Part shown: piece by piece, positions 1 through 64,000 of the stretch
Numbering within the stretch: position 1 is the first letter of the stretch
Layout: each line of letters begins with the position of its first letter
Source: the human T2T-CHM13v2.0 reference genome, Homo sapiens
Length of the DNA: 64,000 nucleotides
Direction of reading: 5' to 3'
Assembly: GCA_009914755.4 (NCBI GenBank)
Contig: CP086569.2
Coordinates: forward strand, 480,001 to 544,000
The notes under the pieces: model-generated
What the model was told of the DNA's origin: nothing
Database searches by the model: none
Seen by the model: the letters and a program-made list of their open reading frames with translations, nothing else
Made by a program: the position numbers and the translations under genes

Positions 1-565
1 TCTCCTCTCTTTTTCTCTGTCTCTGTCTGTATCTCTGTCTGTCTCTGTCTCTCTCTCTCCTCTCTCTCTTTCTCTGTCTCTGTCTCTCTTTCTCTCCTCT
101 CTCTGTATCTCTGTCTCTGTCTCTCTTTCTCTCCTCTCTCTCTTTTTCTCTGTCTCTGTATCTCTGTCTATCTCTGTCTCTCTTTCTCTCTCTCATCTCT
201 CTCTGTCTCTTTTTCTCTGTCTCTCTCTGTGTCTCTACCTCTGTCTCTCTTTCTCTCCTCTCTTTTTCTCTGTCTCTGTATCTCTATCTCTGTCTCTCTT
301 TCTCTCTCTCCTCTCTCTCTTTTTCTGTCTCTGTCTCTCTGTCTGTCTCTGTCTCTCTTTGTCTCTCTCCTCTCTGTCTCTTTTTCTCTGTCTCTCTCTG
401 TGTCTCTACCTGTGTCTCTCTTTCCTCTCTCTTTTTCTCTCTCTGTCTGTATCTCTGTCTACCTCTGTCTCTCTCTCTCTCCTCTCTCTCTGTCTCTTTT
501 TCTCTGTCTTTCTGTCTCTCTATCTCTGTGACTCTTTCCCTCTCTCCTCTCTCTTTTTCTCTCTC
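1..565. repeat. CT-rich (TCTCTG/TCTCTC)n imperfect polypyrimidine tract. The window starts inside it.
   Basis: Continuous tctctgtctctc-type sequence. It produces the serine/leucine-only ORFs listed at 229..751. Confidence 0.95.
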
Positions 566-1511
566 TCCCTGTCTCAGGGAAGCATCAGTAAAACCTCCAA
601 CAAGCACCCCCTTGTACACAGCCCAGGCCAAGAGAGGTGCAGACCCTGCTTTCTGCCTGCAGCCGCCTGCTGTAAAATGTCAATGCAAAACATTTCATAC
701 AGTCCACCCACTCTGCAGACTGGAGCTGCGGCCTCTCGGACAGCGTCTTGAATTTGCAACGAAAAACGTGTGGGGTAGAAAAAGCTCTCGTCTGGATTTC
801 TAACATGTTATCAAGCACTCAAACGCTGGGTGTTTCCTGCCTGTCTTTAAAGGGAAGGGCAGGGAGAGAACGTAAAAGCTCTGGTCAGAGAAGGGAAAGG
901 TCTTTAGGTGAGAGGGGTGAGGCCGCCTCCGTGCTCATCCCACAGGAAGAGTTGGAGTTTTACAGAAAGATGAGATCTCTTTCGCGTAGCCAGAAACTCT
1001 TAGGAAAAGCGGGGTGTTGGAAAGGCAGAAAGTGTGCCATGAATCGGACGTGCGTGATTTCAAAGCCACTTGTCTGCAGTGAGAATTACAATTGGGGCTT
1101 CAGTTGAAAAAGGGCCTTTGCTTTTTCTCCGAGGCCGAGGGGCCTTGAATAGCCACACAGCTCCTGACTGGTGTCCCCATGCTCATTCCTGGAGGCTCGG
1201 AGACCCTGGTAGAGCGGAGTTTCCTACTAGACAAAGGGGTCCAGATTGCGGCCCAAGAAGGAACCTCAGGTCGGGGAAAGCCTGGGCCTCACGGGACCCC
1301 CCAGGAAAGCCTGGTCCTTGGGGTTGGAGAAGACAGCTGAGCTGGGAGGACGGAGGGTTTTCGGTAGGGAGACAGTGAGCAGCTGTGAGAGGTTTACGGC
1401 GCAGTCCCTGGGGACCCAGTTTCCCAGCAGAGGCAGAGATGGGGAGGCCTTTAGAAGCAGAAAAGTTACCCGGCCTCTGAGGACCCAGAAAGTTGCTCTA
1501 AGCCAGAGACC

Positions 1512-2905
1512 CTTCTCCGAATCTCCCTCTCTGTCTGTCTCTGCCTCTCTCCCTCTTTCTCTTCCCCCTCCCTGTCTCCCTCTCTGTGTCTCTGCCTCTC
1601 TTTGTCTCTCTCTGTATCTCTATCTGTGTCTCTCTTTTTCTCTCTCCATCTCTCTGTCTCTCCGTTTCTCTCTTTCTCTCTCCCTCTCTCTCCCTGTCCG
1701 TGTCGCTCTTTCTCTCTCTCCATCTCCCAGTCTCTCCCTTTCTCTCTCTCTCCATCTCTCCCTGTCTCTCTCTTTCTCTGTCTCCATCTCTTTCTCTGTC
1801 TCTCCTTGTCTCTCTCTTTCTCTCTCTCCATCTCTCTCTGTCTCTCCCTGTCTGTTTCTCTCTCTCCATCTGTCTGTCTCTCCCTTTCTCTCTCTCTGTC
1901 TCTCCCTCTCTCTCCCTGTCTGTGTCTCTCTTTCTCTCTCTCCATCTCTCTCTGTCTCTCCCTGTGTTTCTCTCTCTCCATCTCTCTCTGTCTCTCCCTG
2001 TCTGTTTCTCTCTCTCCATCTGTCTGTCTCTCTCTTTCTCTCTCTATCTCTCCCTCTCTCTCCCTGTCTGTGTCTCTCTTTCTCTCTCTCCATCTCTCTC
2101 TGTCTCTCCCTGTGTTTCTCTCTCTCCATCTCTCTCTGTCTCTCCCTGTGTTTCTCTCTCTCCATCTCTCTCTGTCTCTCCCTGTCTGTTTCTCTCTCTC
2201 CATCTGTCTGTGTCTCTCTTTCTCTCTCTCTATCTCTCCCTCTCTCTCCCTGTCTGTGTCTCTCTTTCTCTCTCTCCATCTCTCTCTGTCTCTCCCTGTG
2301 TTTCTCTCTCTCCATCTCTCTCTGTCTCTCCCTGTCTGTTTCTCTCTCTCCATCTGTCTGTCTCTCTCTTTCTCTCTCTCTATCTCTCCCTCTCTCTCCC
2401 TGTCTGTGTCTCTCTTTCTCTCTCTCCATCTCTCTCTGTCTCTCCCTGTGTGTTTCTCTATCTCCATCTCTCTGTCTCTCCCTTTCTCTCTCTCTGTCTC
2501 TCCCTCTCTCTCCCTGTCTGTGTCTCTCTTTCTCTCTCTCCATCTCTCTCTGTCTCTCCCTGTGTTTCTCTCTCTCCATCTCTCTCCGTCTCTCCCTGTC
2601 TGTCTCTTTCTCTGTCTCCATCTCTCTCTGTCTCTCCTTGACTCTCTTTCTCTCTGTCTCCATGTCTCTGTCTCTCCCTGTCTGTGTCTCTCTTTCTCTC
2701 TCCATCTCTCTCCGTCTTTCCCCCTCTGTCTCTTTCTCTGTCTCCATCCCTCTGTCTCTCCCTTTCTCTCTGTCTTTCCTTGTCTCTCTCTTTCTCTCTC
2801 TCTCTCCATCTCTCTCTCTCCCTGTCTCTCTCTCTCCATCTCCCCGTCTCTCCGTTTCTCTCTCTGCCTCTCCCTGTCTGTCTCTCTCTTTCTGTGTCTT
2901 ACACA
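1512..2905. repeat. About 1.4 kb CT-rich polypyrimidine/polypurine tract with a higher-order period of about 180 bp (roughly 6-7 units).
   Basis: A recurring block ...tctctctccatctctctctgtctctccctgtgtttctctctctccatctctctctgtctctccctgtctgtttc... is visible. The spurious ORFs 1246..3096 (+) and 1466..2908 (-) have a repeating peptide period of about 60 aa. Confidence 0.9.
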
Positions 2906-3099
2906 CACCCCAACCCACCGTCACTCATGTCCCCCCACTGCTGTGCCATCTCACACAAGTTCACAGCTCAGCTGTCATCCTGGGTCCCCAGGCCCCGCCG
3001 GGGAGGAAGATGCGCCGTGGGGTTACGGGAGGAAGGGGACTCCGGGCCTCCTGGTGCCCCACTTTATTTGCAGAAGGTCCTTGGCAGGAACCGTGACGC

Positions 3100-3810
3100 G
3101 TTTGGTTTCCAGGACTTGGAAAACGAATTTCAGGTCGCGATGGCGAGCACCGGCTTCCCCTGAAGCACATTCAATAGCGAGAGGCGGGAGGGAGCGAGCA
3201 GGAGCATCCCACCATGAAAACCAAAAACACAAGTATTTTTTTCACCCGGTAAATACCCCAGACGCCAGGGTGACAGCGCGGCGCTAAGGGAGGAGGCCTC
3301 GCGCCGGGGTCCGCCGGGATCTGGCGCGGGCGGAAAGAATATAGATCTTTACGAACCGGATCTCCCGGGGACCTGGGCTTCTTTCTGCGGGCGCTGGAGA
3401 CCCGGGAGGCGGCCCCGGGGATCCTCGGCCTCCGCCGCCGCCGCCTCCCAAGCGCCCGCGTCCCGGTTTGGGGACACCCGGCCCCTTCTTCTCACTTTCG
3501 GGGATTCTCCAGCCGCGTTCCATCTCACCAACTCTCCATCCAAGGGCGCGCCGCCACCAACTTGGAGCTCATCTTCTCCCAAGATCGTGCGTCCCCGGGG
3601 CGCCCGGGTCCCCCCCCTCGCCATCTCAACCCCGGCGCGACCCGGGCGCTTCCTGGAAAGATCCAGGCGCCGGGCTCTGCGCTCCTCCCGGGAGCGAGGG
3701 CGGCCGGACGACTGGGACCCTCCTCTCTCCAGCCGTGAACTCCTTGTCTCTCTGTCTCTCTCTGCAGGAAAACTGGAGTTTGCTTTTCCTCCGGCCACGG
3801 AGAGAACGCG
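3100..3810 (+). other. SHOX: Candidate non-coding exon 1 (5' UTR from promoter P1), with upstream AUGs at about 3141 (atggcgagc) and 3214 (atgaaaacc). Possible donor at 3810|gtaacc. A candidate exon-2 acceptor lies at ccaaacag|tg around 3921. Boundaries are inferred, not proven.
   Basis: This is a GC-rich unique segment between the CT-rich tract and exon 2. Its uAUG content fits what is published about a long uAUG-containing SHOX 5' UTR. The splice-site choice is by motif only. Confidence 0.3.
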
Positions 3811-4039
3811 GGTAACCTGTGTGGGGGGCTCGGGCGCCTGCGCCCCCCTCCTGCGCGCGCGCTCTCCCTTCCAAAAATGGGATCTTTCCCCCTTCGCACC
3901 AAGGTGTACGGACGCCAAACAGTGATGAAATGAGAAGAAAGCCAATTGCCGGCCTGGGGGGTGGGGGAGACACAGCGTCTCTGCGTGCGTCCGCCGCGGA
4001 GCCCGGAGACCAGTAATTGCACCAGACAGGCAGCGCATG

Positions 4040-4110
4040 GGGGGCTGGGCGAGGTCGCCGCGTATAAATAGTGAGATTTCCAATGGAAAGGCGTAAATAA
4101 CAGCGCTGGT
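4040..4110 (+). promoter_or_regulatory. SHOX: Putative SHOX P2 (intragenic, exon-2) core promoter. TATAAATA at 4063-4070 and a CCAAT-like element at 4080-4084. Predicted TSS around 4095-4105, giving a ~100-nt leader to the ATG at 4200.
   Basis: The sequence is gcgTATAAATAgtgagatttCCAATgg, about 135 bp upstream of the ATG. It is established that SHOX has a second promoter inside exon 2. The exact TSS cannot be seen in sequence alone. Confidence 0.55.
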
Positions 4111-4112
4111 GA

Positions 4113-4595
<483 letters not shown>

Positions 4596-4624
4596 TAAGG
4601 CCCGGGCCGTCAGGCTTTGCCTAA

Positions 4625-5140
<516 letters not shown>

Positions 5141-7919
5141 TGACGGCTTAGGATGTGTGTTTCTGTCTCTGCCTGTCTGCCTTGTATTTACGGTCACCCA
5201 GACGCACAGAGGAGCCGTCTCCACGCGCCTTCCCAGCGCTCAGCGCCTGCCGGGCCCCCGGAGATCACGGGAAGACTCGAGGCTGCGTGGTAGGAGACGG
5301 GAAGGCCCCGGGTCAGCTCGGTTCTGTTTCCTTTAAGGAACCCTTCATTATTATTTCATTGTTTTCCTTTGAACGTCGAGGCTTGATCTTGGCGAAAGCT
5401 GTTGGGTCCATAAAAACCACTCCCGTGAGCGGAGGTGGCCGGGATCTGGATGGGGCGCGAGGGGCCCCGGGGAAGCTGGCGGCTTCGCGGGCGCGTCCTA
5501 AGTCAAGGTTGTCAGAGCGCAGCCGGTTGTGCGCGGCCCGGGGGAGCTCCCCTCTGGCCCTTCCTCCTGAGACCTCAGTGGTGGGTCGTCCCGTGGTGGA
5601 AATCGGGGAGTAAGAGGCTCAGAGAGAGGGGCTGGCCCCGGGGATCTCTGTGCACACACGACAACTGGGCGGCATACATCTTAAGAATAAAATGGGCTGG
5701 CTGTGTCGGGGCACAGCTGGAGACGGCTATGGACGCCTGTTATGTTTTCATTACAAAGACGCAGAGAATCTAGCCTCGGCTTTTGCTGATTCGCAGAGTT
5801 GAGGTGCGAGGGTGAATGCCCCAAAGGTAATTCTTCCTAAGACTCTGGGGCTACCTGCTCTCCGGGGCCCTGCATTTGGGGTGTGGAGTGGCCCCGGGAA
5901 ATAGCCCTTGTATTCGTAGGAGGCACCAGGCAGCTTCCCAAGGCCCTGACTTTGTCGAAGCAGAAAGCTGTGGCTACGGTTTACAAAGCAGTCCCCGGTT
6001 TCTGACCGTCTAAGAGGCAGGAGCCCAGCCTGCCTTTGACAGTGAGAGGAGTTCCTCCCTACACACTGCTGCGGGCACCCGGCACTGTAATTCATACACA
6101 GAGAGTTGGCCTTCCTGGACGCAAGGCTGGGAGCCGCTTGAGGGCCTGCGTGTAATTTAAGAGGGTTCGCAGCGCCCGGCGGCCGCTTCTGTGGGGTTGC
6201 TTTTTGGTTGTCCTTCGCAGACACCGTTTTGCTCCTCTGAACTCTCTCTTCTCCCCCTGGCCGTGGACCCGGGAGAGCAAAGTGTCCTCCAGACCTTTCG
6301 AAAGTGAGAGGAAAATAAAGACCAGGCCAAAGACCCAGGGCCACAGGAGAGGAGACAGAGAGTCCCCGTTACATTTTCCCCTTGGCTGGGTGCAGAAAGA
6401 CCCCCGGGCCAGGACTGCCACCCAGGCTACTATTTATTCATCAGATCCAAGTTAAATCGAGGTTGGAGGGCAGGGGAGAGTCTGAGGTTACCGTGGAAGC
6501 CTGGAGTTTTTGGGAACAGCGTGTCCCCGCCGAGCCTGGGAGCCCGTGGGTTCTGCAAAGCCTGCGGGTGTTTGAGGACTTTGAAGACCAGTTTGTCAGT
6601 TGGGCTCAATTCCTGGGGTTCAGACTTAGAGAAATGAAGGAGGGAGAGCTGGGGTCGTCTCCAGGAAACGATTCACTTGGGGAGAAGGAATGGAGTGTTC
6701 TTGCAGGCACGTGTCTGATAGGAGGTGAAACAGAATGTGAAATCCACGTTGGAGTAAGCGTCCAGCGCTGAATGTAGCTCGGGGTGGGGTGGGAGGGCCC
6801 TGGTGTGGATCGTGGAAGGAAGAAAGACAGAACAGGGTGCTAGTATTTACCCCGTTCCCTGTAGACACCCTGGATTTGTCAGCTTTGCAAGCTTCTTGGT
6901 TGCAGCGGCCTTGCCTGTGCCCCTTTGAGACTGTTTCCAGACTAAACTTCCAAATGTCAGCCCCTTACCCTTGACAGCAAGGGACATCTCATTAGGGCAT
7001 CGCGTGCTTCTCATCTGTGCTCAGCAGGCCCGAGATAGGAACAGAGGGGCGTTGGAGATGCCACTTCCACCAGCCCTGGGTTGAAGGGGAGCGAGGGAGA
7101 CACCTTTTACTTAAACCCCTGAGCTTGGTCAGAGAGGCTGAATGTCTAAAATGAGGAAGAAAAGGTTTTTCACCTGGAAACGCTTGAGGGCTGAGTCTTC
7201 TGCCCTTCTGACTCCCCCAGCAAATACAGACAGGTCACCAACTACTGGAGATGAGAAAGTGCCATTTTTGGCACACTCTGGTGGGGTAGGTGCCCGACCG
7301 CGTGTGAAAAAGTGGGAAGGAGAGATTTCTGCGCACGCGGTTCAGCCCCCAGGCGCGGTGGCGCATTCAGGTACTCAGACGCGGTTCTGCTGTTCTGCTG
7401 AGAAACAGGCTTCGGGTAGGGGCTCCTAGCTCCGCCAGATCGCGGAGGGACCCCCAGCCCTCCTGCGCTGCAGCGGTGGGGATAGCGTCTCTCCGTAGGC
7501 CTAGAATCTGCAACCCGCCCCGGGTCCTCCCCGTGTCCTTCCCGGGCGTCCCGCCGGGGATCCCACAGTTGGCAGCTCTTCCTCAAATTCTTTCCCTTAA
7601 AAATAGGATTTGACACCCCACTCTCCTTAAAAAAAAAAATAAGAAAAAAAGGTTAGGTTATGTCAACAGAGGTGAAGTGGATAATTGAGGAAACGATTCT
7701 GAGATGAGGCCAAGAAAACAACGCTCGTGCAAAGCCCAGGTTTTTGGGAAAGCAGCGAGTATCCTCCTCGGCTTTTGCCTTATGGACCCCACGCAGTTTT
7801 TGCGTCAAAGCGCATTGGTTTTCGAGGGCCCCCTTTCCACCGCGGGATGCACGAAGGGGTTCGCCACGTTGCGCAAAACCTCCCCGGCCTCAGCCCTGTG
7901 CCCTCCGCTCCCCACGCAG

Positions 7920-8128
7920 GGATTTATGAATGCAAAGAGAAGCGCGAGGACGTGAAGTCGGAGGACGAGGACGGGCAGACCAAGCTGAAACAGAGGCGCA
8001 GCCGCACCAACTTCACGCTGGAGCAGCTGAACGAGCTCGAGCGACTCTTCGACGAGACCCATTACCCCGACGCCTTCATGCGCGAGGAGCTCAGCCAGCG
8101 CCTGGGGCTCTCCGAGGCGCGCGTGCAG
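7920..8128 (+). CDS. SHOX: SHOX exon 3 (209 nt). Encodes (G)[69 protein letters not shown], i.e. homeodomain helices 1-2. Acceptor cccacgcag|gg, donor cag|gtaggaac.
   Basis: The peptide appears in ORF 7727..8479. The homeodomain signature is QRRSRTNFT...LERLF. The acceptor AG is at 7918-7919 and the donor GT at 8129-8130. Frame is continuous from exon 2. Confidence 0.95.
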
Positions 8129-8329
8129 GTAGGAACCCGGGGGCGGGGGCGGGGGGCCCGGAGCCATCGCCTGGTCCTCGGGAGCGCACAGCACGCGTAC
8201 AGCCACCTGCGCCCGGGCCGCCGCCGTCCCCTTCCCGGAGCGCGGGGAGGTTGGGTGAGGGACGGGCTGCGGTTCCTGGACTTTTGGAGACGCCTGAGGC
8301 CTGTAGGATGGGTTCATTGCGTTTGTTTT

Positions 8330-10170
8330 TCACCAACAGCAAACAAATATATATACATATATATTATACAAATAACAAATAAATATATATGTTATACAGA
8401 TGGGTATATCGTATATATTATAGATATTTGTTCGTCCTTGGTGCAAAGACACCCGGTGAACCCATATATTGGCTCCTGACTGCCTTCGGTTCCCCTGGGA
8501 TTGGTTATAGGGGCAACACATGCAAACAAAACTTTCCCTGGATTATACTTAGGAGACGAAGCTACAGATGCGTTTGATCCAGAGTGTTTTACAAGATTTT
8601 TCATTTAAAAAAAAATGTGTCTTTTGGCCCCTGATTCCCCTCCGTCTTCCCGTGTGGCTGCATTGAAAAGGTTTCCTTAGGATGAAAGGAGAGGGGTGTC
8701 CTCTGTCCCTAGGTGGAGAGAAACAGGGTCTTCTCTTTCCTCCGTTTTTTCACCTACCGTTTCTATCTCCCTCCTCCCCTCTCCAGCCCTGTCCTCTGCT
8801 ACAAACCACCCCCTCCTCCCTCCGGCTGTGGGGAGCGCAGGAGCACGTTGGGCATCTGGATGAGCGGAGACTATTAGCGGGGCACGGGGGCTCCCCGAGG
8901 AGCGCGCGAATTCACGCTGCCCCATGAGACCAGGCACCGGGGGGCGGAGGGGCCTTGGGTGTCCGCAGAGGGACGGGCGGGCAGAGCCTTCCTCCGCATT
9001 CTAAACATTCACTTAAAGGTATGAGTTTATTTCAGGGGTGCTGCTGGGAGAGCCTCCAAATGGCTTCTTCCAGCCCCTGCCTGACAGTTCAGCTCCCCTG
9101 GAAGGTCAACTCCTCTAGTCCTTTCTCCTGGTTCTGGGCAGGACAGAAGTGGGGGGAGGGAGAGAGAGAGAGAGAGAGAGAGAGACGGTCAGGATCCCCG
9201 GACCCTGGGGAACCCGTCAAAAATAAATGAAATTAAGATTGCCGACCAGAGAGAGAACCGTGACAAAGCAAACGGCGTTCAAAGCAAAGAGACGAACTGA
9301 AAGCCCGTTCCCGTAGGACTGGTTATGAGGTCAACACATTCAAACACAGCTTGCTCTGGATTTTGCTGAGCAGAGGAAGATACAGATGCATTTGATCCAA
9401 AGTGTGTTACATCTTTCATTATATGTGTGTCTATATATATAAACATATATAAATATATAAACATACATAAATGTATGTAAATATATATAATCTATATACA
9501 TATATAAATATATAAACACATATATAATATATAAATCTATAAACATATATAATATATAAACATAAATATATAAACATATATAATATATAAATATATTAAC
9601 ATATATAAAATATGTATAAATATATATAAACATATAAACATATATAAATATATAAACATATAAATATATAAACATATATAAATATATACAAACATATTGT
9701 ATATATATAAATATATATAAAAACATATATATACATATAAAAATATATATAAACATATATACATATAAAGAAATATATATAAACATATATACATATAAAT
9801 ATACATATATAAACATATATATACATAAAATATATATAAACATATATACATATAAAAATATATATATATTAACATATATATACATATAAAAATATATATA
9901 TTAACATATATATACATATAAAAATATATATATATTTTTGGCCCCTGATTCCCTTCGGTTCCTGTGGGATGGGTGATTGAGTCAACACATTCAAACACAA
10001 CTTTTCCATCGATGTTGCTTAGGAGATGAGGATACAGATGCGTTTGATGGAGAGGGTTTTACAAGCTCTTTCATTTAAATATATATATATATATATATAT
10101 ATTTTTTGGCTCCTGATTCTCTTCCGTCTTCCCATGTGGCTGCATTTTAAAAGGCTTCCCTAAGATCGTT
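8330..10170. repeat. Triplicated intron-3 segment. Each unit is a TA-rich microsatellite/minisatellite plus an approximately 180-bp unique part (ggcccctgattccc...gatacagatgcgtttgatccagagtgttttacaag...ttcatttaaa). The TA-rich arrays are at about 8340-8440, 9415-9940 and 10081-10102.
   Basis: The unique parts at 8440-8690, 9300-9420 and 9940-10170 are clearly homologous. The 9415-9940 block is a catatataaatatataaa-type array of about 520 bp. Confidence 0.85.
9158..9186. repeat. (GA)n microsatellite, about 14 units.
   Basis: gggagagagagagagagagagagagagagac. Confidence 0.95.
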
Positions 10171-12851
10171 ACGATTAAATCAACCCTCCCCAGGCATCTT
10201 TACCGAGGGCTGTGGTCCCCAAAGCGATACAGCCCAGGAGGGAGAGAGGCTTTGGTGACTTGGAGGAAGGACTGTGTCCCTCCTTAGGGCGTCTGTGGCC
10301 TCAGTGAGGGAAGGAAGCTGCATCAGACAGGGGTTTCCTCGCTGTCCACCCCTCTGGCAGAAGATGGATTGGGCTGCCCCGTATAAATTAATGAAAAGAT
10401 TAAAGTTTCGCTAAAGGGGACATCGAGTTTATGTGTCATCTCCTGGTGTCTGTGTGCCTGGGATCTGCAATATATCCCAGCCCTTGATGTACTGTTTCTA
10501 TAAAAATAAATTACTTGTAATTTAATTCCACACTATTTCTTTCCGTAGTCTATTACCGACGAGAGCACGTTAGTTCAGCTGCGGAAAATTGGTTGTGGGG
10601 TGTGTGCGGACCCCGAGAACGCCCTAAAATAAAGACAAATCGGGGACAAGCTGGGGGTTATCGATTGCAGGGGTCGCATGAAAATTTAACGACGGTAAAT
10701 AATAATAAAAACAAACATGGGAATGCAATAAAAGACATAATTCTCCATCGCCGCGGGGGGAAAGGATCCTATAGTAAAGGCGAGTGCGCTTTGAGGGGTC
10801 ATAAAAATCAATTAGTTCCAACACCCACGTCCCGCGTTGAGGGGACGGGGACGAGCAGGGACAGAAAAAGAAACCATATTTGAATCCCATCTCTCTGTGA
10901 ATTCTTGGGTCACATGCGTCTCAGTACAGCCCGTCCCGTGCTGTGACCGGATAGAGTTTCAATTTACTGTGGAAATTTGCTGTAAATAAATTGAGCATCC
11001 GATAGAAGCTGTTGCTGATTAACCTTTTATTTTTAGCGTGGCCCTGCAAAGTCGTATCACCCAGCTGTCAGGCTTCTAATCGAAAGTTATGAGACCACGG
11101 TGAGGGGCAGGCGGTAATTTAATTACAACAAATATCTTTGGGTTTATGGCGCAGAGCTAAATTAAATGTCATTATTCACTGTCTGTAATGGAAATCAAAA
11201 GGAAATCGCATTACGGCATTTGGGAAAGAAAGCGGGGAGTGCTCTTTAATGAAGAAATAACTGTCTTAAGCAGTGTCACACACTTCACTTACCATATTCG
11301 GGCCTAATTGGAATGGATCGTGAATCACTCCAAGACTGATTTATTAGCGCTTCACGCAGCGGCTAATTCATCACTTGTATTCTTCATCATTTTTTTTTTT
11401 CCTCTCGCCGTGTTGAAGGGAGAGTGAATGAGGCTTTCCACGTTTCAGGAGGATTTTCTTTTTTGAAAAATGCCCTTCCAGAGGCTTTTGGGTGGCTGGC
11501 TTGCTTTCTGGGCCCTGGAGGAGACAGGCGGAGAGTCCAGGTGGGCATGGAGAGGCACAGTGGCAGGTCACCTGGATGGTCAGTGGAGGTGGAGGTCTGA
11601 AGGCGCCAGCTTTGGAAATTATTGGTGAATTTCGATGTCAGCACCAGGCAGGGGCCTTTTTGGCGGGGGTGTGAGGGAGGATGACTTTGCTGGGAAACAG
11701 GATCAGGTTCTCCAGGCGCACTGCAGCCCGGTAGGACCCACTTTGGAAATGAAAAGCCAGTTCCGAAAGCTGGGCTGGAAGCTTCCGTGTTGGGTTCAAG
11801 AGCAAGTTCACGTTGCGCTGTGTAGACTCCTGGCTGCTCCCAAACTCTGAGGGTTTTCTGAGGTTCCCTTCATAGGGGCACCGGCCCTGGGCCATGCACA
11901 GTGCGTAAGGGTGGCTGTGGGCCGAGGGACCCAGCACGTGTTTTGCCCACAACAGCCGGAGTGACTGGTTCACTCACCGCCTTGGCGGAGGACGCCTGTT
12001 CTCTGGACGAATCATTTCTCTTGGGTGGTGACTGCCTTGTGGGTCAAGGTGCAGGTTTTCTGCCACAGAAAACCTGTTAGGAGGAATTAAGCGACTAAGA
12101 CTGTCAGGGAGGTGGTGGTGGGGGAGAGGAGGGGGTGGTGTCCAGATTACCAGGCATAGGCTAAACTGCCTGCACTCTCCAGCTGGTCTGTCTGTGGAGG
12201 AGGGGATTGTCAATACTGGGAGAGCAGAGGAGGCTCGTAGGAGGTGAGAGGGGGTGGAATTTGCATGCAAATCTTCACATGAGGCCTGTGTGAATTTCTC
12301 CAGCCTCCTGAGGGTCCCCTGCGCTATTGCACTCAACTTCTTGATAGTTTACCCCAAGACTCAGAAGTCCTTAGAGGGGCAGAATGCCCCCACCACAAAG
12401 CCTGCTATCCTTGGGCGTCCTCAGGACCCTTGGTCATGAATGGGACCCTTTCATGTATGGGGACCCTTGGTAATATGAATGGGACGCCTTCAGCTCCCCA
12501 GGGCTTCCGAGGAGGCCGAGAAGGGCAAAGACACTTCCGAGGAGGCCGAGAAGGGCAAAGACATTTTCTGGGCTTGGTGTGTCAAGAGCTAGATTGGAGA
12601 AGGGGCTGGATTTGGAACTCTTTAGCCATCAGCTCACCCTCTCCGTTTGTGGCTAAAGTCTGAAGGTGGAAACTTCGGTTCTCCTACAGGGTCTACAGGA
12701 GTTGGGGGGCGGGGCGCCCACACAGAACGCTGGAAAGTTCGACAGTCCACTTCCACTGGCTCGGAACTCACTTTTTCACCTTAAGTTCATCAGCGGTAAC
12801 GCATAGGTCTCACTTAGGCAGGGCACGGATGATTTAACAATTTCTACTTCT

Positions 12852-14106
<1,255 letters not shown>

Positions 14107-14131
14107 TGACACCTGCTCCCTTTGGACACAG

Positions 14132-14220
14132 GCGTCATCTTGGGCACAGCCAACCACCTAGACGCCTGCCGAGTGGCACCCTACGTCAACATGGGAGCCT
14201 TACGGATGCCTTTCCAACAG
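14132..14220 (+). CDS. SHOX: SHOX exon 5 (89 nt). Encodes (G)[29 protein letters not shown]. Acceptor ggacacag|gc, donor caacag|gtagct.
   Basis: Reading by eye from 14132, gc completes the Gly codon and then gtc atc ttg ggc follows. The exon ends on a full codon (phase 0) before gtagctcac. The frame is continuous into exon 6a and exon 6b. Confidence 0.92.
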
Positions 14221-14407
14221 GTAGCTCACTTTTTCTTCCTCTGAAGATCCCTAGGGACCTGCTGCTCCCTTCCCCTTTCCCCTATTTGCTGCCGCATCCT
14301 GACACTCCTAGTCCCTCCCTGCCCCTGCAGACTTCTCAGCTGGCCCTTAGAAAAAAAGCCTCTTTTCCGAGGAGGCATTTACAGGCACCTTGGCACCTAT
14401 GAAATCA

Positions 14408-14838
<431 letters not shown>

Positions 14839-38699: not shown

Positions 38700-39860
38700 T
38701 CTAAGCTTCTGGACTTGATGTAGAAACCGGGTCTTTGCAGATGTCTTTAAGGGAAGGATCTGAAATGAGGTCATCCTGGATTAGGGTGGGTCTTAAATCC
38801 AATAACAGGTGTCCTTGTAAGGGACAGAAGAGGACCATAAATCTAATGACTACGGTCCTCCTAAGAGATGGAAGAGGAGACATAGACACAGGCACAGACA
38901 CAGAGGAGAAGGCCACGTGGAGACGGAGGCAGCGACTGGAGTGATCCGGCCACAAGCCCAGGGACGCCTGGAGCCCCCAGGAGCTGGGAGAGGCAGGAAG
39001 GATCCTCCCCTAGAGCCTCCAGAGGGAACTTCTTATGGTTGAAGTGGATTGAACTATGGTACCCCCCAAAAATATGTTCATATTCTAACCCAAGAACCTG
39101 TGAAAGGAGGTAGAGACTGGAGTGATGGGGCCACAAGCCCAGGGATACCTGGAGCACCCAGAAGCTGGGAGAGGCAGGAAGGACCCTCCCCTAGAGCCTC
39201 CAGAAGGAACTGGATACAACTGAAGTGAAGTGAACCGTGGCCCCCTCAAAAGACCTGTCCATGTATTGATCATCTGGAATCTGTGAATGGGACATTATTT
39301 GGAAATACGGTCTCTGCAGATGTGATTAAGTGGAAGATCTGGAGATGAGATCATCCTAGATTAGGGTGGACCATAAATCTAATGACAGGTGTCCTTCTAA
39401 GAGACAGAAGAGGAGACACAGACACAGAGGAGGAGGCCACGTGGAGACAGAGGCAGAGACTGGAGTGATGCAGCCACAAGCCCAGGGATGCCTGGAGCCC
39501 CCAGGAGCTGGGAGAGGCAGGAAGGATCCTCCCTTAGAGTCTCCAGAGGGAGCACAGCCCTGAGACTCCTTGACCTCAGACTCCTGGTCTCCAGGACTGG
39601 GAGAGGCAGGAAGGACCCTCCCTTAGAGCCTCTGGAGGGAGCATGGCCCTGAGACACCTGGACCTCAGACTTCTGGTCTCTATGGCTGGGAGAGGCAGGA
39701 AGTCTCCTCCTCAAGAGCCTCTGGAGGGAGCATGGCCCTGAGACTCCTTGACCTCAGACTCCTGGTCTCCAGGCCTGGGAGAGGCAGGAAGGACCCTCCC
39801 TTAGAGCCTCTGGAGGGAACATGGTCCTGAGACTCCTTGACCTCAGACTCTTGGTCTCCA
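38700..39860 (+). repeat. Tandemly amplified block of an interspersed-repeat-like (LTR/MER-type) sequence: about three copies of a roughly 300-bp unit (…tctgcagatgt.attaag.gga.gatctg.a.atgag.tcatcctggattagggtgg..c.taaatccaataacaggtgtccttgtaag.gacagaagagga…gacacagacacagaggag.aggccacgtggagac.gaggcag.gactggagtgat…gccacaagcccaggga.cctggagc.cccaggagctgggagaggcaggaaggatcctcccctagagcctccagaggga). These are followed by four copies of an approximately 90-bp sub-unit (ctgggagaggcaggaagg.ccctcccttagagcctctggagggagcatggccctgagac.ccttgacctcagactcctggtctccagg).
   Basis: Direct sequence repetition at about 38700, 39010/39060 and 39300, and at 39470, 39560, 39680 and 39770. I recognise the sequence family as a common human dispersed repeat but cannot name the family with certainty. 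Confidence 0.7.
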
Positions 39861-40744
39861 GGACTTGACGGGGATGAATTCCTGCGGCATGCATCGTCAT
39901 TCCTGGTCCTTTGTTACGGCTGACTCAGGAATCTAAGAAACTGACCTGCGGGGTTTTGCCCATCAGGATGGTGGCTTCTCCGGCTGTGGATTTGTTGCTT
40001 TTCCATCTTCTCTGCGGCTGACACTCTTACGGGGAGTAATGGTGCAGAGAATTTCGGTTGCCTCCCAGAGCTGCAGCCGGAAGACGCAAGGACCAACGAA
40101 AACATTTGCATCGTGGCTCTCTGTGAGGAAGAGTCCTGCTGTGAAAGCATTTTTATTCCGAAAGAGGATCATCTTTGGGAGCAGAACCATGGAAAAGTCT
40201 CTTTCGGCAGCCCACGGAATGATGGGCCGGCCACATTTTGGATACATCTCATGCTTCTTACTGTTTTCAAATGGTTTTGGCTTGAATGGAATTCCAAGCC
40301 CATTTTTTTTTTCCTCTTTCCCAAGTACTTTTTGTTCTTGAGTCTTGCAATCCTATGAATTCCAAGGGAAGCTGAATGTCTATCTTTTTGATACGTGGAC
40401 ACTGTCATCCTGCAAACAAAACCGTAGACGTCTTTGGGGGGGTCGTGAACTTGGCAGTGAAGTTCGAAGGTCTCCAGTGCTTCTCACATCCGAAGTCAGA
40501 GCCCACATTTCTCCGTCAGTTTGTAACCCTGGCAAAAGAAGGTCTTCGGCTTGCTTGTTTTCCTGAAAAACAGGAAGTTTTATTTTGCCAAGAATGAATG
40601 GAATGGGAAGCCAAAGCGTTTGATATGCACAAGGGAAAATGCAGGATTTTTTTGTGTGCAAAGTTTACGTGGGGCTACACACCCTATTTCCTCTTTCCTC
40701 ACAATGATGCCACGAAATTGATTTTATTCCCTGCGGCTACTACA

Positions 40745-41400
40745 TTTACCGTTCAAGTGCTGAATTCCTCCCCTCCCCTGCCCTCCCCACTCCCCTCCCC
40801 TGACCTCCCCCCTCCCCTCCCCTGCCCTCCCCATCCCCTCCCCCTCCCCCTCTACTCCCCCTCCTCCCATCCCATCTCCTTTCCCCCTCCCCCATCCCAT
40901 CCCTCCCGTCCTCCCCTCCCCTCCCCTCTTCCCCTCCCCTCTCCTTCACCCCCTCACATCCCCTCCCCTCCCCTCCTACCCTCCCCTCCTCCCCTCTCCT
41001 TCCCCTTCCCCCCTCCCCTCCTCCCCTTCCCTCTGTTCCTCCCCTCCTCCCCTCCCCTCCTCCCCTCCCCTCCTCCCCTCCCCTCTCCTTTCCCACTCCC
41101 CCCTCCCATCCCCTCCTCCACTCCCCTCCTCCCCTACTCTCCTCCCCTCCTCCCGTCCCCTCCTCCCCTCCCCTCTTCTCTTCCCCTCCCCTCCCCTCCT
41201 CCCTCTCCTCCCCTTTCCCCCTCCCCCTTCCCATCCCCTCCCATCCTCCCCTCCCTCCCATCTTCCCCTCCCCTCCCCTCCTCTCTTCCCCTCCCCTCCC
41301 CTCCCCCACTTCTCACTCTCCTCCCCCCTCCCATCCCCTCCCCTCCTCTTCTCTTCTCTTCTTTTCTCTTCTTTTCTTTTTTTTCTTCTTCTTTTTTTTT
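40745..41400. repeat. About 650-bp C/T-rich low-complexity tract, (CCCCT)n / (CCTCC)n-like. The + strand is almost pure C+T (the - strand is GGGGA-rich).
   Basis: ccctcccctgccctccccactcccctcccctgacctcccccctcccctcccctgccctcc.... It produces the proline/serine- and glycine/arginine-rich pseudo-ORFs 40598..41407 (+) and 40746..41334 (-). Confidence 0.95.
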
Positions 41401-41407
41401 TTTCTAA

Positions 41408-41542
<135 letters not shown>

Positions 41543-41545
41543 TAA

Positions 41546-41835
<290 letters not shown>

Positions 41836-41944
41836 AGCCTAATTAATTAATTTTTTACATTTTACTTTAACTTCTGAGATACATGTGCTAATTAATTAAT
41901 TTTTTAAATTTTACTTTAAAAAAGTCATACTTTACTTAAGTAAA

Positions 41945-42235
41945 AGTAAGTAAATGTGTGTTAACTAAACACATTCTGGGGTACATGTGCACAAAGCGCA
42001 GGTTAGTTACATATGTATACATGTGCCATGGTGGTTTGCTGCTCCTATCAACCCATTATCTAAGTTTTAAGCCCCACATGCACTAGGTATTTGTCCTAAT
42101 GCTCTCCATCCTCTTGCCTTCTATCCCCCCACAGGCCCTGGTGTGTGATGTTCCCCTCCCTGTGTCCATGTGTTCTCACTGTTCAACTCCCACTTACGAG
42201 TGAGAACATGCAGTGTTTGGTTTTCTGAGGATGCG
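41945..42235 (-). mobile_element. L1 3'-terminal fragment (antisense orientation).
   Basis: This is the reverse complement of the L1 3' end: ...ggggtacatgtgcacaaagcgcaggttagttacatatgtatacatgtgccatggtggtttgctgc...ttctcactgttcaactcccacttacgagtgagaacatgcagtgtttggttttctg. Confidence 0.85.
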
Positions 42236-42239
42236 GAAA

Positions 42240-43535
<1,296 letters not shown>

Positions 43536-44001
43536 ACAAATCCCTGTCCGTGTTTGTCTTTTCACCTGTCCTGCAGGGAAAACAAAACATAAAATGTCAA
43601 GGCAAATAGTAGTGATTTCATTCCGGGAAAAAGAAAGTGGATGTTTGCCTTCACCCTTTCTCGTCCTTCCTCTGGTGCTCCTCAGGCCCAGGGAGAGGGT
43701 GGAAAGTCAGAGGAAGAAAGACGGGGCTGGGGGGGGGGGTCCGTGGGGACCCAGGCAGGCATGTTCCCATTTCCTGTCTTCACTTCAAAGAGGGGCCCCT
43801 CGCTCTGGAATGAGGCCTACGGTTTCCTTTCCCGAAGAGTTCCCCTTTGTGAGCTTACGGCTTCGGAGTGAACCTCGGTGCAACCTGTTATTAAAACACA
43901 CAGAGGCTAATGCCAGCAAAAACACGCCCCCCGCTCCTGGTTTCAGAGGGAAGAAAAAAATTCATAAGCACGGCCATGCTTTTCTAATAAAAATTCATTA
44001 A

Positions 44002-44880
<879 letters not shown>

Positions 44881-45699
44881 CTCTTTACCAGACATAAAGT
44901 CTCCTTCCCCTTTCTAAATGTATATATTGTGTTTTTAAAAGTTAACAGCAGGGATCCCACCTCATTCCCCGCTCTCTCCCCAAGACCTGTCCTGCACGTT
45001 GCACACAGCAGGTGTGCCCTGGACATATCCCAAACCCACGCTGAAAGAAAGAGGGTCTCACTACACGTATGATATCTGTGATCCTTTAAACATCTCCGTG
45101 GCTTCCAGGCAACACAGCCATAAATAGGAATCTCATGTCTGACATGATACCGGGACCATGTATGGGAAATTCTGGGTGTGAAGTTCCAGCTACCCCCGCA
45201 GAGGCACCATTGCATACCCTCCAGAAACTCCCCTGCCGTTCAAGCCAAAGACACAACACAAACAGCTCCGAGAGAGGGTGTCATTGAAAATCAATACCAT
45301 CATAAGAGCACACAGCACCGTCTTTCTCTTCTGCCCGTTGATACACAATTATGAGCAATTTGCTAACACTGACAACTCGTGGCAAGAACAGGTCGTGTTG
45401 ATACGGTTGCCTCGTGAGGACCCATCTGTCTTCTGGGGTCTTGCCTGGAACGGAGATCGGAGTTCAGGGTGGCTAATAGAATCATTACTCACCTAGGGAC
45501 ACAGAATATGAGGGTTACCCCCAGTTAAGTGCATACAGTCAAACGGACGGCTGCTCTGGAAGGTACAGTGACGTGAACAGCTTTTATGAAATGCCTAGAT
45601 CTGGACCTTCCATACCTGAGCCACCGTTCCAAAGCACTGGGCGTTTTTCAGATACTTTCATGAGAAATGTTGTCAACACCGCAAGTTTGCAGTACACAG

Positions 45700-45850
45700 T
45701 CTGAAAGATATTCTTGTATATGTAGATGTCTGTAGATGCCCTGAAGGTGTGTAGACTTTAGACACCCAGAAGGTGTGTAGATGTCTGTAGACACCTTCTA
45801 TGTGTGTAGATGTCTGTAGACGCCCTGCAGGTGTGTAGATATATCTAGAT
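45700..45850. repeat. Five-copy tandem repeat with a period of about 31-33 bp (gatgtctgtagatgccctgaaggtgtgtag).
   Basis: tgtagatgtctgtagatgccctgaaggtgtgtagactttagacacccagaaggtgtgtagatgtctgtagacaccttctatgtgtgtagatgtctgtagacgccctgcaggtgtgtagatatatctagatggtctgcctgtgt. Confidence 0.85.
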
Positions 45851-46187
45851 GGTCTGCCTGTGTATGATACAGGCTAAAAAGACATTTGTGGTGGACACTA
45901 GTTGATTATTTAGGACTATGAGATGGGAAAGGAAGAGCAACCAGCAGTGAAAGGCATGTGGTGGGTGGGGGGTTGGCATTGCAGTGGGGTCCTCTGAGCA
46001 GGTGACACCCACTATAGGGCTGCCCTTGGATGGACGCTTTGTGAAGCTGTTTGATTTCACCACACCAAGCCTGGAGGCACGGACATTCCAGGATGGTGAG
46101 GAGTCTGCAAAGGAGGAGATTGGAGGAGGTGCAATATCCCTAGAGTACGAGAGATGAGATAGGAGAGCTGTATAAATAGCACTACCA

Positions 46188-47077
<890 letters not shown>

Positions 47078-47544
47078 CTAGAGGGCTCCTCGTTGCAGTG
47101 TTGGAGTAAGGGTAAAAAATCAGATCCCAGTGAATAAAGGAGCCAGCTGGGGAAGGATCGCAAGTCACCGTCATTGAATTAGGGCCCACCCTCCTCCAGT
47201 ACAACCTCATCTCAACCTCATTACATCTGCAAACACCCTATTTCTCAATAACACCCCATTCACAGGTAGTAAGGGTCCGCAGACATATCTCTTGGGGGGA
47301 TAAAAAATTAACCCACTACCTGCTCTTAGACTATAGTACAGAGGAGACCATCCCTCTCCCAAGAACAGATCACAGGACAGATCTGGTCATAAGTGGCACA
47401 TCTTTCCCTTTTTGCCGTGGCTGCCGGGAAGCCCAGAGCTGAGGTCACCCCTCCACGAAAGTCATTCTCTGAATGGACCTGCCTCAGTCTTGACCTCTGC
47501 TCCTATGGTAGTTAATGATTTCATTTTGTGTGTTTTTTTTTGTT

Positions 47545-47880
47545 TTGTCTTGTTTTGTTTTTTGAGATAGACTTTAGCTCTGTTCCCCCTGCTGGAGTGC
47601 AATGACGCGATCTCACCTCTGTTACCCAGGCTGGAGTGCAGTGGCGCCATCTTGGCTCACGACAACCTCCGCCTCCCAGGTTGAAGTGATTCTCCTGCCT
47701 CAGCCTCCCGAGTAGCTGGGATTACAGGTACCTGTCACCACAGCTGGCTAATTTTTTAATTTTTTATTTTTAGTATAGATGGGGTTTTGCCATGTTGGCC
47801 AGGCTTGTCTTGAACCCCTGACCTCAGGTGATCACCTTTTGCCTCGGCCTCCCAAAGTGCTGAGATGACAGACGTGAGCC
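47545..47880 (-). mobile_element. Antisense Alu with internal irregularities (duplicated ctggagtgca segment).
   Basis: tttttgagatagactttagctctgttccccctgctggagtgcaatgacgcgatctcacctctgttacccaggctggagtgcagtggcgccatcttggctcac...ctcggcctcccaaagtgctgagatgacagacgtgagccactgggccc. Confidence 0.85.
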
Positions 47881-47994
47881 ACTGGGCCCTGCAATTTTAT
47901 GTGTTTTGTTGTAAGCCTTCTCAGGATTTTGGAAAGATGATGATGAATGAATCAAGGAATGAAAGTTTAAAAGGTAGAAACAAAAAGAAAGTAA

Positions 47995-48600
47995 AGGCCA
48001 GGCATGCTGGCTCATGCCTGTCATCCCAGCACGTTGGGAGGCCAAGGCAGGAGGATCACTGGAGGCCAGAATTTAAACAGCAGCCTGGGCAACATAGCGA
48101 CACCACGTCTTTACAAAGGCACAAAAATATTAGCCTGGCACGGTGCATGCATCTGTGGTCCCAGCTACTCAGAAGGCTGAGGTGGGAGGAGGGCGTGAGC
48201 CAGGGAGTCGGAGGCTGCTGTGAGCTCTGATGGCACCGGTGCACTCTAGCCTGAGTCACAGAGCAAGAGCCTAGTTCTTTAAAAAGAAAAAGAAAGAGGA
48301 AAAGAAAGAGAAAGAAAGTAAAAACAAAAAGAGAAAGAAAGAAAGAAAAACGAGAAAGAGAAACAAAAAAATAAGAAGGAAGGAGTAAGGAAGGAAAAAA
48401 GAAAAAGAAAGCAAGAAAGGAACGGAGAGAGAGAGAAAGGAAAGAAAGAAAGAAAGGGAGGGAGGGAACGAAGGGAGGAAGAAAGAAAGAAAGACAAGAA
48501 AGAAAGAAGAAAAACAAAGAAAAAGAAAGAAGGAGAAAGAAAGGAAGGAAGGAGGAAGGAAGGAAGAAAGGAAGGAAGGAATGAAGGGACTGCTCAGGCC
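47995..48600 (+). mobile_element. Sense Alu (47995-48290) whose tail is expanded into an approximately 320-bp purine-only (GAAA/GGAA/GAAAG)n tract (48282-48600).
   Basis: ggccaggcatgctggctcatgcctgtcatcccagcacgttgggaggccaagg...; then aaagaaaaagaaagaggaaaagaaagagaaagaaagtaaaaacaaaaagag...ggaaggaaggaggaaggaaggaagaaaggaaggaaggaatgaagg. Confidence 0.9.
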
Positions 48601-49399
48601 CTGGTGGCAAAAACTGTGTAAGTCCCAGTTCCCTGATCTTGATAAATTGAGCCACCATCAGGGCAAAACACGGGCTCCCCTGCGTCCCTGCCTTCCCCTC
48701 CCTCCTGGACCATTTCTGAGTGTGGCCCCATTTCCTGGCTGTGGATTCCTCCAGGGATATGCTGGGTCCATGTCCCAGCTCTGTAATAGGGCAGCAGCCC
48801 CAGGTTACCACGCCCAGCCCTTTCTTTTTCTTTTTCTTTTCTTTTCTTTTTTTTTTTTGAGAGAGAGCAAGAGCCCTGTTTCCTGAGAGCCCGTGACACA
48901 TGTGGGGAGCTAATCTCCCTCCTGAAAGGAGAGCTGTGTTCCTGCAAGCCTGCCTTCCGAGGTATACCTGGGGAAGGCCATTTGTTATTGTCGGCCCGGT
49001 GAGATGATACCTTCCAAGGGTGGATTTAGAAGGAGAAGGGTGCCCCGGCACGCCTTCTCACAAGCTGCTTTGTTCTGGTGGAGACAGCAGGCGCGTGACC
49101 CCCGGGTAGGGCCCATCCAGCGTCTGGAGGCCTTTTGTCTCTTTATGACGACGTGTGCAGGGAGGGGGCTGGCTCTGCTGCTTCTTGGAGGAGCACAGCC
49201 TGTGTTTCACGAATGAAGCTCACCATAAAAAACATCCAACGAGAGACGAGAATTCGATCCGGTGCTACCTGAGGGCCCCAGAGGTGTGATGACGGCCACT
49301 TTAGGGCCAGGGCCCAGTTCCTTGCTGGGAAACTGAACAGAGAGGCAGATTTTTAAGGTCAGGGTGCAAGGTGGTTTTTATAAAAATGCCAGTGAGGGC

Positions 49400-50639
<1,240 letters not shown>

Positions 50640-50779
50640 TCAGAGAGACCCTCTGGCCACTTCTCCACAGGCAGGCCCGGTCTTGTCTGCACCAGAAAGA
50701 TGGATTTCTCCCTGGAAGTCTGTGCCCATCTGCGTTCCCTCTGCAGGGACATGGGGTACCCAGGAAGAAAAGGACATTC

Positions 50780-51770
50780 AGGCAGCCCCCAACCGTAGAA
50801 CTGCCAGCTCCTGGTTTCAACGTGGAAGGTGTCTGTGAGATGAATCCCTCCTTGTATTGAACCCCAAACCTCTCCTTTCTACCCCCCAACAGTAGAACTG
50901 CCAGCTTTTGGTTCTGATGTGGAGGGTGCCTGCAAGATGAATACCTCCTCGTCTCAAACCCCAAACCTTTCCTTTCTACCCGCCAGAGGCAGAACTCTCA
51001 GCATTTGGTTCCGATGTGGAGGATATCTATGAGATGTTTACCTCCTTGTCTCAAACCCCAAACCTCTCCTTCCTACCCTCCAAAGATAGAACTCTCAGCA
51101 TTTGGTTCTGATGTGGAGAGTGTCTATGACATGTTTACCTCCTTGTCTCAAACCCCAAACCTCTCCTTTCTACTCCCCAAGAGTAGAACTACCAGCTTTT
51201 GGTCCTGACGTGGAGGGTGCCTGCAAGATGCATACCTCCTTGTCTGGAACCCCAAATCTTTCCTTTCTGCCCCCCAACAGTGGAACTTCTCCCAGCATTT
51301 TGTTCCCAGGTGGAGGGTGTCTGGGAGACGTTTACCTCCTTGTCTCAAACCCCAAACCTCTCCTTTCTACCCCCCAACAGTAGAACAACCAGCTTTTGGT
51401 CCTGATGTGGAGGGTGCTTGCAAGATGTATGCCTCCTTGTCTGGAACCCCAAATCTTTCCTTTCTGCCCCCCAACAATGGAACTTCTCCCAGCATTTTGT
51501 TCCCAGGTGGAGGGTGTCTGGGAGATGTATACCTCCTCATCTGAAACCCCAAACCTTCCCTTTCTACCCCCCAACAGTAGAATAACCAGCTTTTGGTCCT
51601 GACGTGGAGGGTGCCTGCAAGATGTATACCTCCTTGTCTGGAACCCCAAATCTTTCCTTTCTGCCCCCCAACTGTAGAACTTCTCCCAGCATTTTGTTCC
51701 GAGGTGGAGGGTGTCTGGGAGACGCGTACCTCCTTGTCTTGAACCCCAAACCTTCCTTTTGTGCCATTTC
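50780..51770. repeat. About 97-bp minisatellite, roughly 10 copies, with alternating sequence variants (higher-order period about 195 bp). The core is ...tacctccttgtctcaaaccccaaacctctcctttctaccccccaacagtagaac..ccagcttttggt.ctgatgtggagggtgcctgcaagatg.a....
   Basis: tacctcct recurs at about 50948, 51041, 51137, 51233, 51334, 51431, 51527, 51627 and 51727. It produces the families of similar 60-90-aa ORFs on both strands (e.g. MVLMWRVSMTCLPPCLKPQTSPFY... / MVLTWRVPARCIPPCLEPQIFPF...). Confidence 0.9.
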
Positions 51771-52140
51771 TGGGACTCTTCCAAGGGGAAATAAGAAAGG
51801 CATCGGTAGAAGATTCTGAAGGCGTGTGTGCATTCACCAGGCTGCTCTGAGACACTCTCAGATTCACGCCGCCTGGCCAGGGGCCCGATTCCTAAAGGTG
51901 AAAGGCCAGGGCATTAGCTGGAACCCGCCACTTCAGAACCATAAACCGAGCGTCTGGCTGCAGAAGGAGCTGTCAAACATGATAAAGACGCCGTTCAACC
52001 GTTTTAAACAGCCGGCCCCCCTCTCCTTGGGTAGACGCCATTGTGGAAGACGGGACGTAAAACACACAACTGTCACTCTGCATTAGAGACTGGAAGGTTT
52101 TTGCTACGCAGTTTTCAAGATCAGCAATTACTGCCTGACA

Positions 52141-53100
52141 GGCACGCGATTGTTTCCAGTTAATATTTCCTGGTTGCTTTCAAAGCACGTGCCGTGGGCA
52201 TGTGTGTGTGTACGCGTGCATGTGTGTGTGTGTCTGTGCCTGTGTGTGTGCACGCATGTGTGTCTCTGTGTGTGTGCACGTGTGTGTCTCTGTGTGTGCA
52301 CACGTGTATGCCTCTGTGTGTGCACGTATGTGTGTGTCTCCGTGTGCGTACGTGTGTGTGCACGTGTTTTGTCTGTGTGTGCATGCGTGTGTCTGTGTGT
52401 GCACGTGTGTGTGTCTGTGTGTGTGCGTGTGTGTGCGCACGTCGGCATGCACGTGTGTGTCTGTGTGTGTGCACATGTATGTCTTCACGTGTGTCTGTGT
52501 GTGCACTTGTATATCTTCACGTGTGTGTCTGCATGTGTGCACGTGTGCGTCTGTGTGTGCACGTCTGCATGCATGTGTGTGCACTTGTATGTCTTCATGT
52601 GTGTGTCTGTGTCTGTGCACGTGTGTGTGTGTGTGTGCGCAGGCTCTCCTTGTTCAACATTCCTGCAGGCACTGGTGTCTTCATGTTTTGCAAAGTGCGG
52701 AGGTGCCTGAGGTATGCGATTGTGTCCAGTTAATATTTCCTGCTTTTAAAGCACGTGCTTGTGGGCATATGTGTGTGTGCATGTGTGTGCGCACATGTGC
52801 GTCTGTGTGTGCACGTCTGCATGCACGTGTGTCTGTGTGTGTGCACATGTATGTCTTCACGTGTGTCTGTGTGTGCACTTGTATGTCTTCACGTGCATGT
52901 CTGCATGTGTGCATGTGTGCGTCTGTGTGTGCACGTCTGCATGCATGTGTCTGTGCACTTGTATGTCTTCGTGTGTGTCTGTGTGTGCACGTGTGTGTCT
53001 GTATGTGCACGTGTGTGTGTGTGTGCAGGCTCTCCTGGTTCAACATTCCTGCAGGCACTGGTGTCTTCATGTCTTGCAAAGTGCGGAGGTGCCTGAGGTA
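52141..53100. repeat. Tandem duplication of an approximately 570-bp unit (52141-52712 and 52712-53100). Each copy contains a long GT/GC-rich complex microsatellite ((GTGTGTGCACGTGTGTCTCT)n-like, 52190-52660 and 52750-53030) and ends with ...gcaggctctcct.gttcaacattcctgcaggcactggtgtcttcatgt.ttgcaaagtgcggaggtgcctgaggta.
   Basis: Both copies start gcgattgt.tccagttaatatttcctg...aaagcacgtgc and share the 3' unique tail. Alternating purine-pyrimidine runs are present (gtgtgtgcacgtgtgtg). Confidence 0.9.
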
Positions 53101-53224
53101 CCTGGAGTCTGCCCAGAACTCAAACACGCACGTACCCAGGGTGGCTTCCGTGGAGAAGCTTTGCAGGGACGGAAACAGCTTCCGGAGATGTCTGGCTTGG
53201 GCTGTGTCCATCAGTGAAGATGCG

Positions 53225-53520
53225 TTGGAGGCTTTTTTTTTTTTTTGAGACGGAGTCTCACTCTGTTGCCCACGTTGGAGTGCAGTGGCGCGACCTCGGC
53301 TCACTGCAACCTCCGCCTCCCGGGTTCACGCCATTCTCCTGCCTCAGCCTCCTGAGTCGTGGGGATTTCAGGCATGCATCACCACGCCCGGCTAATTTTT
53401 GTATATTTAGTAGAGACGGGGTTTCACCGTGTTGGCCAGGCTGGTCTTGAACTCCTGACCTTATGATTCACCCGCCTCAGCCTCCCAAAGTGCTGGGATG
53501 ACAGGCGTGAGCCACCGCGC
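53225..53520 (-). mobile_element. Alu (antisense).
   Basis: ttttttttttttgagacggagtctcactctgttgcccacgttggagtgcagtggcgcgacctcggctcactgcaacctccgcctcccgggttcacgcc...gtgagccaccgcgcccgacc. Confidence 0.95.
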
Positions 53521-54059
53521 CCGACCTACACTGAGAGACTTATAAACAACAGAAATTTGGTTTCACTGTTGCGGAGGCTGGAAATGCCAGATCAAGGCCT
53601 GGCAGGGTCAGCGCCTACTGAGAACCGACCTCCTGTGCTCTCATGTGGTGGAAGGGGCGAGGAAGCTCTCTGGGGTCCCTTTTATAAGGGCACTGATCCC
53701 ATTCATGAGAGGGTCCCACCTCCTAACACCATCTCTCGGGGGTGAGGATTCAATGTGGGAATTTACGGGTCATGCAAACATTCAGTCCACTGCAGGCACG
53801 TTTCTTCCCATGCCGGTGGATGGCAGAGCCGGCTGCACAGTTTGTGGGGTGCAGAACAGAAGAAGGACCTTTTGTTCTAAAAGTGACTCAGGGTTTTAAG
53901 ATGGCAACCTCTTAGCATTCAACGAAGCACAGGGCCCGTCCTGGTGCGATTTCTGTCCAATCATACAGCTTGCACGTCCACGAAGCCAGCCCTGGGTGGG
54001 GGAGACACATATGTGTCTGGATGAAATGTCTCCAATTCATGCCTTCTAGGTAAATTCCA

Positions 54060-54745
54060 GAGGGCTGATGTAGGTACACCAGGCAGAGAGAGAGACTTAG
54101 AGAGAGAGAGAGAGAAAGGGAGAGAGAAAGAGACAGAGAGACAGAGAGAGAAGGAGAGAGAGAGTGAGAGAGAGACAGAGAGAGAAAGAGGCAGACACAG
54201 AAAGAGCAGGAGAGAGAGAAAGGGAAAGAAAGAGAGAAAGAAAGGAAGAGAGAAAAAGAGGGAGAGAAGAGACAGAGAGAAAGACACAGAGAAAGAGAGT
54301 GAGAGAGAGACAGAGAGAGAGATGGAAAGAGAGAGAAAGAGACAGAGAGAATCAGAGACAAAAAGAGAGAGAGGGAGAGAGAGACAGAAAGAGAGAAAGA
54401 AAGAGAGCGGTGATCATGCCACTTATAATAATAAGAAAGAGAGAGAAAGAGCAAGAGAGGTAGAAGGAGAAAGGAAGAGAGAAAGAGGAGAGAAAAGAGA
54501 GAGACAGAGAAAGAGGGAGAGAGAAAGAGAGGGAGAAAGAGAGACAGAGAGTAAGACAGAAAGAGAGAGAGAAAGGGAGAGACAGAGAAAGGGAAAGAGA
54601 GACAGACGCAGAGAGACAGAGACAGAGAGGGAGAAGGAGACAGAAAAAGGGAAAGAGAGAGAGAAAGAAAGAGAGAAGGAGAGAAGAGAGAGAGACAGAA
54701 AGACACACACACAGAAAGAGACAGAGAAAGCAAGAGAGAGAAAGA

Positions 54746-54778
<33 letters not shown>

Positions 54779-55010
54779 GAAGAGAGAGAGACAGAAAGAG
54801 AGACAAAACGAGAGAAAGAAAGAGAAAGAGAGTGGTGATCATGCCAGTTATAATAATAAGAAAGAGAGAGAGAGACAAAGAGGGAGAGAGAGAAAGAGCG
54901 AGAGAGGTAGAAAGAGAAAGGAAGAGAGAGAAGGAGAGAAAAGAGAGAGAAAGAGGGGGAGAAAGAGAGACAGAGAGAGTGAGAGAGAGAGAAAGAAAGA
55001 GAGAGATACG
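54060..55010. repeat. About 950-bp purine-only (GA)n/(GAAA)n/(GAGAGAAA)n tract on the + strand, with an internal approximately 430-bp duplication marked by two copies of g.ggtgatcatgcca.ttataataataagaaagagag (54406 and 54832).
   Basis: cagagagagagagacttagagagagagagagagaaagggagagagaaagagacagagagacagagag.... It gives the ER/KE-rich (+) and SL-rich (-) pseudo-ORFs at 53912..55059. Confidence 0.95.
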
Positions 55011-55012
55011 GC

Positions 55013-55365
55013 CTGGCGTGGTGGCTCACGCCTGTCATCCCAGCACTTTGGGAGGCTGAGGCGGGCAGATCACGAGGTCAGGAGATCGAGACCATCCTGA
55101 CTAACACGGTGAAACCCCGTCTCTACTAAAAATACAAAAAAATTAGCCGGGCGTGGTGGTGGGTGCCTGTAGTCCCAGGTACTCAGGAGGCTGAGGCAGG
55201 AGAATGGTGTGAACCCGGGAGGCGGAGGTTGCAGTGAGCCGAGATCGCGCCACTGCACTCTGGCCTGGGTGAAAGAGCAAGAGTCATCTGTCTCAAAAAA
55301 AAAAAAAAAAAAAAAAAGAGAGAGAGAGAGACAGAAACAGAGACAGAGAGAGAGAAAGAGAGAGA
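55013..55365 (+). mobile_element. Sense Alu (55013-55312) with an A23 tail followed by a (GA)n/(GAGACA)n microsatellite (55315-55365).
   Basis: ggcctggcgtggtggctcacgcctgtcatcccagcactttgggaggctgaggcgggcagatcacgaggtcaggagatcgagaccatcctgactaacacggtgaaaccccgtctctactaaaaatac.... Confidence 0.95.
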
Positions 55366-57354
55366 GATCTGGGGCAACTTCTGAGATGCAAGCAGGAATG
55401 GAGATGGAAACCTGTAGGATCCCGACCAAAGAAGTGGATTAAAATCACCCACGGCTTACGAGTAGCATTGGATAGAGTCACAGCTCGTAGAGTGAGAACA
55501 CGGAAAGAAAAAATTCCATTGAATGCATTGATGACCTGTCCATGACAAAATCCTTCCTGCATAGAACGTGCAAAGCCAAAGCATTCGACCAAACAGTCTT
55601 GGATTCTTGGTTCAACTGGAGCTGCTGATTGGAGCCTTCAAAAAAAAATTGCCTTTTAATTGTATGAAGGGTAAAGTGCATCCCACATGTGGCCCAAGAC
55701 AACGCACGTGATCTGTTTGGTTACAACGTAGGTCCGTGGACGTCTAGCCGTCTATCTGGCAGACTCAGGCAAGAGCCACCTCCAATGATGGGCTTTTCAT
55801 CATGGGTACACCTGTGCTGTGATTGTCTCAGAATCATGACTGTCTCAGAATCATTATGGCTGCTCTAGAAGAAACTCTGTCACCCAGGCTGGAGTGCAGT
55901 GGTGTCATCACGGCTCACTGCAACCTCAACCCCTCGGGGCTGCAGCAATCCTCCTACCTCAGCTTCCCAAGTAGCTGCGACTCCTGACGTGTGACATGTA
56001 CCCGGGTGATTTTTGTATTTTTTTTTTTTAGACATGGGGTCTTGCTATGTTGCCCAGGCTGGTCTCAAACTTCTGAGCTCATGGCATTTGCCCGCTTCAG
56101 CCTCCCAAAGTGCTGGGATTACAGGTGTGAGCCACTGCATCTCCCACCAGAATTATATTTTGGAAATATATTTGGAAAACCATTCAGGCTCCAGTGTGGA
56201 GACTGGATTGCAGGGGAGGGCTGGTTTAATAGGAGGAAGAGATATCCAGAGGCAAGAGTTGTTTCCTCCGGGGAGGAGGTGGTAACCGTCAGAACAGCGC
56301 TGGCCCGTGGAAGGCAGAGAAACAGATGCATTTCAATGCGGCTGTATCGAGAGGCTGGAATGGCTGATTGTACTGTCTTTTGGTTCACAGGTGTGGGCCA
56401 TTGTGATGAAATCACCAAGGCGTTCAGAGCCAACTTCATTGTTCAGAGGCAGGCATTGCATGAGGCTGCTAGCAGGGGTGGGAATAGAACACAGATCCTC
56501 CAACATGCTTCCTGCTACCAGGTGTCATGAAGCCAAATGTCCACTGAGATGGACTGCAACCATCCCACACACCCCTGTTTGAAATGCTTGTTCCCCTGTG
56601 CCATCAAGAAACAGCACTTGAACATAATTTTAATTTATTTAGTAAGGCCATTTTTATACTTTCTGCAGAAAGGGTACACTCACCAGCAGTTCTGCCATGA
56701 GAGTACAGCGAACAAAGGGGACAGGGTCGTTTATAACCTGACGCGTCCACCCTACTGCCGTGTCTGGTTTCCATTGGCTGGAACGGGACCTCACATTCTG
56801 TATTTGTCCCGACTGGCCAGCAACTTAGAACTTTTAAAAAGAGGCAAAGGTAGAGGAGAACAAAGGAAGGAGGAAGTAATTTGTGGAATGCTGAGAAAGG
56901 TAAAAGCACTTTTAAATAAAGAAGAGGAACAGGCTATGACGTAATGCTTGCTTGGACCAGTATAAGCATGCCAGGACAAATATTTAGGCTAAATTGTGGG
57001 AGCTAAGAACATAAAGTACATTGATTTCTTTATTACGGCCAGCAGATATTTAAGAACGTTAGCACAGTTCTTTGCATAAATTTTGCTTCTAAGAGAAGTT
57101 ACTATTTATTCCTAATTAGACGGGGAGGGAAGTCTTTGAAGAGGAACCTCTATTTTACTTTTTACACCCCAAATTCAAGCTCTCAGTGCTTTAACCCAAG
57201 ACAAAAAAAAAAGCACCAACCACCTTCATTTTTTTTTAGAATGACCCAGGATAGAGATGACTGTGGTCTCAACTGTTGCAAAGTAGACCTCATTCTGTAA
57301 GGAGCTCCTGTAACCCTGATACTAAGAGAATGCAGAGGGTTTCCTTTCCTTTTC

Positions 57355-57389
<35 letters not shown>

Positions 57390-57759
57390 GACATACGTTG
57401 TAAATTTTTTTCTCCCCCTCTGGCTCTGTTCCACTCTGGATTTGATTAATTACCAAGGTGTTTGGAAAGGTTCTCTGTGCTGTGGGGACTAGGCAATTGA
57501 TTTACAAAGTGTGTACACGGTCTTTCATTCAACAATTGTAAATTCCCATCAAAGGAAGTCATTTGCACGGGCGTTCCGGTTCACGGATTGTAGCCAAAGC
57601 CCTCATGTTGGGGACACAACCCATTTTTGTTAACATAAGTGTGTGGGTTTCAATATGATTGCAATTATTATATGCAATCATATAATAATTGTGTGGCCTC
57701 TAAGTTCACACTGCAGATAAACAATGACAAGCTGTGTTTTGCAGGTTTTTGGCTAAACC

Positions 57760-58483
57760 AACTGACAGGGTTTGGCTGTGTCCCCACCCAAATCTCATCT
57801 TGAATTGTAGCTGCCACAATTCCCACGTTTCATCGGAAGGACCCAGTGATAGGTAATTGAATCGTGGGGGGCGGGGCTTTCCCGTGCTGTTCTCGCGATA
57901 GAGAATAAGTCTCACGAGATCTCACGGTTTTATAAAGGGGGCGGCCCCTCCACAAGCTTCTTGCCGGCTGCCATGGAAGACGTGGCTTTGCTCCCTCTTT
58001 GCCTTCCACCGTGATTGTGAGGCCTCCCCAGCTATGCAGAACTGTGAGTTCATTAAAACTCTTTCCTTTATAAATTACCCAGTTTCAGATATGTCTTTTT
58101 CTTTTTCTTTCTTTCTTTCTTTCTTTCTCTTTCTTTCTTTTTCTTTTCTTTCTTTTCTTTCTTTCTTTCCTCCCTTCCTTCCTTTCCTCCTTTCTTTTCT
58201 TTTTCTTTCTTTCTTTCTTTCTTTCCTTCCTTCCTTCTTTCTTTCTTTCCTGCTTTCTTTTCTTTCTTTCTTTGTCTTTCTTTCTTTCCTTTCTTCTTTC
58301 TTTCTTTCCTCCTTTCCTTTCTTTCTTTCTTTCTTTCTTGGTCTTTCTTTCTCTTTCTCTTTCTTTCTTTCCTTCCTTCCTTCTTTCTTTCTTTTTCTTC
58401 CCTTCCTTCCTTTGTCTTTCTTTCCTCCTTTCTCTCTTTCTTTCTTTCCTCCTTTCTTTCTCTCTTTCTTTTCTCCTTTCTTT

Positions 58484-58526
<43 letters not shown>

Positions 58527-58975
58527 CTTTCTTCCTTTCTTTCTCTCTATCTCTCTTTCCTTCCTTCCTTCTTCTTCTTTCTTTCTCTCTGTCTCTTTCT
58601 TTCTCTTTCTTTCTTTTTTTCTTTCTATTTATTTATTTTGAGACAGAGCCTTGCTCTGATGCCCAGGCTGGAGTGCAATGGCATGATCTCAACTCACAGC
58701 AACCTCCGCCTCCAGGGTTCAAGCTATTCCCCTGCCTCAGCCTCCCGAGTAGCTGTATTTATAGGCATGCACCACCTCGCCTGGCTAATTTTGTATTTTT
58801 AGTAAAGGCAGGGTTTCACCATATTGGTCAGGCTGGTCTTGAACTCCTGGCCTCAGGTGATCCGCCTGCCTCGGCCTCCCAAAGTGCTGGGATGACAGGC
58901 ATAAGCCACCATGCCTGGCCCCAGAAATGCCTTTATTAGCAGCATGAGAACAGACTAATCTACCCACTCAAGCAG
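57760..58975 (+). mobile_element. MaLR THE1-like LTR (sense). It is split by an insertion: the LTR 5' part is at 57760-58090, the (TTTC)n microsatellite at about 58090-58625, an antisense Alu at 58630-58920, and the LTR 3' end at 58928-58975 (gaaatgcctttattagcagcatgagaacagactaatctaccc).
   Basis: gggtttggctgtgtccccacccaaatctcatcttgaattgtagctgccacaattcccacgtttcatcggaaggacccagtgataggtaattgaatcgtggggggcggggctttcccgtgctgttctcgcgatagagaataagtctcacgagatctcacggttttataaaggg...ctccccagctatgcagaactgtgagttcattaaaactctttcctttataaattacccagtttcagatatgtct matches the THE1 consensus, which I recall. Confidence 0.8.
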
Positions 58976-59810
58976 ACTTAAGATTCGTTAATGCTTTCTT
59001 TGCTGCAGCGGCATAGATGCTCTTGGAGGTGGTCAGCCTCGCCAAGCCATCTTTGAGATTTTGCTCACGTATTCCTCCAGTAACATGGCGAAGTTTCGCC
59101 TGACCGTTTTCCCCCGGACCCCGGACGTTCACATCTCGATGAGTTTGTGACGGCTTGGAGTGATGGGTTGAGTCACGAATGGATCTCCTCTCCCAACATA
59201 ACCAGGTGCTCTAATGAAATGAGTTTTATTCAAAGTCTCTGTCTCCTAATGCTGCGGGAAAAAAAGATAAATGGAACAATTCTTCTAGCAAATGCATTGC
59301 ACAAAACAGCAGCATATTGCTTATGAAGTTTAATTTCCTAATAGTTCATGAGGTGTAATTTACCTGCCTTCGCTTCTGGGGAAATGGATTCGGGCTCATG
59401 ACAAGATGGAATGGCTACCCGTGATATTGCTTTTCTTGTTGAACTGCGGTCTGAATCCAGTGAAATTTGCATGCTGCTGGAAGTCCGTGGAATTACAGCA
59501 TTTCCCTTTTAACTTTTTATTGTGATTCTTATTATTGCATAGCCCCCGAGTATTCCGTGAACATGCTTTTATTTAATCAGCATTTTATTTAATCAGCATC
59601 CTATTTATTTTTATATGATGCCAATATTGCCTGGACAAACGTAGATGTTTTGGTGCTTGAAGTATTTTGGTACGTGGATTATTTTTTTTTTTTTTCAAAA
59701 CTGAAATCACACAGAACTTCAAAGTTTGAGCTTTGCTTTGATAGGAGAATATGGCCAATTATGAGACGCGGATTAATGGCTGCCTGCTTTGTCTTGCATC
59801 TTCTATTTTA

Positions 59811-61615
<1,805 letters not shown>

Positions 61616-61859
61616 CAAAACGAAATAAAATAAAATAGCCCATGTGTGATCACCATGGCTGTCTGCCCAGCATCACTCCTCGGCTCCACCCATCAGAAAT
61701 GCCTCTCAGATGTACAGACATAGGCTAGAAAGCTGGTAACCCGATTTCCCCACAGGTTGCTCACTCTCACCTTGGGTTGACCTTGGCTTTCTCATCCCAG
61801 AGTCTTCCCTGGGGACCTGTCACCCCGGAGCTTGTCCCCTGAGCTCAGCTGGTCTTCAG

Positions 61860-62990
61860 CATCCAGTTAGTGTTTAGTAGGTACTTATGTACTTAGTAGG
61901 TACTTACGTGCTTAGTAGGAGCTTATGTGCTTACTAAGAGCTCACATGCTTGGCAGGACCTTATGTGCTTAATAGCTGCTCACGTGCTTAGTAGGAGCTC
62001 ATGTGCTTAGTAGGCCCTTATGTGCTTAGTAGGAGCTCACGTGCTTAGTAGGAGCTCACGTGCATAGGTGCTTACATGCTTAGTAGGAGCTCATACAGTT
62101 AGTAGGAACTCACACGCTTAGCAGGAGATCACGTGCTTAGTAGGAGCTTATGAGCTTAGTAGGTCCTTCTGTGCTTAGTAGGAGCTCATGTGGTCAGTGG
62201 GTGCTACGTGCTTAGTAGGAGCTGACGTGGTTAGTAGGAGCTTATATGCTTGGCAGGTCCTTATGTGCTTGCTTACTAGGAGCTTACGTGCTTAGCAGGA
62301 GTTCACGTGCTTAGTAGGTTTTTATGTGCTTCCTAGGAACTCACGTGGTTAGTAGGAGCTTATGAGCTTAGTAGGTCCTTACGTGCTTAGTTGGTGCTTA
62401 TGTGCTTAGTAGGAGCTCACGTGCTTAGTAGGACCTTACATGCTTAGCACGAGCTCACGTGCTTAGTAGGGGCTCACATGCTTAGTAAGAACTCATGTGC
62501 TTAGTTAACAGCTCACATGCTTAGTAGGTGCTTACATGCTTAATAGGAGCTCGTGAGCTTAGTAGGGGCTCACGTGCTTAGTAGGTTTTAATGTGCTTAC
62601 TAGGAGCTCACGTGCTTAGTAGGTGCTCATATGCTTAGTAGGAGCTTACGTGCTTAGCAGGAGCTCACGTGCTTAGTAGGTTTTTATGTGCTTAGTAGGA
62701 GCTCACGTGCTTAGTAGGAGCTTCTGAGCTTAGTAGGTCCTTCCGTGCTTAGTAGGCATTCATGTGCTTAGTGGGTGCTATGTGCTTAGTAGGAGCTCAT
62801 GTGATTAGGAGCTTATGTGTGTAGCAGGTCCTTATGGCTTAGTAGGTGCTTCCATGCTTAGTTAGGCCCTCATGTGCTTAGTGGGTGCTATGTGCTTAGT
62901 AGGAGCTCAAGTGGTTAGTAGGAGCTTCTGTGCTTAGCAGGTCCTTATGTGCTTAGTAGGAGCTTACATACTTAGTAGGAGCTTGCACAT
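61860..62990. repeat. About 1.1-kb minisatellite with a roughly 20-bp unit (GTGCTTAGTAGGAGCTCAC[G/A]T), about 55 copies, with frequent single-base variants (aggagct/aggtgct/aggtcct/aggtttt).
   Basis: ...gtgcttagtaggagctcacgtgcttagtaggagctcacgtgcataggtgcttacatgcttagtaggagctcatacagttagtaggaactcacacgcttagcaggagatcacgtgcttagtaggagcttatgagcttagtaggtccttctgtgcttagtagg.... Confidence 0.95.
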
Positions 62991-63054
62991 GGATGGTCTG
63001 GGAGCCCTCAGAGGCTGCCCTCATGGGTATTTGTAATTAAAAGGTAAATTAGTC

Positions 63055-63870
<816 letters not shown>

Positions 63871-64000
63871 AAGAAAAAGAAAATCATGTGAGTTGGGGGA
63901 TAGGCGGGGGCCAGGGCTGGGTGGGTGAGTGCTGTGACATTCTTTCCTCTATTCAAGTTCCTAACCAACCACCCCTCTGGAACTCACCCCAGAATCGCAG

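What the first reader, a model, noticed from the sequence alone, without database searches (positions are those of the whole stretch)
10170..11400. Repeat-free, CpG-retaining, TAAT-rich block in intron 3: candidate conserved cis-regulatory element
Between the TA-rich arrays and the next Alus lies about 1.2 kb of unique sequence. It is AT-moderate yet keeps many CpGs outside an island context (atcgag, ccgacgag, cgattgc, aacgacgg, tcgccgcgggggg, gcgagtgcgc, ccgcgttg). It is packed with homeodomain-type cores and developmental-TF-like motifs (ctaattgg, gctaattca, taatttaattac, attaaatgtcattattcac, tgtaatggaaatcaaaagg, ttaatgaag). This composition is what deeply conserved non-coding elements inside developmental transcription-factor genes look like. 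SHOX is known to be regulated by long-range CNE enhancers. An intragenic element in intron 3 would be a plausible autoregulatory or limb/pharyngeal enhancer and is less well characterised than the flanking CNEs.
Basis: inference. Interest (0 to 1): 0.6.

Follow-up and report, generated by a model that had tools for sequence, protein, structure and literature searches.

The report
Ancient SHOX intron-3 enhancer-like element, human-eroded
The flagged block in intron 3 of the short-stature gene SHOX holds two non-coding segments conserved from sharks and bony fish to humans. They were already catalogued but never tested, and the CpGs that drew attention are mostly recent gains on the human lineage rather than retained ancestral sites.

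Summary
The window is a primate SHOX locus, and 10170-11400 lies in intron 3. In detail: unique sequence, CpG observed/expected 0.94 at 43% GC, and TAAT/ATTA cores about twice the shuffle expectation.

The region has three parts:
- Block A (10367-10575) and block B (10930-11380) lie in intron 3 of marsupial, chicken, turtle, gecko, coelacanth and bowfin SHOX.
- A 170-bp core of block B is also present, inverted, in elephant shark.
- The spacer between the blocks (10576-10929) is not conserved.

Block B is 98.9% identical between Tasmanian devil and turtle, which is higher than the homeobox exon. It shows no coding periodicity, no ORF, no Rfam match and no unusual RNA folding. The best reading is a transcription-factor-bound cis-regulatory module. 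It carries an invariant paired-like P3 palindrome, a MEIS/E-box site and a PBX-HOX-like site.

The element is not new. Kenyon et al. 2011 list two CONDOR CNEs at this place, untested.

The CpG reasoning is wrong. Only 2 of 25 human CpGs in the blocks are ancestral. The human lineage carries 96 private substitutions against 0 in devil, biased AT→GC, which fits PAR1 biased gene conversion plus weakened constraint.

The parts
10367..10575 (.). Block A: conserved non-coding block, present from bony fish to human. Conservation among amniotes continues more weakly to about 10617. It probably contains CONDOR CRCNE00011115.
   Evidence: BLAST gives 78-86% identity to devil, chicken, turtle and coelacanth, and 67% to bowfin, always within intron 3. 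In the alignment, 97 of 200 ungapped columns are invariant across 7 species. It was not found in elephant shark.
10576..10929 (.). Non-conserved spacer. Its length is roughly kept across species (268-392 bp) but its sequence is not.
   Evidence: It is unalignable in the MAFFT alignment. CpG o/e is 1.03 in human, 0.0 in devil, 0.16 in turtle and 0.21 in coelacanth. Only 200-bp windows starting at 10732-10774 marginally meet GC >= 0.5 and o/e >= 0.6.
10930..11380 (.). Block B: the main conserved non-coding element, near-ultraconserved outside eutherians. It probably contains CONDOR CRCNE00011091.
   Evidence: Pairwise identities: devil-turtle 98.9%, devil-chicken 96.7%, turtle-coelacanth 88.2%, turtle-bowfin 80.0%, human-devil 85.8%. 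273 columns are invariant in 8 vertebrate sequences. Variable columns show no codon periodicity (58/60/60), whereas exon 3 gives 14/2/67.
11018..11199 (.). Gnathostome core of block B, the part still recognisable in elephant shark. There it lies in intron 3 in inverted orientation.
   Evidence: nhmmer matches block-B profile positions 89-270 to L007 14051-13881 on the minus strand, E = 3.6e-19. BLAST from six species hits the same place. In L007 the match lies on the same gap-free stretch as exon 4: the Ns are at 13497-13521 and 22992 only, and the exons are located. Identity is about 71-74% over 136 columns.
11062..11070 (.). E-box CAGCTG (11062-11067) overlapping a MEIS/TGIF-type site CTGTCA (11065-11070).
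   Evidence: CCAGCTGTCA is invariant in all 8 bony-vertebrate sequences, and shark keeps CTGTCA. The motif assignment rests on established consensus knowledge and is an inference.
11115..11125 (.). P3 palindrome TAAT-N3-ATTA, a dimer site for paired-like homeodomain proteins and a candidate SHOX autoregulatory site.
   Evidence: There are only 2 matches in the 64-kb window, against 0.28 expected. Both half-sites are invariant in 8 sequences, and the human lineage changed only the spacer (C to T). SHOX prefers P2/P3 palindromes (PMC4971310).
11157..11184 (.). Longest run identical in all bony vertebrates sampled, human included (28 bp): CTAAATTAAATGTCATTATTCACTGTCT.
   Evidence: An exact-match scan of metagenome contigs with this run plus the preceding G (29 nt) returned one vertebrate SHOX fragment, L010.
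11246..11266 (.). Second invariant run (21 bp): TTAATGAAGAAATAACTGTCT.
11337..11344 (.). PBX-HOX-like site TGATTTAT.
   Evidence: TGATTTATTA is invariant in all 8 sequences. The motif assignment is an inference from the known PBX-HOX consensus TGATNNAT. HOX, PBX and MEIS sites are also predicted in five of the six characterised SHOX enhancers (PMC3447975).
10981..10990 (.). Forkhead-like site TGTAAATAAA.
   Evidence: It is conserved in 7 of 8 sequences; bowfin has TGTAAGTAAA. The motif assignment is an inference.

Best explanation
The region is an ancient intragenic cis-regulatory module of SHOX. It consists of two conserved DNA blocks about 350 bp apart.

Inferred mechanism: the blocks act at the DNA level as a platform for homeodomain-class and partner transcription factors. 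Candidate inputs are:
- a paired-like dimer on the P3 palindrome, possibly SHOX itself;
- MEIS/TALE and bHLH factors on CAGCTGTCA;
- PBX-HOX on TGATTTAT;
- further TAAT cores and a Forkhead-like site.
The module would tune SHOX transcription independently of orientation.

The element dates at least to the common ancestor of jawed vertebrates. It is specific to SHOX and has no detectable counterpart in SHOX2.

On the lineage to humans, where SHOX lies in pseudoautosomal region 1, the element has been heavily rewritten. The changes are biased AT to GC, consistent with GC-biased gene conversion, and include additional changes that suggest weakened constraint. These changes created most of its CpGs. 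The TAAT cores themselves were spared.

Shown here: position, depth and strength of conservation, absence of coding or RNA-structure signals, motif invariance, and the lineage-specific substitution pattern. Inferred: factor binding, enhancer activity, target gene and tissues.
For: - Syntenic conservation in intron 3 of seven SHOX loci, plus a shark core.
- Block B is more conserved than the homeobox exon: devil-turtle 98.9% against 91.1%.
- There is no codon periodicity, no ORF of 40 aa or more across the core at 11050-11370, no Rfam match at E <= 1, and RNA folding z-scores of -0.57 and +1.07.
- The shark core is inverted relative to exon 4 on one gap-free stretch. This fits an orientation-independent DNA element.
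- TAAT/ATTA cores are enriched. Nine cores invariant in the 7 non-human species are all kept in human, and 0 of 31 human changes at otherwise invariant columns hit them (Fisher P = 0.035).
- The P3 palindrome is rare in the window and invariant, and SHOX binds P2/P3 sites (PMC4971310).
- HOX/PBX/MEIS site grammar is shared with the characterised SHOX enhancers (PMC3447975).
- Relative-rate test, human against devil with turtle as outgroup: 62 vs 0 in block B and 34 vs 0 in block A.
- Human changes: W>S 53, S>W 19 (binomial P = 8e-5).
- Exon 3 GC3 is 0.89 in human and 0.56 in devil. At synonymous third positions, 14 of 16 W sites changed to S in human.
- PAR1 biased gene conversion is about twice the autosomal level and strongest at CpG sites (PMC9575207).
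Against: - There is no chromatin, reporter or binding data for this element, either in these tools or in the papers searched.
- Motif assignments are consensus matches only.
- The Fisher test for sparing of TAAT cores is weak (P = 0.035).
- The shark inversion rests on a single assembly.
- Human-lineage changes also include 38 that are not W>S. The human copy may therefore be partly decaying rather than fully functional.
- Only one eutherian sequence (the window) was available, so the timing of the acceleration is unknown.
Confidence: 0.6

Rival explanations
1. The element is a conserved DNA-level element of another kind: a silencer, a Polycomb-recruiting or non-methylated region, or an insulator or architectural site inside the SHOX gene body, rather than a classical activating enhancer.
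For: The sequence evidence (conservation, orientation independence, homeodomain sites) does not separate activation from repression. The unconstrained human spacer has CpG o/e 1.03, against 0.48 in the rest of intron 3. That would fit a germline-unmethylated patch.
Against: CpG richness is not conserved: devil has 0 CpGs in its spacer, and turtle and coelacanth have o/e 0.16-0.21. A CpG-dependent function therefore cannot be the conserved one. No CTCF-type motif was examined or noticed. The site grammar resembles the known SHOX enhancers.
Confidence: 0.15
2. The human copy is a decaying relic. The ancestral function was lost or much reduced on the eutherian or primate lineage, and biased gene conversion and mutation in PAR1 are now eroding it.
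For: There are 96 human-private changes against 0 in devil. Of these, 38 are not W>S and so are not favoured by biased gene conversion. The ratio of CNE rate to synonymous rate is roughly 0.5 on the human lineage and below 0.02 on the devil lineage. Rodents have no SHOX gene (PMC3123344).
Against: The human blocks still align at 85% to marsupial, while the flanks and spacer are unalignable. The W>S rate in the CNE is about 15% of the synonymous W>S rate (0.129 vs 0.88). All nine invariant TAAT cores, the P3 half-sites, and 28-bp and 21-bp exact runs are retained.
Confidence: 0.15
3. The element has an RNA-level function: an intronic splicing regulator, an unannotated alternative exon, or a conserved non-coding RNA or miRNA host.
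For: It lies in an intron of a gene with known alternative splicing (my own recollection; not checked here). Block A holds a conserved TATAAAAATA-like string.
Against: There is no Rfam match, no excess folding stability on either strand, no ORF and no 3-periodicity. The element is more than 2 kb from either exon. The core is inverted in elephant shark relative to the transcription unit, which would destroy a strand-specific RNA signal.
Confidence: 0.05
4. The element is an orphan CpG island or alternative promoter, as the CpG richness might suggest.
For: CpG o/e is 0.94-0.97 across the block. A marginal CGI-like stretch starts at 10732-10774.
Against: GC is 43%, below the CGI criterion. The CpGs are almost all derived on the human lineage or lie in the non-conserved spacer. 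The orthologous regions in devil, turtle and coelacanth have CpG o/e 0.14-0.27.
Confidence: 0.05

Closest known systems
CONDOR CNEs CRCNE00011115 (GRCh37 chrX:598067-598108) and CRCNE00011091 (598664-598921), listed inside the SHOX gene by Kenyon et al. 2011 (PMC3123344, Table 1)
   Same: They lie within the SHOX transcription unit between exons 3 and 4. There are two elements about 600 bp apart, matching the block A / block B spacing. They were defined by human-dog-opossum-Fugu alignment. They are not in the paper's list of CNEs duplicated at SHOX2, which agrees with my negative SHOX2 search.
   Different: I could only match coordinates approximately, within about 90-170 bp. The offset relies on my recollection of the GRCh37 start-codon and exon positions, and a TA-array length difference would have to explain it. 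The CONDOR entries cover only 42 + 258 bp, while the amniote-conserved blocks are 209 + 451 bp. The paper did not test these two elements and does not mention the human-lineage acceleration.
Characterised SHOX limb enhancers (CNE-5, CNE-3, CNE-2 upstream; CNE4, CNE5, ECR1/CNE7, CNE9 downstream)
   Same: They are deeply conserved non-coding blocks in the SHOX regulatory landscape with predicted HOX/PBX/MEIS homeodomain site clusters (PMC3447975; PMC4668379).
   Different: Those are intergenic, tens to hundreds of kb away, and have reporter, 4C and patient-deletion evidence. This element is intragenic (intron 3) and has none of that evidence.
GC-biased-gene-conversion-driven accelerated regions (such as many HARs), and PAR genes such as mouse Fxy (from my own knowledge, not checked here)
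   Same: Sequence that is otherwise strongly conserved shows a burst of AT-to-GC-biased substitutions in a lineage where it sits in a very high-recombination region. The neighbouring synonymous sites show the same bias.
   Different: HARs are defined on the human branch after the chimpanzee split, and I could only resolve the whole therian-to-human lineage. A substantial minority of the changes here are not W>S.
Ultraconserved elements (at least 200 bp identical in human, mouse and rat)
   Same: Outside eutherians the conservation is of that order: devil-turtle 98.9% over 451 bp, with exact runs of 110-124 bp between devil, turtle and chicken.
   Different: Rodents lack SHOX, and the longest run that includes human is 28 bp. 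It cannot qualify as a UCE.

Membership tests
Vertebrate conserved non-coding element (CONDOR-type) | At least 65% identity over at least 40 nt between human and a fish, at the orthologous locus | tested here: met
   Human-bowfin: 76.8% over 370 bp (block B) and 67.5% over 163 bp (block A), both in intron 3. Human-coelacanth: 79.6% over 398 bp. Fugu itself was not available; it is claimed in PMC3123344.
Vertebrate conserved non-coding element (CONDOR-type) | Non-coding: not an exon or a known RNA gene | tested here: met
   No ORF across the core. Variable columns fall 58/60/60 by position mod 3, against 14/2/67 for exon 3. No Rfam hit. Fold z-scores are -0.57 and +1.07.
Transcriptional enhancer | Drives reporter expression, or carries open-chromatin and H3K27ac marks in the relevant tissue | not testable with these tools
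   No chromatin or reporter data are accessible. No paper in the held library reports a test of this element.
Transcriptional enhancer | Works independently of orientation | tested here: inconclusive
   The elephant-shark core is inverted relative to exons 4-6 on a gap-free stretch. This is suggestive, but it rests on a single assembly and is not a functional test.
SHOX/SHOX2 duplicated CNE (ancient paralogous CNE) | A recognisable copy at the SHOX2 locus | tested here: not met
   There was no nhmmer hit (E <= 1, --max) and no credible BLAST hit for either block in the chicken SHOX2 locus L006, which includes intron 3. The CONDOR IDs are not in the duplicated set of PMC3123344. Only one SHOX2 locus could be fetched.
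Ultraconserved element (Bejerano-type) | At least 200 bp with 100% identity between human, mouse and rat | tested here: not met
   The longest exact run that includes human is 28 bp. Rodents lack SHOX (PMC3123344).
Human accelerated region | Strong conservation in non-human vertebrates | tested here: met
   304 of 451 block-B columns are invariant in the 7 non-human sequences. Devil, chicken and turtle have no singleton changes.
Human accelerated region | Significant excess of substitutions on the human branch since the chimpanzee split | not testable with these tools
   No other eutherian or primate sequence could be fetched because contig look-ups were exhausted. Only the whole therian-to-human lineage was tested: 96 vs 0 against devil.
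CpG island (Gardiner-Garden and Frommer) | At least 200 bp, GC >= 50%, CpG o/e >= 0.6 | tested here: not met
   Across the whole block GC is 0.43-0.45. Only 35 overlapping 200-bp windows, starting at 10732-10774 in the non-conserved spacer, reach the thresholds, and only marginally (GC 0.50-0.51).

The most novel reading that the evidence does not exclude
The burst of 96 substitutions could be concentrated on the primate or human branch rather than spread over all eutherians. It could also have changed the activity of an otherwise frozen SHOX intragenic enhancer. That would make this a HAR-like element inside the main human limb-length gene. It would have been missed by standard screens because SHOX is absent from rodents and PAR1 is poorly handled in alignments. 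A milder version is that biased gene conversion in PAR1 has driven mildly deleterious changes into a 450-million-year-old enhancer, giving a clear non-coding counterpart of the Fxy case.
Probability: 0.12. Interest if true: 0.8.

Novelty: already known. Interest (0 to 1): 0.45.

Why it matters
SHOX dosage controls human stature and forearm and lower-leg length. A sizeable share of Leri-Weill and idiopathic short-stature cases come from loss of conserved enhancers. The SHOX regulatory papers I read analyse seven CNEs upstream and downstream of the gene (PMC4668379, PMC8801136, PMC3447975).

This intragenic element is as conserved as any of those seven. It sits in intron 3, the reported hotspot for partial SHOX deletions and duplications (PMC13436952). 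It has apparently never been tested.

If it is functional, partial rearrangements with intron-3 breakpoints would differ in whether they remove it, and unexplained patients could carry variants in it.

For evolutionary genomics, it is a clean example of a near-ultraconserved element being rewritten where its gene lies in a pseudoautosomal recombination hotspot. It also shows that CpG richness in such a region can reflect biased gene conversion rather than constraint.

Tried and rejected
- Protein-coding exon: rejected. There is no ORF and no codon periodicity.
- Structured RNA or miRNA: rejected. There is no Rfam hit and the folding z-scores are ordinary.
- SHOX2 paralogous copy: not found in chicken SHOX2. 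Look-ups for cow and Hymenochirus SHOX2 returned nothing.
- Retained ancestral CpGs: rejected.
- CpG island: not met.
- A second copy elsewhere in the 64-kb window: none found.
- Attempts to obtain more species. Teleost (Scleropages) and frog (Pelobates) look-ups failed because the exact product was not on record. Exact-match scans of prokaryotic genome contigs and viral contigs for host contamination gave nothing useful. The two Nitrosopumilus hits are chance 21-mers with no extended similarity. The single metagenome scan gave one vertebrate contig of unknown species.
- No other eutherian sequence could be obtained, so the acceleration could not be dated.
- Literature searches for a functional test of the intron-3 element, or for a HAR at SHOX, found none.
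Full report
**Locus and observation**

Exon 2 is at 4200-4480, exon 3 at about 7919-8131, exon 4 at about 13955, exon 5 at about 14135-14223 and exon 6a at 17456-17710. The window also carries 35 Alu matches, so it is a primate SHOX locus and 10170-11400 lies in intron 3.

In 10340-11400 the GC content is 0.431 and CpG o/e is 0.94. The rest of the intron downstream has o/e 0.36 and the window as a whole 0.47. TAAT/ATTA cores number 25, against 13.6 +/- 3.4 in dinucleotide shuffles (P = 0.002), which is more than in any GC-matched window elsewhere. The TA array ends at 9935 and the next Alus start near 12840.

**Getting orthologues**

The tools hold no vertebrate genome browser. I therefore searched the protein collection with SHOX, SHOX2 and a SHOX/SHOX2 consensus query in which differing positions were masked with X. 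The third query brought up non-amniote SHOX proteins. I then fetched the encoding gene ranges, introns included:
- chicken (L001), Tasmanian devil (L003), leatherback turtle (L004), gecko (L005), elephant shark (L007), coelacanth (L008) and bowfin (L009) SHOX;
- chicken SHOX2 (L006).

**Anatomy**

BLAST and a MAFFT alignment show that the flagged region has three parts.
- Block A (10367-10575) is conserved.
- Block B (10930-11380) is conserved.
- The 354-bp spacer between them is unalignable in every comparison.

Both blocks lie in intron 3 in every species. Human block B is 84% identical to chicken over 474 bp, which is higher than coding exon 3 (82.8%). It is 83% identical to devil over 543 bp, 80% to coelacanth over 398 bp and 77% to bowfin over 370 bp.

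A profile search finds a 170-bp core (human about 11018-11199) in elephant-shark intron 3 on the opposite strand, E = 3.6e-19. That match lies on the same gap-free stretch as exon 4, so the inversion is probably real.

Neither block has a match in chicken SHOX2 or elsewhere in the window.

**What the element is not**

- Variable columns of block B fall 58/60/60 by position mod 3, against 14/2/67 for exon 3.
- No ORF of 40 aa or more spans the core.
- Rfam gives nothing at E <= 1.
- RNA folding of the core is ordinary on both strands, with z = -0.57 and +1.07.
- The shark inversion argues against a strand-specific RNA signal.

**What it most likely is**

Outside eutherians, block B is close to ultraconserved. 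Devil-turtle identity is 98.9%, devil-chicken 96.7% and turtle-coelacanth 88.2%. The homeobox exon gives 91.1% for devil-turtle. Exact runs reach 110-124 bp among devil, turtle and chicken.

The invariant stretches are dense in transcription-factor-type sites:
- a P3 palindrome TAAT-N3-ATTA at 11115-11125, one of only two in 64 kb;
- CCAGCTGTCA, an E-box overlapping a MEIS-type CTGTCA;
- TGATTTAT, which is PBX-HOX-like;
- TTTATGG;
- a Forkhead-like TGTAAATAAA;
- nine invariant TAAT/ATTA cores.

SHOX prefers P2/P3 palindromes and binds them as a dimer (PMC4971310). HOX/PBX/MEIS sites are predicted in five of the six characterised SHOX enhancers (PMC3447975).

I therefore favour a transcription-factor-bound, orientation-independent cis-regulatory module of SHOX, with possible autoregulatory input. 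Binding, activity and tissue are inferences and were not testable here.

**Prior knowledge**

Kenyon et al. 2011 (PMC3123344, Table 1) list four CONDOR CNEs inside the SHOX gene. Two of them are CRCNE00011115 (GRCh37 598067-598108) and CRCNE00011091 (598664-598921). They are about 600 bp apart between exons 3 and 4, and were defined on human, dog, opossum and Fugu.

Using my recollection of the GRCh37 start-codon position, these map within about 90-170 bp of blocks A and B. The polymorphic TA arrays upstream could account for the offset. These are the only fish-conserved blocks I find in intron 3, so the identification is very likely.

That paper tested only the downstream Sabherwal CNEs. The two IDs occur in no other paper in the library. 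Reviews and enhancer papers do not mention an intronic element. The element is therefore catalogued but uncharacterised. Intron 3 is otherwise known only as a breakpoint hotspot.

**The CpG twist**

The alignment shows the opposite.
- Of the 25 human CpGs inside blocks A and B, only 2 are shared by at least 4 of 6 other species.
- Fifteen are private to the human lineage, and most are TG or CA in all the other species.
- No ancestral CpG has been lost.
- Orthologous blocks in devil, turtle and coelacanth have CpG o/e of 0.0-0.3.
- Five of the seven quoted CpG strings lie in the non-conserved spacer. The other two are human-derived.

**Human-lineage acceleration**

At columns where the other six species agree, human has 31 (block B) plus 14 (block A) private changes. 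Devil and turtle have none, and chicken has two, both in block A.

Tajima relative-rate tests of human against devil, with turtle as outgroup, give 62 vs 0 (P = 3e-15) for block B and 34 vs 0 for block A. Polarised on devil = turtle = chicken, the human changes are 53 W>S, 19 S>W, 14 S>S and 5 W>W. The binomial test of W>S against S>W gives P = 8e-5, and the implied equilibrium GC is 0.59.

The same bias affects neighbouring synonymous sites:
- Exon 3 GC3 is 0.89 in human and 0.54-0.56 in devil and turtle.
- 14 of 16 ancestral W third positions changed to S in human.

This matches strong GC-biased gene conversion in PAR1 (PMC9575207).

Gecko and chicken also have a GC-rich intron 3. They show intermediate CpG o/e in the element (0.76 and 0.61), and gecko's private changes are W>S-biased. 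So CpG content in this element tracks the local GC regime of each genome.

Biased gene conversion is not the whole story.
- 38 of the human changes are not W>S.
- The ratio of CNE rate to synonymous rate is about 0.5 on the human lineage and below 0.02 on the devil lineage.
- Constraint was therefore weakened or overridden.

It was not abolished.
- The W>S rate in the CNE is about 15% of the synonymous rate.
- Flanks and spacer are unalignable while the blocks still align.
- All nine invariant TAAT cores and both P3 half-sites survive, with 0 of 31 changes in core columns (Fisher P = 0.035).

The CpG o/e of 1.03 in the unconstrained human spacer, against 0.48 in the rest of the intron, suggests germline hypomethylation or a very local conversion hotspot. 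I could not test either.

**Verdict**

The conserved-element interpretation is right and its refutation criterion fails. The CpG-retention argument is wrong, SHOX2 paralogy is not supported, and enhancer function remains an inference.

The element itself is already catalogued. What I found no report of is its near-ultraconservation outside eutherians, the inverted shark core, and the strong AT-to-GC-biased rewriting on the human lineage.

The main limits are that only one eutherian sequence was available and that there are no functional data.

Noticed in passing
window 9307-10106: The TA-rich array is part of a tandem duplication with a period of about 650 bp. The flank at 9307-9450 recurs at 9958-10102 (72-80% identity), and each copy is followed by a (TA)n run (9432-9935 and 10079-10106). 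This polymorphism-prone structure lies immediately upstream of the conserved element, in the intron reported as a SHOX rearrangement hotspot (PMC13436952).
   Followed up: partly
L007 13881-14051 (elephant shark SHOX intron 3): The conserved core of block B is inverted relative to exons 4-6 on a gap-free stretch. Block A was not found in this shark.
   Followed up: partly
L010 (JGI metagenome contig Ga0065711_1083667, 2960 bp): This metagenome contig is vertebrate host DNA. It carries block B (99.6% identical to leatherback turtle in that block, 85% to human) followed by SHOX exons 4-5 about 1.7 kb downstream. Its flanks diverge from both turtle and chicken, so the species is unknown.
   Followed up: partly
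L005 about 7430-7490 (gecko, within block A): Gecko carries a 28-bp tandem duplication of the most conserved part of block A (GT.GTGTTTCTATAAAAATAAATTACT). Like human, it also shows W>S-biased private changes and exon 3 GC3 of 0.92.
   Followed up: no
window 3900-4200 and 18034-18636: Two further human-chicken conserved non-coding stretches were seen. One lies just upstream of the start codon (promoter 2 / 5'UTR; probably CONDOR CRCNE00011090). The others lie in the exon 6a 3'UTR (74-85% identity).
   Followed up: no
window 7919-8131 and 17465-17710 (exons 3 and 6a): Human synonymous sites are almost saturated for GC (exon 3 GC3 = 0.89). 14 of 16 ancestral A/T third positions changed to G/C, while the protein is identical to devil, chicken and turtle except for one devil residue. 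This is a strong signature of biased gene conversion across the gene.
   Followed up: yes
window 12838-13701: Two adjacent Alu elements are reported by TRF as a repeat with a 344-bp period. They lie just upstream of exon 4 and are candidate substrates for the Alu-mediated intron-3 rearrangements described in the literature.
   Followed up: no
L011 4628-4648, L012 1577-1597 (Nitrosopumilus MAGs): These are exact 21-mer matches to the invariant run TTAATGAAGAAATAACTGTCT in AT-rich archaeal genomes. There is no extended similarity, so they are chance matches.
   Followed up: yes
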